From an uncultured Chloroflexia bacterium (lineage in GTDB: Bacteria; Chloroflexota; Limnocylindria; Limnocylindrales; CSP1-4): a stretch of DNA of 64,000 nt. Numbering within the stretch: position 1 is the stretch's first letter; each line of letters starts with the position of its first letter. This document shows positions 1 through 64,000 of this stretch, one piece after another. The notes below the pieces were generated by a model. That model did no database searches and had not been told where the DNA came from. It saw only the letters and a list, made by a program, of their open reading frames with translations. Both the position numbers and the translations under genes were made by a program. Location of the stretch: assembly GCA_963766735.1 (NCBI GenBank), contig CAVYBU010000003.1, positions 224,001 to 288,000 on the forward strand. The letters run 5' to 3'.

Positions 1-2
1 AG

Positions 3-803
3 ATCGCCGATCGCGGGCCGCTGGAGCGGGCCGAGGCAGCCGCAGCCGCAGCCGCAGAGGTCCGGGCCCGGGACGCGCGGGAGCTGGCTCGCCAGAAGGC
101 GTGGCGCGACCAGGCCGCGCGGGCCCTCGACGCGCTGCACGAGGAAGAGGGCACGCGGCCGGTCAATGCCGCGGAGCTCGAGGCGGCGGAGGAGCAGCGG
201 ATCGCCCTGATGGTGCCGGGGGAGACGGGGTCCACGTTCGATGACGGCGCCGTCGGCGAGATCGCGGGCGAGGAGGAGGATGACGATGCCTCCTTCGGGT
301 CCGGGGCGCTCTCCGTCGAAGGCGGGCTCCTGCCGACGCTCCGCGTCTTCCCGCACGGGATCAGCCGCAAGCGCCTGGAGCAGGCGATCCGCGACCTCCA
401 GCTGCCGGTGGTGATCGCGCGCGAGCCCGACGAGGCCGACGTGGCGATGACGCTCCGCAGCGAGTACCGCCAGAAGCCGCCGGCCCTGCGTGAGGCAGAG
501 GACCGGGGCATCCCGATCTATGTCCTCAAGGCGAACACCATCGCCCAGATGCAGGCATCGCTCACGTCCGTGTTCGCGCTGGAGGTGGATCCACGAGAGG
601 CCGCCCTGCGCGAGACGGAGCAGGCGATCGGCCTGGTCGTCAAGGAGCAGGAGCCGGTGGAGCTCGCGCCGCAGAACGCCTACATCCGCCGGCTGCAGCA
701 CCAGATGGCGGAGCGCGCGAACCTCGTCTCGCGGTCCCGCGGCCGGGAGCCGTATCGGCGGGTGCGGCTGTATCCCGATGCCGCGAGGACCGCCTGGCGG
801 TAG
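3..803 (+). CDS. R3H domain protein (C-terminal part of a Ycf45/SpoIIIAA-type AAA ATPase-R3H protein), 5' partial
   Basis: Frame is open from the window edge; C-terminal 'ELAPQNAYIRRLQHQMAERANLVSRSRGREPYRRVRLYP' is an R3H motif. Confidence 0.85.
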   Translation: MADRGPLERAEAAAAAAAEVRARDARELARQKAWRDQAARALDALHEEEGTRPVNAAELEAAEEQRIALMVPGETGSTFDDGAVGEIAGEEEDDDASFGSGALSVEGGLLPTLRVFPHGISRKRLEQAIRDLQLPVVIAREPDEADVAMTLRSEYRQKPPALREAEDRGIPIYVLKANTIAQMQASLTSVFALEVDPREAALRETEQAIGLVVKEQEPVELAPQNAYIRRLQHQMAERANLVSRSRGREPYRRVRLYPDAARTAWR

Positions 804-830
804 GTCCGGCGACGGCGACCTGGGCGGCGG

Positions 831-1283
831 TCAGTCTGGCGCGGCGACGTAGGCCGCCACCACCTCGCTCAGGCGCCTGCTCTTCACGGGCTCCACGATC
901 AGCTCGATGTCCGTGAGCGCGAAGTCGGCGCCCTTGAACAGGAGCGGCTCGCCGAGGTCCCGCGCCAGCGCGTACGAGAAGCAGTCGCCCATGTTGAGCC
1001 GGGCCGGGTGCCCGGAGCCGCGCCCGAACTGCTGGTAGGCGATCCGTGCGATCCGTGCCTGCTCGAAGGTGAACGGCACGACCTCGATGTGGAGCGCCCT
1101 CAGGACGCTATCGATGGAGCCCGAGATCACGGGGTCCCGCCGGCCGTCGACGACGGCGCCGAGTTCGACGTAGCTGGCGGCCGACAGTCGCCTGGCCGGT
1201 GCAGAAGCCATCGCTGTTGCGAAGGCAGGGCCGTCGGGTTCGCGGTGCAGGATCGCCACCACGACGGACGTGTCGATGATCAC
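831..1283 (-). CDS. vapC: VapC family PIN-domain toxin
   Basis: IIDTS at the N-terminus, LNMGDCFSYALA, LLFKGADF; overlaps the antitoxin by 4 nt. Confidence 0.93.
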   Translation of the reverse strand: MIIDTSVVVAILHREPDGPAFATAMASAPARRLSAASYVELGAVVDGRRDPVISGSIDSVLRALHIEVVPFTFEQARIARIAYQQFGRGSGHPARLNMGDCFSYALARDLGEPLLFKGADFALTDIELIVEPVKSRRLSEVVAAYVAAPD

Positions 1284-1540
1284 TTCGGCAGCCCCATCTC
1301 GTCGTACAGGAGCGCGTCGAAGTCCTGGCTCAGGTAGTCGTGGCCCAAGCGATCTCCGAGCTCGCCCACCATCTCGAGCACCTCTTCGACATCGAACGCA
1401 GGTTCCACACGCTCGGCCCGCGCCTGCTCCAGCCGGACGCGGACCGCGTCGGTGATGGCGGCGGTGAGGGAGACATCCAGCTCGGAGGCGAGCTCCCGGA
1501 CGAGCCGGACCGTCTCTTCGTTCTTGATGTTGAGGCTCAT
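1280..1540 (-). CDS. vapB: VapB family antitoxin (Rv0623-like)
   Basis: MSLNIKNEETVRLVRELA…SLTAAITDAV…LLYDEMGLPK; start set at ATG 1540 rather than the longer ORF-track call. Confidence 0.9.
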   Translation of the reverse strand: MSLNIKNEETVRLVRELASELDVSLTAAITDAVRVRLEQARAERVEPAFDVEEVLEMVGELGDRLGHDYLSQDFDALLYDEMGLPK

Positions 1541-1541
1541 G

Positions 1542-1577
1542 GATAGAAGTCTACCCTTGATACGGTAGATGTCTACC
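1542..1577. promoter_or_regulatory. Tandem palindromic operator of vapBC
   Basis: GATAGAAGTCTACC (1542-1555) and perfect GGTAGA-TG-TCTACC (1564-1577), 22 bp apart, directly upstream of the antitoxin start. Confidence 0.75.
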
Positions 1578-1659
1578 TTGACCCGCGCGACTGGGAGTGC
1601 CCGGAGGCGGCCCGCGGGGGCGCCGAGCGCCGCTCGTGCCGACACGCCACGATGTCGCC

Positions 1660-2256
1660 ATGAGCGGCAACGCCGACCGGCCACTCCCGCGTCCCTTCCG
1701 GCGCCTCGAGCGGATCTCGACCGGGCGCTCGGGCCTCGCGCTGGTGGGGGCATGGGCATTCGCGGAGGCGATCGCCTGGCCGATCATTCCGGACGTCGCG
1801 ATCGGCCTGCTCGCGATCGTCGTTCCGCGCCGCACCCTCCCGCTGTTCGCAGTCCTGATCGCCGGCGCGCTCGCCGGGACGGCGGTCCTGTACGCCCTCA
1901 CGCTCGCCGCCCCGGATGCCATCGAGGCGATGCTCCTGGCGCTGCCCGGCATCCACGAGACCACGATGGCAACAGCTCGCGAGACGGTCGCCGCCGGCAA
2001 CCCCACCTCGATTGCCCTCGTGGGTCCCGGCACGCCGCTCAAGGTGTACACGTTCGCCTGGGCGATCGGACCGGCGACGCCGGTTGCGCTCGCAGTTGGC
2101 GCAGTCCTGAACCGGATCACGCGGATCGGGCCCGGGCTCCTGGCGCTCGCGGCCCTGGGGTGGTTCGCGCCGGAGTTCCTGCGCCGTCACGACCGCCTGG
2201 TGCTTGCCACGTACGCCACGGCGTACGTGGTGGGCTACGCGCTCTACTGGCGGTAG
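1660..2256 (+). CDS. Membrane protein, YqaA/DedA(VTT)-like
   Basis: 'WAFAEAIAWPIIPD' and 'GTPLKVY' motifs with several hydrophobic segments. Confidence 0.6.
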   Translation: MSGNADRPLPRPFRRLERISTGRSGLALVGAWAFAEAIAWPIIPDVAIGLLAIVVPRRTLPLFAVLIAGALAGTAVLYALTLAAPDAIEAMLLALPGIHETTMATARETVAAGNPTSIALVGPGTPLKVYTFAWAIGPATPVALAVGAVLNRITRIGPGLLALAALGWFAPEFLRRHDRLVLATYATAYVVGYALYWR

Positions 2257-2289
2257 AGGTCCACGCGCTCGCACAGAGCGGTCCACCGT

Positions 2290-3027
2290 TCAGAGTGCCC
2301 GAACGATGGCCTCGAGCCGGGCGGTGAATTCGCGGGCGCGCTCGCCCGGGAGTGCCCGCATCGGCGCCCCGAACCGCACCTCCACCGGGGCCCGGTGCGG
2401 CCGTCGCGCGCCCTTGGGCAGGACGGCAGCGATCCCGATGATCTTCACCGGCAGCACCTGGTGCCCGGTGCGAACGGCCAGCAGCCCGGCGCCCGGGCGG
2501 AAGGATGCGATCTGGCCGGTCATGCTCCGTGTCCCCTCGGGGAAGATCAGCACGTTCCAGCCCGCATCCAGGAGGCCTGCGGCCGTCGCGAACGAATTGT
2601 CGCCCTGACCGGCCCGCTTGAACGCGAACGAGCCGAGCCAGGCGGCGAAGAACCAGCGCTTGCGGCTCGCCGTGAAGTAGTCGGCCGCTGCCGCCGCCGA
2701 CAGTCGCCGCCGGTAGCGCGGGCCGAGGGCCAGCCGCATCGCCGAGAAGTCGAAGTGGCTGGCATGGGTCGGGCAGATGATCGACGGCGGCTCCAGCTCC
2801 GCCAAGTGCTCGGCGCCGATCACTTTCGGACCGCGCAGGTAGTACGCGAGGAACGGTCCGACGATCCGCGCGGTGACCTCCCGCGCGAGGCAGGCGGCCG
2901 GCGAGAACTGCCAGCCATGCGGACGAATGGTCTTGCCGCCCGCGCGCGCCGGCTTCGGGGTGGCGGCCGGCGCCGTGGCGTCCCTCGCCGTCGCGTCCCT
3001 CGTCTCGGGTTCCGGCATCTCGACCAT
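2290..3027 (-). CDS. Lysophospholipid acyltransferase (PlsC family)
   Basis: HASHFD (HX4D) and FPEGTRS motifs; start coupled to the upstream stop (TGATG). Confidence 0.9.
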   Translation of the reverse strand: MVEMPEPETRDATARDATAPAATPKPARAGGKTIRPHGWQFSPAACLAREVTARIVGPFLAYYLRGPKVIGAEHLAELEPPSIICPTHASHFDFSAMRLALGPRYRRRLSAAAAADYFTASRKRWFFAAWLGSFAFKRAGQGDNSFATAAGLLDAGWNVLIFPEGTRSMTGQIASFRPGAGLLAVRTGHQVLPVKIIGIAAVLPKGARRPHRAPVEVRFGAPMRALPGERAREFTARLEAIVRAL

Positions 3028-3968
3028 CAGCCGGCACCCCACAGCCGTGCGATCCAGTAACCCAACGCCACCGTCACCAGCAGCGAGTCAATCCGGTCCA
3101 GGATCCCGCCGAACCCGGGCAGCCAGCGCCCGGCGTCCTTGACGCCCGCCTCGCGCTTCGCCGCGCTTTCGAGGAGGTCTCCCCAGAGCGCACCGCCGGC
3201 CACCAGGGGCACCAGCGCGAGGACGAACGGGAGGCCGAAGGTGGGCACGAGCGCCGGCAGGAACAGGACCAGCCCAACCGCCGCGCCGAGGACGTTGCCG
3301 ACGACGCCCTCCCGGGTCTTGTTCGGCGAGAGGCGGGGCGCCAGCTTTGTCCGGCCGAACGTGCGTCCGACGACGAAGGCGCCCACGTCCGAGAACGCGC
3401 AGGCGACGGCGAGCGCGACGACGAGCGCTGTCCCGGCCTCGCCATCCTCAACGGAGAGCGCCACGGCGTGCACGAGCAGCACGGAGATCAGCACCATGCC
3501 CACGGCTGCCATCCCCATGTCGCGGATCGCACGGCCCGTGTCCGCACGGATCACCGGCCATGCGGCGCCTGCCAGCACGACGCCGCCGACAAGCCAGTCC
3601 GCGGCGCCCACGCCGCCCACTGCGACGGCCCAGAAGATCACCGCGTTCGCAATGACCATCGCGATCCGGTGGTGGGCGGGGAGGTCGAACATCCGCGCCC
3701 ACTCGACCAGGCCGAGGGTCGCGATGGCCCCGAACAAGAGGGCGATCCCGGGGATGCCCGCCCGGGCCGCCACCAGGAGCACGACCGCCAGGACCGCGTA
3801 CGAACCCGCCCGCTGGAGCGCCATGCGCGGCGTCAGGCCGGTGGTCCGCCCGCGGCGCGCCAGCGCGTAGATCGAGGCGCCGGCCAGCCCCAGCACGGCC
3901 CCCGCCAGCAGGACGAGCGAGGCGGCATCGACCGGGGACAGCGTTGCGAGATCGGGGAGCGGCGGCAT
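3027..3968 (-). CDS. Phosphatidate cytidylyltransferase (CdsA/YnbB-like)
   Basis: [35 protein letters not shown]; multi-TM. Confidence 0.92.
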
Positions 3969-3977
3969 TGCCGGTGC

Positions 3978-4613
3978 CTACGCGAGCCGCCGGATGGCCA
4001 CCAGGATCCGCTCGAGCAGCGTGAGCACCGTTCCGATGAGCAGGATCGGTCCGAAGGCCACCCATGCCGTGGTGTCCGCGGGTCCTGCGATGAACGCCCA
4101 CAGGCAGCAGGCCACGAGCAGGGTCATCCGGCCCGGTTTGGACAGGATGCCGCGGTAGATCCGTTCGCCTCCCGCGGCCCTGGCCGTGATCCCCACGTAC
4201 GACGCCATCACGCCCATCAAGACGCCGAGCAGGACGATCTGTGGCGAGGCACCCGGCAGGAAGGCAACCGGGGCCAGGAACGCGATGTCCGCCAGCCGGT
4301 CACCCAGCTCGTTGTAGAGCTCGCCCCGCGGGTGGATCTTCCCGGTCCGGCGCGCCATGTTGCCGTCGATGAGGTTCAGGACGAGCCGCAGGATGACCAG
4401 CAGGGGAATGATGAGGAGGAGTGCCGGCACCGACGGGGAGATGAGCAGGCAGACGCCGCCGAGCACGGCCACGGGTACGGCGGCGAGCGTGACCATGTCC
4501 GGCGTGATGCCTGCCTTCGCCAACCGGTCAACGAGGGGAACCAGGCGCGCGTTAACGGCTCCCTTGGTCGCGTAGAGGTCCACGACTCGCTCCCTGGCTC
4601 GAGTGTCGAGCAC
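3978..4613 (-). CDS. CDP-alcohol phosphatidyltransferase (YnbA-like)
   Basis: DGNMAR…GELYNELGDRLAD motif; GTG start at 4613 chosen because a promoter-like element lies upstream (alternative ATG 4643). Confidence 0.88.
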   Translation of the reverse strand: MLDTRARERVVDLYATKGAVNARLVPLVDRLAKAGITPDMVTLAAVPVAVLGGVCLLISPSVPALLLIIPLLVILRLVLNLIDGNMARRTGKIHPRGELYNELGDRLADIAFLAPVAFLPGASPQIVLLGVLMGVMASYVGITARAAGGERIYRGILSKPGRMTLLVACCLWAFIAGPADTTAWVAFGPILLIGTVLTLLERILVAIRRLA

Positions 4614-4626
4614 CCACCCCCCCGTG

Positions 4627-4656
4627 ATCGTGGATGACGGCATGGGGCGGCGTCAA
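4627..4656 (-). promoter_or_regulatory. Candidate housekeeping promoter of the lipid cluster
   Basis: TTGACG-N18-CACGAT on the minus strand upstream of 4613. Confidence 0.4.
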
Positions 4657-4810
4657 CGGCCGATCCGCCCTCACACCGCCCTGGCGGTCGAGCTTTCTGG
4701 CGCTGTCGCCCGGTGCGCCTTCCGGCGCGCCACCGACGCGTGTTCGAGGTCAGGAATCCGGCTCTCCAGGGGCGTGTCGCCGCCCTCCCAGAGCCATCGC
4801 CCCGGTCGGC

Positions 4811-6244
4811 TCAGCTCTTCAGGTGGGCGATGACGGCGCGCGCCGCATGGAGCCCGCTCATGCCGTGGACCCCACCACCCGGCGGCGTGGACGAGGAGCA
4901 GAGGTAGATGCCCGGGTCCGGGGTGGTGTACGGGTTCCAGCGGACAACCGGCCGGAACAGGAGCTGGCGCCAGTCGCCGATGCCGCCGTTGATGTCGCCG
5001 CCGACGTAGTTCGCGTCGTACGCCTCCATCGCCGCAGCGTCCTTCGCCGCGCGGGCGAGGACCAGGTCCCGGAATCCCGGCGCGAACCGCTCCACCTGCG
5101 ACTCGATCGCGGCGGTCATGTCCACCGTGGAACCGTTGGGGACGTGGCAGTACGCCCATGCGACGTGCTTGCCTTCGGGGGCGCGCGACGGGTCGGCGGT
5201 CGTGGGCTGGACGAGGATCACGAAGGGCTGTTCCGCGTGACGCCCCCGACCGACGGCCTCCTCTGAAGCCGCGACCTCTCGGTAGGTTCCGCCGAGGTGA
5301 ACGGTGGCGGCCCGCGCCGTGGCCGGATCGCGCCAGGGGATCGGGCCATCGAGTGCCCAGTCGATCTTGAACACGCCCGGTCCGTACCGGAAGCCTTCGA
5401 GCTGGCGCCGGTAACCAGCGGGCAGCCGATCCCCGGCGACGGCCAGCACCTGGCGAGGCGTGAGATCGAGGAGCACGGCGCGAGCCGGCGGCAGATCGGC
5501 CAGGGAGTCGACCCGGTGCCCGGCGACGATCTCCACGCCCAGCGATCGTGCCTCGGCCTCCAGGGCGTCGGCGATCGCCCCACTGCCACCCCGGGCCACC
5601 GGCCAGCCGACAGCGTGCGCCAGGAGCCCGAGCACGAGTCCGAAGGAGCCGCTCAGCGGCTGGGAGAGCCGGAGCATCGAGTGGGCGGCCATCCCGGCGA
5701 ACAGGGCACGAGCCCCCGGTTCGCGGAACGCCAGGCGGGCGAGGGAGGTGGCGGGCAGCAGCGCCGGGAGGCCGAACCGCGCCATGAGGATCGGGTGGCG
5801 CGGCGGACGCACGACCGGTCCGAGGATCGCCGGAACAAGCCGCTCCCACTCGCGGACGTAGGGGCCGAGCAGGCGACGCCAGGCATCCGCGTCCCGGCCC
5901 AGCGCCTCGTCGATCGAGGCCAGGTCACGTTCCAGCACGATGCTCCGGCCGGGCGCCAGGGCGTGGGCGACCGGTGCTTCGGGCTGCACCCACTCGAGCC
6001 CGTGCCGCGCGAGGTCGAGGGACCGGAAGAATGGTGACGCGACTCCCAGTGGGTGGACGGACGCGCATGGATCGTGGATGAAGCCGGGCAGCGTCAGCGC
6101 CGCGGAGCGCGACCCGCCGCCGACGGTCTCTGCCGCCTCGTAGACGCGGACGGACCGGCCGGCGCGGGCGAGCTCGATCGCGGCGGCGAGCCCGTTCGGC
6201 CCCGCGCCGACGACGATGGCGTCCAGGTCACTGGGGCGGTTCAT
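4811..6244 (-). CDS. NAD(P)/FAD-dependent oxidoreductase, phytoene desaturase family
   Basis: VVGAGPNGL Rossmann motif, TLPGFIHDPCASVHP, C-terminal CSSSTPPGGGVHGMSG. Confidence 0.9.
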   Translation of the reverse strand: MNRPSDLDAIVVGAGPNGLAAAIELARAGRSVRVYEAAETVGGGSRSAALTLPGFIHDPCASVHPLGVASPFFRSLDLARHGLEWVQPEAPVAHALAPGRSIVLERDLASIDEALGRDADAWRRLLGPYVREWERLVPAILGPVVRPPRHPILMARFGLPALLPATSLARLAFREPGARALFAGMAAHSMLRLSQPLSGSFGLVLGLLAHAVGWPVARGGSGAIADALEAEARSLGVEIVAGHRVDSLADLPPARAVLLDLTPRQVLAVAGDRLPAGYRRQLEGFRYGPGVFKIDWALDGPIPWRDPATARAATVHLGGTYREVAASEEAVGRGRHAEQPFVILVQPTTADPSRAPEGKHVAWAYCHVPNGSTVDMTAAIESQVERFAPGFRDLVLARAAKDAAAMEAYDANYVGGDINGGIGDWRQLLFRPVVRWNPYTTPDPGIYLCSSSTPPGGGVHGMSGLHAARAVIAHLKS

Positions 6245-6278
6245 GATTCGAGGCTAGCGCCTCGACGGGCCAGGCGCC

Positions 6279-7037
6279 TCAGCTTCCCGTTGCACGACCG
6301 CCCGCCGCGCGGCGCCGCACCCACCGAACCGGCGCCGTCACGGTGCCGATCGCCGTGGATACGACGATGCTGCCCCGGACGTTGCGCGCGTAGCGCCACT
6401 GGCGCCGCTTGTCCACGCAGACCTTGGCCGTCACGACGTTGGGGTCCGCGACACCCACGGAGCGGGCGAGGTTGTCGAGGGTCTGCTCCCAGAACCTGTC
6501 GTTCTGCCGGTTCGCGCCAAGCACGTAGCTCAGCTCGACGAACGGGTCGCTTGCCCGCTCGAGGGCCTGCACCTGGGCGACCGTGATGTCGCCGTCCCGG
6601 TGCGAGGAGAACGTGATCCAGGCCGAGAGCATGTGACCTTCAGGGGTCATGAAGGTGAACGATTCGGCGTCCGCGTAGATGACCATCACGCCCGTCGACA
6701 TCGTCAGTGGCGCGCCGGGCATCGCCTGGACCTCGAGCAGCGCGACCTCGCCGGGGCTGATGCCCGACAGCGGGGCGTAGAACTTGGCGCCCTTGGGCCA
6801 GAAGGTCGGGAAGTTGGCCTTCCAGTGGGCGACGAGCTCATGCGGCGTCAGCTCGCAGCCCTCGAGGCGGACGGAGAAGGTCTTCTGCCACATCTGGCCG
6901 AAGCCCTGGACGGGCCCGGTGACGCGCTTGCCGGTGACCCGGTCGCTGCCGGCGCCGCTCGCGGTCGTGCTCAACTTGTCGACGGGACGGGCCCACGACT
7001 CCTGGTCGCGGGGGGTGCGGGGCTCGGGTGTGGTCAT
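6279..7037 (-). CDS. Conserved hypothetical protein (possibly DUF1990/SRPBCC-like)
   Basis: Protein-like ORF with GGAGG RBS; motifs GPVQGFGQMWQKT and FTFMTPEGH. Confidence 0.65.
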   Translation of the reverse strand: MTTPEPRTPRDQESWARPVDKLSTTASGAGSDRVTGKRVTGPVQGFGQMWQKTFSVRLEGCELTPHELVAHWKANFPTFWPKGAKFYAPLSGISPGEVALLEVQAMPGAPLTMSTGVMVIYADAESFTFMTPEGHMLSAWITFSSHRDGDITVAQVQALERASDPFVELSYVLGANRQNDRFWEQTLDNLARSVGVADPNVVTAKVCVDKRRQWRYARNVRGSIVVSTAIGTVTAPVRWVRRRAAGGRATGS

Positions 7038-7126
7038 GGCATGCCTCCGAAGGCAACGGGGAACCAGGGACGGGTTCCGGCGGGGCGGGACGCGGATGAC
7101 GGTGGGCGGCGCTGCCGCCAGGGCTC

Positions 7127-7468
7127 TCAGGCGGATGCGGCAGCGAGCGCCGCGGTCTCGTCGTCGTGGATCGCGATCGCCTCGTCGAGGCGGGTGAGCT
7201 CAAGGATCTGCTTGTAGTGGTCGGACAACCCCACGGCGAGGAGCTTCTGGTTCGCGCGCTGGGTCCGGACGAGCAGGGTGACCAGGAGACCGATCCCACC
7301 CGAGTTCATGTAGTCAAGCTGGCTGAAGTCCAGGACGATCGATCGGGCGTCGCCGGCTTCGGCATAGGCGGCCATGATCGGCGGCTCGCTGCCCCCGGTG
7401 ATCTCGCCATGGATCCGCAGGATCGCGGTCGATCCATCACGGGTCACGTCAACGGTGGTGTCGGTCAT
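7127..7468 (-). CDS. STAS-domain anti-sigma factor antagonist
   Basis: LDFSQLDYMNSGGIGLL phospho-Ser motif, ILELTRLD; 113 aa. Confidence 0.92.
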   Translation of the reverse strand: MTDTTVDVTRDGSTAILRIHGEITGGSEPPIMAAYAEAGDARSIVLDFSQLDYMNSGGIGLLVTLLVRTQRANQKLLAVGLSDHYKQILELTRLDEAIAIHDDETAALAAASA

Positions 7469-7827
7469 CGGGCTGCCTCCTCGGGGACGGGCGTCGCCGG
7501 CTGGCCGTCGGCGATCGTGAGGTAGTCGGACAGGCGCGTGATCCGGAAGATCTCGCGGTAGTGGTCAGAGAGGCCTTCGGCGATCACCTCGCGATGGTCG
7601 CGACGCGCCTCGGCCAGGAGCCGGACGATCAGGGCGATGCCCGTCGAATTGATGTAGTCGACCTGCGTGAAGTCGAGGACGACACGGGTCGCGCCAGCCT
7701 CGGCAGCCTCGGCATAGGCTGCGGCGAGGGCATCGTCTGCGGCGATGTCCACGTCCCCCCGCATCGCCAGGCGGGCCTCGCCGGGGATCGTTGTGACGAC
7801 CTCCACGGCCAGTCGGTTGTCGTTCAT
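7465..7827 (-). CDS. STAS-domain anti-sigma factor antagonist
   Basis: LDFTQVDYINSTGIALI, IFRITRL; AAGGAG RBS. Confidence 0.92.
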   Translation of the reverse strand: MNDNRLAVEVVTTIPGEARLAMRGDVDIAADDALAAAYAEAAEAGATRVVLDFTQVDYINSTGIALIVRLLAEARRDHREVIAEGLSDHYREIFRITRLSDYLTIADGQPATPVPEEAAR

Positions 7828-7850
7828 GGCTGCTCCTTCGATCCTGCGGG

Positions 7851-9545
7851 TCAGCGCCCGTCGCGGGCGATGGTGAGGGTCACGGTCTGCAGGCCGTCCG
7901 CGGCGTGCACGTCCATCCCGTCCACCATGTGGCGGATCAGGAACAGGCCCCAGCCGCGCGGCTTCTGGCGGCCCTCGAGCTTGGCGTCGAGGTCCGGCAT
8001 CTCGGCCTCCGGGACCGGCCCGGACAGCGCCCGATCCGTGACGCGGATGTGGATGGCCTCGTCGTCGGCGTCAACGCGGACATCGACCGGGACCGCGGGA
8101 TCGCCCTGGGAGCCGTACTCGATCGCGTTCATCACGGCTTCCGCGACCGCCGTCTTGAGACGCTCCAGGCGCGCGGGTTCGAGGCCCAGCGGCGCCACTG
8201 CCTCGGCGACGCGCTGCATGGCCGCGCGCTCGTTCCCGATGGCGCCCTCGATGGTGAAGGCGATGAGCGGCTCGGCGTCGGCGATGCCTCCGGCGGCCGT
8301 CACGACCGGCTTCCGGTCGCGGGTCACAGGCACCTCGGGACGCTCCTCGGCCCATGCGTCCGCGGTTCCGTGCGAGCGGCGCAACGTGACGAGCGTGATG
8401 TCGTCCTCCTGCTCCATGCCGGGCCCGGTGAAGGCACGCAGCTCGTCGAGCAGTCGGTCCAGGAGAACGCTCCCGGCGTCGTCGGTGACCATCGCCTCGC
8501 GCAGGCGGGGGAAGCCGTACATCTCCCGGCCGGGTCCGTGCTGCTCCACCAGGCCGTCCGAATAGAGCAGCATGGCGTCGCCCTGGCCCACGAAGCCCTC
8601 GGTCTCCTCGTAGACGATGCCCGGCATCAGGCCGAGCGGCAGGCCGGTCGCCCGCAGCTCGATGACGCCGTCCGTCGTGCGCACGTAGGGCAGGTTGTGG
8701 CCGGCGTTCGCGAACACGAAGCGGCCGGTCTCGGGCTCCAGGACGCCGTAGAGGCAGGTGACGAACATCCGCGCCGGCATCTCGGGGGCGAGCAGCTCGT
8801 TCGCCCGGGCAAGGACCTTGCCGGGCTCGATGAGCCGCGGGGCCTCCGCCCGGAGGATCGAGTGGGTGCGGGCCATGACGAGGGCCGCCGGGACGCCCTT
8901 GTCGGTGACGTCGCCGACGACGACACCGATGCGGCCCTCGCCAAGGTCGATGAAATCGTAGAAGTCTCCGCCGACGACGCGTGCCGGTCCGTAGTACGCG
9001 GCGATCTGCCATTCGGGGAGGTTCGGGAGCTCGCGCGGGAGGAACTGCTGCTGGATCAGCTGGGCGACCTTGAGCTCCTGCTCGTACCGCTCGCGCTCGG
9101 CCGCTTCCGCGGCCTGCTCGCGGACGAGCTGCGCGACGCGGATCGCGGGCGCGGCCTGCGCCGCCAGGGTCGCGAGCAGCCGGCGGTCGTCAGTCGAGTA
9201 GTCCTGCTCGGAGAGGCGTGGCCCGAGGTTGAGCGTCCCGATGAGTTCGCCCTGGGTCACCAACGGCACGACGAGCGCGACGCCCGCTCCCCGCAGCTCC
9301 TCGAGAGCGGGCGAGGCGAGCTCCAGGCGGGTGAGGTCAACGGGTCCCGGTGCCGACTGGAGGTACGCGAACAGCGGGTCGGTCTCGGGGATGTCCACGG
9401 CGACGCCGGGCCGCTCAGCCGTCGGCACGGCGGGCGCGGGCATGACGACGGCCGCCGACTCGGGCTTGGGCCGGCCCATCAGGCGACGGAACGGGCGAGA
9501 GATCGCTGTCATGGGCGCCATCCTCAAGGTTGTGTGTTCGGACAT
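7851..9545 (-). CDS. Partial GAF + SpoIIE/PP2C phosphatase + HATPase_c (RsbW-like anti-sigma kinase) fusion
   Basis: VGGDFYD, GDVTDKG, NAGH, YSDGL, EDDITL (PP2C); EAVMNAIEYG, PRGWGLFLI (HATPase); N-terminal LVVPL..GELIGTLNLG. Confidence 0.92.
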   Translation of the reverse strand: MSEHTTLRMAPMTAISRPFRRLMGRPKPESAAVVMPAPAVPTAERPGVAVDIPETDPLFAYLQSAPGPVDLTRLELASPALEELRGAGVALVVPLVTQGELIGTLNLGPRLSEQDYSTDDRRLLATLAAQAAPAIRVAQLVREQAAEAAERERYEQELKVAQLIQQQFLPRELPNLPEWQIAAYYGPARVVGGDFYDFIDLGEGRIGVVVGDVTDKGVPAALVMARTHSILRAEAPRLIEPGKVLARANELLAPEMPARMFVTCLYGVLEPETGRFVFANAGHNLPYVRTTDGVIELRATGLPLGLMPGIVYEETEGFVGQGDAMLLYSDGLVEQHGPGREMYGFPRLREAMVTDDAGSVLLDRLLDELRAFTGPGMEQEDDITLVTLRRSHGTADAWAEERPEVPVTRDRKPVVTAAGGIADAEPLIAFTIEGAIGNERAAMQRVAEAVAPLGLEPARLERLKTAVAEAVMNAIEYGSQGDPAVPVDVRVDADDEAIHIRVTDRALSGPVPEAEMPDLDAKLEGRQKPRGWGLFLIRHMVDGMDVHAADGLQTVTLTIARDGR

Positions 9546-9547
9546 CG

Positions 9548-10738
9548 TTACGAAGGCTGGGCAGAGCTGTCACTGCTTGCGTTACGAAGCCATATGCCGG
9601 CGGCAGCCGGTTTGACCGCAGCGCTGGTCGTCGCGACGAGGGCGTCATGCACGGAATTGACGTCGATCTCGTTCCGAAGCCGCTCAGCGAAGGCGTCCGC
9701 CGTTCGCTGCCCGTCGTACCGCGCCCGGTCGAACCGGCGGTCCACGACGCGCTGGACCCGCCGCCGCAGCGGCTGGAACAGCGCGAACGCGACGAGGGTG
9801 GACGCCGCCACCGCGAGCGTGTTCTCGTTCGTGACCGGTGCGAGCACCGTCTGCAGCGCGACGACGAGGCCCGCGAACACCGCCACCAGGATCCCCGTCA
9901 CGATCGCCCAGCCGATCGTGCGGCTGACGATCCGGTCGATCTCATACAGGCGGTACCGGGTGATGGCGATCGCGATCGCGATCGGGATCAGTGGGTAGGC
10001 GATGACGGCCGGCCACCACATCCAGGTGCCCGTCGTGTCGACCAGCAGGATCACCGCGAAGGCGAAGACCACCGTGCCCAGGGTGACGGCGAGGGCCGCC
10101 AGGAGCCACTTGTACTGCTCGCGTTCCGCCCCTTCGGCTCGCCGGAACCGGACGATGAGGGTCCCGATGGCTGCGGCGAGGGCGATGAGCACCGCCACGA
10201 ACACGCCCGTCTGGATGACCGGCCATCCGGGCCAGTCGGGCGCGATGCCGAACGGCAGTCGGACGGCGACCGCGATCCCATCGGTGAAGTTGACGGTGGC
10301 ATCCGGCGCGAAGGCCAGGACGATGGCGAAGACGATCGGGACCGCGACGGCGAGCCGGCCGACGGTACCCAATCGGCCCGCCGGGAACCGCCCGGCTGGG
10401 AACAGGACGGCCAGCGCGACAAACACCCCGAACGCCAGGCCGCTGCCCCACGAGTTGGTCCACGCCATGAGCGTGATCCCCGCGTCGGCATGACCATCGA
10501 CGACCTGGGACGAGGGGCCCGGCACAACGGTGCCGAGCGTCTCGAAGGCCAGGGCGAACGCGACGAGCAGCCAGCCGACGACCTCTCGCGGCCGGCGCCA
10601 GGCCAGGAACAGGCCGACCGCGCAGTACGACCCGATGATCCAGGCGCCCGAGATGTCCTGCCCGGACCACACGGCGATGCCGACGACCAGCATCACCACG
10701 CCGGCATATGGCACGGCGCGCAGGTGCTCCAGCCTCAT
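9548..10738 (-). CDS. Multi-TM membrane sensor-like protein, paralog 1 (ends in a half GAF)
   Basis: FPAGR, REQYKWL, RYRLYEIDR, FQPLRRRVQ..VDRRFDR; ATG 10738 overlaps the stop of paralog 2 (ATGA). Confidence 0.85.
   Translation of the reverse strand: MRLEHLRAVPYAGVVMLVVGIAVWSGQDISGAWIIGSYCAVGLFLAWRRPREVVGWLLVAFALAFETLGTVVPGPSSQVVDGHADAGITLMAWTNSWGSGLAFGVFVALAVLFPAGRFPAGRLGTVGRLAVAVPIVFAIVLAFAPDATVNFTDGIAVAVRLPFGIAPDWPGWPVIQTGVFVAVLIALAAAIGTLIVRFRRAEGAEREQYKWLLAALAVTLGTVVFAFAVILLVDTTGTWMWWPAVIAYPLIPIAIAIAITRYRLYEIDRIVSRTIGWAIVTGILVAVFAGLVVALQTVLAPVTNENTLAVAASTLVAFALFQPLRRRVQRVVDRRFDRARYDGQRTADAFAERLRNEIDVNSVHDALVATTSAAVKPAAAGIWLRNASSDSSAQPS
9554..9586 (-). promoter_or_regulatory. Candidate activator-dependent internal promoter of the phosphatase gene
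   Basis: CGTAACG-N20-CAGCCT-N8-ATG(9545); lies inside the 3' end of paralog 1. Confidence 0.5.
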
Positions 10739-11925
10739 CCCCCCGCCTCCGTCCGCACCCAGACCGCGACCGAGCCCGGCCGGAGGGCCTCGTGCACGGT
10801 GACCGCGATGTCGGTCTCCACTCCGGCGAGGTCGACCCGGTCGCGCAACCGCTCGCCGAATGCGGTCACCACCCGCTCCCCGTCGTACCGGGCCCGGTCG
10901 AACCGGCGATCCACGGCCCGCTGGACCCGCCGGCGCAGCGGCTGGAACAGGGCGAACGCGACGAGCGTGGACGCCGCGACCGCGAGGGTGTCGTTGTCCG
11001 TCACGGGCGCAAGGATCGCCTGGAGGCCAACGATCATCGCCGCAAAGAGGCCCGCCAGCAGCGCGGTGACGATGAGCCAGCCCAGCGTCCGGCTGATGAC
11101 CCGGTCGATCTCGTACAGGCGGTAGCGGGTGATGGCGACGTAGATCGCGGCCGGGATCATCGGGTAGGCGAAGATCGCGGGGAGCCAGGCGAGGCCGCCG
11201 ATCCCCTCCCCGAACACGATGATCGAGCTGAGCCCGGCGATCACCGCGAAGACCATGAACGCGAGCGCGGCGACGAGCCATCGAAGCTGGAGCCGCTCGA
11301 CGCCGGTCGCACGGCGGTACCTGATGAGCATCGAGATCACGCCGATCATCAGCAGGACGACGACCGGCGCAATGAGCGAATCGAGCGGGATCACCGACCA
11401 GATCGCAAGGTCCGGCAGGATGGCGAACCGATTGGGGACCACCACCGTCTCATTGCCGGCTAGGTTGAAGCCGACGACTGGCGCAGCGGCGGCGACGATG
11501 GGGATCATGGCGCACACCCCCAGCATGGCGATCGCAGGTCGTCGCCAGGGTCCTCTCGGCAACCGGCCGGACGGGAACAGGAGCATCAGGGCCACGAATC
11601 CGCCGAAGGTCGCGTAGCCGCTCCACGAGGAGGCCCACGCCGCGAGGAACTGATCCAGGGGTGCGGTTCCGTCCTGCAACGCCGTCGCATCGAGTTGGAG
11701 CTCCGTCGTGGTGCCGATGAACCCGAACGCGATCGCGACGAGGAGCCAGCCAATGCTGTTGCCAGGTCGTCGGATGACCAGGACGGCCCCGATGGCGGCA
11801 TAGCTCGTGTAGAAGAACAGGGTGAACGGATCCAGGCGGGCGAGGAACAGCCCGAACACGAGCAGTGTCAGGAGCAGGATGCGGCCCACGACTCCGAGCG
11901 GGCGCGGCGCCGTGGTCGTCGTCAT
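10735..11925 (-). CDS. Multi-TM membrane sensor-like protein, paralog 2
   Basis: Same family motifs; ATG 11925 overlaps the stop of paralog 3 (ATGA). Confidence 0.85.
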   Translation of the reverse strand: MTTTTAPRPLGVVGRILLLTLLVFGLFLARLDPFTLFFYTSYAAIGAVLVIRRPGNSIGWLLVAIAFGFIGTTTELQLDATALQDGTAPLDQFLAAWASSWSGYATFGGFVALMLLFPSGRLPRGPWRRPAIAMLGVCAMIPIVAAAAPVVGFNLAGNETVVVPNRFAILPDLAIWSVIPLDSLIAPVVVLLMIGVISMLIRYRRATGVERLQLRWLVAALAFMVFAVIAGLSSIIVFGEGIGGLAWLPAIFAYPMIPAAIYVAITRYRLYEIDRVISRTLGWLIVTALLAGLFAAMIVGLQAILAPVTDNDTLAVAASTLVAFALFQPLRRRVQRAVDRRFDRARYDGERVVTAFGERLRDRVDLAGVETDIAVTVHEALRPGSVAVWVRTEAGG

Positions 11926-13124
11926 CGAGCCTTTCTGAGCCACACGGACGCGGCTGCCGGCGCCACGGCATCGTCGACGGTTTGCACGATCGCTGAGCGC
12001 AGCCGGTCCAGGTCCACCTGGTCCCGCAGCTCCCCTGCGAACGATGCCACGACGCGTTCGCCGTTGACCCGGGTCCGATTGAACCGCCGGTCGATCGGCG
12101 CCTGCACGCGACGCCGGAGCGGCTGGAACAGGCCCGCGACAACGAGCGTTGCAGCCGCGGTGACCAGGGTCGAGCTGCCGGCGACATCCGCGAGGACCGC
12201 CTGGAGCGCGAGGTTCGTCGCGACGAAGGCGATCGCGAGGAGTGCCGTGAGGAGCGCGTACGTGATCGTTCGCCCGACGATGCGGTCGATCTCGTACAGG
12301 CGGTAGCGAAGGACCGCGATCGCGATCGAGACGGGCACGAGGCCCAGCGCGATCGTGGTGACGATGAACGCGGCAACGCTCAGCGGATCGGGCAGCACCG
12401 TGGCCCCGAGAATACCCAGGAGAGCAAGCCCGGCCGTGGCGCCGAACCACTTCAGCTGCTGGCGCTCGATCGGCGTCCCCCGCCGATAGCGGATGAACGG
12501 CGCCGCGAGGATGACCGGGAGGCAGACGATGAGCACCAGGCTCCCGACCTCGGACATCGCCGCCGCCAGGTCCGTCAGGCCACCCAGGGCGGCGAAGCCG
12601 GGTGGCAGCGGGACTCCCGGCGCCACATCGACCGAGGTGGGCAGGATGATGGCGGTGACGATCTGGGAGAGCAACGCGGCCGCGATCAGCAGCGCGACGA
12701 TGCGCCAGCGAGAGGACGGCAGGTGGCCGTCCGGGAAGCACAGCGGCAGGCCGGCCAGCGCGAAGGCGAGCGCCGGAGTGAACAGGAGGCTGCCCCACCA
12801 CCCTGCGTACGGCAACGGCAGTGACCCGCCGTAGACCTCGGCGTTGAGAAACCCCCACATCTGGCCGATCAGCGCCACGCCGAACCAGACGCCCGTCCCC
12901 CATACGACCCAGCCGACGAGATGCCCCGGACGGCGGGTCGCGATCACGCTTCCGACGAGTGACCACGACATCACGACGAACGTGTAGACGGGTATCGCCC
13001 AGCCGTCCGACTCCTGTGGAGGGAGCACGGCGACGAGGACGCCCAGGGTGATGGGCACGCCGAGCCCCAGCAGCCACACGAAGCCGGCGACTGGGCGGGC
13101 GAGGCTTCGCTGTTGGACCATCAC
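11922..13124 (-). CDS. Multi-TM membrane sensor-like protein, paralog 3
   Basis: FPDGH, ERQQLKW, RYRLYEIDR, FQPLRRRVQ; GTGA overlap with paralog 4. Confidence 0.85.
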   Translation of the reverse strand: MMVQQRSLARPVAGFVWLLGLGVPITLGVLVAVLPPQESDGWAIPVYTFVVMSWSLVGSVIATRRPGHLVGWVVWGTGVWFGVALIGQMWGFLNAEVYGGSLPLPYAGWWGSLLFTPALAFALAGLPLCFPDGHLPSSRWRIVALLIAAALLSQIVTAIILPTSVDVAPGVPLPPGFAALGGLTDLAAAMSEVGSLVLIVCLPVILAAPFIRYRRGTPIERQQLKWFGATAGLALLGILGATVLPDPLSVAAFIVTTIALGLVPVSIAIAVLRYRLYEIDRIVGRTITYALLTALLAIAFVATNLALQAVLADVAGSSTLVTAAATLVVAGLFQPLRRRVQAPIDRRFNRTRVNGERVVASFAGELRDQVDLDRLRSAIVQTVDDAVAPAAASVWLRKAR

Positions 13125-14326
13125 GGTTGCTCGGCCCCTCCCACCGCGATCGGACGCTCAGACCGGAGCCAGATCGTGGCACCCGCTGGCCGAACCGCCT
13201 CCACGACCACCTCCACGACCGCGGTACGAAGACGTCCGAGGTCGACCTCATCCCGAGCCTGACGCGCGAACACGCCAACCAGCTGCTCGGCATTGTGGTG
13301 CGCCCGGTTGAAGCGGCGGTCGATGGGCGCCTGAACCCGGCGCCGGATCGGCTGGAACAGCGTTGCGACGATCAGCGTGGAGACTGCGACCGCAATGGGT
13401 GGCAGCTCTCCCGCGCCGGCGACCAGTGCCTGCAGCAGGAGGTTCGTGCCGACGAAGACCGCGGCCAGGAGCGCCGTCACGATCGCGTACGACAGCGTCC
13501 GGCCGATGATCCGGTCGATGTCGTACAGGCGGTACCGCAGGATCGCGATGCCGATGGCGATCGGCAGCAGGGCGAGGGACAGTTGCCAGGCGCTCCACAG
13601 CCACGCCGGCCCGATGAACAGGCCCGGGAAGAGCACGACCGGCAAGGCGCCTGCGGCAGCAACCCACCGGATCTGGGCGCGGACGACGGGCCCGGCCCGC
13701 CGATAGCGGCGCGCAAGCACAACCGCGGTCACGGCCAGCCCGGCAACGTACAGGAGCAGGGCTGCGTTGGCGATCGACTCCGCGGTCCCGCGGCCAAGCG
13801 CGCTCATGCCGAGCGGGTTGCTCGTCCGTTCGATCCAGCCGGCCTGCACCTGGCCCGGTGCGAAGGTGGCAATTGCCGTGCAGGTGAGCGCAACGATGAA
13901 CATGCCGTTGGCGATCGCGGACAGTCGGTCCCGCTCGAGCCCGGCCGGGAACCGGACGAGGAGGAGGCCCGCGGACATCAGGACCGCGCCCCAGAGCTGC
14001 GACGAGACGACTGCGGCGGCGGCGCCGACCGGCGGGATCGGGCCCGGCGCCCCGTCGAGGGCGACGGCCAGGATCTTGAGCCCGGTTGTGGTGATCGCGA
14101 TGATCCCGATGAGGAGCGCCATCCTCCCGACGGGCTCCCGGGGGCGACGGGTGACGAGGATCGCGCCGACGGTGGTGAACCCGAACCCGAACCCGAACAC
14201 GACGACGACCTCCTCCCACGTGGTTGCCGCACGGGGATCGGTCAGCGCCGCCCACGACGCGACGATGGTCACGAGCAGCGCGAGCAGCCAGGTGACGGAG
14301 ACGAGCCGGACGCGGGTCGAGGTCAT
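13121..14326 (-). CDS. Multi-TM membrane sensor-like protein, paralog 4
   Basis: RFPAG, RAQIRW, RYRLYDIDR, FQPIRRRVQ. Confidence 0.85.
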   Translation of the reverse strand: MTSTRVRLVSVTWLLALLVTIVASWAALTDPRAATTWEEVVVVFGFGFGFTTVGAILVTRRPREPVGRMALLIGIIAITTTGLKILAVALDGAPGPIPPVGAAAAVVSSQLWGAVLMSAGLLLVRFPAGLERDRLSAIANGMFIVALTCTAIATFAPGQVQAGWIERTSNPLGMSALGRGTAESIANAALLLYVAGLAVTAVVLARRYRRAGPVVRAQIRWVAAAGALPVVLFPGLFIGPAWLWSAWQLSLALLPIAIGIAILRYRLYDIDRIIGRTLSYAIVTALLAAVFVGTNLLLQALVAGAGELPPIAVAVSTLIVATLFQPIRRRVQAPIDRRFNRAHHNAEQLVGVFARQARDEVDLGRLRTAVVEVVVEAVRPAGATIWLRSERPIAVGGAEQP

Positions 14327-14334
14327 GGCACCGG

Positions 14335-14367
14335 AAGTTGCAGGGACGTCGTTCGGGAAACGTTACG
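14335..14367 (-). promoter_or_regulatory. Candidate SARP-binding heptamer repeats / promoter of the receptor array
   Basis: CGTAACG-tttc-CCGAACG (11-bp period); CGTAACG-N20-CAACTT-N8-ATG(14326). Confidence 0.6.
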
Positions 14368-14399
14368 GGATTGCGGCCCGACGCTGTACCGTACGCTCG

Positions 14400-17234
14400 A
14401 TGCCGCTCGATATTCGCGTTCTCGGTCCCCTCGAGGTCCAGGTGGACGGCGAGCCGATCCGCGTCGACACCCGCAAGGCCGTCGCGATCCTCGCGCTCCT
14501 GGCGGTGGAGCGGCGGCCGTACGCGCGTGATGAGCTCGCGGCGATCTTCTGGCCGGAGTCCGACGATGGATCCGCCCGGGGCGCGCTGCGCCGGACGCTG
14601 TCGGTGCTCAGGGCGGCGCTCGGCGATCGCTGGCTGCACGTCGACCGCTCGACGGTCTCCCTCGCGGCCCACGGCGCAGGGGTCTGGCTGGACCTCGCTG
14701 CGCTCGAAGCGGGCGCCGCCGGTGGCGACCAGGGTGCGCTCGCGGAGGCTGCGGCCCTGGCCCGAGGCCCCTTCCTCGCCGGGTTCTCGCTCCGCGACAG
14801 CCCGGACTTCGACGACTGGCGTGCCACCCGTGCCGTCACCGTCGAGCGGCGCGTCGTCGAGGTGCTGGAGGGCCTCGTCACGGCGGCGGAGGCTGGTGGC
14901 GACCCAATGGCCGCGATCGCGGCCGCGGCGCGGCTCGTGGAGCTGGATCCGCTCGACGAGCCCGCACGCCAGCGGCTGATGGCGGCGCTTGCCCGCGGCG
15001 GCGACCGGGCCGGAGCGATCCGCGAGTACCGCACCACCGTGGCCATGCTGGAGCGGGAGCTGGGCGTGGTGCCATTGGCGACGACCACGGAGCTGTACGA
15101 GGCGATCCGGGATGGGCGGCTCGCGCCGGTCGTGCACGTGCCACCGGCGCATGTGATGAGCGGTGCACCGGCGGCAACCGTCGTCGAGCCGAGGACCAGG
15201 CTGCCGATGCTGGGCCGGCGGCTGGAGTTGGAGTCGCTCCTCGATGCGTACCGTCGATCGTCGGCGGACGGGCGCGTCGCCAGCGTCACCGGCGAGGCTG
15301 GGATCGGGAAGTCCCGCCTCGTTGAGGCGCTGCTCGCACGGGCGGCGGCCGATGGCGCCACGGTGCTCCTGGCCCGCGCCTTCCCGGCCGAGGGGTCCAT
15401 CGCCTATGCGCCGATCGTGGAGCTGCTCCGGGCGGGGTTCGCGGTGCCCGGAGCCGCCCAGCGCCTCGCAGAGCTCGCGCCAGCCACCCTGGCGGAGGTC
15501 GAGCGTCTCGTGCCGCTGCCCGACGGCGTGGCGACGGACAGCGCGGCACCGGGCGCGGCCGAGTCGCCCGCTGCGCGCGCGAGGCTGCTCGAGGCGATCG
15601 CGGCGGCGCTCGCGGCGATCGGCCATGGCGCCACGCCGGGCATCGTTGCCGTGGACGATCTGCAGTGGGCGGATGACGCATCGCGGGAGGCGCTCCTCTA
15701 CATCGCCCGGAGGCTGACCGGTCGGCCGATGCTCCTCCTCCTCACATGGCGCCCCGGGGACCTGGAGGAGGGAACCCAGCTGTTCGCGGAGGCCATCCAC
15801 GGGCTCCCGGGCGCGACGTCGGTGCGGCTGGAGCGGCTGGACGACGTGGTGGTCGGGGCGCTTGTCGATGCGGCTGCCGCGGCCGGTCTGCCGGCCTGGG
15901 ACGCGGCGGCACTCGCCTCGGAGTCCGAGGGGCTGCCGCTGTACGTGGTCGAGGCCCTGATGGCCGGTCCCGGCGCAGCCGGCCAGGCGCCGCCGCGTGG
16001 CGTCCGCGCGCTGCTGCGAGAGCGCCTCGCGAGCGTCTCGGAGACGGCGAGCCAGGTGCTCGCGACGGCCGCGGTGATCGGTCGCTCATTCGATTTCCCG
16101 ACGGTCCGGGTGGCCAGCGGCCGCTCTGACGACGAGACCGTCACGGCCCTCGAGGAGCTCGTCCACCGGGGGATCGTCCGCGAGCTTGCGAGCGGGCGGG
16201 AGACTGCCTTCGACTTCGGGCACGCCCGGCTCCGGGACGCGGCGTACGAGGAGATCGGGCTGGCGCGCCGGCGGCTTCTTCACCGGCGGATCGCGGAGGT
16301 GCTGCGGGCCGACCCGGCCGGGCGCCACGACCCGGGACGGCTGGCGCAGATCGCTGGCCACGAACAGGCCGCCGGACGGGACGCCGCCGCCGCCGAGGCC
16401 TACCGCGAGGCGGGGCTCGGGTCGCGGCGGATCTACGCCCATCGCGAGGCACTCGAGCTTCTCGAGACGGCCCTGGCCCTCGGGCACCCGGACGTCGTGG
16501 GACTCCAGGTCGCGATCGGCGAGATCCGCACGGCCCAGGGGGACTACGCGGCGGCGATCGCCTCGCTCGAGGCCGCGGCGGCGATCGGCGACGAGGCCGC
16601 CCTGTCGGGCGTCGAGCTGCGCCTGGGGCAGGTCCACGCCCGGCGCGGTGATGTGGCCACGGCCGCGAGCCATCTCGACGCGGCGCTGGCCGGGGCAGAC
16701 GAGCGACTCCGGCCAGGGGTGCTGGTCGAGCGCGGCGCCGTGGCGATGCGAGCCGGCGACCTGGACCTGGCGACCTCGCTTGCGGACCAGGCACTGGCCG
16801 CCGTGGCGGGCACCACCGATGACAGGACGACCGGGGCCGCCCGCCGGCTGCTGGGCCTGGTCGCCCTGCGGCGTGGCGATCTTGATGCGGCGCGCGCCTC
16901 GCTCCGGACGGCCGTCGACGCGGCTGGGCCCGGGCTGCACGGCGACCCGGCGGCCGCGATCGCCGCGCGGAACGGCCTGGCACTCGTCGAGGCGGCGGCA
17001 GGTGACCACGCCGCAGCGATCGTCCTTCTCCAAGAGGCGTTGGCCGAATGCCGGCGGACCGGCGAGACGCATCTCGAGGCTGCGGTCGAGAACAACCTCG
17101 CCGACCAGCTCCGCGCCGCCGGTCGCAGCGACGAGGCCATGGCCCATCTCAAGCGTGCCGTGGCGCTGTTCGCGGAGGTCGGCGGGCGCCCGGGCGAGCT
17201 GGAGCCGGAGATCTGGAAGCTGGTCTCCTGGTAG
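14400..17234 (+). CDS. SARP/BTAD transcriptional activator with AAA ATPase and TPR repeats
   Basis: IRVLGPLEV wHTH start, GPFLAGF..FDDW, LDPLDE (BTAD), GEAGIGKS Walker A, VDDLQWAD Walker B, TPR-like C-terminus. Confidence 0.92.
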   Translation: MPLDIRVLGPLEVQVDGEPIRVDTRKAVAILALLAVERRPYARDELAAIFWPESDDGSARGALRRTLSVLRAALGDRWLHVDRSTVSLAAHGAGVWLDLAALEAGAAGGDQGALAEAAALARGPFLAGFSLRDSPDFDDWRATRAVTVERRVVEVLEGLVTAAEAGGDPMAAIAAAARLVELDPLDEPARQRLMAALARGGDRAGAIREYRTTVAMLERELGVVPLATTTELYEAIRDGRLAPVVHVPPAHVMSGAPAATVVEPRTRLPMLGRRLELESLLDAYRRSSADGRVASVTGEAGIGKSRLVEALLARAAADGATVLLARAFPAEGSIAYAPIVELLRAGFAVPGAAQRLAELAPATLAEVERLVPLPDGVATDSAAPGAAESPAARARLLEAIAAALAAIGHGATPGIVAVDDLQWADDASREALLYIARRLTGRPMLLLLTWRPGDLEEGTQLFAEAIHGLPGATSVRLERLDDVVVGALVDAAAAAGLPAWDAAALASESEGLPLYVVEALMAGPGAAGQAPPRGVRALLRERLASVSETASQVLATAAVIGRSFDFPTVRVASGRSDDETVTALEELVHRGIVRELASGRETAFDFGHARLRDAAYEEIGLARRRLLHRRIAEVLRADPAGRHDPGRLAQIAGHEQAAGRDAAAAEAYREAGLGSRRIYAHREALELLETALALGHPDVVGLQVAIGEIRTAQGDYAAAIASLEAAAAIGDEAALSGVELRLGQVHARRGDVATAASHLDAALAGADERLRPGVLVERGAVAMRAGDLDLATSLADQALAAVAGTTDDRTTGAARRLLGLVALRRGDLDAARASLRTAVDAAGPGLHGDPAAAIAARNGLALVEAAAGDHAAAIVLLQEALAECRRTGETHLEAAVENNLADQLRAAGRSDEAMAHLKRAVALFAEVGGRPGELEPEIWKLVSW

Positions 17235-17240
17235 GGACGA

Positions 17241-18722
17241 TCAGTCGGCGAGGGTGAACGAGCCCCCGTCCGTGAAGCTGAGGTTCGGCCAGTCGCCGGT
17301 GGCGCACATCACGCCGATCAGGCCTGACGGCAGCTCGCCCAGCACGACCGCGTCCTGTCCTGCCTCCGCGAAGGGGCCCTGGCCCTCGATCTCGATGATC
17401 CAGTCCGGGGGAGCCAAAGCGCTCTCGTCGGACAAGTCGAGCGTCGAGACCCATGCAAGGGCATCCGCCCACGTCCTTGGCTGCACGACCCCGGCGGCAA
17501 CCAGGCCGGCGCCCGTCGTCCCCCTGTTGGCGAAGGAGATCTGCAGGAGCCCTCCCGTCGTCGGCGGATCGCCGTCCATGCGGCAGTTCGTGCCATCCCA
17601 GGTCATGCGGAGCGTGCCCGCGGGCGTGAAGGGCTCCGGGCGCGGCGCGCCGCGGCGGAGGCCGGCGAGGACGGCTTCGCGAACTTTGGCGCCGTCGGCA
17701 CCCATCGCCGCACGGACCGGGCGGCCGGCTGTGTCCCGGTTGATGCGGCCCGCGGCCGAGGACCCGTCCGTCACCGTCACGTTCATCTCCTCCCACGTGA
17801 GGAGGCCGGGGTCGGCAAGGCCGACGGCCGCGACCGAGTCCCACCAGTAGTTGCCCTCCGCGGCGAGGTACGGGTTGCGGGCATAGGTCTCGTAGGCGAT
17901 GTCCGCCCCTGCCGCGCCATGGTCCGTATCGAGGACCGCGAGGATGTCGACGGGCACGGGCGCATCGTTGGTCGCGTCCAGTGGCACGAGGGTGACCGGG
18001 ACGTCGAGCGCCATCACGGCTGCGAACGCCTCCGGGTCCGCGCCGACGTTCCATTCGACCCGATCTGCGGGCGTCGTGGCCCCGAGCTCGATGTTGCCCG
18101 GCGCATCGATCGTGCCGGCCATCGCGTGGATCCCCGTGACGGCAGCCAGGTCGTCCGGGTGCGCCGCGAACAGGTCCTGGAGGTTGGTCCACGTCCCGAC
18201 GGCAAGGACGGTGACCGGCTCCGGTGACATCGCGAGCGCTTCGTGGAGGATCGTGACGGCGTCCGGCGGGAACTCCGAGGCGGCGACCGGCGGGAGCACC
18301 ACGCCGTACATCGCATCGCTCGATGCGCGCCACTCGTCGGGGAAGGAGCGGCCGTTCGGTCCGGGCTCCTCCCGGCCGCATCCGAACGGGATGTCGAGCC
18401 GGTCGAAGGCGCCCAGGATCCGGCGCAGGTTCCGGATCCCTGCGCCGCAGTGGACCAGCCCCGTCCCGTCGATGGCGATGGCGCGGACATCCATCGAGGG
18501 GTCCCGGAGGATCACGTACAGGGCGAGGAGGTCGTCCATGCCCATGTCGGTGTCGAACACGATCGGCCGCACGACCGAGGCCGAGGATGCCGACGGAGAC
18601 ACCGACGGAGACGCCGATTCGAGCGTCGTCGGCACGGCCTCGGATGGGGGGGTGCTCCCGCACGCGGCGAGGGCGACGGCGAGGAGCACGAGGGTGAGCG
18701 TGGTAGCGGCAGGACGCTTCAT
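17241..18722 (-). CDS. Nucleoside hydrolase (IU-NH family) lipoprotein with extra C-terminal domain
   Basis: Lipobox LAAC, FDTDMGMDD, GTWTNL, EWNVGADP, VPLDAT, WWD. Confidence 0.8.
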   Translation of the reverse strand: MKRPAATTLTLVLLAVALAACGSTPPSEAVPTTLESASPSVSPSASSASVVRPIVFDTDMGMDDLLALYVILRDPSMDVRAIAIDGTGLVHCGAGIRNLRRILGAFDRLDIPFGCGREEPGPNGRSFPDEWRASSDAMYGVVLPPVAASEFPPDAVTILHEALAMSPEPVTVLAVGTWTNLQDLFAAHPDDLAAVTGIHAMAGTIDAPGNIELGATTPADRVEWNVGADPEAFAAVMALDVPVTLVPLDATNDAPVPVDILAVLDTDHGAAGADIAYETYARNPYLAAEGNYWWDSVAAVGLADPGLLTWEEMNVTVTDGSSAAGRINRDTAGRPVRAAMGADGAKVREAVLAGLRRGAPRPEPFTPAGTLRMTWDGTNCRMDGDPPTTGGLLQISFANRGTTGAGLVAAGVVQPRTWADALAWVSTLDLSDESALAPPDWIIEIEGQGPFAEAGQDAVVLGELPSGLIGVMCATGDWPNLSFTDGGSFTLAD

Positions 18723-18728
18723 GGCCGC

Positions 18729-18761
18729 AGCGTGGTGCGTGACCGGTACGGCTTCGTTACG
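18729..18761 (-). promoter_or_regulatory. Candidate SARP-binding heptamer repeats / promoter of the nucleoside hydrolase
   Basis: CGTAACG-aagc-CGTACCG-gtca-CGCACCA (11-bp period); CGTAACG-N20-CACGCT-N6-ATG(18722). Confidence 0.6.
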
Positions 18762-18770
18762 CGCCCGGCG

Positions 18771-19064
18771 TCAGCCTTCGTCGCGGACGACGGTCAGCCC
18801 GCGGGCGTGGGCCAGCGCCAGCACCCAGCCGGCGGCGCCCATCGCCGGGTCGCTCTCGAGCTCCGGCGCCTCGTCGCCGTCGTCCGCCCGGCCGGTGCCG
18901 CCCAGCAGGCGCAGGGTCCCGCCGTCGGCCGCCAGGCGGTCCAGGATCCGCTCGAGGTCCTCGCCGCCCACGGCCACGAACCGCGCTCCGGTGTCCACGG
19001 ACACGGAGCCGTCGGTCTCGGCGTAGAGCGTCAAGTCGGCGGACGCCCGGTCGCTGATGCCCAT
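18771..19064 (-). CDS. Hypothetical protein
   Basis: 97-aa ORF 9 nt downstream of the pmbA-like stop, with a TAGGA RBS-like sequence. Confidence 0.55.
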   Translation of the reverse strand: MGISDRASADLTLYAETDGSVSVDTGARFVAVGGEDLERILDRLAADGGTLRLLGGTGRADDGDEAPELESDPAMGAAGWVLALAHARGLTVVRDEG

Positions 19065-19073
19065 CGCCCGGTC

Positions 19074-20444
19074 CTACCCGGCCGCCGTGGCGCCGGTGAA
19101 CGAGAACGAGGAGAGCCGCAGCGACGGCACCACGCTCCCGCCCAGCATCCCGCGGATGCAGCGGCGCTCCCGGCTCACGGCCTCCACGTTCGCGAGCGCG
19201 TCCAGGTACGACATCGTGAAGCGGAGGTTCCGGACCGGCCCGACGATCCTGCCGCCCTCAACCAGGAAGGTCCCGTCGCGGGTCATGCCCGTGATGATCA
19301 CCTTCTTGGAGTGGACCGGGTTCGTGTAGTGGAACCGGGTGACCAGCAGCCCGCGATCCAGCCCGCCGACCAGGTCCTCCATGGATGCGTCGCCCGCGCT
19401 CATCACCATGTTGGTCGGGAACGGGCCCCACGGGTTCGGGGCGGGGAGGCCATGGCCGGTGGAGGCGTGGCCGGCTCTCGCGCCGGTCTGCTGGTCGAAC
19501 GCGAGATCCCGGCAGACGCCCGCGTCCAGGAGGGCCAGGCGCTGCTTCGGGACGCCCTCGGCATCGAAGCCCATCGGCGTGCCGGCGGGATCCCGGCCAT
19601 CGTCCGTGATGGTGACGAGCGGCGAGGCCACGCGCCGGCCGGCCTCCCAGAACGAGCGGTCCTCCTGGACCGCAAGAGCCGAGAACCCGAGGTACCCGAG
19701 CATGTCGAGCAGGTCCACCACCGCGTAGTGGTGGAGGACGACGGGGTAGTCGCCGGGGTCGATGGCGACGGGGTTGGCGCTGGCGCGGGCGCGCTCGGCA
19801 GACTCCCGACCGATCGTCGCGGCGTCGATCGTGGTGGCGTCGGTCGCGCACTGCTCCGCATAGCCGGTCCCATCGTCCGGGCCCATCGACACGGTCAGAA
19901 GCTGGCTCGTGGTCCGGCGCTCTGCGGCCCGGATGCCCCTGGAGTTCGCGACCGCGATCGCCTCCGCATCCGTGGAGAACGAGCCGAAGGCGGTGACCCC
20001 GGCCGCGTCCGCTGCCGCGATGACAGCCCGAGCGCCGTCGGCGCGCAGCTCCGGGGTGGCGTTGGCGGTCCCGTCGGACCACGCGATGGCAAGGGGCTCC
20101 GCGGCGCCGGCCTCGGGCAGTCCTGCCCAGTCTTCCAGCTCCTCGACGTTGGCGGCGATGGCCACGGCGCGCTCGACCAGCGCCCGCACGCCCTCGGCGT
20201 CGACGCGACCCGTCGATGCCACACCCACCCGCCGTCCCTTGACGACGCGCAGGCTGACGAGGACCTCGGCGCTGGCGACGTTCTGGTGGATCTCGCTGTT
20301 GGCAAAGCGGGTCAGGGACGACTCGCCGGCCACGACCAGGGCTTCGGCCTCGGTGGCGCCCGCCGCCCCGGCCAGCCGGACGGCGTCCTCCGCGAGGCGA
20401 AGCGCCGCCTCCGGGTCCGACCCGGTGCCGTCTCGCACGGTCAT
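19074..20444 (-). CDS. pmbA: TldD/PmbA family protein (PmbA/TldE-type partner)
   Basis: LTRFANSEIHQN, FDAEG, GLLVTRFHY, TGMTRDG; ATGA overlap with tldD. Confidence 0.88.
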   Translation of the reverse strand: MTVRDGTGSDPEAALRLAEDAVRLAGAAGATEAEALVVAGESSLTRFANSEIHQNVASAEVLVSLRVVKGRRVGVASTGRVDAEGVRALVERAVAIAANVEELEDWAGLPEAGAAEPLAIAWSDGTANATPELRADGARAVIAAADAAGVTAFGSFSTDAEAIAVANSRGIRAAERRTTSQLLTVSMGPDDGTGYAEQCATDATTIDAATIGRESAERARASANPVAIDPGDYPVVLHHYAVVDLLDMLGYLGFSALAVQEDRSFWEAGRRVASPLVTITDDGRDPAGTPMGFDAEGVPKQRLALLDAGVCRDLAFDQQTGARAGHASTGHGLPAPNPWGPFPTNMVMSAGDASMEDLVGGLDRGLLVTRFHYTNPVHSKKVIITGMTRDGTFLVEGGRIVGPVRNLRFTMSYLDALANVEAVSRERRCIRGMLGGSVVPSLRLSSFSFTGATAAG

Positions 20445-21883
20445 GCCACCACCCCCACGCGCACGTTGCGGAATCGGGCGCCCGAGACGCCGTGGCCCAC
20501 GTGGCCGGACTGGGGCGGTTCGCCCTTGCCGCAGTTCGGTGTGCCCCACATCTGCCACGAAGACGCGTCGCCAACAGCGTCCATCGACCGCCACAGCTCG
20601 TAGGTGATGCCGGTGTACGTCCCGTTGCGGAACAGCCGGCCCACCTTGCCTCCCTTGACCTCGCGGCAGATCTCGGTTCCGAACTGGAAGTTGAGGCGCC
20701 GGTCGTCGATCGACCAGCTGCGGTTCGTCTCGAACAGGAGGCCGTCGTCCGTGTCCGCGACGATGTCCTCGAAGCTCATCCCCGGCTTCGGCAGCAGGTT
20801 CACGTTGGTCATCCGGATCAGGGGAATGCGGTTCCAGCCGTCGGCGCGCATCGCCCCGCCGGACCGGCGCCCGATGCGGGGTGCGGTCTCGCGAGAGCTG
20901 AGGTAGCCGACGAACATGCCCTCCTTCACGAGCGCGACCTGTTGCGCCGCGACGCCCTCGTCGTCCCAGCCGAAGGTTCCCAGGCCGCCCGGGACCGTGG
21001 CGTCGGCCACGATGTCGCACAGGTCCGAGCCGTAGCGGAAGCCGTCGAGCATGTCCGGCGTGAGGAAGCTGGTGCCCGCGTAGCTCGCCTCGCTGCCGAA
21101 GGCCCGATCGAGCTCCGTCGGGTGTCCGCAGCTCTCGTGCACCTGCATGTAGAGCTGGCTGGGGTGCAGGAGGATGGTCCGCGTCCCGGCGGGGAGAGGC
21201 GGCGCGGTCAGCAGCTCAACGGCCTCCGACGCGATGCGCTCAGCGTTGCCGGCAAGGTCCAGGCCACGAACCCACTCGTAGCCGGCCGAGGCCCAGGCGC
21301 CGCCGTTGTCGGGGTAGCTCCGGCGCTGGTGCTCGTCGCCGTCGATGGCATTGGCTTCCAGGCCGCTGCCGACGTGGGTGATGACCTGCTCCGTGTAGCT
21401 GCCGTCCGAGGCGGCGAAGGTCTTCCACTCCCGCTGCGCGGCGTAGAGCGATTCCGTCCAGGCGACCCCCTTGACGGCATTCAGGGCGCGGTCGGCGGCG
21501 AGCAGGTCCGCGATCTTGCGCTCCAGCGGGACCGCGAACGGGTCTTCCGCCACGGGCGTCTCGAAGAGGCCGTTGGCGGGCGGGCGGTCGTCCAGCAGGA
21601 CGGGGTGGCGGAGAGCGGTGGCAGAGGCCTTCGCGATGCGGATGGCCTGCGCTGCGACGCGGTCCGCCTCCGTGTTGGTCAGGTCGTGGCTGGAGGCGAA
21701 CCCCCAGGCGCCGTCCACGAGGACACGGACACCGAAGCCCTCGCTCTCACCGGACTGGACGCCCTCCACGCGGGTGGACTTGATGTTGATCGATTCCTCG
21801 AGCCGCCGGACAACGCGCACATCCGCGTACGTGGCGCCCAGGGCGTTGGCCGTGTCGAGGGCACGGCTTGTCAGATCTCGCAT
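20441..21883 (-). CDS. tldD: TldD family metalloprotease
   Basis: HESCGH (HExxGH), WDDEG, RMTN, CGKG. Confidence 0.92.
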   Translation of the reverse strand: MRDLTSRALDTANALGATYADVRVVRRLEESINIKSTRVEGVQSGESEGFGVRVLVDGAWGFASSHDLTNTEADRVAAQAIRIAKASATALRHPVLLDDRPPANGLFETPVAEDPFAVPLERKIADLLAADRALNAVKGVAWTESLYAAQREWKTFAASDGSYTEQVITHVGSGLEANAIDGDEHQRRSYPDNGGAWASAGYEWVRGLDLAGNAERIASEAVELLTAPPLPAGTRTILLHPSQLYMQVHESCGHPTELDRAFGSEASYAGTSFLTPDMLDGFRYGSDLCDIVADATVPGGLGTFGWDDEGVAAQQVALVKEGMFVGYLSSRETAPRIGRRSGGAMRADGWNRIPLIRMTNVNLLPKPGMSFEDIVADTDDGLLFETNRSWSIDDRRLNFQFGTEICREVKGGKVGRLFRNGTYTGITYELWRSMDAVGDASSWQMWGTPNCGKGEPPQSGHVGHGVSGARFRNVRVGVVA

Positions 21884-21996
21884 TGGGACCGAGGGTAGCG
21901 CGTGGGGCGCCGGTTGGCGCTAGGGCGAATCTCGTACTCGCGGGCGCCGGGGCTCGCGGGCGCCGGGGCTCGCGCGCTTCGTCGCCGGAGCTCCCC

Positions 21997-22088
21997 GGGA
22001 CCTTTGGCCCCCGAGGCCGGCCCCCATCGGCCCTGTGTGCCCGGGCCGCCGGGTCCCGAAATTACCCCAACCCGACGACCTTCGGCTC
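21997..22088 (+). promoter_or_regulatory. DevR/DosR-like boxes upstream of the hydrogenase operon
   Basis: GGGAC-CTTT-GGCCC (21997-22010) and ACGAC-CTTC-GGCTC (22075-22088). Confidence 0.4.
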
Positions 22089-22186
22089 CCAGCGCCTGGA
22101 GCTGGTGACCGACCAGGGCGTCGCGCACGTCCCGGGGTGTTCGCGCATCGGCCCGACACCTGCAAGCTGACCTGGAGGAGTACGAG

Positions 22187-23410
22187 ATGGGCGATGCCGG
22201 AGGGCTCCCTGCGAGTCCCGTCCTGCCTGCGAGCGCGAGCGCCGCGCCGCCTCCGGTCGCCGACCAGTCAGGGAACTGGCTGCAGGCGGCCCTCGAGTAC
22301 CAGGGCATCAGTCGCCGCCGGTTCCTGGGCTTCGCGTCCGCGATGACCGCGCTGCTGGCGCTGCCGGCGTCGATGACCCCGAGGATCGTCAACGCCCTCG
22401 AGACGAAGCCGAAGCCCACCGTCATCTGGATGGAGTTCCAGGACTGCGCCGGCAACACCGAGTCGATGCTCCGCAGCAGCCACCCGGCGATCGCCGACAT
22501 CGTCCTGGACGCCATCTCGCTCGAGTACCACGAGACGATCATGGCGGGAGCCGGCTCGGCTGCCGAGAAGGTCCGCGAGGACATCGTCAAGAGCGGCCAG
22601 CCCTACGTCCTGATTGTCGAGGGTTCGATCCCCACGGCCGAGAACGGCATCTACTGCACCATCGGCGGGCGCACGGCGTTGGACCTGCTCAGGGAGACGG
22701 CCGCAGGCGCAGCCCTCGTGATCGCGGTTGGTGCGTGTGCCTGGGACGGCGGCTTCCCGCGGCTCGGCCCCACCGGCGCGGTGGGCGTCGGCGACGTCAT
22801 CGGCGACAAGGCGCTGGTGAACCTCGGCGGCTGCCCGCACAACGCGGCCAACACCACCGCCACGCTCGTCCACTACCTGACGTTCGGCTCGGCGCCCGCG
22901 CTGGACCAGTACAACCGACCCCTGTTCGCCTACGGCCACCTCATCCACGACCAATGCGAGCGCAGGGCGCACTTCGACGCCGGCCGCTTCGTGGAGGAGT
23001 GGGGCGACGAGGGTCACCGCAACGGCTGGTGCCTCTACAAGACCGGCTGCAAGGGGCCACAGGCGACCTACAACTGTCCGATCGTGCGCTGGAACGACGG
23101 CGTGAACTGGCCGATCGGTGCCGGGCACGGCTGCGTTGCCTGCGCTTCGCCCCGGTTCTGGGAGCGAATGAGCCCGTTCTACGAGCGGCTCCCGGGCGTG
23201 CAGATGTTCGGCGGTGACGTGGACGCCCAGACCATCGGCCTGGCCGCCGTCGGGTTCGTCGGCATCGCCACGGTCGCCCACGGTGCGGGCGTCGCCGCTC
23301 GACGGGCGAGAGAGCGGAAACGAGCGACGGTCGCCCCGGATGGGACCGTCGTGCCCGAGACCACGCCCACCCCCGCCGAGGCGTCGGACGACGCCGGCAC
23401 CAACGCGTAG
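22187..23410 (+). CDS. [NiFe]-hydrogenase small subunit (group 1, Tat-exported, C-terminal TM anchor)
   Basis: SRRRFL Tat motif, QDCAGN, VEGSIP, GACA, GCP, HDQCERR, CLYKTGCKGP, GHGCVAC; GGAGG RBS. Confidence 0.96.
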   Translation: MGDAGGLPASPVLPASASAAPPPVADQSGNWLQAALEYQGISRRRFLGFASAMTALLALPASMTPRIVNALETKPKPTVIWMEFQDCAGNTESMLRSSHPAIADIVLDAISLEYHETIMAGAGSAAEKVREDIVKSGQPYVLIVEGSIPTAENGIYCTIGGRTALDLLRETAAGAALVIAVGACAWDGGFPRLGPTGAVGVGDVIGDKALVNLGGCPHNAANTTATLVHYLTFGSAPALDQYNRPLFAYGHLIHDQCERRAHFDAGRFVEEWGDEGHRNGWCLYKTGCKGPQATYNCPIVRWNDGVNWPIGAGHGCVACASPRFWERMSPFYERLPGVQMFGGDVDAQTIGLAAVGFVGIATVAHGAGVAARRARERKRATVAPDGTVVPETTPTPAEASDDAGTNA

Positions 23411-23419
23411 GAGCGGACG

Positions 23420-25132
23420 ATGGCCGATCGAATCGTCATCGATCCCGTCACACGGATCGAAGGTCACCTCCGGATCGAAGCGCAGGTCGAGGGTGGCAAG
23501 GTCAGCGCCGCCTACTCGTCCGGCACGATGTTCCGGGGCATGGAGCTCATCCTCAAGGGCCGCGATCCGCGCGAGGCATGGATCTGGGCACAGCGCATCT
23601 GCGGCGTCTGCACCACGGTCCACGCGCACACGTCGGTCTACGCGGTCGAGGACGCGCTGGGCGTGGAGATCCCGCCCAACGCCCGCCTGATCCGCAACCT
23701 GATCGCCGGCGCCCAGCACATCCAGGACCACGTCATCCACTTCTACCACCTGCACGCCCTGGACTGGGTGGACGTGGCCAGCTCCCTCGCCGCCAACCCG
23801 GCCGCGACCTCCAGGCTCGCCCAGTCGATCTCCCCCTGGGGCCTGAGCTCCGAGCAGTACTTCGCCGGTGTCCAGGCCCGGGTGAAGAAGCTTGTGGACT
23901 CAGGCCAGCTCAGCCTCTTCGCCAGCGGGTACTGGGGCCACCCGGCCTACAGGCTGCCGCCAGAGGCCAACCTCATGGCAGTCGCGCACTACCTCGAGGC
24001 CCTCACCTGGCAGCGCGAGGTCATCCAGATCCACGCTGTTCTCGGTGGCAAGAACCCTCATCCGCAGACGTACCTCGTCGGCGGCATGGCCTCGGCAGTG
24101 GACCCGAACTCGCCCAACGTCATCAACTGGGAGCGACTCACCTTCCTCAAGTCGCGCATCGACCAGATGCGGGAGTTCGTCACCCAGGTCTACGTGCCCG
24201 ACGTGAAGGCCGTGGCCGCGTTCTACCCGGAGTGGTGGGAGCTGGGTGCAGGCCACAAGAACTACCTCTCCTACGGTGGCCTGCAGGGCGGCAACCGGGA
24301 CGACGAGGCAAAGTTCGGCTTCAACCGCGGGATCATCGTCGGCGGCGACATCGGCAACCTCGTCCCGCTCGACCAGGCCAAGATCACCGAGGCGATCGCC
24401 CACTCCTACTACGAGTACGGCGGCGGCGATCAGGCCGCGCTGCACCCGTGGGATGGCGAGACGAAGCCGAAGTACACGGGCCCGACGCCCCCGTTCGAGA
24501 GCCTCGACGTCGAGGCCAAGTACTCGTGGCTGAAGTCGCCGCGCTACGACGGCATGCCGATGGAGGTGGGCCCGCTGGCCCGCATGCTCGTTGGCTACGC
24601 GGCCGGCAACCCGCGGATCCAGGAGATCGTGAACGGTGCGCTCACGGAGCTCAAGCTGCCCGCGACGGCGCTGTTCTCGACGCTCGGCCGGGTCGCCGCC
24701 CGCGCGCTCGAGACCGTCTACCTCCTGGACATGATGGACGGCTGGCTCGCCGAGCTCACGAACAACATGGAGTCCGGCGACCTGCGCATCCACGAAGGCG
24801 GCAAGTGGGATCCGTCAACCTGGCCCGACGAGGCCGAGGGCTGGGGCTTCCACGAGGCGCCGCGCGGCGCCCTGGGGCACTGGATCAAGATCAAGGACAA
24901 GAAGATCGAGAACTACCAGGCGGTCGTCCCCTCGACCTGGAACGCCGGACCGCGCGACGCGGGCGGCGTGCCCGGACCCTACGAGGCGTCGCTCGAGGGC
25001 ACGCCCGTCGCCGTCCCCGAGCAGCCGCTGGAGCTGCTGCGCACCATCCACTCGTTCGACCCGTGCCTCGCCTGCGCGGTCCACGTCGTGGACGCCACCG
25101 GCAAGGAGCGGGTGCGCGTCGAGGTGCGGTGA
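23420..25132 (+). CDS. [NiFe]-hydrogenase large subunit (group 1)
   Basis: DPVTRIEGH, L1 QRICGVC, L2 FDPCLACAVH plus cleavable C-terminal extension. Confidence 0.97.
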   Translation: MADRIVIDPVTRIEGHLRIEAQVEGGKVSAAYSSGTMFRGMELILKGRDPREAWIWAQRICGVCTTVHAHTSVYAVEDALGVEIPPNARLIRNLIAGAQHIQDHVIHFYHLHALDWVDVASSLAANPAATSRLAQSISPWGLSSEQYFAGVQARVKKLVDSGQLSLFASGYWGHPAYRLPPEANLMAVAHYLEALTWQREVIQIHAVLGGKNPHPQTYLVGGMASAVDPNSPNVINWERLTFLKSRIDQMREFVTQVYVPDVKAVAAFYPEWWELGAGHKNYLSYGGLQGGNRDDEAKFGFNRGIIVGGDIGNLVPLDQAKITEAIAHSYYEYGGGDQAALHPWDGETKPKYTGPTPPFESLDVEAKYSWLKSPRYDGMPMEVGPLARMLVGYAAGNPRIQEIVNGALTELKLPATALFSTLGRVAARALETVYLLDMMDGWLAELTNNMESGDLRIHEGGKWDPSTWPDEAEGWGFHEAPRGALGHWIKIKDKKIENYQAVVPSTWNAGPRDAGGVPGPYEASLEGTPVAVPEQPLELLRTIHSFDPCLACAVHVVDATGKERVRVEVR

Positions 25133-25968
25133 TGGCCGCCGTCACCCAACCCCGGCCCACCGTCCCGAGCGACGACGAAAGGATCGGCTCGCAGCCGATC
25201 TACGTATGGGAGGTCCCGGTCCGGGTCACCCACTGGCTGATCGTCATCTCGATCGTCGTGCTCAGCGTGACCGGGATGTACATCCACGGGCCGTTCCTCG
25301 TGCCGTCGTCGCCGCTCGAGGCAAGCTCCCAGATGGCGAGCGTGCGCTTCTGGCACGAGATCTTCGCGATCGTGTTCAGCCTGTCGGTCGCCGTCCGCTT
25401 CTACTGGGGCTTCGTGGGCAACAGCTTCTCGAGCTGGAGCCAGATCATCCCCCACCGTCGAGACCAGTTCTACTGGCTCAAGGAGATGGGCAGGTACTAC
25501 TCGTTCCGGCGCCGGCACCCGGTGCCGTACACGGGCCACAACCATCTCGCGGGCCTCGCCTACACGGTCGTCTCCGTGGGCCTGTTCGCACAGGTGCTGA
25601 CGGGGTTGCTCCTGTTCGGCTGGATCATGCCCGCGGGTCCGTTCCACGTGCTCTTCGGGTGGGGGAACGCGGTCCCCGGCGGCATCCAGTTCGTCCGGTT
25701 CCTGCACAACCTGCTCACGTTCCTGTTCCTCGCCTTCGCGATCCACCACGTGTACAGCGCGATCCTGGTGGACATCGAGGAGCGCATCGGCGTCATGTCA
25801 TCGATGTTCAGTGGCTACAAGAACATCCGGACCGAGCAGACCGTCGAGGCCCTCGGTCTCGTCGGTCACGCCCCGGAGGAGAAGGCGCGCGCCCAGGCCG
25901 AGGAACGGGCCAACGGCAACCGGGCCAACGGCAAGGGCAGCGGCACGGGCAACGGCGCCGATGCATGA
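25132..25968 (+). CDS. Ni/Fe-hydrogenase b-type cytochrome subunit
   Basis: YVWEVPVRVTHW, GHNHL, RFLH, IHHVY..SSMFSGYK; TGATG coupling to the large subunit. Confidence 0.93.
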   Translation: MAAVTQPRPTVPSDDERIGSQPIYVWEVPVRVTHWLIVISIVVLSVTGMYIHGPFLVPSSPLEASSQMASVRFWHEIFAIVFSLSVAVRFYWGFVGNSFSSWSQIIPHRRDQFYWLKEMGRYYSFRRRHPVPYTGHNHLAGLAYTVVSVGLFAQVLTGLLLFGWIMPAGPFHVLFGWGNAVPGGIQFVRFLHNLLTFLFLAFAIHHVYSAILVDIEERIGVMSSMFSGYKNIRTEQTVEALGLVGHAPEEKARAQAEERANGNRANGKGSGTGNGADA

Positions 25969-26293
25969 AGCCGGCCTCCTGGCCGCGGCGGTGGCCGATG
26001 CCCTCGCTGCGGCCGGACCGGGCCGACCGCGTCCCGTCGCGGTGGAGATCCGCATCCACGACCCCGTCCATGTCGCCCCGGAGTCTGCGCGCCTGCACGC
26101 GGAGCTCGCCCTCCGGGCACGTGGCCTGGACGACGTCGCCATCGAGGTGACCGCGGACCCCGTCGTCTGCGTGCTGTGCGACACGTCAAACGAGGCGCGG
26201 GCGGAACACCCCTTCTGCGCCGAGTGCGGCTGGCCCCTGCCCGACAAGGGCGGCCACGCCGTCGAGGCAACCCTGCGCTGGGCGTCGGCGTGA
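25961..26293 (+). CDS. HypA/HybF-like nickel metallochaperone (divergent)
   Basis: N-terminal MHE and two CxxC motifs (CVLC, CAEC). Confidence 0.75.
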   Translation: MHEAGLLAAAVADALAAAGPGRPRPVAVEIRIHDPVHVAPESARLHAELALRARGLDDVAIEVTADPVVCVLCDTSNEARAEHPFCAECGWPLPDKGGHAVEATLRWASA

Positions 26294-26778
26294 GCCGCTA
26301 CGCGGTCCTCGGGCTGGGCAACCGGCTCGAGACGGACGAGGCGCTGGGCGCGCTGGTGGTCGAGCAGCTCCTGTCGGAGCCCCATCACCTGGCCGGGCTG
26401 CCGGATCGGGACTCGGTGGAGCTGATCGATGGCGGGACGGTCGGTCTCGCGCTGCTGCCGTACCTGATGGACCTGGACGGCCTGCTGGTGGTGGACGTCA
26501 TCAACGCCGACCGTGCGCCGGGCACGCTGATCGACATGGACGGAGCGTCGCTCATCCGCCACGAGCAGGTGATGAGCGTCCATGACCTTGGGGCCGGGGA
26601 GCTCCTCGGCGCGCTGCACGTGCTGGAGGCCTGGCCAAGACGCGTGCGGGTCATCGGGCTGGAGCCGCACACGATTGAGCTGGGGCTGGAGCTCACGCCG
26701 CCCGTTGCCGCCGGGGTCCCGGGTCTGCTTGACGCGATCACCGGCCACCTTGGGGACTGGCAGCGCGCGGACGCATAG
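26290..26778 (+). CDS. Hydrogenase maturation endopeptidase (HyaD/HybD family)
   Basis: LGLGNRLETDEALG, IDGGT, SVHD; GTGA overlap. Confidence 0.92.
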   Translation: MSRYAVLGLGNRLETDEALGALVVEQLLSEPHHLAGLPDRDSVELIDGGTVGLALLPYLMDLDGLLVVDVINADRAPGTLIDMDGASLIRHEQVMSVHDLGAGELLGALHVLEAWPRRVRVIGLEPHTIELGLELTPPVAAGVPGLLDAITGHLGDWQRADA

Positions 26779-26884
26779 GCCGGTGGCCGGCGTGGCGCCG
26801 CAGTTCCGGGCCTGCGCGCGGGACCGCGGTCCCGGCCGGCGGTCGGACGCCAGGGCCGCGGCGCCATCCTCTACACTCGACAGC

Positions 26885-27559
26885 GTGTCCGCGACCATTG
26901 CCCGGCGAGGCGTCTTCATCACCCTCGAGGGCCCGGATGGGTCCGGCAAGTCCAGCCTGATGCCCCGGCTGGCAGGGGTTCTGCGGGCGCGCGGCTGCGA
27001 CGTGGTCGCGACGCGAGAGCCCGGTTCCACCCCCTTGGGCGAGCAGATGCGCCGGCTGGTGCTGGACACGGAGCCCCGCATCGACCGCACGGGCCGCGCG
27101 GACGCGCTGCTGTTCGCCGCCTCGCGGGCCCAGCACGTTGCGGAGATCATCGAGCCCGCCATCGCGCGCGGTGCCGTGGTCCTCTGCGACAGGTACGCAG
27201 ACTCCTCGCTCGCCTATCAGGGGGCCGGCTCCGGGGTGCCGATGGACGAGCTGCGCGCGGTCCAGCACTTCGCCACGGGTGGCCTCGCCCCCGACCTGAC
27301 GATCCTCCTGGACCTGCCCGTGGAGGCCGGTCTGAGCCGCAAGGCGGACGAGGTCACGCGGTTCGAGGCGTACCAGGATCTCGCCTATCACGAGCGCGTG
27401 CGCGCGGCCTTCCTGGGGTTCGCGGCCGCGGAGCCTGACCGCTACGCAATCGTGGACGCGAGCGGGGACGCGGACACCGTCCTCGAAGGCGCAGTGGCTG
27501 CGCTGGCCCGCATCGCGGACAGGCTGCCGTGCCCCGGAGGGCCAACCCGCCTCGCCTGA
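26885..27559 (+). CDS. tmk: Thymidylate (dTMP) kinase
   Basis: FITLEGPDGSGKS, TREPG, CDRY.DSSLAYQG, PDLTILLD. Confidence 0.96.
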   Translation: MSATIARRGVFITLEGPDGSGKSSLMPRLAGVLRARGCDVVATREPGSTPLGEQMRRLVLDTEPRIDRTGRADALLFAASRAQHVAEIIEPAIARGAVVLCDRYADSSLAYQGAGSGVPMDELRAVQHFATGGLAPDLTILLDLPVEAGLSRKADEVTRFEAYQDLAYHERVRAAFLGFAAAEPDRYAIVDASGDADTVLEGAVAALARIADRLPCPGGPTRLA

Positions 27560-27603
27560 CCTGCCCGGCGGGCAGCCCGATCGTGCCCGGCGCCTCGCCT
27601 GAC

Positions 27604-28617
27604 CTACCCGGCTGCCTCGATGATCGCCGCCGGCTCCCCTGCGCCCTTGACCGCAGCTCGCGCCGCGGCCAGCACCGTCTCGGCATCCACGCCGTCCTGC
27701 GGGAACCGGGCGACGCCCGCGCTGACCGTTACGGTCCGACCGTCAACGGCGTCCAGCCGGGCGATCCCGTCCAGCACCCGCCGCGCGACCGTGACGCCCG
27801 CGGAGCCCGGGGCGACCAGCACGAACTCGTCGGCGCCGGTGCGGGCGATCGTGTCCACGAGACGCACGGTCTCGGCGAGGATCGTCGCGACCTGGCGCAG
27901 GACCTGGTCCCCGGCCGGGGCGCCCGCGGCGACGTTGAGGGCCGTGAAGGCATCGATGTCGAAGACGGCAACGGAGACCTCGCTGCCCTGCCGCTGGGCC
28001 CGGGCCACCTCGAGCTCCAGGACGCGTGCCAGGGTCCGGTCGTTGGCAAGACCCGTCAGGCCATCGGTGTGGGTGATCCGCTGCAGCCACTCCGCCCGCT
28101 CGGACACCATTGACGCCAGCCGGAACGCGGAGATCGTCGCCGCGGCCAGGTCCGCGGTCCCGACCAGCAGCGCCTCCTCGTCCGTGTCCACGTGGTGGGT
28201 GCCTGGCCAGCCGAACGACAGGACGCCCACGCAGTACTCCGCCCCGCCGCCACTCGCGACGACCAGGGGCAGATCCGCGAACGTCATCGGCAGCCCATCG
28301 GGCGCCGTGCCGTCCCGGCCCAGGGATCCCGTGCGATCCAGCGCAGCGCGGCGGATCGGATGATCCGGGTCTCCGGAGACTTCCGCCGCGATGGCAGTGG
28401 CCCCCGCATCGTCGATGCCCAGCGTCACCAGCATCTCCAGCCCGTCGCGGTCCGGGTCATGGCCAAAGACGGCAGCGACGGGCGCCCCGACGGCTGTTGC
28501 CCCGGCCTGGACGATCACAGCCAGGGCGGTATCCAGGTCGGCTGCCCGCGCGAGCGCCGCGGCGCCGGCGGAGAGGACGGCGAGGGGGCCGCGATCGGGG
28601 ACGGTGGGTTCGGACAC
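27604..28617 (-). CDS. GAF + GGDEF-domain protein (variant GADEF motif)
   Basis: TDGLTGLAN, FDIDAF, GDQVL, ARTGADEF, TVSAGVA; start uncertain. Confidence 0.85.
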   Translation of the reverse strand: MSEPTVPDRGPLAVLSAGAAALARAADLDTALAVIVQAGATAVGAPVAAVFGHDPDRDGLEMLVTLGIDDAGATAIAAEVSGDPDHPIRRAALDRTGSLGRDGTAPDGLPMTFADLPLVVASGGGAEYCVGVLSFGWPGTHHVDTDEEALLVGTADLAAATISAFRLASMVSERAEWLQRITHTDGLTGLANDRTLARVLELEVARAQRQGSEVSVAVFDIDAFTALNVAAGAPAGDQVLRQVATILAETVRLVDTIARTGADEFVLVAPGSAGVTVARRVLDGIARLDAVDGRTVTVSAGVARFPQDGVDAETVLAAARAAVKGAGEPAAIIEAAG

Positions 28618-28775
28618 GTGTGCCTCCGCGTGCTGCTCGCTCGAGACCGGTCGCGGGATCGACCCGGGGCGTCCATCGCACCCGAGCGGCGCGATTGGGA
28701 TCGTACACCGGGCATCCATCCGGGTTCGGGTCAACGGGTGCATCGGGGTTGCGTCGGTGGGCTATCCTCCGCCTC

Positions 28776-29105
28776 GTGAAGCTCGTCGTGGCCATCGTGC
28801 ACAATGAAGACGCCCGCGCCCTTGTGGATGCCCTGCTCGAACGCGAGTTCCGGGCAACCCGCCTCAACAGCTCCGGCGGGTTCCTCAAGCAGTCCAACGC
28901 CACGGTCATGCTGGGCGTCGAGGACGACGAGGTGGACGAGGTCATGGGGATCGTCCGTGAGGCGTGCCATGCGCGTACCCAGATCGTGAACCCGATGCCG
29001 CCGATCATGGAGCCGGGCGAGTTCTTCATGCCGTACCCGCTCGAGGTCGAGGTGGGCGGCGCCACCGTCTTCGTCCTTCCGGTGGAGCGCTTCGAGCGCC
29101 TGTGA
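28776..29105 (+). CDS. darA: Cyclic-di-AMP receptor (DarA/PstA, PII-like)
   Basis: KLVVAIVH, SSGGFLK..N, VEVGGATVFV. Confidence 0.9.
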   Translation: MKLVVAIVHNEDARALVDALLEREFRATRLNSSGGFLKQSNATVMLGVEDDEVDEVMGIVREACHARTQIVNPMPPIMEPGEFFMPYPLEVEVGGATVFVLPVERFERL

Positions 29106-29113
29106 GGTTCTGA

Positions 29114-30046
29114 GTGAACCGCCTGATGCGCAAGGTCCTGCTCTGGTGCGCCCGCAGCCCCTGGCTGGGCGAGCGCCTCCCGAACCTTCCCTTCATGAAG
29201 CGGGCCGTCCACCGGTTCATGCCGGGCGAGGCGATCGAGGACGCTCTGGGCGTGGCGGTGGAACTCCAGGTGCTGGGGATCGGCACGCTGTACACGAAGC
29301 TCGGCGAGGCGATCACGGACGCGGTGGGGGCCCAGGCCGTGGCCGACCACTACCAGGAGCTCCTCGAGAGGATCAAGGCCGCGGAGATCGACGGTGAGAT
29401 CAGCGTCAAGCCCACGCAGCTTGGCCTGGACATCGACGAGGATGTCTGCTTCGGGCACCTGCGCGTGCTGGCCGCGGCGGCCGAGGCCCAGGGGACCTGG
29501 CTCTGGATCGACATGGAAGACAGCACCTACGTGGACCGGACGCTGGACCTGTACCAGCGGCTCCGGGCCTCGCACGCGAACACGGGCATCTGTCTCCAGG
29601 CCTACCTCCGGCGCACGGCGAAGGACGTGGAGCGGCTGCTGCCGCTCGGCCCGGCCATCCGCCTGGTCAAGGGCGCCTACGACGAGCCGCCGGCGGTGGC
29701 GTTCAAGACGAAGAAGGAGGTCGACGCCAACTTCCTCGGCCTTGCGGTCACCATGATCCGGGAGAGCCGGACCAGGCCGATGCGGGTGGGCCTGGGTACG
29801 CACGACGTGGAGCTGATCGAGCAGATCGCGACGCATGCGGCGGCGGCCGGGGTGCCGAAGGACGGGTTCGAGATCCAGATGCTCTACGGGATCCGGGCCA
29901 GGGAGCAGCGACGCCTGGCGCGTTCCGGGTACAAGGTGCAGACCCTGATCGCCTACGGCGCCGCGTGGTATCGCTGGTACATGCGCCGCCTGGCCGAGCG
30001 GCCCGCGAACGTGCTGTTCGCGCTGCGGCAGCTGCTCCCGGGCTGA
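29114..30046 (+). CDS. Proline dehydrogenase (monofunctional)
   Basis: SVKPTQLG, IDMEDS, QAYLRR, RLVKGAY, THD, YMRRLAERPAN. Confidence 0.94.
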   Translation: MNRLMRKVLLWCARSPWLGERLPNLPFMKRAVHRFMPGEAIEDALGVAVELQVLGIGTLYTKLGEAITDAVGAQAVADHYQELLERIKAAEIDGEISVKPTQLGLDIDEDVCFGHLRVLAAAAEAQGTWLWIDMEDSTYVDRTLDLYQRLRASHANTGICLQAYLRRTAKDVERLLPLGPAIRLVKGAYDEPPAVAFKTKKEVDANFLGLAVTMIRESRTRPMRVGLGTHDVELIEQIATHAAAAGVPKDGFEIQMLYGIRAREQRRLARSGYKVQTLIAYGAAWYRWYMRRLAERPANVLFALRQLLPG

Positions 30047-30141
30047 TCGCTCCAGCGCCGCAGGATCCGCGACCTGCGCGCGGTGGCGTGTCGGCTCACC
30101 GGTGGGTACGCTCCCGCCCCGGCGCGGTACGCTCCGCGGCG

Positions 30142-30720
30142 ATGGTCTCCCGGTTCGGCATCCTGGCCTCCGACGCGCCCGACGTCGTTGCGGCGTGGCG
30201 CGGCATCAACGCGGGCACTCCGATCAGCGTCCGCCGCGAGGTCCGACGGCGGGCCGGCGCGGGCAGCACAGAGCTGATCGTCCCGCAGCTGGCGGCGGTG
30301 GCGGCGGCGCTTGCGAGCGTCGTTGCGGCGCTGCCGGAGAGGGCGTTCGCCCTGCCGGGCGGCGAGGAGGACTGGAACGTCGCCCAGGCGATCGGGCACA
30401 CGGCGAGCGCCCGGGCGGGGCTCGTGACGGCGGCATCGCTGGCGGCTTCCGCCCGCTGGCCGGCAGATGCGCCGGTCGTCGTGCCCGGGGTGCCAGGCCC
30501 CGGCGGGGCCGGGCGTGAGGATCTCGTGCGGAGGCTGGCAACGAGCCAGCGGATCATCGAGCGCGCAGCCCGGAGCATCGCCGGTCACGAGACCGAGCCG
30601 TGCCCTCTGGACCATCCGCTCGTCGGGCGGCTCCGGTGCGGGGAGTGGCTTCTGTTCTCGGGCGTCCATGACCTGATGCACCTCGAGCAGCTCGAGGACC
30701 TGGAGGCCTCCCTGGCATGA
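30142..30720 (+). CDS. DinB superfamily protein
   Basis: WNVAQAIGH…HPLVG…HDLMHLEQL His triad pattern. Confidence 0.7.
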   Translation: MVSRFGILASDAPDVVAAWRGINAGTPISVRREVRRRAGAGSTELIVPQLAAVAAALASVVAALPERAFALPGGEEDWNVAQAIGHTASARAGLVTAASLAASARWPADAPVVVPGVPGPGGAGREDLVRRLATSQRIIERAARSIAGHETEPCPLDHPLVGRLRCGEWLLFSGVHDLMHLEQLEDLEASLA

Positions 30721-31250
30721 GCGTCCGCCCCGATCTCGTCGAGTGCTGGGTGTTCCGGGTCCTGCCGCCGGCGGATCCGTCGGATGCGCGCCCCGCCGCC
30801 GAACGCCTGGAGATCCTCCTGATCCGCCGGGCGCCTCACCGGATCTTCCCCGGCCTGTGGCAGTGCGTCACCGGTGGCGTGGAGCCGGGCGAGCGGATCC
30901 CGGCCGCGGCGATGCGCGAGGTGGTGGAGGAGACGGGCCTTGGCGCGGCCGACATCGAGGCCTTCTACGACCTGGACCAGGCCGCACCGTTCTACGACGA
31001 GGGCTCGGACGCCGTCGTCGTGAGCGCGATCTTCGCCGCCCGGGTTCGTCCGGATGCGGCCGCCCGTCCGTCCCACGAGCATGACGACATGCGCTGGGTG
31101 CCTGCGGCCGCGGCGCCGGGCCTCGCTGTCTGGCCGTCCTATGCGGAATCCGTGCGGCGCGTGCGGGACCTGCTGCTGGACCCGGAGCTCGCTCGCTGGT
31201 TCCTGCTGGACGCTGGCGGGCGGCGTGTCGCGCGGCGCCCGATGGCCTGA
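30717..31250 (+). CDS. NUDIX hydrolase (NudB-like)
   Basis: WQCVTGGVEPGERIPAAAMREVVEETGL Nudix box; EH..RW. Confidence 0.9.
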   Translation: MSVRPDLVECWVFRVLPPADPSDARPAAERLEILLIRRAPHRIFPGLWQCVTGGVEPGERIPAAAMREVVEETGLGAADIEAFYDLDQAAPFYDEGSDAVVVSAIFAARVRPDAAARPSHEHDDMRWVPAAAAPGLAVWPSYAESVRRVRDLLLDPELARWFLLDAGGRRVARRPMA

Positions 31251-31254
31251 CCGC

Positions 31255-32100
31255 TCAGTAGACCTCGGGGATGAACGTCTGCTCGTCCATCGGCGGGCGG
31301 ACGTAGCCGCGGTCCGGCTCCCGCGGCGGCAGGACAATCGGTTCCGGCGTCAGGTCCTCGTACGGGATCAGCGACAGCAGGTGGTGGATGACGTTGAGGC
31401 GGGCGCGCCTCTTGTCGTCGCCGGTGACCACGTACCAGGGCGCCTGCTTGATGTCCGTGTGGCGGAACATCTCGTCTTTCGCGATCGAATACTCCACCCA
31501 GCGCGTCCGCGACATCAGGTCCATCGGCGAGAGCTTCCAGCGCTTGGTCGGATCCTTGATGCGGGCCTGGAACCGGCGCTCCTGCTCCGCGTCGCTGACG
31601 GAGAACCAGTACTTGATGAGGATGATCCCGGAGCGGACGAGCATCCGCTCGAACTCGGGACAGGAGCGGTAGAACTCCTCTATCTCGGCCGCCGTGGCAA
31701 AGCCCATGACCCGCTCCACGCCGGCACGGTTGTACCAGCTGCGGTCCAGCAGGACGATCTCGCCGGCCGCGGGCAGGTGGGCCGCATAGCGCTGGAAGTA
31801 CCACTGGGTCCGCTGGCGCTCGGTTGGCGCCGGCAGGGCCACGATCCGGGCGACGCGGGGATTGAGGCCGAGGGTGATCGTCTTGATCGCCCCGCCCTTC
31901 CCGGCGGCATCCCTCCCCTCGAAGATCACGACCACCTTGAGGCTGCGCGCCTTGACCCACTCCTGCAGCTTCGAGAGCTCCACCTGGAGCTTCTGGAGCT
32001 CCCCCTCGTACACCTTTGCCGAGAGCTTTGGCCGCCCGGCATCGCCACGCTCGGCTGCCGCCTCTCCGGCTCGCTCCCCCTTCGCCCCGTCCCTGGCCAT
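31255..32100 (-). CDS. ppk2: Polyphosphate kinase 2
   Basis: FEGRDAAGKGG, DRSWYNRAGVERVMGF, WKLSPMD. Confidence 0.96.
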   Translation of the reverse strand: MARDGAKGERAGEAAAERGDAGRPKLSAKVYEGELQKLQVELSKLQEWVKARSLKVVVIFEGRDAAGKGGAIKTITLGLNPRVARIVALPAPTERQRTQWYFQRYAAHLPAAGEIVLLDRSWYNRAGVERVMGFATAAEIEEFYRSCPEFERMLVRSGIILIKYWFSVSDAEQERRFQARIKDPTKRWKLSPMDLMSRTRWVEYSIAKDEMFRHTDIKQAPWYVVTGDDKRRARLNVIHHLLSLIPYEDLTPEPIVLPPREPDRGYVRPPMDEQTFIPEVY

Positions 32101-32227
32101 CACGTCGTACCTCACCGCTGGTTTCGGGCCCACGTCACAGGATGCCCACCAGTATGGCGCGTGCCGCGCGCCGGGTAGACTGTGCCGACCCGCCGGAGGG
32201 CCCGCTGATGCGTGAGAGGAAGTGGCG

Positions 32228-33394
32228 ATGACCGAGACGCTGGCGAACCGCCGGATCTTCCGCTCCAAGGTGGATTCGATCCGCCCGACGTACGGGTTCG
32301 AGGATGTTTCGCTGGCCCCGGGCACCGATACGGTGGATCCCGCGGACGTCGTTCTCGCGCAGGACTTCTGCGGCATCCGCCTCGAGATCCCGGTCCTCGC
32401 GGCTGCCATGGACGCCGTCGCCGACGTGCGGTTCTCGGCCGAGCTGGCGAGGCTCGGCGGCCTCTCGGTCATCAACCTCGAGGGCGTGCAGGCCCGCTAC
32501 GAGGACCCGGCTGAGGTCCTGGACCGGATCATCGCCGCGCCGGACGACCGAGTGCAGGACGTCCTGGCGGAGGTGTACGCGACCCCGATCCGTGAGGACC
32601 TGATCGCCCGCCGCATCGGGGAGCTCCACGCTGCGGGCTCAAAGGCGGCGGTCTCGGCCACGCCCGGCGTCGCCCGCAGGTACGGGCCGCTGTGCGCGGA
32701 GCAGGGCGCAGACCTGTTCCTCCTCCAGTCGCAGGTCTCCTCCGCCCGGCACCTGGCCACGGGCTACGAGCCGCTCGCCCTCGCGGATTTCACGCGGTCC
32801 ATGCCCATCCCCGTCGCGGTCGGCAACACCACCAACGCGGAGGCGGCGTTCATGCTCATGGAGCAGGGAGCGGCGGCGATCTTCGTGGGCGTCGGCCCGG
32901 GTGCCGCGTGCACGACGCGCGAGGTCCTTGGGATCGGCATCCCGCAGGTCACGGCCATCGCGGACGTCGCCGCGGCCCGCGACGTATACCTCGCGGAGAC
33001 TGGGCGGTACGTGCCCGTCGTCGCGGACGGCGGCATGAAGAAGGGCGGGGACCTCGCCAAGGCGCTCGCGTCGGGCGCGGACGTCGTGATGCTGGGCTCT
33101 CCCCTGGCGCGTGCGTCCGAGGCGCCGGGTCGCGGCACGAACTGGGGCATGGCGGCGCCGTCGCCGGTCCTCCCGCGCGGCACGCGGATCCGGGTGGGCA
33201 CCTCCGGGCCGCTGGACCAGATCCTCAACGGCCCCTCCCACGTCACCGACGGGACCCAGAACCTGGTCGGCGCGGTGCGCCAGTCGATGGCGGCCCTGGG
33301 TGCGCGGACGATCGCGGACATGCATGGGGTTGAGATCGTCTATGCGCCCTCCGTGGTGACCGAGGGCAAGTCCTGGCAGCTGCGCGGCAGGTAG
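32228..33394 (+). CDS. GuaB3 family IMP dehydrogenase-related protein
   Basis: GVGPGAACTTR, ADGG, MLGS, WGMA; no CBS pair; adjacent to guaA. Confidence 0.9.
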   Translation: MTETLANRRIFRSKVDSIRPTYGFEDVSLAPGTDTVDPADVVLAQDFCGIRLEIPVLAAAMDAVADVRFSAELARLGGLSVINLEGVQARYEDPAEVLDRIIAAPDDRVQDVLAEVYATPIREDLIARRIGELHAAGSKAAVSATPGVARRYGPLCAEQGADLFLLQSQVSSARHLATGYEPLALADFTRSMPIPVAVGNTTNAEAAFMLMEQGAAAIFVGVGPGAACTTREVLGIGIPQVTAIADVAAARDVYLAETGRYVPVVADGGMKKGGDLAKALASGADVVMLGSPLARASEAPGRGTNWGMAAPSPVLPRGTRIRVGTSGPLDQILNGPSHVTDGTQNLVGAVRQSMAALGARTIADMHGVEIVYAPSVVTEGKSWQLRGR

Positions 33395-33469
33395 CGCCGA
33401 AGGGCCTGCGGGCGCATGCCGCGCCAGTAGACTCCGGGTACACGTTCGCACCACCCGCGGGAGGGGTCA

Positions 33470-35239
33470 TTGGCCGAACCGGACGAGGATCAGGAGCCCG
33501 CGCACGAGCCCGTGCGCGACCGCGGCAAGACCGTCCACGGGAATGCAGCCAACGCGGGCCACCGCGTGCTCGCGCCGGACGACGCCGAGGTCGAGGCCTA
33601 TCTCGAGGTGGCGCTCGACGCGCCCGCACCGGAGCGAACCCCGCAGGACCGCCCGCCGGCCGCGGCGACCACGCCGGAGCCCGGCGTCGTCGCCGTCCTC
33701 GACTTCGGCAGCCAGTTCGCCCAGCTGATCGCCCGCCGCGTGCGAGAGCTGCACGTCTACTCGGAGCTGCTGCCCCACGACACGCCGCTTGCGGAGCTCG
33801 AGGCTCGCGGGGTGCGCGCGATCATCCTGTCCGGCGGCCCCAACTCCGTCTACGACGAAGCCGCCCCCAGGGCGGACGCCTCGATCTGGAGTGGCCGGCT
33901 CCCGGTCCTCGGCATCTGCTATGGCGCCCAGCTGATGGCGCTGGAGCTGGGCGGGGACGTGATGCCGGCCGCCAGGCGGGAGTACGGGCCGGCCACCGTC
34001 CAGGTCACGAACGACGACGGCCTGTTTGCCGGCATCGATCGCGAGCAACCGGTCTGGATGAGCCACGGCGACTCGATCACGCGCCTCCCCGAGGGCTTCC
34101 ACGCCACGGCCCAGACCGATTCCACGCCCTACGCGGGTCTGGCTGCCCCGGAGCGCAACCTGTTCGGCATCCAGTTCCATCCGGAGGTCGTCCACACGCC
34201 GCGCGGCAAGGACGTGCTGCGCAACTTCGTGACGGAGATCGCGGGGATCGCGCCAGCCTGGACGCCGTCGAATTTCATCGAGACGACGGTCAACGAGATC
34301 CGTGACCGAGTGGACCGCCACGCCGCCAGGACCGGATCGGCCGGACAGGTCATCTGCGCCCTCTCGGGCGGGGTGGACTCCGCGGTGGCGGCGGCCCTCG
34401 TCCATCGCGCCGTCGGCGACCGCCTCACCTGCATCTACGTGGACCACGGGCTGATGCGCAAGAAGGAGTCGGAGCTCCTGCGCGTGACGTTCGAGGCCAA
34501 CCTGGGCATGCGGCTGATCATGGTTGACGCGCGTGAGCGCTTCCTCGCCCGCCTGGCCGGCGTCACGGACCCGGAGCAGAAGCGCCGGATCATCGGCGAT
34601 GAGTTCATCCGCGTGTTTGAGGAGGAGGCGGCGAGGATCGGCCAGATCGACTTCCTCACGCAGGGAACCCTGTATCCGGATGTCATCGAGAGCACGGCTC
34701 CCGAGACCAAGACCGCCCAGAAGATCAAGACGCATCACAACGTGGGCGGGCTGCCGGCGGACCTGCGGTTCCAGCTGATCGAGCCCCTGCGCTACCTGTT
34801 CAAGGATGAGGTACGGGTGGTGGGCGCGGAGATGGGCCTGCCGGATGCGATGGTCCAGCGCCAGCCCTTCCCCGGCCCGGGCCTGGCGATCCGCATCATC
34901 GGAGAGGTCACCGCGGAGCGGCTCGACACGCTGCGCGACGCGGACTGGATCGTCATCGACGAGATCAAGGCTGCGGGCCTGTATCGCAGCGTGTGGCAGT
35001 CGTTCGCCATCCTGACGCCGGTCCGCTCGGTGGGCGTCATGGGCGACAACAGGACCTACGCCAATGTCGTGGCCATTCGCGCCGTGACCTCGGAGGACGG
35101 TATGACCGCCGATTGGGCCAAGCTGCCCTACGACGTCCTGGGCAAGATCAGCAGCAGGATCGTGAACGAGGTCCCTGGTGTGAACCGGGTCGTCTACGAC
35201 ATCAGCAGCAAGCCGCCCGCGACGATCGAATGGGAGTAG
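33470..35239 (+). CDS. guaA: GMP synthase (glutamine-hydrolysing)
   Basis: [42 protein letters not shown]; start uncertain. Confidence 0.97.
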
Positions 35240-35293
35240 CGCGTAGGTGTATCGGGGGATAGCAATGGGAGACCCGAGGCCGACAATGCGCAC

Positions 35294-35842
35294 ATGGCTG
35301 ATCCGATGACCGGCCCGATCACCAGCTGCCCGTGGTGCTCGGCCGAGCTGTCCATTCCGGGCGTGGAGCTCTGCCCCGCCTGCGGGGCGGCATTGATCAG
35401 CAAGTCGGGCGTGGCCGACCCCGAGATCAAGGGGGTGACCACCCTGGACACGGAGGCCATCCTTCGAGCCCGGGCCGAGGTCGCCCGACCGAGGAGCCGG
35501 TTCCTGTCATTCATCACGGGTGAGGCGCCTGCCGAGACGGCCGCTCCGGCCAGCTCGGAGTCACTGGCCCGTCCTTCGGCAGATGTGCGCCGCGAGATGC
35601 TGCGGCTGGAGCTGGAGGCGCGGCAGACCGAGCTCGACGCGGAGACGATCGCTCTCAAGTCGGACGTCCTCGCCCGCGAGGGGATCAACGTGTCGGAGTT
35701 GGGCGGCGTGCCCGAGGAAGCGCCCGCGACCGAGGCCCCGCAGGCGAGTGAGGCTGCGGCGGCCACCGAACTGGCGCCCGCCACCGAGAGTGCGCCGGCG
35801 CCGGAGGACGCACCCAAGGCCGAGGTCCCGCCCGAGACCTGA
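35294..35842 (+). CDS. Hypothetical protein with N-terminal zinc ribbon
   Basis: CPWC…CPAC, coiled-coil-like segment and acidic tail. Confidence 0.7.
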   Translation: MADPMTGPITSCPWCSAELSIPGVELCPACGAALISKSGVADPEIKGVTTLDTEAILRARAEVARPRSRFLSFITGEAPAETAAPASSESLARPSADVRREMLRLELEARQTELDAETIALKSDVLAREGINVSELGGVPEEAPATEAPQASEAAAATELAPATESAPAPEDAPKAEVPPET

Positions 35843-35871
35843 TCAGGTCGCGCCCCGGTATCCTCCCCTGC

Positions 35872-36330
35872 GTGCCCGAACGCCTGCCGCATCCCGGTCC
35901 CTCGTTCCTGCGTGAGCAGGAGGTTCGCGTCGGTGACCGCCGTCTTGCGGCGGGCATGGCCAAGCCCGCGGATGGCCCCGACGACTGGTGGCTCGCCGTG
36001 CTCTGGGTGGCCGACGCCGAGGGCATCGTCAGCTTCCGCGAAGTCGCGCCGCTCTCCGGACCGCCGCCCGAGCCACCCCTTCAGCGACTGGGTCCGGTGC
36101 TTGCAGGCTCCCTCTCGGGGCTCATCCGCGAGGAGGATGGGCGCCTGGCGATCCGCCTGACCCCGCTCGTCCCGCCCGAGGACGACACCCGTCCGTGGCG
36201 ATGCCCGCTCGCGATCCGCACCGCATTCCGCTGGGAGCCGGCCCTCGCGACCACGATGCGCCCGAACCAGATCGCGGACCAGGTGCTGACCGGGTTCCGG
36301 CGCGCGGTGGAGTCGCTCCACCGACCCTGA
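35872..36330 (+). CDS. Hypothetical protein
   Basis: Protein-like ORF with TATCCT 7 nt upstream of the GTG. Confidence 0.65.
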   Translation: MPERLPHPGPSFLREQEVRVGDRRLAAGMAKPADGPDDWWLAVLWVADAEGIVSFREVAPLSGPPPEPPLQRLGPVLAGSLSGLIREEDGRLAIRLTPLVPPEDDTRPWRCPLAIRTAFRWEPALATTMRPNQIADQVLTGFRRAVESLHRP

Positions 36331-36480
36331 GCGTGCGGTTCAGGAGGCCAGTGGACAGGCCCGGTGGGCCGAATTCAGCCACAGTCGACGAAGGACGACC
36401 GGGCCCCACGACGGGTTCGCGGGGGTCTGCCCGCCGCACCCGGCTGGCCCATGACGCCCAAAGCGCCTAGACTCGACATG

Positions 36481-39400
36481 ATGAGCAACATGTTCGATGA
36501 CTTCCTTCGGGAGCTGGAGCGCCGCCGGTCCGAGGCCGAGGGCCGCACCCCAGGCCAAACCCACGACGATGACGAGGCCGGCGCCGAGAGTGACGGCGAG
36601 GCCGAGATCCTGGACGACGCGGCCGACGGCGAAGTCGCCGACGATGCCGACGCACGTGCCGGGGACGACGCCGGTGATGACGAGCCCGTCCCCCTGCGGC
36701 CGCGTGGCCAGGGAGCCGGTGGCCCGCCTCGTGGCTCCGGGCCGGGTCGCCCGGTCGGAGGTCCCGACGACGGTGCCGGCTCCCTCACTTTCGGTGGGAT
36801 CATGCGCCGGATGGGCGTGGCCGCATTCATCGTCGTGGCTGCGGTGGTCGTCCTTCTCGTGGGGTTCGGCGTCGATCTCTGGACGGACGCCATCTGGTAC
36901 AAGAGCGTCGGCTTTGACGGCGTGTTCTGGACGCGTATTGGCGCCCAGGCGCTGCTGTTCGTCGGGGGCCTGCTCTTCGCGCTGGTGTTCCTGCTGGCAA
37001 ACCTGTGGCTCGCCGGGCGACTGATCCCGCCCGTGGACCCGGAGCGGCCCGGCCGTCTCCGCGAGATGGCCGACCGGCTCACGGAGGCCCAGCGCCAGTC
37101 CGAACGCGGCGCCCGCATGGGTGGTGGCCAGGGCGGGCTCGGCGGCCCGTTCGGCTCAGGTCTCCGCACCGGACGCAGCGAGGGGGGCACCTTCAGCTTC
37201 GAGGTCGACGACATCCCGGACCTCACGCCGCTTGCGGCGTGGGCCATCGGCGGCTTCGCTCTCCTCCTCGCACTCGGCATCGGTGGTGCGATCTCGGGCG
37301 CCTGGGACACTCTCCTGCTGTGGGTGAACCGGGTCCCGTTCTCCGCGACGGAGGTCGTGACGGACCCGGTGTTCGGCAGGGACATCGGCTTCTTCCTGTT
37401 CGAGCTGCCCTTCTTCCGCCTGGTCCAGGCGTTGCTCAACGGGCTCCTGCTCGCCGCGCTGGCCGTGGCCGGGGCGCGCTACATCATTGCCGCCACCCGC
37501 GGCGGCGAGGTGTTCGTCACCCGCGTCCGCGTCCACCTGGCAGTGATCGCGGGGCTGTACCTGCTCTCCGTCGCGTTCGGCTACCAGCTGGACAAGTACG
37601 AGCTCGTCTACAGCCAGGCTGGCGTCGCGACCGGCGTCTCCTACACGGATGCGAACGCCCGCTTCATGGCCTATGACGTCCTGACGTTCCTGTCCGGGAT
37701 CGCGGGCGCGCTGCTGATCGGTGCCGCGTTCACGCGCTGGGTCTGGCCCCTCGGCCTCGTGGCGGGCGTGTGGTTCGCGGCGTCACTGGTGCTCGGCACC
37801 CTGTACCCGGAGTTTGTCCAGCGGTTCTCGGTTGATCCCAACACGTACGCGCAGGAAGAGCGCTACATCGGGAACAACATCGCGATGACCCGTCTCGCCT
37901 ACGGCCTGAACGCATGGGAGGCACGGGACTACTCCGGCAACCAGCCGTTGACCGAGGCCGCGATCCGGGCGGAGTCGGACACGTTCACCAACGCCCGGCT
38001 GTGGGACTACCGCCCCCTCGAGAGCACGCTGGACCAGCTCCAGGTCGTGCGCCAGTACTACGACTTCGTGGACGTGGACACGGATCGGTACATGGTGGAT
38101 GACACGCTGCGGCAGGTGATGCTGTCGGGCCGCGAGCTGGCCATCGAGAAGAACACCGAAGCCTCGAGCTGGGTCAACGCGCGGATCATCTACACGCACG
38201 GAATCGGCCTCGCCATGGTCCCGGTGAACGAGGTGACACGGGAGGGCCAGCCGAAGCTCTGGGTCCGGGACCTGCCCCCCATCTCGTCCGACGGCGCTCC
38301 CGAGATCTCCCAGCCGCGCATCTACTTCGGCGAATTGGACGACCACTACGTCGTGGTCCGCGCCCGCCAGTCCGAGTTCGACTACCCGCGCGGATCCGGC
38401 GAGGGCAGCATCGACGAGACCACCAGCTGGACCGGGACGACCGGCGTGCCGATGGACTCCACCCTCAACCGGCTGCTGTTCGCCCTGCGGTTCAAGGACC
38501 TGGACCTCCTCATCTCGGACCAGCTCCTGGCCGAGAGCCAGCTGCTGTTCCACCGCACGCTGTCGGCGCGGTTGAGTCGCATCGCACCCTTCCTGCTCTA
38601 CGACAAGGACCCGTACCTCGTCATCGACGACGCCGGGAACCTCGTCTATGTCCAGGACGCCTACACCTTCAGCAACCAGTTCCCGAATGCGTCCGGGTTC
38701 AGCACCGGCGACCTTGGGTCGGGATCCGGCCTCGCCGGCGTCAACCTCAACTACATCCGGAACAGCGTGAAGATCACCATGAACGCGTACGACGGCTCGC
38801 TCACGTTCTACGTCGCCGATCCGTCCGACCCGATGGTGCGCGCCTGGCAGGGCATCTTCCCGACGCTGTTCCGGCCGATGGCGGACGTACCGGCCGAGAT
38901 CATCGGTCACGTCCGCGTCCCCGAGGAGATGTTCAACGTCCAGACGCGGATGTATGGCCAGTACCACGTGACCCAGCCGCTGACGTTCTTCAACAACACG
39001 GACCGCTGGACCGTCCCGGAAACCCAGACCAACGAGCAGAGCCTTCCGTCGGAGGCCTACTACGTGGTCATGCGCATGCCGGGCGAGCCAACAGCGGAAT
39101 TCCTCCTCCTCCAGCCGATGATCGCCAGGAGCCGGCCGAACATGATCGCCTGGGTGGCCGCCCGCAACGACGCGCCCAACTACGGCACGGTCCGCGCCTA
39201 CCAGTTCCCGTCCGACACCACGATCTTCGGACCCGCCCAGATCGAGGCGCGGATCGACCAGGACCCCATCATCAGCGCCCAGGTCACGCTCTGGAACACG
39301 AGCGGCAGCCGGGTCATCAGGGGCAACCTGATCGTTGTCCCCGTGGGCGACGCGCTGCTGTACCTGCAGCCGGTCTACCTCCAGTCCACGTCCTCGGCCT

Positions 39401-39756
39401 TCCCCGAGTTCCAGAAGATCGTCGTGGCCAGCCCCACGACCGTGGTCTGGGGCGACTCCCTGGGTGAGGCGCTGACCGCTCTCCTCGTCGCCCAGGGCGC
39501 TATGGAGCCAGGCACGACGCCGGGTCCGGGCCCGACCGCCACCCCGGCCCCGAACGCCACCCCTGGTCCCACGCTGGCGCCCGACGGCGATCTGCCGACG
39601 GACGTCGAAGGACTGATCGCCTACGCGAGCACGCACTACGAGCTGGCCCAGGCGGCACTCACGAGGGGCGACCTCGCGGCCTACGAGGTCGAGATGGACA
39701 AGGTCGGCGTTGCCCTCCAGCGACTGCGGGAGATCACTGCGCCAGGAGCCGGCTAG
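36481..39756 (+). CDS. UPF0182 family membrane protein
   Basis: DPVFGRDIGFFLFELP, NARLWD, YTHG.G, PRIYFGE, NYIRNSVK, VIRGNL. Confidence 0.93.
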   Translation: MSNMFDDFLRELERRRSEAEGRTPGQTHDDDEAGAESDGEAEILDDAADGEVADDADARAGDDAGDDEPVPLRPRGQGAGGPPRGSGPGRPVGGPDDGAGSLTFGGIMRRMGVAAFIVVAAVVVLLVGFGVDLWTDAIWYKSVGFDGVFWTRIGAQALLFVGGLLFALVFLLANLWLAGRLIPPVDPERPGRLREMADRLTEAQRQSERGARMGGGQGGLGGPFGSGLRTGRSEGGTFSFEVDDIPDLTPLAAWAIGGFALLLALGIGGAISGAWDTLLLWVNRVPFSATEVVTDPVFGRDIGFFLFELPFFRLVQALLNGLLLAALAVAGARYIIAATRGGEVFVTRVRVHLAVIAGLYLLSVAFGYQLDKYELVYSQAGVATGVSYTDANARFMAYDVLTFLSGIAGALLIGAAFTRWVWPLGLVAGVWFAASLVLGTLYPEFVQRFSVDPNTYAQEERYIGNNIAMTRLAYGLNAWEARDYSGNQPLTEAAIRAESDTFTNARLWDYRPLESTLDQLQVVRQYYDFVDVDTDRYMVDDTLRQVMLSGRELAIEKNTEASSWVNARIIYTHGIGLAMVPVNEVTREGQPKLWVRDLPPISSDGAPEISQPRIYFGELDDHYVVVRARQSEFDYPRGSGEGSIDETTSWTGTTGVPMDSTLNRLLFALRFKDLDLLISDQLLAESQLLFHRTLSARLSRIAPFLLYDKDPYLVIDDAGNLVYVQDAYTFSNQFPNASGFSTGDLGSGSGLAGVNLNYIRNSVKITMNAYDGSLTFYVADPSDPMVRAWQGIFPTLFRPMADVPAEIIGHVRVPEEMFNVQTRMYGQYHVTQPLTFFNNTDRWTVPETQTNEQSLPSEAYYVVMRMPGEPTAEFLLLQPMIARSRPNMIAWVAARNDAPNYGTVRAYQFPSDTTIFGPAQIEARIDQDPIISAQVTLWNTSGSRVIRGNLIVVPVGDALLYLQPVYLQSTSSAFPEFQKIVVASPTTVVWGDSLGEALTALLVAQGAMEPGTTPGPGPTATPAPNATPGPTLAPDGDLPTDVEGLIAYASTHYELAQAALTRGDLAAYEVEMDKVGVALQRLREITAPGAG

Positions 39757-39761
39757 CAGCC

Positions 39762-40733
39762 GTGACGGCGGCCACGGCCGTGGAGCCGGACCCCGCAGGT
39801 CACGCCCGGACCCATCTGCCGTGGCGATCGGCCATGGCCGCAGCGTTCGTCGTCACGCTCGTGCGACCGGCTTCCTGGGCGCTCGGCTTGGCCGGGTTCC
39901 TGGCCGGGGGCGGGATCATCGTGTTCGCGTGGTCGATCGTGGTGTTGCCCACGCCCACCGGACTGCAGAACGCGCTCGGCACGCCAATGAGCAAGCTGGT
40001 GCTTGGAACCCCCTCGCCGGAGCTGATGGTGCTGATCGGTCTCGTGGTGGCGGGGGTCGTGGTGCTTGTTGCCTGCGGGCTCGTGGTGGGTGCGTGGGCA
40101 GAGCGCCAGGGAATCGAGGTGGCGCTGGAGTCGGCCGAGGACGAGGGCCTGGTCGCCTGGCGTCCGGACCTGCGGGGAGCGCCGGGCACCGTCCGGGTGG
40201 CGCTCGTCCGCCTCGCCTCTCTGGCGCCGGTCGCGATTGCCGCCGCCCTGGCCTGGCAGCCGTTGTACGACGTCACCTACCGGGAGCTGATTCTGCCGAC
40301 GGAGCTGGTGACACCCCTGCCGATCCGGGTGATCCGCGCGGTGCCCTGGCCGCTTGCTGGGGTCCTCGTCACCTGGTTCCTCAGCGACGCCGCGGCGGCT
40401 GCGGGCGTGCGCCGGCTCGTCATGGAGCGGAGGTCCACGGTGGTGGCCTGGGCCCTGGGCTGGGGAGACCTCGTGAGGCGCCCGTTCCGGGTCCTCGGCA
40501 CCGCTCTGGTGGGCATCGGCCTGCTGGTGCTCATGGTGGGGCCGTCCCTGCTGGCAGTGGTCGTTGGCTGGGCGCGTGTTCGGGACCTCGTGGTGACCGG
40601 GAGGGAGCCGGTCCTGGTGCTGGCAGCGGTCCTGGTCTGGGTGTCCATCTGGCTGGGCGGGCTGGTGCTGGCTGCCGTCGCCGCCGCGTTCCGAACCGCC
40701 GCCCCGACCCTTGAGGCGGCTCGTCGGTCCTGA
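39762..40733 (+). CDS. Hypothetical membrane protein
   Basis: Multiple TM segments; 5 nt after the UPF0182 stop. Confidence 0.7.
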   Translation: MTAATAVEPDPAGHARTHLPWRSAMAAAFVVTLVRPASWALGLAGFLAGGGIIVFAWSIVVLPTPTGLQNALGTPMSKLVLGTPSPELMVLIGLVVAGVVVLVACGLVVGAWAERQGIEVALESAEDEGLVAWRPDLRGAPGTVRVALVRLASLAPVAIAAALAWQPLYDVTYRELILPTELVTPLPIRVIRAVPWPLAGVLVTWFLSDAAAAAGVRRLVMERRSTVVAWALGWGDLVRRPFRVLGTALVGIGLLVLMVGPSLLAVVVGWARVRDLVVTGREPVLVLAAVLVWVSIWLGGLVLAAVAAAFRTAAPTLEAARRS

Positions 40734-40894
40734 TCGTCGACAATTGAGGCTGGCCGTCGGGCGGCTGCGTCACCTCCCGGCGAGCCGGCGCGTCCCCATC
40801 CCTGGCCCGGTCCTGCCGGGGTCCCCTGTTACACTGCCGCTCGCCGCGTGCCCGCGGGCCCGCTCAGCCCCGATGGGAGGCCTCACGCCACCAC

Positions 40895-41548
40895 ATGGAA
40901 GACATCTTCAAGACGATCACGGACGCGATCGGTGGCTTCTTCGAGAACCCCATCGTGCAGCTGTCGATCCAGATGGTTGCCGTGTACTTCGTCATCCTCT
41001 GGCTCGCCTCGGCCTACTGGGCGTTCCGCGACATGCAGCAGCGGAGCGAGAACCCGGTCCTGCCGTACGTCGCGTCGGCCCTGATCGTGCTGTTCACGCC
41101 GGTGTTCTTCGTGTTCGGGGTCATCGTCTACCGGATCGTGCGGCCGCACGAGAAGATCGGCGAGGTCTACGAGCGAAACCTGGCCGAGGAGGCGCTCCTG
41201 GCCGAGGTTGAGGCGATCCATACCTGCCCTGCCTGCCACCGGCTGATCAACGATGAGTGGATCATCTGTCCCGGCTGTCGGACCCGCCTCAGCCGCGTCT
41301 GCGCCAACTGTGGGCGCCTGGTCGGTCTCGACTGGTCGCTCTGCGCGTGGTGCGGCAAGGACTTCGAAAGGACGGACCTGGCCGCCTACGAGCCGATCTC
41401 GGGCGGGCTGGCGGACGTCGATCGGCTGGAGGCACCCACCAGGGCCGCGTCAACGACCCGCCCGTCGGCTCGTTCGGGATCTCCGCGGCGGGCACCGCGG
41501 TCGACGTCCCGGCAGCAGGGCGCCTCGGGCCAGACCTCGGAGCCTTGA
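40895..41548 (+). CDS. Membrane-anchored double zinc-ribbon protein
   Basis: Two TM helices followed by CPAC, CPGC, CANC, CAWC; GGAGG RBS. Confidence 0.85.
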   Translation: MEDIFKTITDAIGGFFENPIVQLSIQMVAVYFVILWLASAYWAFRDMQQRSENPVLPYVASALIVLFTPVFFVFGVIVYRIVRPHEKIGEVYERNLAEEALLAEVEAIHTCPACHRLINDEWIICPGCRTRLSRVCANCGRLVGLDWSLCAWCGKDFERTDLAAYEPISGGLADVDRLEAPTRAASTTRPSARSGSPRRAPRSTSRQQGASGQTSEP

Positions 41549-42630
41549 CGGATCCGTCCGACGCCGTCGCCCCCGGCGCCGGCGGCCGTGATGAAGCAGG
41601 CGACACCACACCCGAGCAAGGGGACACCGTCACACCTGCGCCGGGCGCCGCGCCGACAAGCGTCGCTCCGGACGGACCCGCGCCTGTCCGGCCGTCCACG
41701 TTCAGCCTCGAGGGACGCGCCGTCCCCGGCCTGTACCTCGTCGGCTGGGTCGCCTCGGTCATGGGCCTGGCCATCCTGCTCGCCTCGGTTCTTGGCTCCG
41801 GCTCGTCCGCGGCGCCGTGGGTGTTCCTCGCTGGCCTGCTCCTGCTCACGCTGGGCGTGTTCGCCGCGACGGGGGCGCAGGCCGTGGAGCGCGGCCGGCG
41901 CACGGACCTCGCCTACCGCGGTCCGTCGCCCGTGCTCGCGTTCATCCTGGTCATCCTGCTCACGCTCATCGGGATCCTCGTCGTCCTGGCGCCGTTGTCG
42001 GCGATTGGCCTCGATGCCCGTTCGCCGCTCGCCACCACCCTCTCGCTCGTCCTGACCACGCTCGTGTACGTGGGTGTCGTCCGGCTGCTCGTGGTTGGCC
42101 CGGGGGCTCTCGCCTGGCACGACATGGGGCTCGGGCGGCGCGCCCGGGACGCTGCGCGGGACCTCCTGGTGGGCGCGGCGTTCGCGCTCCCGATCCTGGT
42201 GATCACGCTCGTCCTGGGAGCGGTGCTGAGCCGATTCATCGAGCCGTCCCCGAGCCCGCTCCCGGAGGCCGGCAGCGTGCCGGGACTCATCCTCAACCTG
42301 CTCTCGGCCGCCGTGCTCGCGCCGATCGGCGAGGAGCTGTTCTTCCGCGGCTTCGTCACGACCGCCTGGGCGAAGGCGTACGGCGCCCGGTCGGCCATCA
42401 TCCGCGGCGCGATCTTCTTCGCGATCGCCCATGTCGTCACGCTGCTCGACTCATCGTTCGCGGAGGGTGCCCAGCGTGCGCTGTTCTCGTTCGTGGCGTT
42501 GCTGCCGGTGAGCATCGCGCTGGGATGGCTGTTCCTGCGCCGCGGCTCGCTGTACGCGGCAATCGGGCTGCACGGGACGTTCAACGGGATCCAGGCGGTG
42601 CTGCTGTTCCTTGCCGTCTCGGCGTCCTGA
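41545..42630 (+). CDS. CPBP family intramembrane glutamic endopeptidase (CAAX/Abi)
   Basis: APIGEELFFRG, FAIAH, HGTFN; TTGA overlap start inferred. Confidence 0.88.
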   Translation: MTDPSDAVAPGAGGRDEAGDTTPEQGDTVTPAPGAAPTSVAPDGPAPVRPSTFSLEGRAVPGLYLVGWVASVMGLAILLASVLGSGSSAAPWVFLAGLLLLTLGVFAATGAQAVERGRRTDLAYRGPSPVLAFILVILLTLIGILVVLAPLSAIGLDARSPLATTLSLVLTTLVYVGVVRLLVVGPGALAWHDMGLGRRARDAARDLLVGAAFALPILVITLVLGAVLSRFIEPSPSPLPEAGSVPGLILNLLSAAVLAPIGEELFFRGFVTTAWAKAYGARSAIIRGAIFFAIAHVVTLLDSSFAEGAQRALFSFVALLPVSIALGWLFLRRGSLYAAIGLHGTFNGIQAVLLFLAVSAS

Positions 42631-42731
42631 CGGCGCCCGCGCCGCCGCTGGCGCGCCCATTCCCGGGCAGCAAGTCCGGGGGAAGCCACAGGTGAGCCCT
42701 CGATAAGGGCGGCTGCGTAGTCTTCGTCGCG

Positions 42732-42789
42732 TTCCCGGGTCCGGACGGCGGGGGAAATCGGCGGGCTTCCGTCGTCCGGGCCCCGGGGA
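42732..42789 (+). other. ~20-bp imperfect hairpin in the radC leader
   Basis: TTCCCGGGTCCGGACGGCGG pairs with CCGTCGTCCGGGCCCCGGGGA; TAGTCT -10-like hexamer at 42718-42723. Confidence 0.5.
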
Positions 42790-42851
42790 CGCCACGCACA
42801 TGGCCCGCCCGCTCCACCGGTCACGCGTCCGCCGCCAGCAGCAGGTGGGAC

Positions 42852-43610
42852 ATGACCGAGGGCGATACCCCCGCCGCGGCAGCGCCGGAGCAGCGGCCGG
42901 CGACCCGATCCATGAGAGACCTCCCGGTCGCGGAGCGTCCCCGCGAGCGCCTCGCCCATCGCGGGCCCGGCGGCCTCTCGGCGACCGAGCTGATCGCCGT
43001 CGTCTGGGGCACAGGCGGCGGCGGCCGCAGCGCGATGGACCTGGCCGAGGAGGCCCTTGCCCGGCACGCCAGCGTGAGCGCACTGGCCCGTGCGAGCGAT
43101 GCGGAACTGGCGGCCATCCCGGGGATCGGCGCGGCGAAGGCGGCGCGGCTGTCCGCGGCCTTCGAGCTTGGACGCCGCTCCGTGGCGGACTGGCCGGCCG
43201 GGAGCTGGACGATTCGCTCGCCGCGCGATGTGGCCGACCGGCTGATGACCGAGATGGGCCGCCTGGAACGCGAGGAGCTGCGGGTCCTGAGCCTCAACGC
43301 GAAGAACGTCGTCCAGCGGGTGTCGACGGTGTACGTCGGGAACGTGTCCGCGTCCCTGGTGCGTGTGGGCGAGCTGTTCCGGGACGCGGTCCGGCTGGAC
43401 GCGAGCGGCGTCGTGCTCGTCCACAACCACCCATCGGGAGACCCGACGCCGAGCCCGGACGACCTCCATCTCACGGCCGAGGCCATCGCCGCCGGCCGGC
43501 TGCTGGACGTGGACGTGCTGGACCACGTGGTGATCGGGCACGATGCCTGGGTCTCGCTCCGGGACCGCGGCGTGACCTTCGACCGGCTGGGCCCCGTCCG
43601 GGCGGCGTAG
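42852..43610 (+). CDS. radC: RadC family JAB-domain protein
   Basis: ERPRERL, GIGAAKA, HNHPSGDPTPSPDD, LDHVVIG. Confidence 0.95.
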   Translation: MTEGDTPAAAAPEQRPATRSMRDLPVAERPRERLAHRGPGGLSATELIAVVWGTGGGGRSAMDLAEEALARHASVSALARASDAELAAIPGIGAAKAARLSAAFELGRRSVADWPAGSWTIRSPRDVADRLMTEMGRLEREELRVLSLNAKNVVQRVSTVYVGNVSASLVRVGELFRDAVRLDASGVVLVHNHPSGDPTPSPDDLHLTAEAIAAGRLLDVDVLDHVVIGHDAWVSLRDRGVTFDRLGPVRAA

Positions 43611-43614
43611 GGGG

Positions 43615-43754
43615 ACGGCGTAGGCAGTCGGGACCGTCACCCGTCGTGGTGTTCCGGCCGACATTCCGCTCCTGGGCGGGCACCACGCGTATCGGCACCT
43701 CGCTTCGGTCCGGGGTTCTTCCACGGCCGAACAGACTTGACCTCGACCCGCCGT
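43615..43754 (-). ncRNA. Putative structured ncRNA (6S/Ms1-like RNA-polymerase-binding RNA candidate)
   Basis: Intergenic; nested stems ACGGCG/CGCCGT and TGTTCGGCCG/CGGCCGGAACA; ends and strand are inferred. Confidence 0.5.
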
Positions 43755-43962
43755 TTGAGCATCGCCGCTCGATCACCCAGGCCGGTGTCCCGCCGAACCG
43801 AACGTCAGGCGCGCATGCGGGAGGTGCCGGGCAACGAGCAACGATGCAGCCTCGGCCGTGGCGGCCGTGAGACCGCGTCGATGGCGAGAAGATCCGATTG
43901 CGGGCTGATGTACGTCGCAGGGGATTTGGCAGTTCCTCGCCGGGACCACCTATATTTGCCGC

Positions 43963-45945
43963 GTGAGCACTGACATGTCACCCCTGGAGCCCGTCCCAGC
44001 AGCGGGCGGACCTCTCGAGCGAGCTCGTGCAGCGATGGCCCAGCAGGGCTGGTCGGATGCCATCGAGGGCTTCGCGGCCGCCGACGTCATGGAACCGCTC
44101 GCCGCCGGCGACCTCACCTCCTACGCTGACGCGATGTGGTGGACCGGCAGGCTCACCGATGCGATGACGCTCCGCGAGCGGGCGTTCGGCGCGCATACGG
44201 TCGCCGGCGACCCAAGCGCCGCAGCGCGGGTGGCCCTCCGGCTGGCGAGCGACCACGGTCACCGCCACGAGGGCCCCATTGCGACCGCCTGGATCAAGCG
44301 AGCGGAGAAGCTCCTGGCCGGGCTGCCGCCGGCCAACGTCCACGGCTGGCTGGAACGCACGCGGATCAATGCCGCGCTCCATCGTGGCGCAGTCGACGAC
44401 GCACTCGCTCATGCTGACCGCATCCTCGAGCTCGCCGAGCTTCTCGGAGACGCGGATCTCGAGGCTCTTGGGCTCCACGACCGTGGGCGCGTGCTCATCG
44501 TCATGGGTCGCGTGGACGAGGGGCTCGACCTCCTCGACGAGGCGGTCGTGGCGGCGGTCAGCGGTACGGTGAGTCCCTACCCCACGGCCACCGTCTACTG
44601 CAACGCGGTCATCGTGGCCGAGGACCTCTCTGACTACGGGCGCGCCCGGGAGTTCTCCGATGCGGCGCAGCGCTGGTGCGATCGCCAGGCGATCTCGGGG
44701 TTCCCGGGGATGTGTCGGGTGCGGAAGGTGGAGTTGATCCGTCTCCGCGGGGCCTGGGCGGAGGCGGAGAGCGAAGCTCGGAGGGCCTGCACGGAGCTCA
44801 TGGACTTCAGCCTCGAGTTCGCGGGCGAAGGCTTCTACCAGATCGGCGAGATCCGACTGCGAATGAGCGATCTCGAGGGTGCAGAGTCCGCCTTCGCCGA
44901 GGCGCATCGGCTCGGTCGCGAGCCACTCCCCGGGCTCGCTCGTCTCCGGGTCCACCAGGGTCGAGGGGAGGCGGCCGCGGGATTGATGGCACGCGCTCTC
45001 AGGGATCATGGCTTGACCCCATTGGCTCGCGCGCGATTGCTGCCGGCCGAGGTCGAGGCGGCGCTCGCGGTCGGTGATCTCGGACGCGCTGAGATGGCCG
45101 CTGCCGCGCTTGAGACCGCCGCCGATGCCTTTCGTACTGACATCATCCAGGCTGAGGCCGCGACAGCCCGAGGTCTGGTCGCCCTCGCGGCCGGCGAGAG
45201 CGACCGCGCGATCGAGAGCCTGCGACAGGCAACTCGGTTGTGGTACAGCGCCGAGGCGCCATACGAAACCGCTCGCGCGCGAACGCTGCTGGCCGAGGCA
45301 TACCTCGTCGCTGGCGAGGACGATGCGGCAGCCGGCGAGCTGGAGCCTGCGATTGCGGCGTTCACGTCTCTTGGAGCCGCCGCGGACATCATCCGGGCCG
45401 TGGCCCTCCGTGACGGGACCACCGAGGTGGGCCGTAGACACGGAGGTCACCGCCGGGAGCTCGCGACCTTCATGTTCACCGATATCGTGGGGTCCACCTC
45501 GCTCATCGACGCGGTCGGTGACGAGGCGTGGGGCCAGCTTCTTTCCTGGCACGACACAGGCATCAGGACGCTACTCCGCGAGCATCGAGGCCACGAAGTC
45601 CACCACGCGGGCGACGGCTTCTTCGCGACCTTCGAGACACCCGACGATGCACTCGCCTGTGCCCGTGCCATCCGACGTACGTTCCGCGACCATCGAGATC
45701 GCAACGGGTTCGCCCCATCGGTGCGGATCGGCGTCCATACAGGCGAGGCGCTTCGGACCGCGTCTGGCTTCGAAGGAGCCGAGGTTCACGCGGCGGCGAG
45801 AATCGGGGCCCTCGCGGGCGGCGAGGAGATCCTGGCCAGTCGAGTGACGATCGAGACAGCATCGATCGCCGGGCCGCATTCGACCTGGCGGTCCGTAACC
45901 CTCAAGGGCTTCAGTTCGCCGGTCGAGATCGCCGCGGTCGACTAG
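43963..45945 (+). CDS. TPR-repeat protein with C-terminal class III adenylate/guanylate cyclase domain
   Basis: TFMFTDIVGST, AGDGFFATF, VRIGVHTGE, VHAAARI; helical repeat N-terminus. Confidence 0.88.
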   Translation: MSTDMSPLEPVPAAGGPLERARAAMAQQGWSDAIEGFAAADVMEPLAAGDLTSYADAMWWTGRLTDAMTLRERAFGAHTVAGDPSAAARVALRLASDHGHRHEGPIATAWIKRAEKLLAGLPPANVHGWLERTRINAALHRGAVDDALAHADRILELAELLGDADLEALGLHDRGRVLIVMGRVDEGLDLLDEAVVAAVSGTVSPYPTATVYCNAVIVAEDLSDYGRAREFSDAAQRWCDRQAISGFPGMCRVRKVELIRLRGAWAEAESEARRACTELMDFSLEFAGEGFYQIGEIRLRMSDLEGAESAFAEAHRLGREPLPGLARLRVHQGRGEAAAGLMARALRDHGLTPLARARLLPAEVEAALAVGDLGRAEMAAAALETAADAFRTDIIQAEAATARGLVALAAGESDRAIESLRQATRLWYSAEAPYETARARTLLAEAYLVAGEDDAAAGELEPAIAAFTSLGAAADIIRAVALRDGTTEVGRRHGGHRRELATFMFTDIVGSTSLIDAVGDEAWGQLLSWHDTGIRTLLREHRGHEVHHAGDGFFATFETPDDALACARAIRRTFRDHRDRNGFAPSVRIGVHTGEALRTASGFEGAEVHAAARIGALAGGEEILASRVTIETASIAGPHSTWRSVTLKGFSSPVEIAAVD

Positions 45946-45991
45946 GTCGGAGCGGACCCCGAACGCCACGCTCGGCTCCGGGCCGCACGGG

Positions 45992-46411
45992 TCAACAAGC
46001 CTGCGGATCCAGCGCGCTGATGCGACTCGCCAGGACATCGAAGACGGCTGTTCGGACCGACGGCATCTCATCCATCAACGAGCGGAACTCCCGGTTTGAA
46101 AGCAGGAAGAGCCGCGTTGGTTCGAGCGCGGTGACGGTCGCGGTCCTCGGCATCTCGGCGAGGAGCGCGATCTCGCCGACCACGGCCCCCGAGCCACGCT
46201 CGGCAAGCGCCTTGCCATCACGTTCCACCGCCAGCTTGCCGCTGACGATGACGAACATCTCGGACCCGCGGTCGCCCTGCCGCATCAGGACGTGCCCTGT
46301 CGGGACATCGATCTCGTCGGCCAACTGGCCAAGGCGTTGGATCTCCTTCTTCCCAAGGCCCGAGAAGAGCGGGATCGAGCGAAGCAGGTCGAGCTTGGCG
46401 TCGGATGTCAT
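45992..46411 (-). CDS. Stand-alone cyclic-nucleotide-binding domain protein
   Basis: LRSIPLFS, RQGDRG..MFVIVSG, GEIALL..PRTATV. Confidence 0.92.
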   Translation of the reverse strand: MTSDAKLDLLRSIPLFSGLGKKEIQRLGQLADEIDVPTGHVLMRQGDRGSEMFVIVSGKLAVERDGKALAERGSGAVVGEIALLAEMPRTATVTALEPTRLFLLSNREFRSLMDEMPSVRTAVFDVLASRISALDPQAC

Positions 46412-46857
46412 CAATCCCTCACGTCGTACCGACGCGGGCCGCGCCGCATCTCCGGCGAGGATAACGTGCGCTGCAAGGGGTGGTCGGGTGGCTGAGGCGC
46501 GAGAGAGTGGGCCTCCGTGGTGGTTCGATACCCGTGCTTCCGCATGAGGGGAGCAAGACGCGGGCCGACGACATCCTCGCAGCGCTCGGGTCGTCGGATG
46601 AGGCGCCCGTCGAGCTCACGCAGGCGCGCAGCCTCCACGAACGCCTCCACCCACGAGCCCGGCATGTCGGGCCACAGGCGCCCTGCGATGAACCGGGCCC
46701 GACCGCCGTTGTCGGTGATGCCCGCGCCGTCGATCGCGGCCCACAGGCGCTGCGCCGTGACCCATCGCTCATACGCACTCCGGGCCGCCCGCGCCTCGGG
46801 GTCCTCGTGGACGATGCGCTCGAGCAGATCGCGCTCGCCGGGGGACTCAGCCGGCAC
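46411..46857 (-). CDS. Hypothetical protein (partner of the upstream nucleotidyltransferase)
   Basis: Overlaps both neighbours in an operon-like arrangement; GTG start inferred. Confidence 0.5.
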   Translation of the reverse strand: MPAESPGERDLLERIVHEDPEARAARSAYERWVTAQRLWAAIDGAGITDNGGRARFIAGRLWPDMPGSWVEAFVEAARLRELDGRLIRRPERCEDVVGPRLAPLMRKHGYRTTTEAHSLAPQPPDHPLQRTLSSPEMRRGPRRYDVRD

Positions 46858-47389
46858 GGGCCAGGACCTCGTCGAGCAACCGTGAGAGCCCCAGGGAGGC
46901 GGCGTGGACCTGGAGATAGACAAGATCGAGCATCAGGATCGCCTGCACGATCCTGATGCAGTCGCGGCCCTGGAGGCCGTCCAGGTTGCCATCCGTGAAC
47001 TCGAGCTTGGCGATCAGGAGATCCTCGGGTGTCGTGATCCAGACGCCGCCGAGTGCGGGATCCTCGATCCGGCGCCGCCGCGCGAACGCGCTCGTCCCCC
47101 AGTCGTCCGGCTCCCGCAGGATCAGGTCCGCCTTGCCGACCGCCTCGACATGGATGACGCTGCCGAGCCACTTGCCGGGGACACGGATCAGGTCGTTCAC
47201 GAGGTAGTCCGGCTCGAACAGCGGCCGGAGCCGGGACTCGTACCCGGCTGGATCGAGATCGGCCACGAGGTCGATGTCGTTCGTCGCCCGATAGGCCACC
47301 CCCAGCGCGGCGAGCGCCTCCGAACCGGTGACGAAGTAGTCGACTCCGGCAGCCTCGAGCCGTTCGATCACGTCCCGGCGCACGTCCAT
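46847..47389 (-). CDS. Pol-beta-like nucleotidyltransferase family protein
   Basis: YFVTGS…RATNDIDLV (GS, DxD), TPEDLLIAKL…RD. Confidence 0.75.
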   Translation of the reverse strand: MDVRRDVIERLEAAGVDYFVTGSEALAALGVAYRATNDIDLVADLDPAGYESRLRPLFEPDYLVNDLIRVPGKWLGSVIHVEAVGKADLILREPDDWGTSAFARRRRIEDPALGGVWITTPEDLLIAKLEFTDGNLDGLQGRDCIRIVQAILMLDLVYLQVHAASLGLSRLLDEVLARAG

Positions 47390-47459
47390 GGCTGGATTGT
47401 GCGTCGCCATGACCGATCACGTCGAGCGCGCGCCCCGACGAGACGCGCATCATGGTCCC

Positions 47460-48017
47460 GTGCGACTGCTTGAATTGGCCGACTCCGTCCTGATCGTCAT
47501 CGATGTGCAGCCGGGCTTCGGTCCGCCCGGGCCGGTCGTGGCGCGCATCGCCTGGTTGACGGGCGTGGCGGCGGCGCTTGGCGTTCCCGTCGTGGTCACG
47601 GAGGAGGATCCGGAGCGAAACGGCCCGACCGCGCCGGAGATCCTCGCCCGGGCCCCTGTCGGCACGACCGCCTTCGTGAAGCCGCTGTTCGGGCTCGCGG
47701 ACACGCCGGCGATCCTGGCTGCCGTCGAGGCGCTCGGCCGGCGGACCGCTGTCCTGGCCGGCTTCGAGACCGACGTGTGCGTGACGCATTCGGCCCTCGG
47801 CCTGCTCGACCGCGGCTACCGCGTGGCCGTGGTCACGGACGCGACCGGCTCGCCGGGCGATATGCACGAGCTGGGCCTGCGGCGGATCCGCGACGCCGGA
47901 GCGACGCTCGTCCATGCGAAGGGCGTGTACTACGAGTGGGTGCGGACGCTCGAAGCCGCGCGCGCGTTCGAGGCCGCGAACCCGGGCCTTGCCGACCCGC
48001 CGGGCTTCTCGCTGTAG
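47460..48017 (+). CDS. Isochorismatase/cysteine hydrolase family protein
   Basis: LIVIDVQ, VVVTE, K..FG, GFETDVCVTHS, DATGS; start uncertain (alternative 47409). Confidence 0.88.
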   Translation: MRLLELADSVLIVIDVQPGFGPPGPVVARIAWLTGVAAALGVPVVVTEEDPERNGPTAPEILARAPVGTTAFVKPLFGLADTPAILAAVEALGRRTAVLAGFETDVCVTHSALGLLDRGYRVAVVTDATGSPGDMHELGLRRIRDAGATLVHAKGVYYEWVRTLEAARAFEAANPGLADPPGFSL

Positions 48018-48026
48018 ACGCGGGCG

Positions 48027-48059
48027 CGCCGCGAGTCCGCCGCGAGCCCGCCGCGAGCC
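48027..48059. repeat. 3 x 11-bp tandem repeat CGCCGCGAGYC
   Basis: Read directly between two convergent genes. Confidence 0.7.
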
Positions 48060-48072
48060 GGACCGTCCGGCC

Positions 48073-50100
48073 TCAGATCGCCGACGCGACCTTCAGCCCA
48101 TCGAACACGGCCTCCTCCACGGTGCGCGGCGCCTGGCAGTCGCCGATGCCGTGCACCTCGATCGGCCGGCCGGCCGCGGAACGCAGGTCATCCCGCGCCA
48201 TGAGCTCGTCGTACAGGGTGGCGTCGGAGACGTGGCCGGCGGCGAGGACCAGGGCCACGGCGTCCTCGATGATCACCGCCTCCTCCGTCAGCGTGTGCTG
48301 GAGGAACACCGCCTGGCCGTCGTAGCCGAACGGGCGGGTCAGCGGCAGGAGCTCGACATGCGCCCGGTTGAGCGCCGAGATCGTCGCGTCCCGCACGTAC
48401 TGCTGGATCCGGAACCCCGCCGTGTAGCCGTTGGAGGCGAGGGTGACGGCATGCCCGCTCCCCGCCAGCATCAGGGCGACGCCGGGTCCGATCCAGTCGC
48501 ATCGCCAGTCCACGACGACCACGCGACCCGCCGGCACCTCCGCGCCGCGGATGACCTCCCAGGCGTCGAAGACGGGCGGCTCGTTGACGAGCTCCAGTGG
48601 CGGGCGGTACGGCACCCCGCCCGTCGCCACGATCACCACGTCCGGCGCCTCGCGCTCGACCATCGCCGCGTCCACGCGAGACCCGGTCATGATCCTGACG
48701 CCCGCGCGCTCGGCCTCGCCCTGGAGATTCGTCACGACGCCGCCGAACTCCGCCCGACCGGGCAGCTTCTGGGCGAGCAGCACCTGGCCGCCGACCCAGC
48801 GTCCCGCCTCGTGGAGCGTGACCTCGTGACCGCGCTCCGCCGCCACGGCCGCGGCCTTGAGCCCGGCCGGCCCGCCGCCCACGACGAGAACCCGCCGCCG
48901 GGCATCCGGTGCCACCACCGATCGCTGCCCGTACCACAGCTCGCGCCCGCTCTCCGGGTACTGGATGCACGAGATCGGGTAGCCCGCATGGAAGTGCCCG
49001 ATACAGGCCTGGTTGCAGGCGACGCAGGCGCGGATCTCGTCCAGGCGACCCGCCGCCGCCTTCTGCGGCAGCAGTGGGTCGGAGATCATGGCGCGGGTCA
49101 TGGCCACGGCATCGGCCTGGCCCAGCTCCAGGATGTGCTCCGCCTCCTGCGGCTGGTTGATCCGACCCGCCACCAGGATGGGCACCCGCACCAGCGCCCG
49201 GGCCGCCGCGGCGAGCGGTGCCGTGTAGGCGTTGTCCATCGTCATCGGCGGCACGATGTGGTCCGAGCCGGCCAGCGTTGCGGAGGTCCCGGTGGCCACG
49301 TTGAAGTAGTCCGGCCCTCCCTCCCGGTCCAGCAGCTCCAGCGCGGCCAGCGATTCGTCTCCAGTGAGGCCATCCGGCGACCGCTCGTCGATGGAGATCC
49401 GCAGCCCGACGACCGCGCCCGGGTCCATCGCCGCCCGGATCTGGGCGATCGTCTCGCGCAGGAAGCGGACCCGGTTCTCCAGGGAGCCCCCGTACTCGTC
49501 CGTCCGGAGGTTGACCCTTGGGCTGAGGAACTGCTGGGGCAGGTACCCGAAGGCGGCCAGAATCTCAACGCCGTCGAGGCCCGCCGTTCGGAGGCGTCGG
49601 GCGGCGTCCGCGAACCCCGCCTCGATCATCCGGATCTCCGCGACCGACATCGCCCGGGGCATCACGTGGAACCGCTCGTTGGGGACCGCGGACGGCCCGA
49701 GCGGCACGGGCAGGGTGCCGTCGTCGGAATCCATGATCTCGCGGCCACCATGGAAGACCTGGCCGATGACGGCAGCGCCTTCCGCGTGGACGGCCTCGGC
49801 GAGGCGCCGGTAGCCGGGGATGCACGTGTCGTCCATGGCGCTCAGCGCGTGTGAGGTGTACTCGGCGCTCTCGTGGACCGACGCCACCTGCACGATCACC
49901 AGGCCCGCGCCACCGGCCGCGCGCGCCCGCTGGTAGGCGACCAGCCGATCGCCGATGAGCCCGTTCTCACCCATGACCGTGTCGTGGCCGGACGAGAAGA
50001 TCCGGTTCCGGATTTCCAGCGGCCCCAGGCGGAGCGGCGAGAACAGAAGCGGGAACGGGGTGGGGCCGGCGGCTCCGGCGAGATCGTCCTGATCGCTCAT
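48073..50100 (-). CDS. NADH:flavin oxidoreductase (OYE TIM barrel + FAD/NAD domains)
   Basis: IRNRIFSSGH, RTDEYGGSLENR, CVACNQAC 4Fe-4S motif, VVGGGPAG. Confidence 0.92.
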   Translation of the reverse strand: MSDQDDLAGAAGPTPFPLLFSPLRLGPLEIRNRIFSSGHDTVMGENGLIGDRLVAYQRARAAGGAGLVIVQVASVHESAEYTSHALSAMDDTCIPGYRRLAEAVHAEGAAVIGQVFHGGREIMDSDDGTLPVPLGPSAVPNERFHVMPRAMSVAEIRMIEAGFADAARRLRTAGLDGVEILAAFGYLPQQFLSPRVNLRTDEYGGSLENRVRFLRETIAQIRAAMDPGAVVGLRISIDERSPDGLTGDESLAALELLDREGGPDYFNVATGTSATLAGSDHIVPPMTMDNAYTAPLAAAARALVRVPILVAGRINQPQEAEHILELGQADAVAMTRAMISDPLLPQKAAAGRLDEIRACVACNQACIGHFHAGYPISCIQYPESGRELWYGQRSVVAPDARRRVLVVGGGPAGLKAAAVAAERGHEVTLHEAGRWVGGQVLLAQKLPGRAEFGGVVTNLQGEAERAGVRIMTGSRVDAAMVEREAPDVVIVATGGVPYRPPLELVNEPPVFDAWEVIRGAEVPAGRVVVVDWRCDWIGPGVALMLAGSGHAVTLASNGYTAGFRIQQYVRDATISALNRAHVELLPLTRPFGYDGQAVFLQHTLTEEAVIIEDAVALVLAAGHVSDATLYDELMARDDLRSAAGRPIEVHGIGDCQAPRTVEEAVFDGLKVASAI

Positions 50101-50235
50101 GACGCGGATCCTAGTGGCGGCGGGTCCCGTCCGTCGCTCGCGCCCGTACCGCGCAACCCGCTGGCCGTGCCGGATACTGGCCGCTCCACCGGGACCATCG
50201 CCACCGGAGCCGCCATCTCCACCAGGGGACCACGA

Positions 50236-51405
50236 ATGACCGAAACGGCCGACGTCATCGTCATCGGCGCGGGCGTCCAGGGCGCCAGCCTCGCGTTCCA
50301 CCTCGCGGCGCGGGGCGCGAGCGTCATCGTCCTCGAACGATCCACCGTTGCCGCCGGCGCGTCCGGGCGATCCAGCGGCCTGGTCCGCATGCACTACCAC
50401 CTGCTGGCGGAGACGCGCCTGGCGTGGGCGTCCTTCCCCTACTACCGGGACTGGGCGGAGCGCGTGGGCGGCGAGTGCGGCTTCACGAAGACGGGCTTCC
50501 TGTGGATCGAACCCGCCACGAATGGCGACCGGCTGCGCGCGAGCGTCGCAGACCACCGCGCCCTCGGGATCGGGACGTCCGTGGTGGACGCCCGGGAGAT
50601 GCGGCGGATCGCCCCAGGGCTGGAGGTGGCCGACGACGAGGTGGCGGCCTTCGAGCCCGAATCCGGGTATGCGGATCCGTCCGGCACGACGGCCGGCTTC
50701 ATCCGTGCTGCGCGGGACCGGGGCGCGAGGCTTGTCCAGGGAGCGGAGGTCACGGCGATCACCGTCCACGGGGGCGGCGTCACCGGCGTCACGACGACCC
50801 GCGGGTCCTTTGCCGCGCCGGTGGTCGTGAACGCGGCCGGAGGGTGGGCCGGCCGGGTGGCGGAGCTCGTCGGGCTGGAGATCCCGATCACGGTCTGGCG
50901 CCATGACACCGGGTATCTCGGGGTGCCACAGGAGGTCGCGCGGCCGATCCCCATGGTCATCGACAGTGCGCACGACATGTACTTCCGGCCCGAGGGTTCC
51001 GAGATGGTCCTCGTCGGCCTGGAGGATCACAGCGGCATGGGCGGCTCACCGGACCGCGACACGTCCGAGGCGGACCCCGACTTTCGCGACCGGGCCACCG
51101 AGCGGATCATCCGCCGGGTCCCCGGCCTCATCGACGGGACGTTCCGCACCTCGCACAGCGGACAGGACGGTCTCACGCCGGACCAGCGCCCGATCCTCGG
51201 GCCGGCCGGGCCCTCGGGTCTCTACCTCGACTGCGGGCACAGTGGTACCGGGTTCAAGACGGCACCCGCGGTGGGCCTCGGGATGAGCGAGCTGATCCTC
51301 GACGGCGCGGCGACATCGGTGGACATCGCGCCGTTCGCGTTCGAGCGGTTCGCCGAGGGGCGACTCCTCGCCGGCGAGCACGGTGGCGACCTGATCTGGA
51401 GCTGA
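50236..51405 (+). CDS. FAD-dependent oxidoreductase (sarcosine oxidase beta/DadA family)
   Basis: VIGAGVQG, GASGRSSG, TPDQRPILG, GHSGTGFK. Confidence 0.9.
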   Translation: MTETADVIVIGAGVQGASLAFHLAARGASVIVLERSTVAAGASGRSSGLVRMHYHLLAETRLAWASFPYYRDWAERVGGECGFTKTGFLWIEPATNGDRLRASVADHRALGIGTSVVDAREMRRIAPGLEVADDEVAAFEPESGYADPSGTTAGFIRAARDRGARLVQGAEVTAITVHGGGVTGVTTTRGSFAAPVVVNAAGGWAGRVAELVGLEIPITVWRHDTGYLGVPQEVARPIPMVIDSAHDMYFRPEGSEMVLVGLEDHSGMGGSPDRDTSEADPDFRDRATERIIRRVPGLIDGTFRTSHSGQDGLTPDQRPILGPAGPSGLYLDCGHSGTGFKTAPAVGLGMSELILDGAATSVDIAPFAFERFAEGRLLAGEHGGDLIWS

Positions 51406-51516
51406 GCGACCGCGAGGGCGGACCCGCTCGGGAGGCGTGTCAGCCGAGGACGTGCGCGAGCCTCGCGACGAGCAGCGTTGCGAGCGTGACCCCGGAGATG
51501 AGCGTGCCTCCCATGA

Positions 51517-52950
51517 TCAACGCCCCGATCCAGGGCTGGCAGGGGGATCCTGGGTCGGCGCAGCCTCGAGCTCGCTCACCCGGGCCCGGGCTCCGGCGCG
51601 GCGATCCCGGTAGAAGGTCACCGGACCGCCGGCACGGCTCCCCTTCTGCTTCACCTTCTGGGCCTGCATGGCGCCGTCGGCCATGTCCCAGAGGACCTCG
51701 CGACTCGGAATGTCCGGCGACGGAGGGACGATGACGGCTCCGATCGAGACGCCGACGCTGACCGTGCCTCGTGATGTCGCGACGGGCTGGGTGACCGCGG
51801 TCTGGATGCGTCCGGCGACTCGAACGGCATCGCGACGGTCCACGAGACCCGTGAAGAACATCGCAAACTCGTCTCCGCCACGGCGGCTGACCAGGTCCGT
51901 CGCTCGCGGCACAGACCCAAGTCGCTTGCCGATCTGGGCCAGCACCTCGTCGCCGCCGATCTCGAGGAACCGCCGGTCCTTGTTGATGGCGCCGAACCCG
52001 ACGAGGTCCAGCGATAGCAGCAGTCCGCCCGGCGCAAGCCCCCGGCGGGACCGGTTGAGCAGGCTGTCCAGGTCGCGCTCGAAGGCCGACCGGAGGGGCA
52101 GGCCCGTCAGGGCGTCGATGGACAGATCTTCGGGCCAGACGAGCAGTACGCCGGTCGCGATGACCAGCGGAGCCCACCAGCCGATCGCAACGTACGCAAC
52201 CACGAGCAACCAGGCGAGACCCATCTCGGCCAGGTTGACCCGACCGAACAAGCGGATGAAGATGTCCGCCAGGGCGACCCGCGCGAGATGCTCGCGGAGC
52301 ATGATCGTGCCGGCGGCGATGCCGTTCGTGACGACCGCGAGAACGAGCGTCCCCAGCACGACGGCAACGAGGCGGGCAACCGGCAGATCGACGAGAGCTC
52401 CGGCGAGCACCCGGTCGACGGCGATCACCGTCAGGCCGCCGATCACGGCGCCCAGCGCCATGACGGCGTGGTTCGCCAGCGTGCCGTACCAGGGCTGCGA
52501 CTCCAGCTCGCGCCGCTCGATGGTGGCGACGAAGCCCACCCACGCGCCCGCGGTCGGGCCCCCCAGCACCATCGCGGCAGCCACGAACGGGAGGTGGAAC
52601 GTCCAGACGGCGGAGCTGCCCGGGATCGGCAGGACCCGGAGCGACCCGATCAGGCCGAAGGCGATCCACAGCAGCACGCCGCCGTTCGGGTCGCCGAGGA
52701 TGGTTCCCTTCAGGCCCGTGTCGATCGCGGGCAGGACGGGGACATTGAGCGTGGTCCAGGCCAGGGCGCCGATGCCGGCGACAATCGAGGCCGCGGTGTA
52801 GGCCAGCAGCAGGCTGCGGCGGTCCGCGATGCCACCTGCGCGACCACCGCCACGTCCGCCGGCGGGAGGGGGGGCCGGCCTGCCGGGGAGTGCGGGCGTC
52901 CTCGGCAGACGCAGGGATCCGATGCTCACGTCGAGCGTCTGGACGTCCAT
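51517..52950 (-). CDS. Membrane-bound diguanylate cyclase
   Basis: Multiple TM segments followed by DALTGL, DLVGF..IN, GDEVL, RRGGDEF, VSIG; start uncertain. Confidence 0.88.
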   Translation of the reverse strand: MDVQTLDVSIGSLRLPRTPALPGRPAPPPAGGRGGGRAGGIADRRSLLLAYTAASIVAGIGALAWTTLNVPVLPAIDTGLKGTILGDPNGGVLLWIAFGLIGSLRVLPIPGSSAVWTFHLPFVAAAMVLGGPTAGAWVGFVATIERRELESQPWYGTLANHAVMALGAVIGGLTVIAVDRVLAGALVDLPVARLVAVVLGTLVLAVVTNGIAAGTIMLREHLARVALADIFIRLFGRVNLAEMGLAWLLVVAYVAIGWWAPLVIATGVLLVWPEDLSIDALTGLPLRSAFERDLDSLLNRSRRGLAPGGLLLSLDLVGFGAINKDRRFLEIGGDEVLAQIGKRLGSVPRATDLVSRRGGDEFAMFFTGLVDRRDAVRVAGRIQTAVTQPVATSRGTVSVGVSIGAVIVPPSPDIPSREVLWDMADGAMQAQKVKQKGSRAGGPVTFYRDRRAGARARVSELEAAPTQDPPASPGSGR

Positions 52951-53434
52951 CAGGGGGCACACCTGTGTACGACCGTGGTCGGATGGGGGACCGATCCGAT
53001 TTCTGCGAGCCTCCGCTCGCCACCAGGTCGCCGGCCGGGATGGGGGCGCATCTCGAGCTGCCGGACGTCTGTCGTCCCACCGGGCGGGTGAGGAGGCCTG
53101 CGTTGCGGCTGGTTCACCCCACCGCACTCATCCTCCCCGACACGACCGAAACGGGCAGGGACCCCACCGTACTTCCGGGCCCGCCATTAGTACCAATGGG
53201 TCTCCGGGGGCACGCCGATCAGGCCACCCGTCCGTGGTCAGGATGCCGGAGTGCCAGCCCGGCCCGGGCTCGCGAGAGCGGGTTCGCGGGACGGAGTGCG
53301 GGCACGGGTATACTGCTCGGGCTCGCACGCCCCGTCTTCGTGTGCGGCCCCACAGACGCACCACCCCGCGGCGTCAGCCGCCCCGCGCCCGCCCCCGCGG
53401 CGTCGGCCCCCGCAGCAAGGATCTGCTCGCTCTG

Positions 53435-54493
<1,059 letters not shown>

Positions 54494-54559
54494 TCGCCGG
54501 TCCGGAGCCCGCCGCCCGCCGGCGGTGCGCCCCGGCCGCCGGCTCCAGGAGCCAGTGCC

Positions 54560-55531
54560 ATGACCACGCTCCTCGCCAACCGACAGGCCCGACGCCGGGG
54601 GATCGCGTTCACCGTCCTGATCGCGCTCACGCTCCTGATGATGGCGTTCTCCTCCAACCCGTTCGTCAAGGAGGCGCAGAGCGGCCTCTTCTTCGCGCTC
54701 CGCCCGTTCCAGGGTGCCCTGGCGTCGGTCGCTGAGGGCATCTCCAGCGTGGCAGCCGCGGTGTCCGAGATCGACGCGCTCCGCTTCGACAACGGTGCCC
54801 TGCGGGACGAGAACGAGCGCCTGGCCAACGAGAACGCCCGCCTCCGTGGGGCCAGGGTGGAGAACGACCAGCTGACGGCCCTCCTCCAGCTGCAGAGCGG
54901 TCTCGAGCACGAGACCGTGGCGGTGCGGGTCATTGGCCGCGAGATGCTCGAGACACGTCGGCTGATCACCCTGGACAAGGGGACGGATGACGGCATTGCA
55001 CAGGGGGATGTCGTCATCGTCCAGGGCGGCGCCCTCGCGGGGCGGGTGACGGATGTGGGGCCGACCTTCGCCAAGGTGATCCTCATCAGCGACAGCTCGT
55101 CCACCGTGATCGGTCAGCTGCTGGGTTCCGGGGCGACCGGCGAGATCGTCGGCCAGGCCGGCGACGTGCTGATCATGCGGAACATCGATTCCGCCGTGCA
55201 GATCGGCGTGGACGAGGAGGTCTTCACGGCCGGGATCGAGCTGGTCGGCGGGATCCGCTCGCCCTACCCGAGAGGGCTGATCGTGGGCACCGTGGTGGAC
55301 CTGCAGCGTGACGCGAATGACGTCGTCCAGACCGCGTACCTGGCACCGGCCGCGAACCTCGACTCGTTCGAGCTGGCCCTCGTGATCACCGACTACGAGG
55401 GCGGGCTGCCGGCGGCTGACGATCAGCCGGTCCCGTGCGGCGAGGACGGGACGCTGCCCGAGGGCGAGGTCCCGTGCTACACGCCCACGCCGCCCCCGTC
55501 GCCGACGCTGCGGCCGACGGCCAAGCCCTAG
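54560..55531 (+). CDS. mreC: Rod shape-determining protein MreC
   Basis: N-terminal TM, coiled coil, ITLDKG..DGI, YPRGL.VG. Confidence 0.92.
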   Translation: MTTLLANRQARRRGIAFTVLIALTLLMMAFSSNPFVKEAQSGLFFALRPFQGALASVAEGISSVAAAVSEIDALRFDNGALRDENERLANENARLRGARVENDQLTALLQLQSGLEHETVAVRVIGREMLETRRLITLDKGTDDGIAQGDVVIVQGGALAGRVTDVGPTFAKVILISDSSSTVIGQLLGSGATGEIVGQAGDVLIMRNIDSAVQIGVDEEVFTAGIELVGGIRSPYPRGLIVGTVVDLQRDANDVVQTAYLAPAANLDSFELALVITDYEGGLPAADDQPVPCGEDGTLPEGEVPCYTPTPPPSPTLRPTAKP

Positions 55532-55598
55532 GCGGGGTTCCGGCGGCCCGGCACGCCAGCACGCCGGCACGGACCGGCCGCCTGCTACTCTCACGCCG

Positions 55599-56369
55599 AT
55601 GAAGGGCCTCGTACTTGCCGGCGGCACGGCCACGCGCCTGTTTCCGCTCACCATCGTCACCAACAAGCACCTGCTGCCGATCTACGACCGGCCGATGATC
55701 TACTACCCGCTTGACACCCTGGCGGGCATGGGGATTCGCGAAACGATGGTGATCGTCGGCGGCAAGAGCGTGGGCGACATCGTGGAGCTGCTCGGCGACG
55801 GGCGCCATTTCGGGCTGGACCTCACCTACCGCTACCAGAGAGGCGCGCTGGGGATCGCGCACGCGATCGGCTTGGCCCGGGACTTCATCGGGGACGACTC
55901 GTTCTGCGTGGTGCTGGGCGACAACATCCTCCGCGGCCCCGCTCTCGCCGAGACCGCCCAGGCCTTCGACGCGGGGCCGTGGGGCGCCGGCACCCTCCTC
56001 TACCGGGTCCCGGACCCCCGGCAGTTCGGTGTGGCGGAGCTGGATGCGGATGGCAAGGTGGTTGCGTTCGAGGAGAAGCCCGAGCAGCCCAAGAGCGACC
56101 TGATCCCGATCGGCGTCTACTTCCTGCGACCCGATGCGTTCGACGTCATCGAGACCCTTGCCCCCTCCGGGCGCGGCGAGTTCGAGATCACCGACGTCCT
56201 GAACCACTACATTCCGGGCGGCGGCCTGTTCGCGCCGGTCTACGAGGGCCACTGGGCGGACGCCGGCACCGTGCCGTCGCTGCTGCGTGCCGCCGAGCTG
56301 TCGGAGGCCGACGACCGGGCGGGCAAGCTCGGGGCTCCGCCCCCGCACCCGCAGAACGACTCCAAGTGA
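55599..56369 (+). CDS. rfbA: Glucose-1-phosphate thymidylyltransferase (RmlA-like)
   Basis: LAGGTATRL.P, KHLLPIYDRPMIYY, EEKP, PSGRGEFEITD, WADAGT. Confidence 0.9.
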   Translation: MKGLVLAGGTATRLFPLTIVTNKHLLPIYDRPMIYYPLDTLAGMGIRETMVIVGGKSVGDIVELLGDGRHFGLDLTYRYQRGALGIAHAIGLARDFIGDDSFCVVLGDNILRGPALAETAQAFDAGPWGAGTLLYRVPDPRQFGVAELDADGKVVAFEEKPEQPKSDLIPIGVYFLRPDAFDVIETLAPSGRGEFEITDVLNHYIPGGGLFAPVYEGHWADAGTVPSLLRAAELSEADDRAGKLGAPPPHPQNDSK

Positions 56370-57493
56370 CGCCCGATCCCTTCGCCCCCGGCGCTCACCT
56401 CCTGGTCACCGGCGGCGCGGGCTTCATTGGCAGCGAGCTGGTCAGGACGATCCTCGCGCGCCGGGACGGCACCCGCATCACGGTTCTCGACAAGCTCACC
56501 TACGCGGGCAACCTCGCGAACCTCGCGGCCGTCGAGCAGGACCCGGAACAGGCGTCCCGTTTCAGCTTCGTCCTGGGTGACATCGCGGATCCGGCAGCCG
56601 TGGCCCCGCTGGCCGAGCGAGCGGACGCCGTCCTGAACGTGGCCGCCGAGACGCACGTCGACCGCTCCATCCTGGACCCGGAGGCGTTCCTCCGTACCGG
56701 CGTCATCGGCGTGCACGTGCTGCTCGAGGCGGTCCTGCGCGAGGCGAACCGTGCCCGCGCCGGCGAGCGCCGGACCGCCCCTCGCTTCCTCCAGGTGAGC
56801 ACGGACGAGGTCTACGGCGACATACCCGACGGCCGCAGCACGGAGACGGACGGTCTCGCCCCGCGCAGCCCCTACGCCGCCGCCAAGGCCGCAGGCGAGC
56901 TGCTGGTCCGCGCCTACCACGTCACGTACGGGCTCGACGTCGTCATCACGCGCGGCTCCAACACGTACGGTCCGCACCAGCACCCCGAGAAGCTCATCCC
57001 GCTGTTCACGACGAACGCCCTCGCGGGCGAGCGCCTGCCCATGTACGGCGACGGAATGCAGATCCGCGACTGGCTCCACGTGGCGGACCATGCCGCGGCA
57101 ATCGAGTTCGTCCTGCGGCACGGAGTCTCGGGCGAGGCCTACAACGTCGCCGGTGGCACGGAGCTCCCCAACCGCGAGGTGATCGGCCGGCTGCTGGCCG
57201 CTGCCGGTCGTGACTGGTCCCTGGTGCGAACTGTCCCGGACCGTCCGGGCCACGACCGCCGGTACGCGATGGACGGGGAGAAGCTGGCGGCGCTCGGCTG
57301 GCAGCCGCGCATGGCGTTCGACGAGGGGCTGCCGGCAACGGTCGCCTGGTACCGCGATCACCCGGATTGGGTTGCGAGTGCCCGAAGCGGCGACTGGGAC
57401 AGCTACTACGCGCGCCAGTACGGCGATCGGCTGGCCGCGGGCCGGGCCATCGCGGCGATCGACGACGACTCAGGCTCCGGCGGGGCCGGCTGA
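56366..57493 (+). CDS. rfbB: dTDP-glucose 4,6-dehydratase
   Basis: TGGAGFIG, DKLTYAGN, AAETHVDRSI, STDEVYG, YAAAK, DRPGHDRRY. Confidence 0.95.
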   Translation: MTPDPFAPGAHLLVTGGAGFIGSELVRTILARRDGTRITVLDKLTYAGNLANLAAVEQDPEQASRFSFVLGDIADPAAVAPLAERADAVLNVAAETHVDRSILDPEAFLRTGVIGVHVLLEAVLREANRARAGERRTAPRFLQVSTDEVYGDIPDGRSTETDGLAPRSPYAAAKAAGELLVRAYHVTYGLDVVITRGSNTYGPHQHPEKLIPLFTTNALAGERLPMYGDGMQIRDWLHVADHAAAIEFVLRHGVSGEAYNVAGGTELPNREVIGRLLAAAGRDWSLVRTVPDRPGHDRRYAMDGEKLAALGWQPRMAFDEGLPATVAWYRDHPDWVASARSGDWDSYYARQYGDRLAAGRAIAAIDDDSGSGGAG

Positions 57494-57496
57494 CCG

Positions 57497-58426
57497 ATGC
57501 GCGTTGCGGTCATCGGCGTGATCGGGCGGCTGGGGCGCGCGCTGGTGGGGGCGCTCGAGGACGCGCCCTTCACCGGAACGCGCGGTCCGATCGGGTGGGA
57601 CCAGCCGGAGGTCGAGCTCGACACGTTGACGGAGACGTCGGTTGGCGCTCTGCTCGACGCCGAGCGGCCCGAGGTCGTGATCCATACCGCCGCCTGGACC
57701 GACGTGGACGGGTGCGCGCGCGACCCAGGGCTTGCCATGCGCCGCAACGGGACGGCCGTTGGCGAGCTGGCCGCCGCCTGCGCACGGCGCGGCATCGACC
57801 TGGTGATCATCTCGACCAACGAGGTCTTCGACGGCCGTCGAACCGACGGCATCGGCTACGCGCCCGATGACCGTCGGAACCCGATCAACCCGTACGGCGC
57901 CGCCAAGGCTGAGGCCGAGCGGCTGGCGAGGGCGGCATTCGAGGCCGACGGTGCCCGTGGACGACTCGGCATCGTGCGGACGTCCTGGCTGTACGGCCCG
58001 CCCGGCAACGACTTCCCGGCCAAGATCGCGGACGCCGCTCTCCGGGCACGTGCCACCGGGGCACCGCTGCAGGTGGTCGGCGACGAGATCGGCTGTCCGA
58101 CCTACACTCCGGATCTCGCCGAGGCGATCGTCGAGCTGATCGCGGAGGACGGGATCGCCGGGGCACCGGCACGCACGGCGATCCACCATCTCGTGAACGC
58201 CGGCCGCGCGTCGCGCGCGGACTGGGCCCGCGAGATCCTCCGCGTGACCGGGATCGACACCGAGGTCGTGGACGTCCCGGGCTCCACCTGGCAGCGCGCC
58301 TCAGTGCCGCCGTCCTGGGCCGTCCTGGAGCCCACGCCGCTCCCCTCGGGCGAGCCCATGCGCCATTGGCGCGAAGCCTTCGCAGACGCGGCCCCCACCC
58401 TTGTCCGGAGCCTCCGCGAGTCCTGA
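57497..58426 (+). CDS. rfbD: dTDP-4-dehydrorhamnose reductase
   Basis: AAWTDVDGC, ISTNEVFDG, YGAAK, RTSWLYG, GCPTYT.DLA. Confidence 0.9.
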   Translation: MRVAVIGVIGRLGRALVGALEDAPFTGTRGPIGWDQPEVELDTLTETSVGALLDAERPEVVIHTAAWTDVDGCARDPGLAMRRNGTAVGELAAACARRGIDLVIISTNEVFDGRRTDGIGYAPDDRRNPINPYGAAKAEAERLARAAFEADGARGRLGIVRTSWLYGPPGNDFPAKIADAALRARATGAPLQVVGDEIGCPTYTPDLAEAIVELIAEDGIAGAPARTAIHHLVNAGRASRADWAREILRVTGIDTEVVDVPGSTWQRASVPPSWAVLEPTPLPSGEPMRHWREAFADAAPTLVRSLRES

Positions 58427-58629
58427 CCCGTGTCGCGTGGTGCACCGCTGCAACTCCACCGGACAGCACCGGCCCATACTGGACCGCACACGAGGGGACC
58501 ATAGGACCATCGTGCGCGGGACCATCCCGCGATGTGTTTGGTGGGCGCGGGCGTACAGGCTGACGGGGCATTCATCCGGTGTTCCCGTGTTTCCTGCGGG
58601 ACGTGCCGATCCGACGGGAGCTCAATCCA

Positions 58630-60612
58630 TTGCGCAAGCTGGCCCTCATCGTCGCCGCCGTCCTCCTCGCCGGGCTCGGCCTGGTAGCCCCGGCCACCGC
58701 CCCTGCCGCCTCGGCCGCCACCGGCCCCAAGGTCGCGATCATCGTGGGCGCGACTCATAGCGCCACCGCGCAGTACCGGTCATATGCGGACCAGATCTAC
58801 GCCGAGGCGATCAAGTACACGCCCAACATCATCAAGGTCTACAGCCCAAACGCGACCTGGACCAAGGTCAAGGCCGCGGTCGACGGTGCCTCGATCATCG
58901 TGTACCTCGGACATGGCAACGGATGGCCAAGCCCCTACACGTACGACCCGAACTACACGACCAAGGATGGCTTCGGGCTCAACTACGACGTCAACAAGGA
59001 CGGCAAGCTGAGCGACAACGAGCTCAAGTACTACGGCGAGCCGAAGATCGAGACGCTGACCCCGGCCCCGAACGCCGTCGTCCTCCTGTTCCACCTGTGC
59101 TACGCCTCGGGCAACCCCGAGTCGGGCCCGGAGTCCGACATCACCAAGGCGCAGCAGCGCGTGGACAACTACGCCGCAGCGTTCATCAAGGCGGGCGCGC
59201 GTGCCGTGATCGCGAACGGGCACAGTCATGACCCGTACTACATCCGCGCGCTGTTCACGACCAACCAGACCATCGACGAGTACTGGCGCAACGCCCCGGA
59301 TGCCAACGACAACGTCGCGACCTACGCGTCGGTCCGCAACCCCGGCTCCACGTTCCAGATGGACCCGGAGCGCACGGGTTACTACTACCGGTCCGTCGCC
59401 GGCGACATGGCGCTCACGACCGAGCAGGTCACCGGCGCCAGCGCGTGGAGCATCCCCGCCGATCCGGCGACGTTCGTTCTCCCGAATGCCGAGATCCCGC
59501 TGGCCCGGCTGCTCGACACCCGGGTCGACAACGGCCTGTCGGGCGCGTTCAAGTCCGGGGTCGCCCGCACCTTCCAGGTCGCGGGCCGGGGCGGGGTGCC
59601 CGAGGACGCGGTCGCCGTGACCGGCAACCTCACGGTCACCCGCCAGACGAGCTCGGGCTACATCTCGCTCACCCCGGTCCCCACCAACAGCCCCAAGACC
59701 TCCACCCTCAACTTCCCGCTCACCGACACCCGTGCCAACGGGATCACGGTCCCGCTCGGCGCGGACGGCACCCTCTCGGCCACGTTCAAGGGGGCGTCGG
59801 GCGCCACCACCGCGCTCGTGTTCGACGTCACCGGCTACTTCCTGGCCGGCACGGACGGCGCCAGCTACGTCCCCCTGTCACCGTCCCGGCTGCTCGACAC
59901 CCGGGTCGACAACGGCCTGTCGGGCGCGTTCAAGTCCGGGGTCGCCCGCACCTTCCAGGTCGCGGGCCGGGGCGGGGTGCCCGAGGACGCGGTCGCCGTG
60001 ACCGGCAACCTCACGGTCACCCGCCAGACGAGCTCGGGCTACATCTCGCTCACCCCGGTCCCCACCAACAGCCCCAAGACCTCCACCCTCAACTTCCCGC
60101 TCACCGACACCCGTGCCAACGGGATCACGGTCCCGCTCGGCGCGGACGGCACCCTCTCGGCCACGTTCAAGGGGGCGTCGGGGGCCACCACCGCGCTCGT
60201 GTTCGACGTCACCGGCTACTTCCTGGCCGGCACGGACGGCGCCAGCTACGTCCCCCTGTCACCGTCCCGGCTGCTCGACACCCGGGTCGACAACGGCCTG
60301 TCGGGCGCGTTCAAGTCCGGGGTCGCCCGCACCTTCCAGGTCGCGGGCCGGGGCGGGGTGCCCGAGGACGCGGTCGCCGTGACCGGCAACCTCACGGTCA
60401 CCCGCCAGACGAGCTCGGGCTACATCTCGCTCACCCCGGTCCCCACCAACAGCCCCAAGACCTCCACCCTCAACTTCCCGCTCACCGACACCCGTGCCAA
60501 CGGGATCACGGTCCCGCTCGGCGCGGACGGCACCCTCTCGGCCACGTTCAAGGGGGCGTCGGGCGCCACCACCGCGCTCGTGTTCGACGTCACCGGCTAC
60601 TTCCTGCCCTGA
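58630..60612 (+). CDS. Secreted protein: N-terminal catalytic-like domain + three 127-aa repeat domains
   Basis: Signal peptide after TTG start with GGGAG RBS; repeats of RLLDTR…VPEDAVAVTGNLTVT…FDVTGYF. Confidence 0.85.
   Translation: MRKLALIVAAVLLAGLGLVAPATAPAASAATGPKVAIIVGATHSATAQYRSYADQIYAEAIKYTPNIIKVYSPNATWTKVKAAVDGASIIVYLGHGNGWPSPYTYDPNYTTKDGFGLNYDVNKDGKLSDNELKYYGEPKIETLTPAPNAVVLLFHLCYASGNPESGPESDITKAQQRVDNYAAAFIKAGARAVIANGHSHDPYYIRALFTTNQTIDEYWRNAPDANDNVATYASVRNPGSTFQMDPERTGYYYRSVAGDMALTTEQVTGASAWSIPADPATFVLPNAEIPLARLLDTRVDNGLSGAFKSGVARTFQVAGRGGVPEDAVAVTGNLTVTRQTSSGYISLTPVPTNSPKTSTLNFPLTDTRANGITVPLGADGTLSATFKGASGATTALVFDVTGYFLAGTDGASYVPLSPSRLLDTRVDNGLSGAFKSGVARTFQVAGRGGVPEDAVAVTGNLTVTRQTSSGYISLTPVPTNSPKTSTLNFPLTDTRANGITVPLGADGTLSATFKGASGATTALVFDVTGYFLAGTDGASYVPLSPSRLLDTRVDNGLSGAFKSGVARTFQVAGRGGVPEDAVAVTGNLTVTRQTSSGYISLTPVPTNSPKTSTLNFPLTDTRANGITVPLGADGTLSATFKGASGATTALVFDVTGYFLP
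59504..60606 (+). repeat. Intragenic tandem repeat, 381-bp unit x ~2.9
   Basis: Units start at 59504, 59885 and 60266; I found only one (synonymous) difference between them. Confidence 0.95.
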
Positions 60613-60936
60613 CACCCCCGGGTGCCATCATCGACCGCCTCCTGGCCGGCCGGCCAGGAGGGTTGAGTCCGGTCCTGCCGACGAGGACACCCGACCGGTC
60701 GCGACCGCACTCCGCCACCCACCACGGCACCAGACTGCCCCACACCCCACCGTACCGGGTACCCCGGGACCATGGTCCACTTGGCTATGGTGACTCGCAA
60801 GGGCTAGTCTCAGGTCGTCGTCAGGACTAGGCTTCTGGTCCTGGCAGGCAGCTCCCGTCGAGGCGTGGAGCTGGCAAGCACCCATCGGGCTCCCACCAGG
60901 CAGTCGGATGGACATCCCTCGCCGCTGAGGAAGACT

Positions 60937-63900
60937 GTGACCCGGTCGCGCCCCACGCCTTCTTTCGTTCGCCCCCTCGTCTCGGCCCTGCTTGTCTGGG
61001 TACTCGCCGCATCCGCGTTTCCCGTGCCGCCGCCAGTCCTCGCGGCTCACGCTCCGCAACCGCCGCAGGCGGCCAGCAGCATGGACGCCCCTTCGGTGTC
61101 GCCTGCCGATGCGGCTGCCGCTGACGACACGGTGGGTCAGCGCCCCTCGATCGCATACGAGGAGGCGATGGCCCACGCGGACGACGAGATCGCGTTCGAG
61201 CCCGGCGGCAAGGTCACGCTGGGATTCACGCCGCGCGCCGGCGATCGATGGCCTGTGGACGGCCGCGCTCCCGCGGCGCTGCCCTCGGGCCGCGCCACGG
61301 GCGACCAGATGGCCGACAGCGAGCAGGGAACCGCCTGGGTTGACCTCGATGGCGCGGGCCACGAGCCCGCGGCTGGAGACGTGCCATCCTCGCGGGTCGA
61401 TCCCGGCTCTCCGGTGACCGACGCGTCGACGCCGCTCCCGGAACCGAGCGCCGGACCCGATGTCTCCTCCTCCCAGACAACCGCCCCCTCGGCGACCCCG
61501 GGCGAGATTCCCGTGGATGTTCCCGTGGACGCCCCCCCGGACGGTGGCCTGGCCGTTCCCGCGACGGGTGCCGTCTACACGGCACCGGAGCCGGCACCTG
61601 TGTTCGATATGGCCGCGGCCGCCGGACTCAAGCGCCAGGTCTTCGGCTTCCTGCCGTACTGGGAGCTCTCGGGCGCCTCGACCAAGCTCAACTACGACGT
61701 GCTGTCCACCATCGCGTACTTCTCGGTCGGGGCCGATTCCAAGGGCAACCTGCGCAAGAAGAACGCCGACGGGACCACGACCACCGGCTGGGGCGGCTGG
61801 ACCAGCTCGTCCCTGACCTCGGTCATCAACGACGCGCATTCGCACGGCACGCGCGTCGTGCTGACGATCAGCGTCTTCGCCTGGACCACCTCGCAGGCGA
61901 CGGTCCAGAAGGCGCTGCTCGGCTCGTCCACCGCGCGGCTCAACCTTGCGAAGCAGGCCGCCGCCGCCGTCCGCGACCGTGGCGCCGACGGCGTGAACCT
62001 GGACTTCGAGCCGCTGGCGAGCACCTACGCGGACGAGTTCGTCCTGCTTCTCAAGACGATGCGATCGGAGCTCAACAAGGTGCGCTCCGGCTATCAGCTG
62101 ACCTACGACACCACCGGCTACATCGGCAACTACCCACTGGAAGCCTCCGTGGCGGCCGGTGCGGCCGATGCGATCTTCATCATGGGCTACGACTACCGCA
62201 CATCCGGATCCGCCACCGCCGGGTCCATCGACCCGCTGTCCGGCACCGGCTACGACCTCGCCGACACCGTCCGGGCGTACACGGCACGGGTCAGCCCGTC
62301 GCGGATCATCCTGGGCCTGCCGTGGTACGGCCGCGCCTGGTCGACGGTTTCGGACGCCGTCCGATCCAAGAACCAGAGCGGCGAGAAGTACGGCTACAGC
62401 ACCGCGGTCAACTACGAGTCCCTCGTGGACCTCGTGGCCAAGTACGGCCGCCGCTGGGATGCCGCGGAGCAGAGCCCGTACTTCGTGTACCGGCGCGAGA
62501 ACTGCTCCACGACGTATGGATGCGTCACCAGCTGGCGGCAGGTCTACTACGACGATGCCGCGTCGATGAAGCTGCGCTATGCCCTGGTGAACACCTACAA
62601 CCTCCGCGGTTCCGGCCTGTGGGCGCTGGGCTACGACGGAGGCAACCAGGAGCTCTACCGGGCGATCTCGGAGTCATTCCTGGTGGACAAGGCCGCGCCG
62701 CAGGCCGGCGTGAAGACCCTGACCGCCGCACAGACCGACGAGGGTTTCGTCGTGAACTGGACGGCCAGCGACGCGACGGCAGTGGCGACGTTCGACGTCC
62801 AGGTGTCCATCGACGGGGGCGGGTGGGCGGCGTGGATCACCGGGACTCGTGCCACGAGCGACGTCTGGCTGGGCGACGACGGGCACGGCTATGCGTTCCG
62901 CGTGCGGGCCACGGACACCAAGGGCAACGCGGGAACCTGGAACGTCGTCTCCGTGTACAACGCGAAACCGGCGATCACCGTGGGCGGGTTTGGGCGCGTT
63001 GTCGCGGACGGACTCTCGTACCGCACGGGACCCGACACGGCGGCCGGCAAGCTGGGCACCCTGCCCGCGGGCACGATCGTCGCGTTCACCCGTGGACCGG
63101 TCTCGGCCGACGGCTACACCTGGTACGAGGTCACCCAGCCCGTCGCTGAGTGGTCGCCGGTCTCGTTCGTTGAGCGCGGCGTCTGGCTGGCGATCGGATC
63201 GTCCACGACCACGTACGTCACCGCATACCGCGCCCCGAACAGCACCATCGTGGATGCCGGCCTGACCGACATGGACTTCGGCACCGGCCCATCGGCCGTC
63301 GGGACGGCGCCCGGCGCGGTCTCACGGCGACTGCTCTCGCCCGACGGCGACGGCTTCGAGGACAGCCTCCGCCTGCGATGGTCGAACATGCTTGGCTTCG
63401 ACGCGATGCAGCTCAACGTGTACCGCACCGACGGCACGCTTGTCGGATCCCGGACGGTGACAGGCCTCTCTGCCGGGGCGAGGACGTGGGATTGGGACGG
63501 CCGGGTCGGCACTTCGTTCGTGGCCGACGGCCGCTACATGCTTCAACTGGTCGGGACGGCCGCGGGCAGGACCTACCAGGCGCCATCGAGTCGCCCCGTG
63601 ACGACCGCCCAGGTCGCGGCCTACGCTGTCACCGTCGATACCAGCCACCCCCACTCCAGCTACGTCCCGCTCGCCCCGGCCCGGGTGCTCGACACGCGGT
63701 CCGGCAACGGCCTGTCGGGCGCGTTCAAGTCCGGGGTCGCCCGCACCTTCCAGGTCGCGGGCCAGGGCGGGGTGCCCGATGACGCGGTCGCCGTGACCGG
63801 CAACCTCACGGTCACCCGCCAGACGAGCAGCGGCTACGTCGCGCTGACCACGAGCCCCACCAACAGCCCCAAGACCTCCACCCTCAACTTCCCCAAGGGC

Positions 63901-64000
63901 GACACCCGGGCCAACGGCGTCACGGTCCAGCTCGACACGAAGGGCAGGCTCTCGGCCACGTTCCGGGGAGCGTCGGGGGCCACCACCGCGCTCGTGTTCG
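60937..64000 (+). CDS. Secreted GH18-family glycoside hydrolase, multidomain, 3' partial (absent from the ORF track)
   Basis: GTG start with GAGGA RBS and signal peptide; in-frame VFGFLPYW, DGVNLDFEP, IMGYDY, LGLPWYG, LWALGYD; then FN3-like, SH3-like and Ig-like segments and one 127-aa repeat. Confidence 0.88.
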   Translation, partial: MTRSRPTPSFVRPLVSALLVWVLAASAFPVPPPVLAAHAPQPPQAASSMDAPSVSPADAAAADDTVGQRPSIAYEEAMAHADDEIAFEPGGKVTLGFTPRAGDRWPVDGRAPAALPSGRATGDQMADSEQGTAWVDLDGAGHEPAAGDVPSSRVDPGSPVTDASTPLPEPSAGPDVSSSQTTAPSATPGEIPVDVPVDAPPDGGLAVPATGAVYTAPEPAPVFDMAAAAGLKRQVFGFLPYWELSGASTKLNYDVLSTIAYFSVGADSKGNLRKKNADGTTTTGWGGWTSSSLTSVINDAHSHGTRVVLTISVFAWTTSQATVQKALLGSSTARLNLAKQAAAAVRDRGADGVNLDFEPLASTYADEFVLLLKTMRSELNKVRSGYQLTYDTTGYIGNYPLEASVAAGAADAIFIMGYDYRTSGSATAGSIDPLSGTGYDLADTVRAYTARVSPSRIILGLPWYGRAWSTVSDAVRSKNQSGEKYGYSTAVNYESLVDLVAKYGRRWDAAEQSPYFVYRRENCSTTYGCVTSWRQVYYDDAASMKLRYALVNTYNLRGSGLWALGYDGGNQELYRAISESFLVDKAAPQAGVKTLTAAQTDEGFVVNWTASDATAVATFDVQVSIDGGGWAAWITGTRATSDVWLGDDGHGYAFRVRATDTKGNAGTWNVVSVYNAKPAITVGGFGRVVADGLSYRTGPDTAAGKLGTLPAGTIVAFTRGPVSADGYTWYEVTQPVAEWSPVSFVERGVWLAIGSSTTTYVTAYRAPNSTIVDAGLTDMDFGTGPSAVGTAPGAVSRRLLSPDGDGFEDSLRLRWSNMLGFDAMQLNVYRTDGTLVGSRTVTGLSAGARTWDWDGRVGTSFVADGRYMLQLVGTAAGRTYQAPSSRPVTTAQVAAYAVTVDTSHPHSSYVPLAPARVLDTRSGNGLSGAFKSGVARTFQVAGQGGVPDDAVAVTGNLTVTRQTSSGYVALTTSPTNSPKTSTLNFPKGDTRANGVTVQLDTKGRLSATFRGASGATTALVF

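What the first reader, a model, noticed from the sequence alone, without database searches (positions are those of the whole stretch)
7851..14326. Candidate 'split-GAF' modular signalling system: four interchangeable membrane receptors and one shared phosphatase/kinase
Seen: four translationally coupled ~400-aa multi-TM paralogs all end at the same point, after '…F…(L/A)R..(V/I)D(L/V)..........V..A(L/V).P....(I/V)W(L/V)R' (e.g. FAGELRDQVDLDRLRSAIVQTVDDAVAPAAASVWLR). The next gene starts 2 nt after the last stop. After a short Pro/Ala-rich leader it reads 'VDIPETDPLFAYL…LVVPLVTQGELIGTLNLGPRLSEQDYSTDDRRLLATLAAQAAPA' before its PP2C domain. Known: GAF domains begin with two helices and strand beta1 and end with 'hhhPh…hhGhh…helix', and TM-GAF-PP2C/His-kinase fusions are common. 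Inference: each receptor carries the N-terminal part of a GAF and the enzyme carries the C-terminal part. Any of four sensors could then complete the fold in trans, multiplexing inputs onto one output. A frameshift is unlikely because all four paralogs terminate equivalently and the enzyme appears to have its own promoter.
Basis: partly seen in the sequence, partly recalled or inferred. Interest (0 to 1): 0.9.

Follow-up and report, generated by a model that had tools for sequence, protein, structure and literature searches.

The report
Naturally split GAF sensor-phosphatase system
Four membrane receptor genes each end with the first helix and strand of a GAF sensor domain, and the next gene, a phosphatase/kinase, starts with the rest of it. 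The two proteins probably assemble one sensor domain between them, an arrangement that seems undescribed yet is conserved in two bacterial phyla.

Summary

**Operon.** On the minus strand lie four coupled ~400-aa, ~10-TM paralogs, then a half-GAF/PP2C/RsbW-like kinase protein, then two STAS genes.

**The split.** Fused relatives carry receptor part and enzyme part collinearly in one protein, for example P0248 (933 aa) and P0251 (1008 aa). In them Pfam's GAF model spans the exact point where the window's genes are split. The receptor tail corresponds to the N-terminal helices and strand β1. The enzyme alone is modelled with only a β-hairpin and helices.

**Complex.** A model of the R4 tail with the enzyme N-terminus scored ipSAE 0.62, against 0.01 for the best of 3 controls. 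β1 pairs with the enzyme's last GAF strand. Halves of a known fold can pass such a test from memory.

**Conservation.** The cassette is present in 12 same-genus genomes. In 74 of 80 further loci from Chloroflexota and Actinomycetota (including Kribbella), 1-7 receptor genes lie upstream. None of the 80 is fused.

**Not supported or untested.** No promoter-like site supports an own promoter for the enzyme. Its likely start is M12, not the ATG 2 nt after the stop. Interchangeability of the four receptors is untested. No description was found in print.

The parts
13121..14326 (-). R1, receptor paralog, 401 aa, ~10 TM helices, cytoplasmic tail
   Evidence: No Pfam family.
11922..13124 (-). R2, receptor paralog, 400 aa. 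Its start overlaps R1's stop (GTGA/TGATG).
10735..11925 (-). R3, receptor paralog, 396 aa. ATGA overlap with R2.
9548..10738 (-). R4, receptor paralog, 396 aa. ATGA overlap with R3; its stop TAA lies 2 nt before the first ATG of the enzyme frame.
9551..9778 (-). R4 cytoplasmic tail, 76 aa: long helix α0, helix α1 and strand β1 (AGIWL) of the GAF fold. The equivalent tails are R1 13124-13357, R2 11925-12128 and R3 10738-10947.
   Evidence: Tail alignment A1. Mapping to GAF. Interface residues 19-66.
7851..9545 (-). P, the half-GAF / SpoIIE-type PP2C phosphatase / HATPase_c_2 (RsbW-like kinase) protein. It is 564 aa from the first ATG; the probable start is M12 at 9512 (553 aa).
9471..9512 (-). 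N-terminal peptide of P, MTAISRPFRRLMGR. M12, R17, P18, R20 and R21 are invariant in 64 family members. Function unexplained; possibly a docking element.
   Evidence: Similar short basic/aromatic leaders occur in distant split relatives. It is not among the confident contacts.
9126..9410 (-). C-terminal part of the GAF in P (residues 46-140): strand VAVDI, two helices, the β-hairpin 91-97/100-107 and the start of the C-terminal helix.
   Evidence: Pfam GAF profile positions 52-57 to the end. AF2 elements. Interface residues 45-52, 88-142.
9042..9194 (-). Long linker helix (residues 118-168) from the GAF to the PP2C domain.
   Evidence: Comparable coiled-coil linkers of PPM phosphatases are described in PMC12143880 (passages read).
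8376..8939 (-). SpoIIE/PP2C phosphatase domain (residues 203-390).
   Evidence: PF07228, 165.1 bits against a cut-off of 25. The GGDFYD, GDVTDKG, SDG and EDD motifs are present.
7872..8228 (-). HATPase_c_2, an RsbW/SpoIIAB-like serine kinase domain (residues 440-558).
   Evidence: PF13581, 79.5 bits against a cut-off of 27.4. Weak NCBIfam matches to SpoIIAB and RsbW.
7465..7827 (-). STAS protein 1, 120 aa, with the motif DYINSTG. A GAAGGAG lies upstream of its ATG.
7127..7468 (-). STAS protein 2, 113 aa, with the motif DYMNSGG.

Best explanation
This is a partner-switching signalling cassette whose GAF sensor domain is naturally split between two polypeptides.

**Receptor.** Each receptor (R1-R4) has about 10 TM helices. 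Its N-terminal two thirds are variable and presumably form the sensing part. Its C-terminal module is conserved and ends in the cytoplasm with helix α0, helix α1 and strand β1 of a GAF fold.

**Enzyme.** P supplies the remaining strands and helices of the GAF. These continue through a long linker helix into a PP2C phosphatase and an RsbW-like kinase.

**Proposed mechanism (inferred).**
- The receptor tail docks onto P. β1 inserts next to P's last GAF strand, and α0/α1 pack on P's C-terminal GAF helix. This rebuilds the same chain seen in fused relatives: 10 TM, GAF, PP2C.
- Conformational changes in the membrane part would then pass through α0 and the composite GAF into the linker helix. That would shift the balance between phosphatase and kinase activity towards the two STAS proteins.
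- Because all paralogs keep the same tail and the genome holds only one such enzyme, several receptors probably share or compete for it.

**Shown here:** the anatomy, collinearity with fused relatives, the GAF identity of both halves, conservation of the split, and a model-level interface.

**Inferred:** actual binding, the signal path, multiplexing, the STAS substrates and the downstream target.
For: 1. **Collinear fused relatives.**
   - P0248 (933 aa) aligns to R4 residues 179-388 at its positions 320-539 (33% identity).
   - It aligns to P residues 48-391 at its positions 570-917 (65% identity).
   - Pfam GAF covers its residues 510-657, which is profile 1-133, and so spans the join.
   - P0251 (1008 aa) adds the HATPase_c_2 domain.
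   - P0200 has Pfam GAF at 417-561, profile 1-132, starting at the tail equivalent.
   - In a profile of 87 fused ~700-aa kinases, R1-R4 end at node 403-409 of 707. P's confident part follows at about node 420-480.
2. **Both halves are GAF.**
   - The AF2 model of the fused P0200 stretch has pLDDT 76.8 and pTM 0.70. Foldseek against the PDB gives 380 hits at E<=1e-3, and the listed top hits are GAF-containing structures.
   - In a profile search of the PDB, positions 40-138 cover nearly all of two solved GAF chains: 2vzw residues 3-147 of 149, and 2w3d residues 7-150 of 153. The tail stretch aligns to their first residues.
3. **P alone is incomplete.** Residues 1-45 have pLDDT below 50. After that come only two helices, one hairpin and the linker helix.
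4. **Complex model.** For P 1-165 with the R4 tail, ipSAE was 0.65, 0.62 and 0.62 in three runs, and 0.01 for the best of 3 controls.
   - The tool's calibration: 58 of 80 solved complexes reached the mark, against 2 of 110 mismatched pairs. These counts hold only roughly with my own alignments.
   - The three runs agree in at least 92% of contacts. Partner pLDDT was at least 64.
   - Tail residues 60-64 pair with P residues 102-108. Tail residues 47-51 touch P residues 124 and 127.
5. **Conservation of the split.**
   - All 12 same-genus loci examined carry 3-6 receptors before P and two STAS genes.
   - 74 of 80 species loci from Chloroflexota and Actinomycetota have 1-7 R-type ORFs upstream. 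None of the 80 is fused.
   - 76 of 80 have a full P with 1-3 STAS genes downstream. The other 4 are cut by contig ends.
6. **Co-occurrence.** P was found in 13 of 24 same-genus genomes, and R in 14 of 24, including all 13 that hold P. Neither was found in the 16 genomes of the sister family.
7. **The two halves are the best-conserved parts.**
   - The C-terminal third of 219 R-type proteins, tail included, has the highest pair identity (0.34-0.66 per 20-column bin). Most of the N-terminal part scores 0.12-0.35; one conserved motif bin scores 0.45.
   - P residues 93-141 are largely invariant in 64 proteins.
8. **One enzyme, four receptors.** The genome holds only one P-type half-GAF and four receptors.
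Against: - No experiment exists. The complex score is a model's own confidence, and two halves of a well-known fold can pass by likeness to solved single-chain GAF structures, as the tool itself warns.
- Only R4's tail was modelled. R1-R3 are inferred by homology.
- The elements of P's half-GAF are modelled with fairly high confidence without a partner: pLDDT 79-88 for residues 50-110. It might therefore be stable alone.
- 6 of 80 P loci show no receptor upstream within the flank. Two of those six have short upstream sequence.
- Relatives carry orphan receptor genes with no half-GAF gene and no conserved neighbour nearby, at all 12 loci examined.
- The strand that follows β1 in fused P0200 has no clear counterpart in the split pair.
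- The invariant N-terminal peptide of P is not among the confident contacts of the model.
- No sigma factor or other output target was identified in the cassette.
Confidence: 0.65

Rival explanations
1. Regulated rather than constitutive docking. The receptor tail and P form the composite GAF only in one signalling state. The enzyme would cycle on and off the membrane, as RsbT is released to activate RsbU, and the receptors would act as competing sinks or activators.
For: - P has a disordered ~45-residue leader and an invariant N-terminal peptide that could serve as a second, weaker tether.
- Several receptors face one enzyme.
- Orphan receptors lie elsewhere in related genomes.
Against: - Nothing here separates transient from permanent binding.
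- Fused relatives work with a covalent link, which suggests permanent association is sufficient.
Confidence: 0.2
2. The proteins function independently. The receptors would be stand-alone membrane proteins whose tail is a leftover or binds something else. P's truncated GAF would be a self-sufficient dimerisation stub, and the genes would share only an operon.
For: - P's half-GAF elements are modelled with pLDDT 79-88 without a partner.
- 12 orphan receptor loci have no half-GAF gene nearby.
- 6 of 80 P loci have no receptor in the upstream flank.
- The complex pass may come from memory of GAF folds.
Against: - The tail and the half-GAF are among the most conserved parts of their proteins.
- Both halves are contiguous in close fused relatives, up to 65% identical to P.
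- The adjacency holds across two phyla.
- A two-stranded stub lacks most of a GAF sheet.
Confidence: 0.13
3. The split is an artefact. A sequencing or assembly indel, a pseudogene, or a programmed frameshift or read-through would in reality produce one fused R4-P protein.
For: - A few database entries read through the junction: P0094, P0007 and P0133. Their sequences go out of register with the tail consensus just before the join, which looks like a frameshift.
Against: - The stop after the tail is present in 53 of 53 tails from 13 genomes and in 74 of 80 further loci. Spacing to P varies.
- Reading R4's frame past its TAA meets a TGA after 7 codons, as read from the junction sequence.
- P has its own invariant start region, and a GAGGA lies before M12.
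Confidence: 0.02

Closest known systems
Fused 10TM-GAF-PP2C proteins (P0248, P0250, P0200; P0251 with added HATPase_c_2) and ~700-aa 10TM-GAF-HisKA_3 histidine kinases. All are uncharacterised database proteins.
   Same: They share the membrane module (RYRL[YW][DE]ID motif), the same tail, the same GAF C-part and the same PP2C, in the same order. P is 65% identical to the C-terminal half of P0248.
   Different: They are one polypeptide, with a variable linker of about 10-60 aa at the place where the window's genes are cut. The window has four receptor genes and one enzyme gene.
Bacillus subtilis stressosome/RsbT-RsbU pathway. General knowledge, plus passages read in PMC12143880.
   Same: Several paralogous sensor proteins feed one PP2C phosphatase. 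That phosphatase acts on a STAS protein in a partner-switching module. Regulation passes through an N-terminal domain and a helical linker.
   Different: The sensors there are cytoplasmic RsbR paralogs in a large complex, and activation goes through the RsbT kinase binding RsbU's own complete N-terminal domain. No sensor domain is shared between two chains, and the sensors are not membrane receptors.
Mycobacterium tuberculosis Rv1364c and Streptomyces coelicolor OsaC. Both are named in PMC12143880 (passage read); their domain details are partly recalled.
   Same: A sensor domain (PAS and/or GAF) is joined to a PP2C phosphatase. [quoted passage not shown]
   Different: Their sensor domains are complete and covalently attached, and they are not fed by separate membrane receptors.
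PrsK, the XrtA/PEP-CTERM system histidine kinase (NCBIfam TIGR02916).
   Same: It is a distant sequence match in the same order. R4 residues 185-398 match profile positions 128-349, and P residues 89-146 match positions 411-467.
   Different: The scores are far below the family cut-off: 24.6 and 19.9 bits against 300. The output is a histidine kinase. The window's proteins are not members.
Folds completed in trans, such as donor-strand complementation in chaperone-usher pili and split PH domains. Recalled; not tested here.
   Same: One chain donates a β-strand that completes another chain's sheet.
   Different: Those are different folds and processes. No GAF example was found in the searches.

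Membership tests
GAF domain (Pfam PF01590/PF13185/PF13492) | The profile is matched over its whole length within one chain. | tested here: not met
   P matches only profile positions 57-133 of 133 (PF01590, 32.4 bits) and 52-127 of 129 (PF13492). The receptors alone give no Pfam hit. Fused relatives match positions 1-133: P0248 at 510-657, P0250 at 371-491, P0200 at 417-561.
GAF domain (Pfam PF01590/PF13185/PF13492) | GAF three-dimensional fold: a central antiparallel sheet flanked by N- and C-terminal helices. | tested here: met
   This holds for the fused relative. The AF2 model was searched with Foldseek against the PDB, giving 380 hits at E<=1e-3; the listed top hits are GAF-containing structures such as 5w10, 3lfv and phytochromes. 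For the split pair it holds only as a two-chain model. P alone shows two strands.
GAF domain (Pfam PF01590/PF13185/PF13492) | The receptor tail corresponds to GAF helix α1 and strand β1. | tested here: met
   Pfam profile position 1 falls on the tail equivalent in P0200. In the PDB profile search the tail stretch (positions 40-65) aligns to the first residues of the chains 2vzw and 2w3d.
SpoIIE/PP2C (PPM) phosphatase, PF07228 | Profile match above the cut-off, and metal-binding Asp motifs. | tested here: met
   165.1 bits against a cut-off of 25, at residues 203-390. The GGDFYD, GDVTDKG, SDG and EDD motifs are present, and their Asp and Gly residues are invariant or nearly so in 64 proteins. 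Which Asp residues bind metal is recalled, not tested.
RsbW/SpoIIAB-type anti-sigma-factor serine kinase (HATPase_c_2, PF13581) | Profile match above the cut-off, with N-box and G-box. | tested here: met
   79.5 bits against a cut-off of 27.4. E469, N473 and G531-W532-G533 are invariant. NCBIfam equivalogs for SpoIIAB and RsbW fall well below their cut-offs (36.5 against 135; 26.6 against 145), so P is not an ortholog of either.
Partner-switching module (PP2C + kinase + STAS antagonist) | STAS protein(s) with a phosphorylatable Ser/Thr encoded beside the enzymes. | tested here: met
   Two STAS genes: PF01740 at 45.7 and 50.9 bits, with the motifs DYINSTG and DYMNSGG. They lie downstream of P in 76 of 80 loci. 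That the Ser is the phosphosite is inferred from recalled SpoIIAA/RsbV knowledge.
Partner-switching module (PP2C + kinase + STAS antagonist) | A sigma factor or other target controlled by the switch. | tested here: inconclusive
   The ORFs scanned on either side of the cassette gave no sigma-factor family. The ORF at 6279-7037 has no Pfam family, and a BTAD/AAA_16/TPR regulator lies divergently upstream. The rest of the genome was not searched for a target.
PrsK (TIGR02916) | Score above the equivalog cut-off of 300 bits. | tested here: not met
   R4 scores 24.6 bits and P scores 19.9 bits.
Stressosome (RsbR/RsbS/RsbT) | RsbR/RsbS STAS scaffold proteins and an RsbT kinase that activates the phosphatase. 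| not tested
   No search for RsbR/S/T was made. The resemblance is functional only (many sensors, one phosphatase).

The most novel reading that the evidence does not exclude
A plug-in receptor system. Arrays of 1-7 or more fast-diverging membrane receptors each carry a standard 'GAF plug' (α0-α1-β1). They compete for, or take turns on, one 'GAF socket' on a bifunctional phosphatase/kinase. Many inputs would then converge on one partner-switching output through fold complementation. Evolution appears to have switched between the fused and split forms several times, which would make this a general route to modular sensor exchange in Actinomycetota and Chloroflexota.
Probability: 0.4. Interest if true: 0.85.

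Novelty: new variant of a known kind. Interest (0 to 1): 0.78.

Why it matters
Sensor domains such as GAF are normally treated as indivisible units wired covalently to their outputs. Here the cut runs through the domain itself. A conserved natural system of that kind would show that a signalling fold can be assembled from a membrane receptor and a soluble enzyme.

- **A new wiring principle.** Many receptors could be connected to one output this way. It would stand beside chemoreceptor arrays and the stressosome.
- **Unnamed proteins explained.** It would account for families of ~400-aa 'hypothetical' membrane proteins in Actinomycetota and Chloroflexota that carry no Pfam family.
- **Use in design.** It offers a natural template for split-domain biosensors.
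- **Testable now.** The cassette occurs in cultured Kribbella strains (loci L098 and L105).

Tried and rejected
- **Frameshift or assembly artefact.** Rejected, because the split is conserved. The read-through database entries P0094, P0007 and P0133 go out of register before the join.
- **The 990-aa open frame around P in one relative.** This is only an open stop-to-stop frame in GC-rich DNA. The receptor there ends in another frame.
- **Own promoter for the enzyme.** No sigma-70-like site lies in 6800-14700, and the one terminator-like site is within chance expectation. The scan does not cover other promoter types.
- **Tat signal in P's N-terminus.** I considered this because of the FRR motif followed by an Ala/Val/Pro stretch. 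I rejected it by inspection. Distant family members lack both the twin arginine and a hydrophobic stretch. An ATP-dependent kinase with cytoplasmic STAS partners would also not be exported.
- **β2 equivalent in the split pair.** P0200's β2 has no clear counterpart in the split pair. Other fused relatives have only about 10 aa at that place (P0250), so it is a variable insertion.
- **Alignments A3 and A4.** MAFFT misplaced the enzyme N-termini, so I did not use them. A5 was checked and used.
- **Orphan receptor loci.** No half-GAF gene and no conserved neighbour was found at any of the 12 loci.
- **Tree of fused and split forms.** FastTree, 110 rows. From the 150 representatives I dropped those that were neither clearly fused nor split, those with under 200 aa extracted, and 'split' rows whose match began more than 130 residues from their N-terminus. 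Only 18 of 107 inner branches are well supported. Some 'split' rows may be 5'-cut gene calls. The finding of at least 4 changes is therefore tentative.
- **Covariation between tail and enzyme.** Not attempted, because the enzyme side of the interface is nearly invariant.
- **Tools.** Supplements of papers were not consulted.
- **Literature.** Three searches found no paper on a split GAF in signalling. The hits for 'split GAF' were psychiatric papers. The search was for background on the lineage only, and I saw only its listing.

Full report
**What is there.** The window is GC-rich, 67-77% over 5-18 kb. Names on close database relatives point to Limnocylindrales-like Chloroflexota. On the minus strand lies a tight operon:
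- R1 13121-14326, R2 11922-13124, R3 10735-11925, R4 9548-10738
- the enzyme P, 7851-9545
- two STAS genes, 7465-7827 and 7127-7468

The receptor junctions overlap (GTGA/TGATG, ATGA, ATGA). R4's TAA is followed after 2 nt by an ATG. The four receptors are 37-39% identical to R2 (E down to 1e-53) and are the only copies in the 3.6-Mb genome.

A hydropathy scan suggests about 10 TM helices. Lys/Arg-rich loops alternate with poor ones, and the tail is basic, hence cytoplasmic (the topology is inferred from the positive-inside rule). The receptors have no Pfam family. Their nearest Atlas clusters are ~400-aa 'hypothetical proteins'.

P carries three Pfam matches:
- SpoIIE/PP2C at residues 203-390
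- HATPase_c_2 at residues 440-558
- a GAF match at residues 42-135, limited to profile positions ~52-57 to the end

**Start of the enzyme.** M12 and the peptide MTAxxRPFRR are invariant in 64 family members. A GAGGA lies 8-9 nt before that ATG, and the database version of this very protein starts there (553 aa). No promoter-like site was found anywhere in 6800-14700, so the 'own promoter' is unsupported.

**The two halves belong to one domain.** A search for longer relatives of R4 found 165 proteins. Many are ~700-aa proteins with the same membrane module followed by GAF, HisKA_3 and HATPase_c. P0200 carries GAF and SpoIIE, and P0170 carries a cyclase domain.
- In a profile built from 87 such kinases, R1-R4 run to node 403-409 of 707 and stop. 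P's confident alignment follows at about node 420-480.
- In P0200, Pfam's GAF model matches residues 417-561, which is profile 1-132. Position 1 falls on 'DLDTLAQELL…VSLWTR', the exact equivalent of the receptor tails.
- P0248 (933 aa) is the closest fused form. R4 179-388 aligns to its 320-539 (33% identity) and ends at '…ALWLRSQD'. P 48-391 aligns to its 570-917 at 65% identity. Pfam GAF covers 510-657, profile 1-133.
- P0251 (1008 aa) has the full set: membrane part, GAF, SpoIIE and HATPase_c_2.
- The stretch between β1 and the next conserved strand varies from about 10 to 60 residues among fused forms. The cut therefore sits in a variable loop.

**Fold.** The AF2 model of the fused P0200 stretch has pLDDT 76.8 and pTM 0.70. 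Its elements are a long helix (2-36), a helix (40-55), β1 (59-65), β2 (77-86), a strand (100-103), two helices, a β-hairpin (140-146 and 149-156) and a long C-terminal helix.
- Foldseek against the PDB returned 380 hits at E<=1e-3. The listed top hits are GAF-containing structures, including Lcd1 (5w10), PDE5A (3lfv) and phytochromes, at probability 1.00.
- In a sequence-profile search of the PDB, profile positions 40-138 align to nearly all of two solved GAF chains: 2vzw residues 3-147 of 149, and DevS 2w3d residues 7-150 of 153. The tail part aligns to their first residues.
- P alone (AF2, 64-row alignment, pLDDT 77.8) has residues 1-45 below pLDDT 50. Then come helices 57-64 and 79-86, strands 91-97 and 100-107, and a helix 118-168 leading into the PP2C domain. 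Two strands are not a GAF sheet.

**Complex model.** I used the one available job on P 1-165 with the 76-aa R4 tail, each supplied with its own alignment.
- ipSAE was 0.65, 0.62 and 0.62 in three runs. The best of 3 controls scored 0.01.
- The tool's calibration: 58 of 80 solved complexes reached the mark, against 2 of 110 mismatched pairs. These counts are only rough with my own alignments.
- The runs agree in at least 92% of contacts. Partner pLDDT was at least 64.
- Tail residues 60-64 (AGIWL) pair with P 102-108 (IGTLNLG). Tail residues 47-51 touch P 124 and 127. α0 also touches P, and P 45-52 touches the tail.
- β1 lying next to the last strand is what I recall of the canonical GAF strand order. 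That is recall, not a test.
- The caveat is important. Two halves of a fold with many solved single-chain structures can pass from memory, so this shows compatibility, not binding.

**Conservation.** P was found in 13 of 24 other genomes of the same genus and in 0 of 16 genomes of the sister family. R was found in 14 of 24 and 0 of 16, and those 14 include all 13 genomes that hold P.
- All 12 loci I cut out show 3-6 receptor genes, then P (81-91% identical), then two STAS genes. The receptors are 35-64% identical to the window's.
- All 53 tails from 13 genomes stop shortly after W[LVTI][RKS], by my reading of the listing about 1-28 aa.
- In the 50%-identity representative library, the fused GAF stretch found 11,602 proteins at E<=1e-3. 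Of the best 150:
  - 75 have the whole GAF.
  - 66 have only the C-part, and 60 of those begin it within 75 residues of their own N-terminus.
  - 4 have only the N-part, ending 2-30 residues after it.
  - 5 are unclear.
- A scan of species genomes found 425 relatives. The best 80 loci come from Limnocylindrales and other Chloroflexota, and from Actinomycetota. The latter include Kribbella sp. VKM Ac-2569, Kribbella sp. C-35, Nocardioides, Solirubrobacteraceae and Thermoleophilaceae.
  - 74 of 80 have 1-7 R-type ORFs upstream on the same strand. In 66 of 80 the nearest ends within 900 nt of the P match. None of the 80 is fused.
  - 76 of 80 have a full P followed by STAS genes: 70 with two, 4 with three, 2 with one. 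The other 4 are cut by contig ends.
  - These 80 were chosen by likeness to the split enzyme, so they do not measure how common fused forms are.
- Across 219 R-type proteins the C-terminal third, tail included, is the best conserved (pair identity 0.34-0.66 per 20-column bin). Most of the N-terminal two thirds score 0.12-0.35, apart from one conserved motif bin at 0.45.
- A quick tree of 66 fused and 44 split rows needs 9 changes of state, against a mean of about 35 for shuffled labels. Well-supported branches force at least 4. This is tentative, but it suggests repeated fission or fusion.

**How it most likely works.** The fused relatives give the template: membrane module, α0, GAF, linker helix, output. 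In the split system the same chain is probably restored without a covalent bond. The receptor donates α0-α1-β1, and P provides the rest. The composite GAF would then drive the linker helix. Passages of PMC12143880 describe dimeric coiled-coil linkers as a general control route from N-terminal sensor domains, GAF included, to PPM phosphatases.

P unites a phosphatase and an RsbW-like kinase. The two STAS proteins carry the usual Ser/Thr motif. The output is therefore probably the phosphorylation state of the STAS proteins. Their target is unknown, because no sigma-factor family turned up among the neighbouring ORFs scanned.

The genome holds four receptors and one P-type half-GAF, so sharing or competition is the simplest reading. 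Only R4 was modelled.

**Against, and open.**
- Binding is not shown.
- P's partial domain is modelled confidently on its own.
- 6 of 80 loci lack an upstream receptor within the flank.
- Orphan receptors exist without any half-GAF neighbour, at all 12 loci examined.
- The invariant N-terminal peptide of P is unexplained. Distant split relatives have different but similarly short basic/aromatic leaders. It may be a second docking element.

**Known or new.** The parts are known kinds: GAF, PP2C, RsbW-like kinase and STAS partner switching. What I did not find described is the split through the sensor domain, combined with arrays of receptor genes. Three literature searches gave nothing relevant. 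I rate it a new variant of a known kind, well supported in silico and directly testable in cultured Kribbella.

Noticed in passing
window 9471-9512 (-), P residues 12-25: The N-terminal peptide MTAISRPFRRLMGR has M12, R17, P18, R20 and R21 invariant in 64 proteins. It is followed by a disordered Pro/Ala-rich stretch of ~30 aa. Distant split relatives have other short basic/aromatic leaders. It is not among the confident contacts of the complex model, and its role is unknown.
   Followed up: partly
window ~14400-17234 (+): A large regulator with BTAD, AAA_16 and TPR domains (AfsR/SARP-like architecture) is encoded divergently, directly upstream of R1. The start coordinate is approximate.
   Followed up: partly
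window 4811-6244 (-) and 6279-7037 (-): Downstream of the STAS genes lie a 252-aa ORF with no Pfam family and a flavin amine oxidase-like gene. It is unclear whether either belongs to the cassette.
   Followed up: no
L107-L118 (relatives' genomes): Single 'orphan' receptor genes with the same tail lie far from any P gene in several same-genus genomes. They have no half-GAF gene and no conserved neighbour nearby. The window's own genome has none.
   Followed up: yes
L025 (G018): In this relative the receptor array and the start of P appear broken into several frames, with stops inside the matches. This is either decay of the cassette or assembly errors in that genome.
   Followed up: no
P0071, P0254, P0170 (database proteins): Architectural variants of the family. 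P0071 is a 671-aa P with a STAS domain listed in the same protein. P0254 is a fused form with a PAS domain between GAF and PP2C. P0170 has the same membrane module and tail on an adenylate/guanylate cyclase.
   Followed up: partly
L029, L030, L027 and other loci: Some loci carry further R-type genes downstream of the P/STAS block as well as upstream. Arrays reach the 8-kb flank limit (7 copies), so true array sizes may be larger.
   Followed up: no
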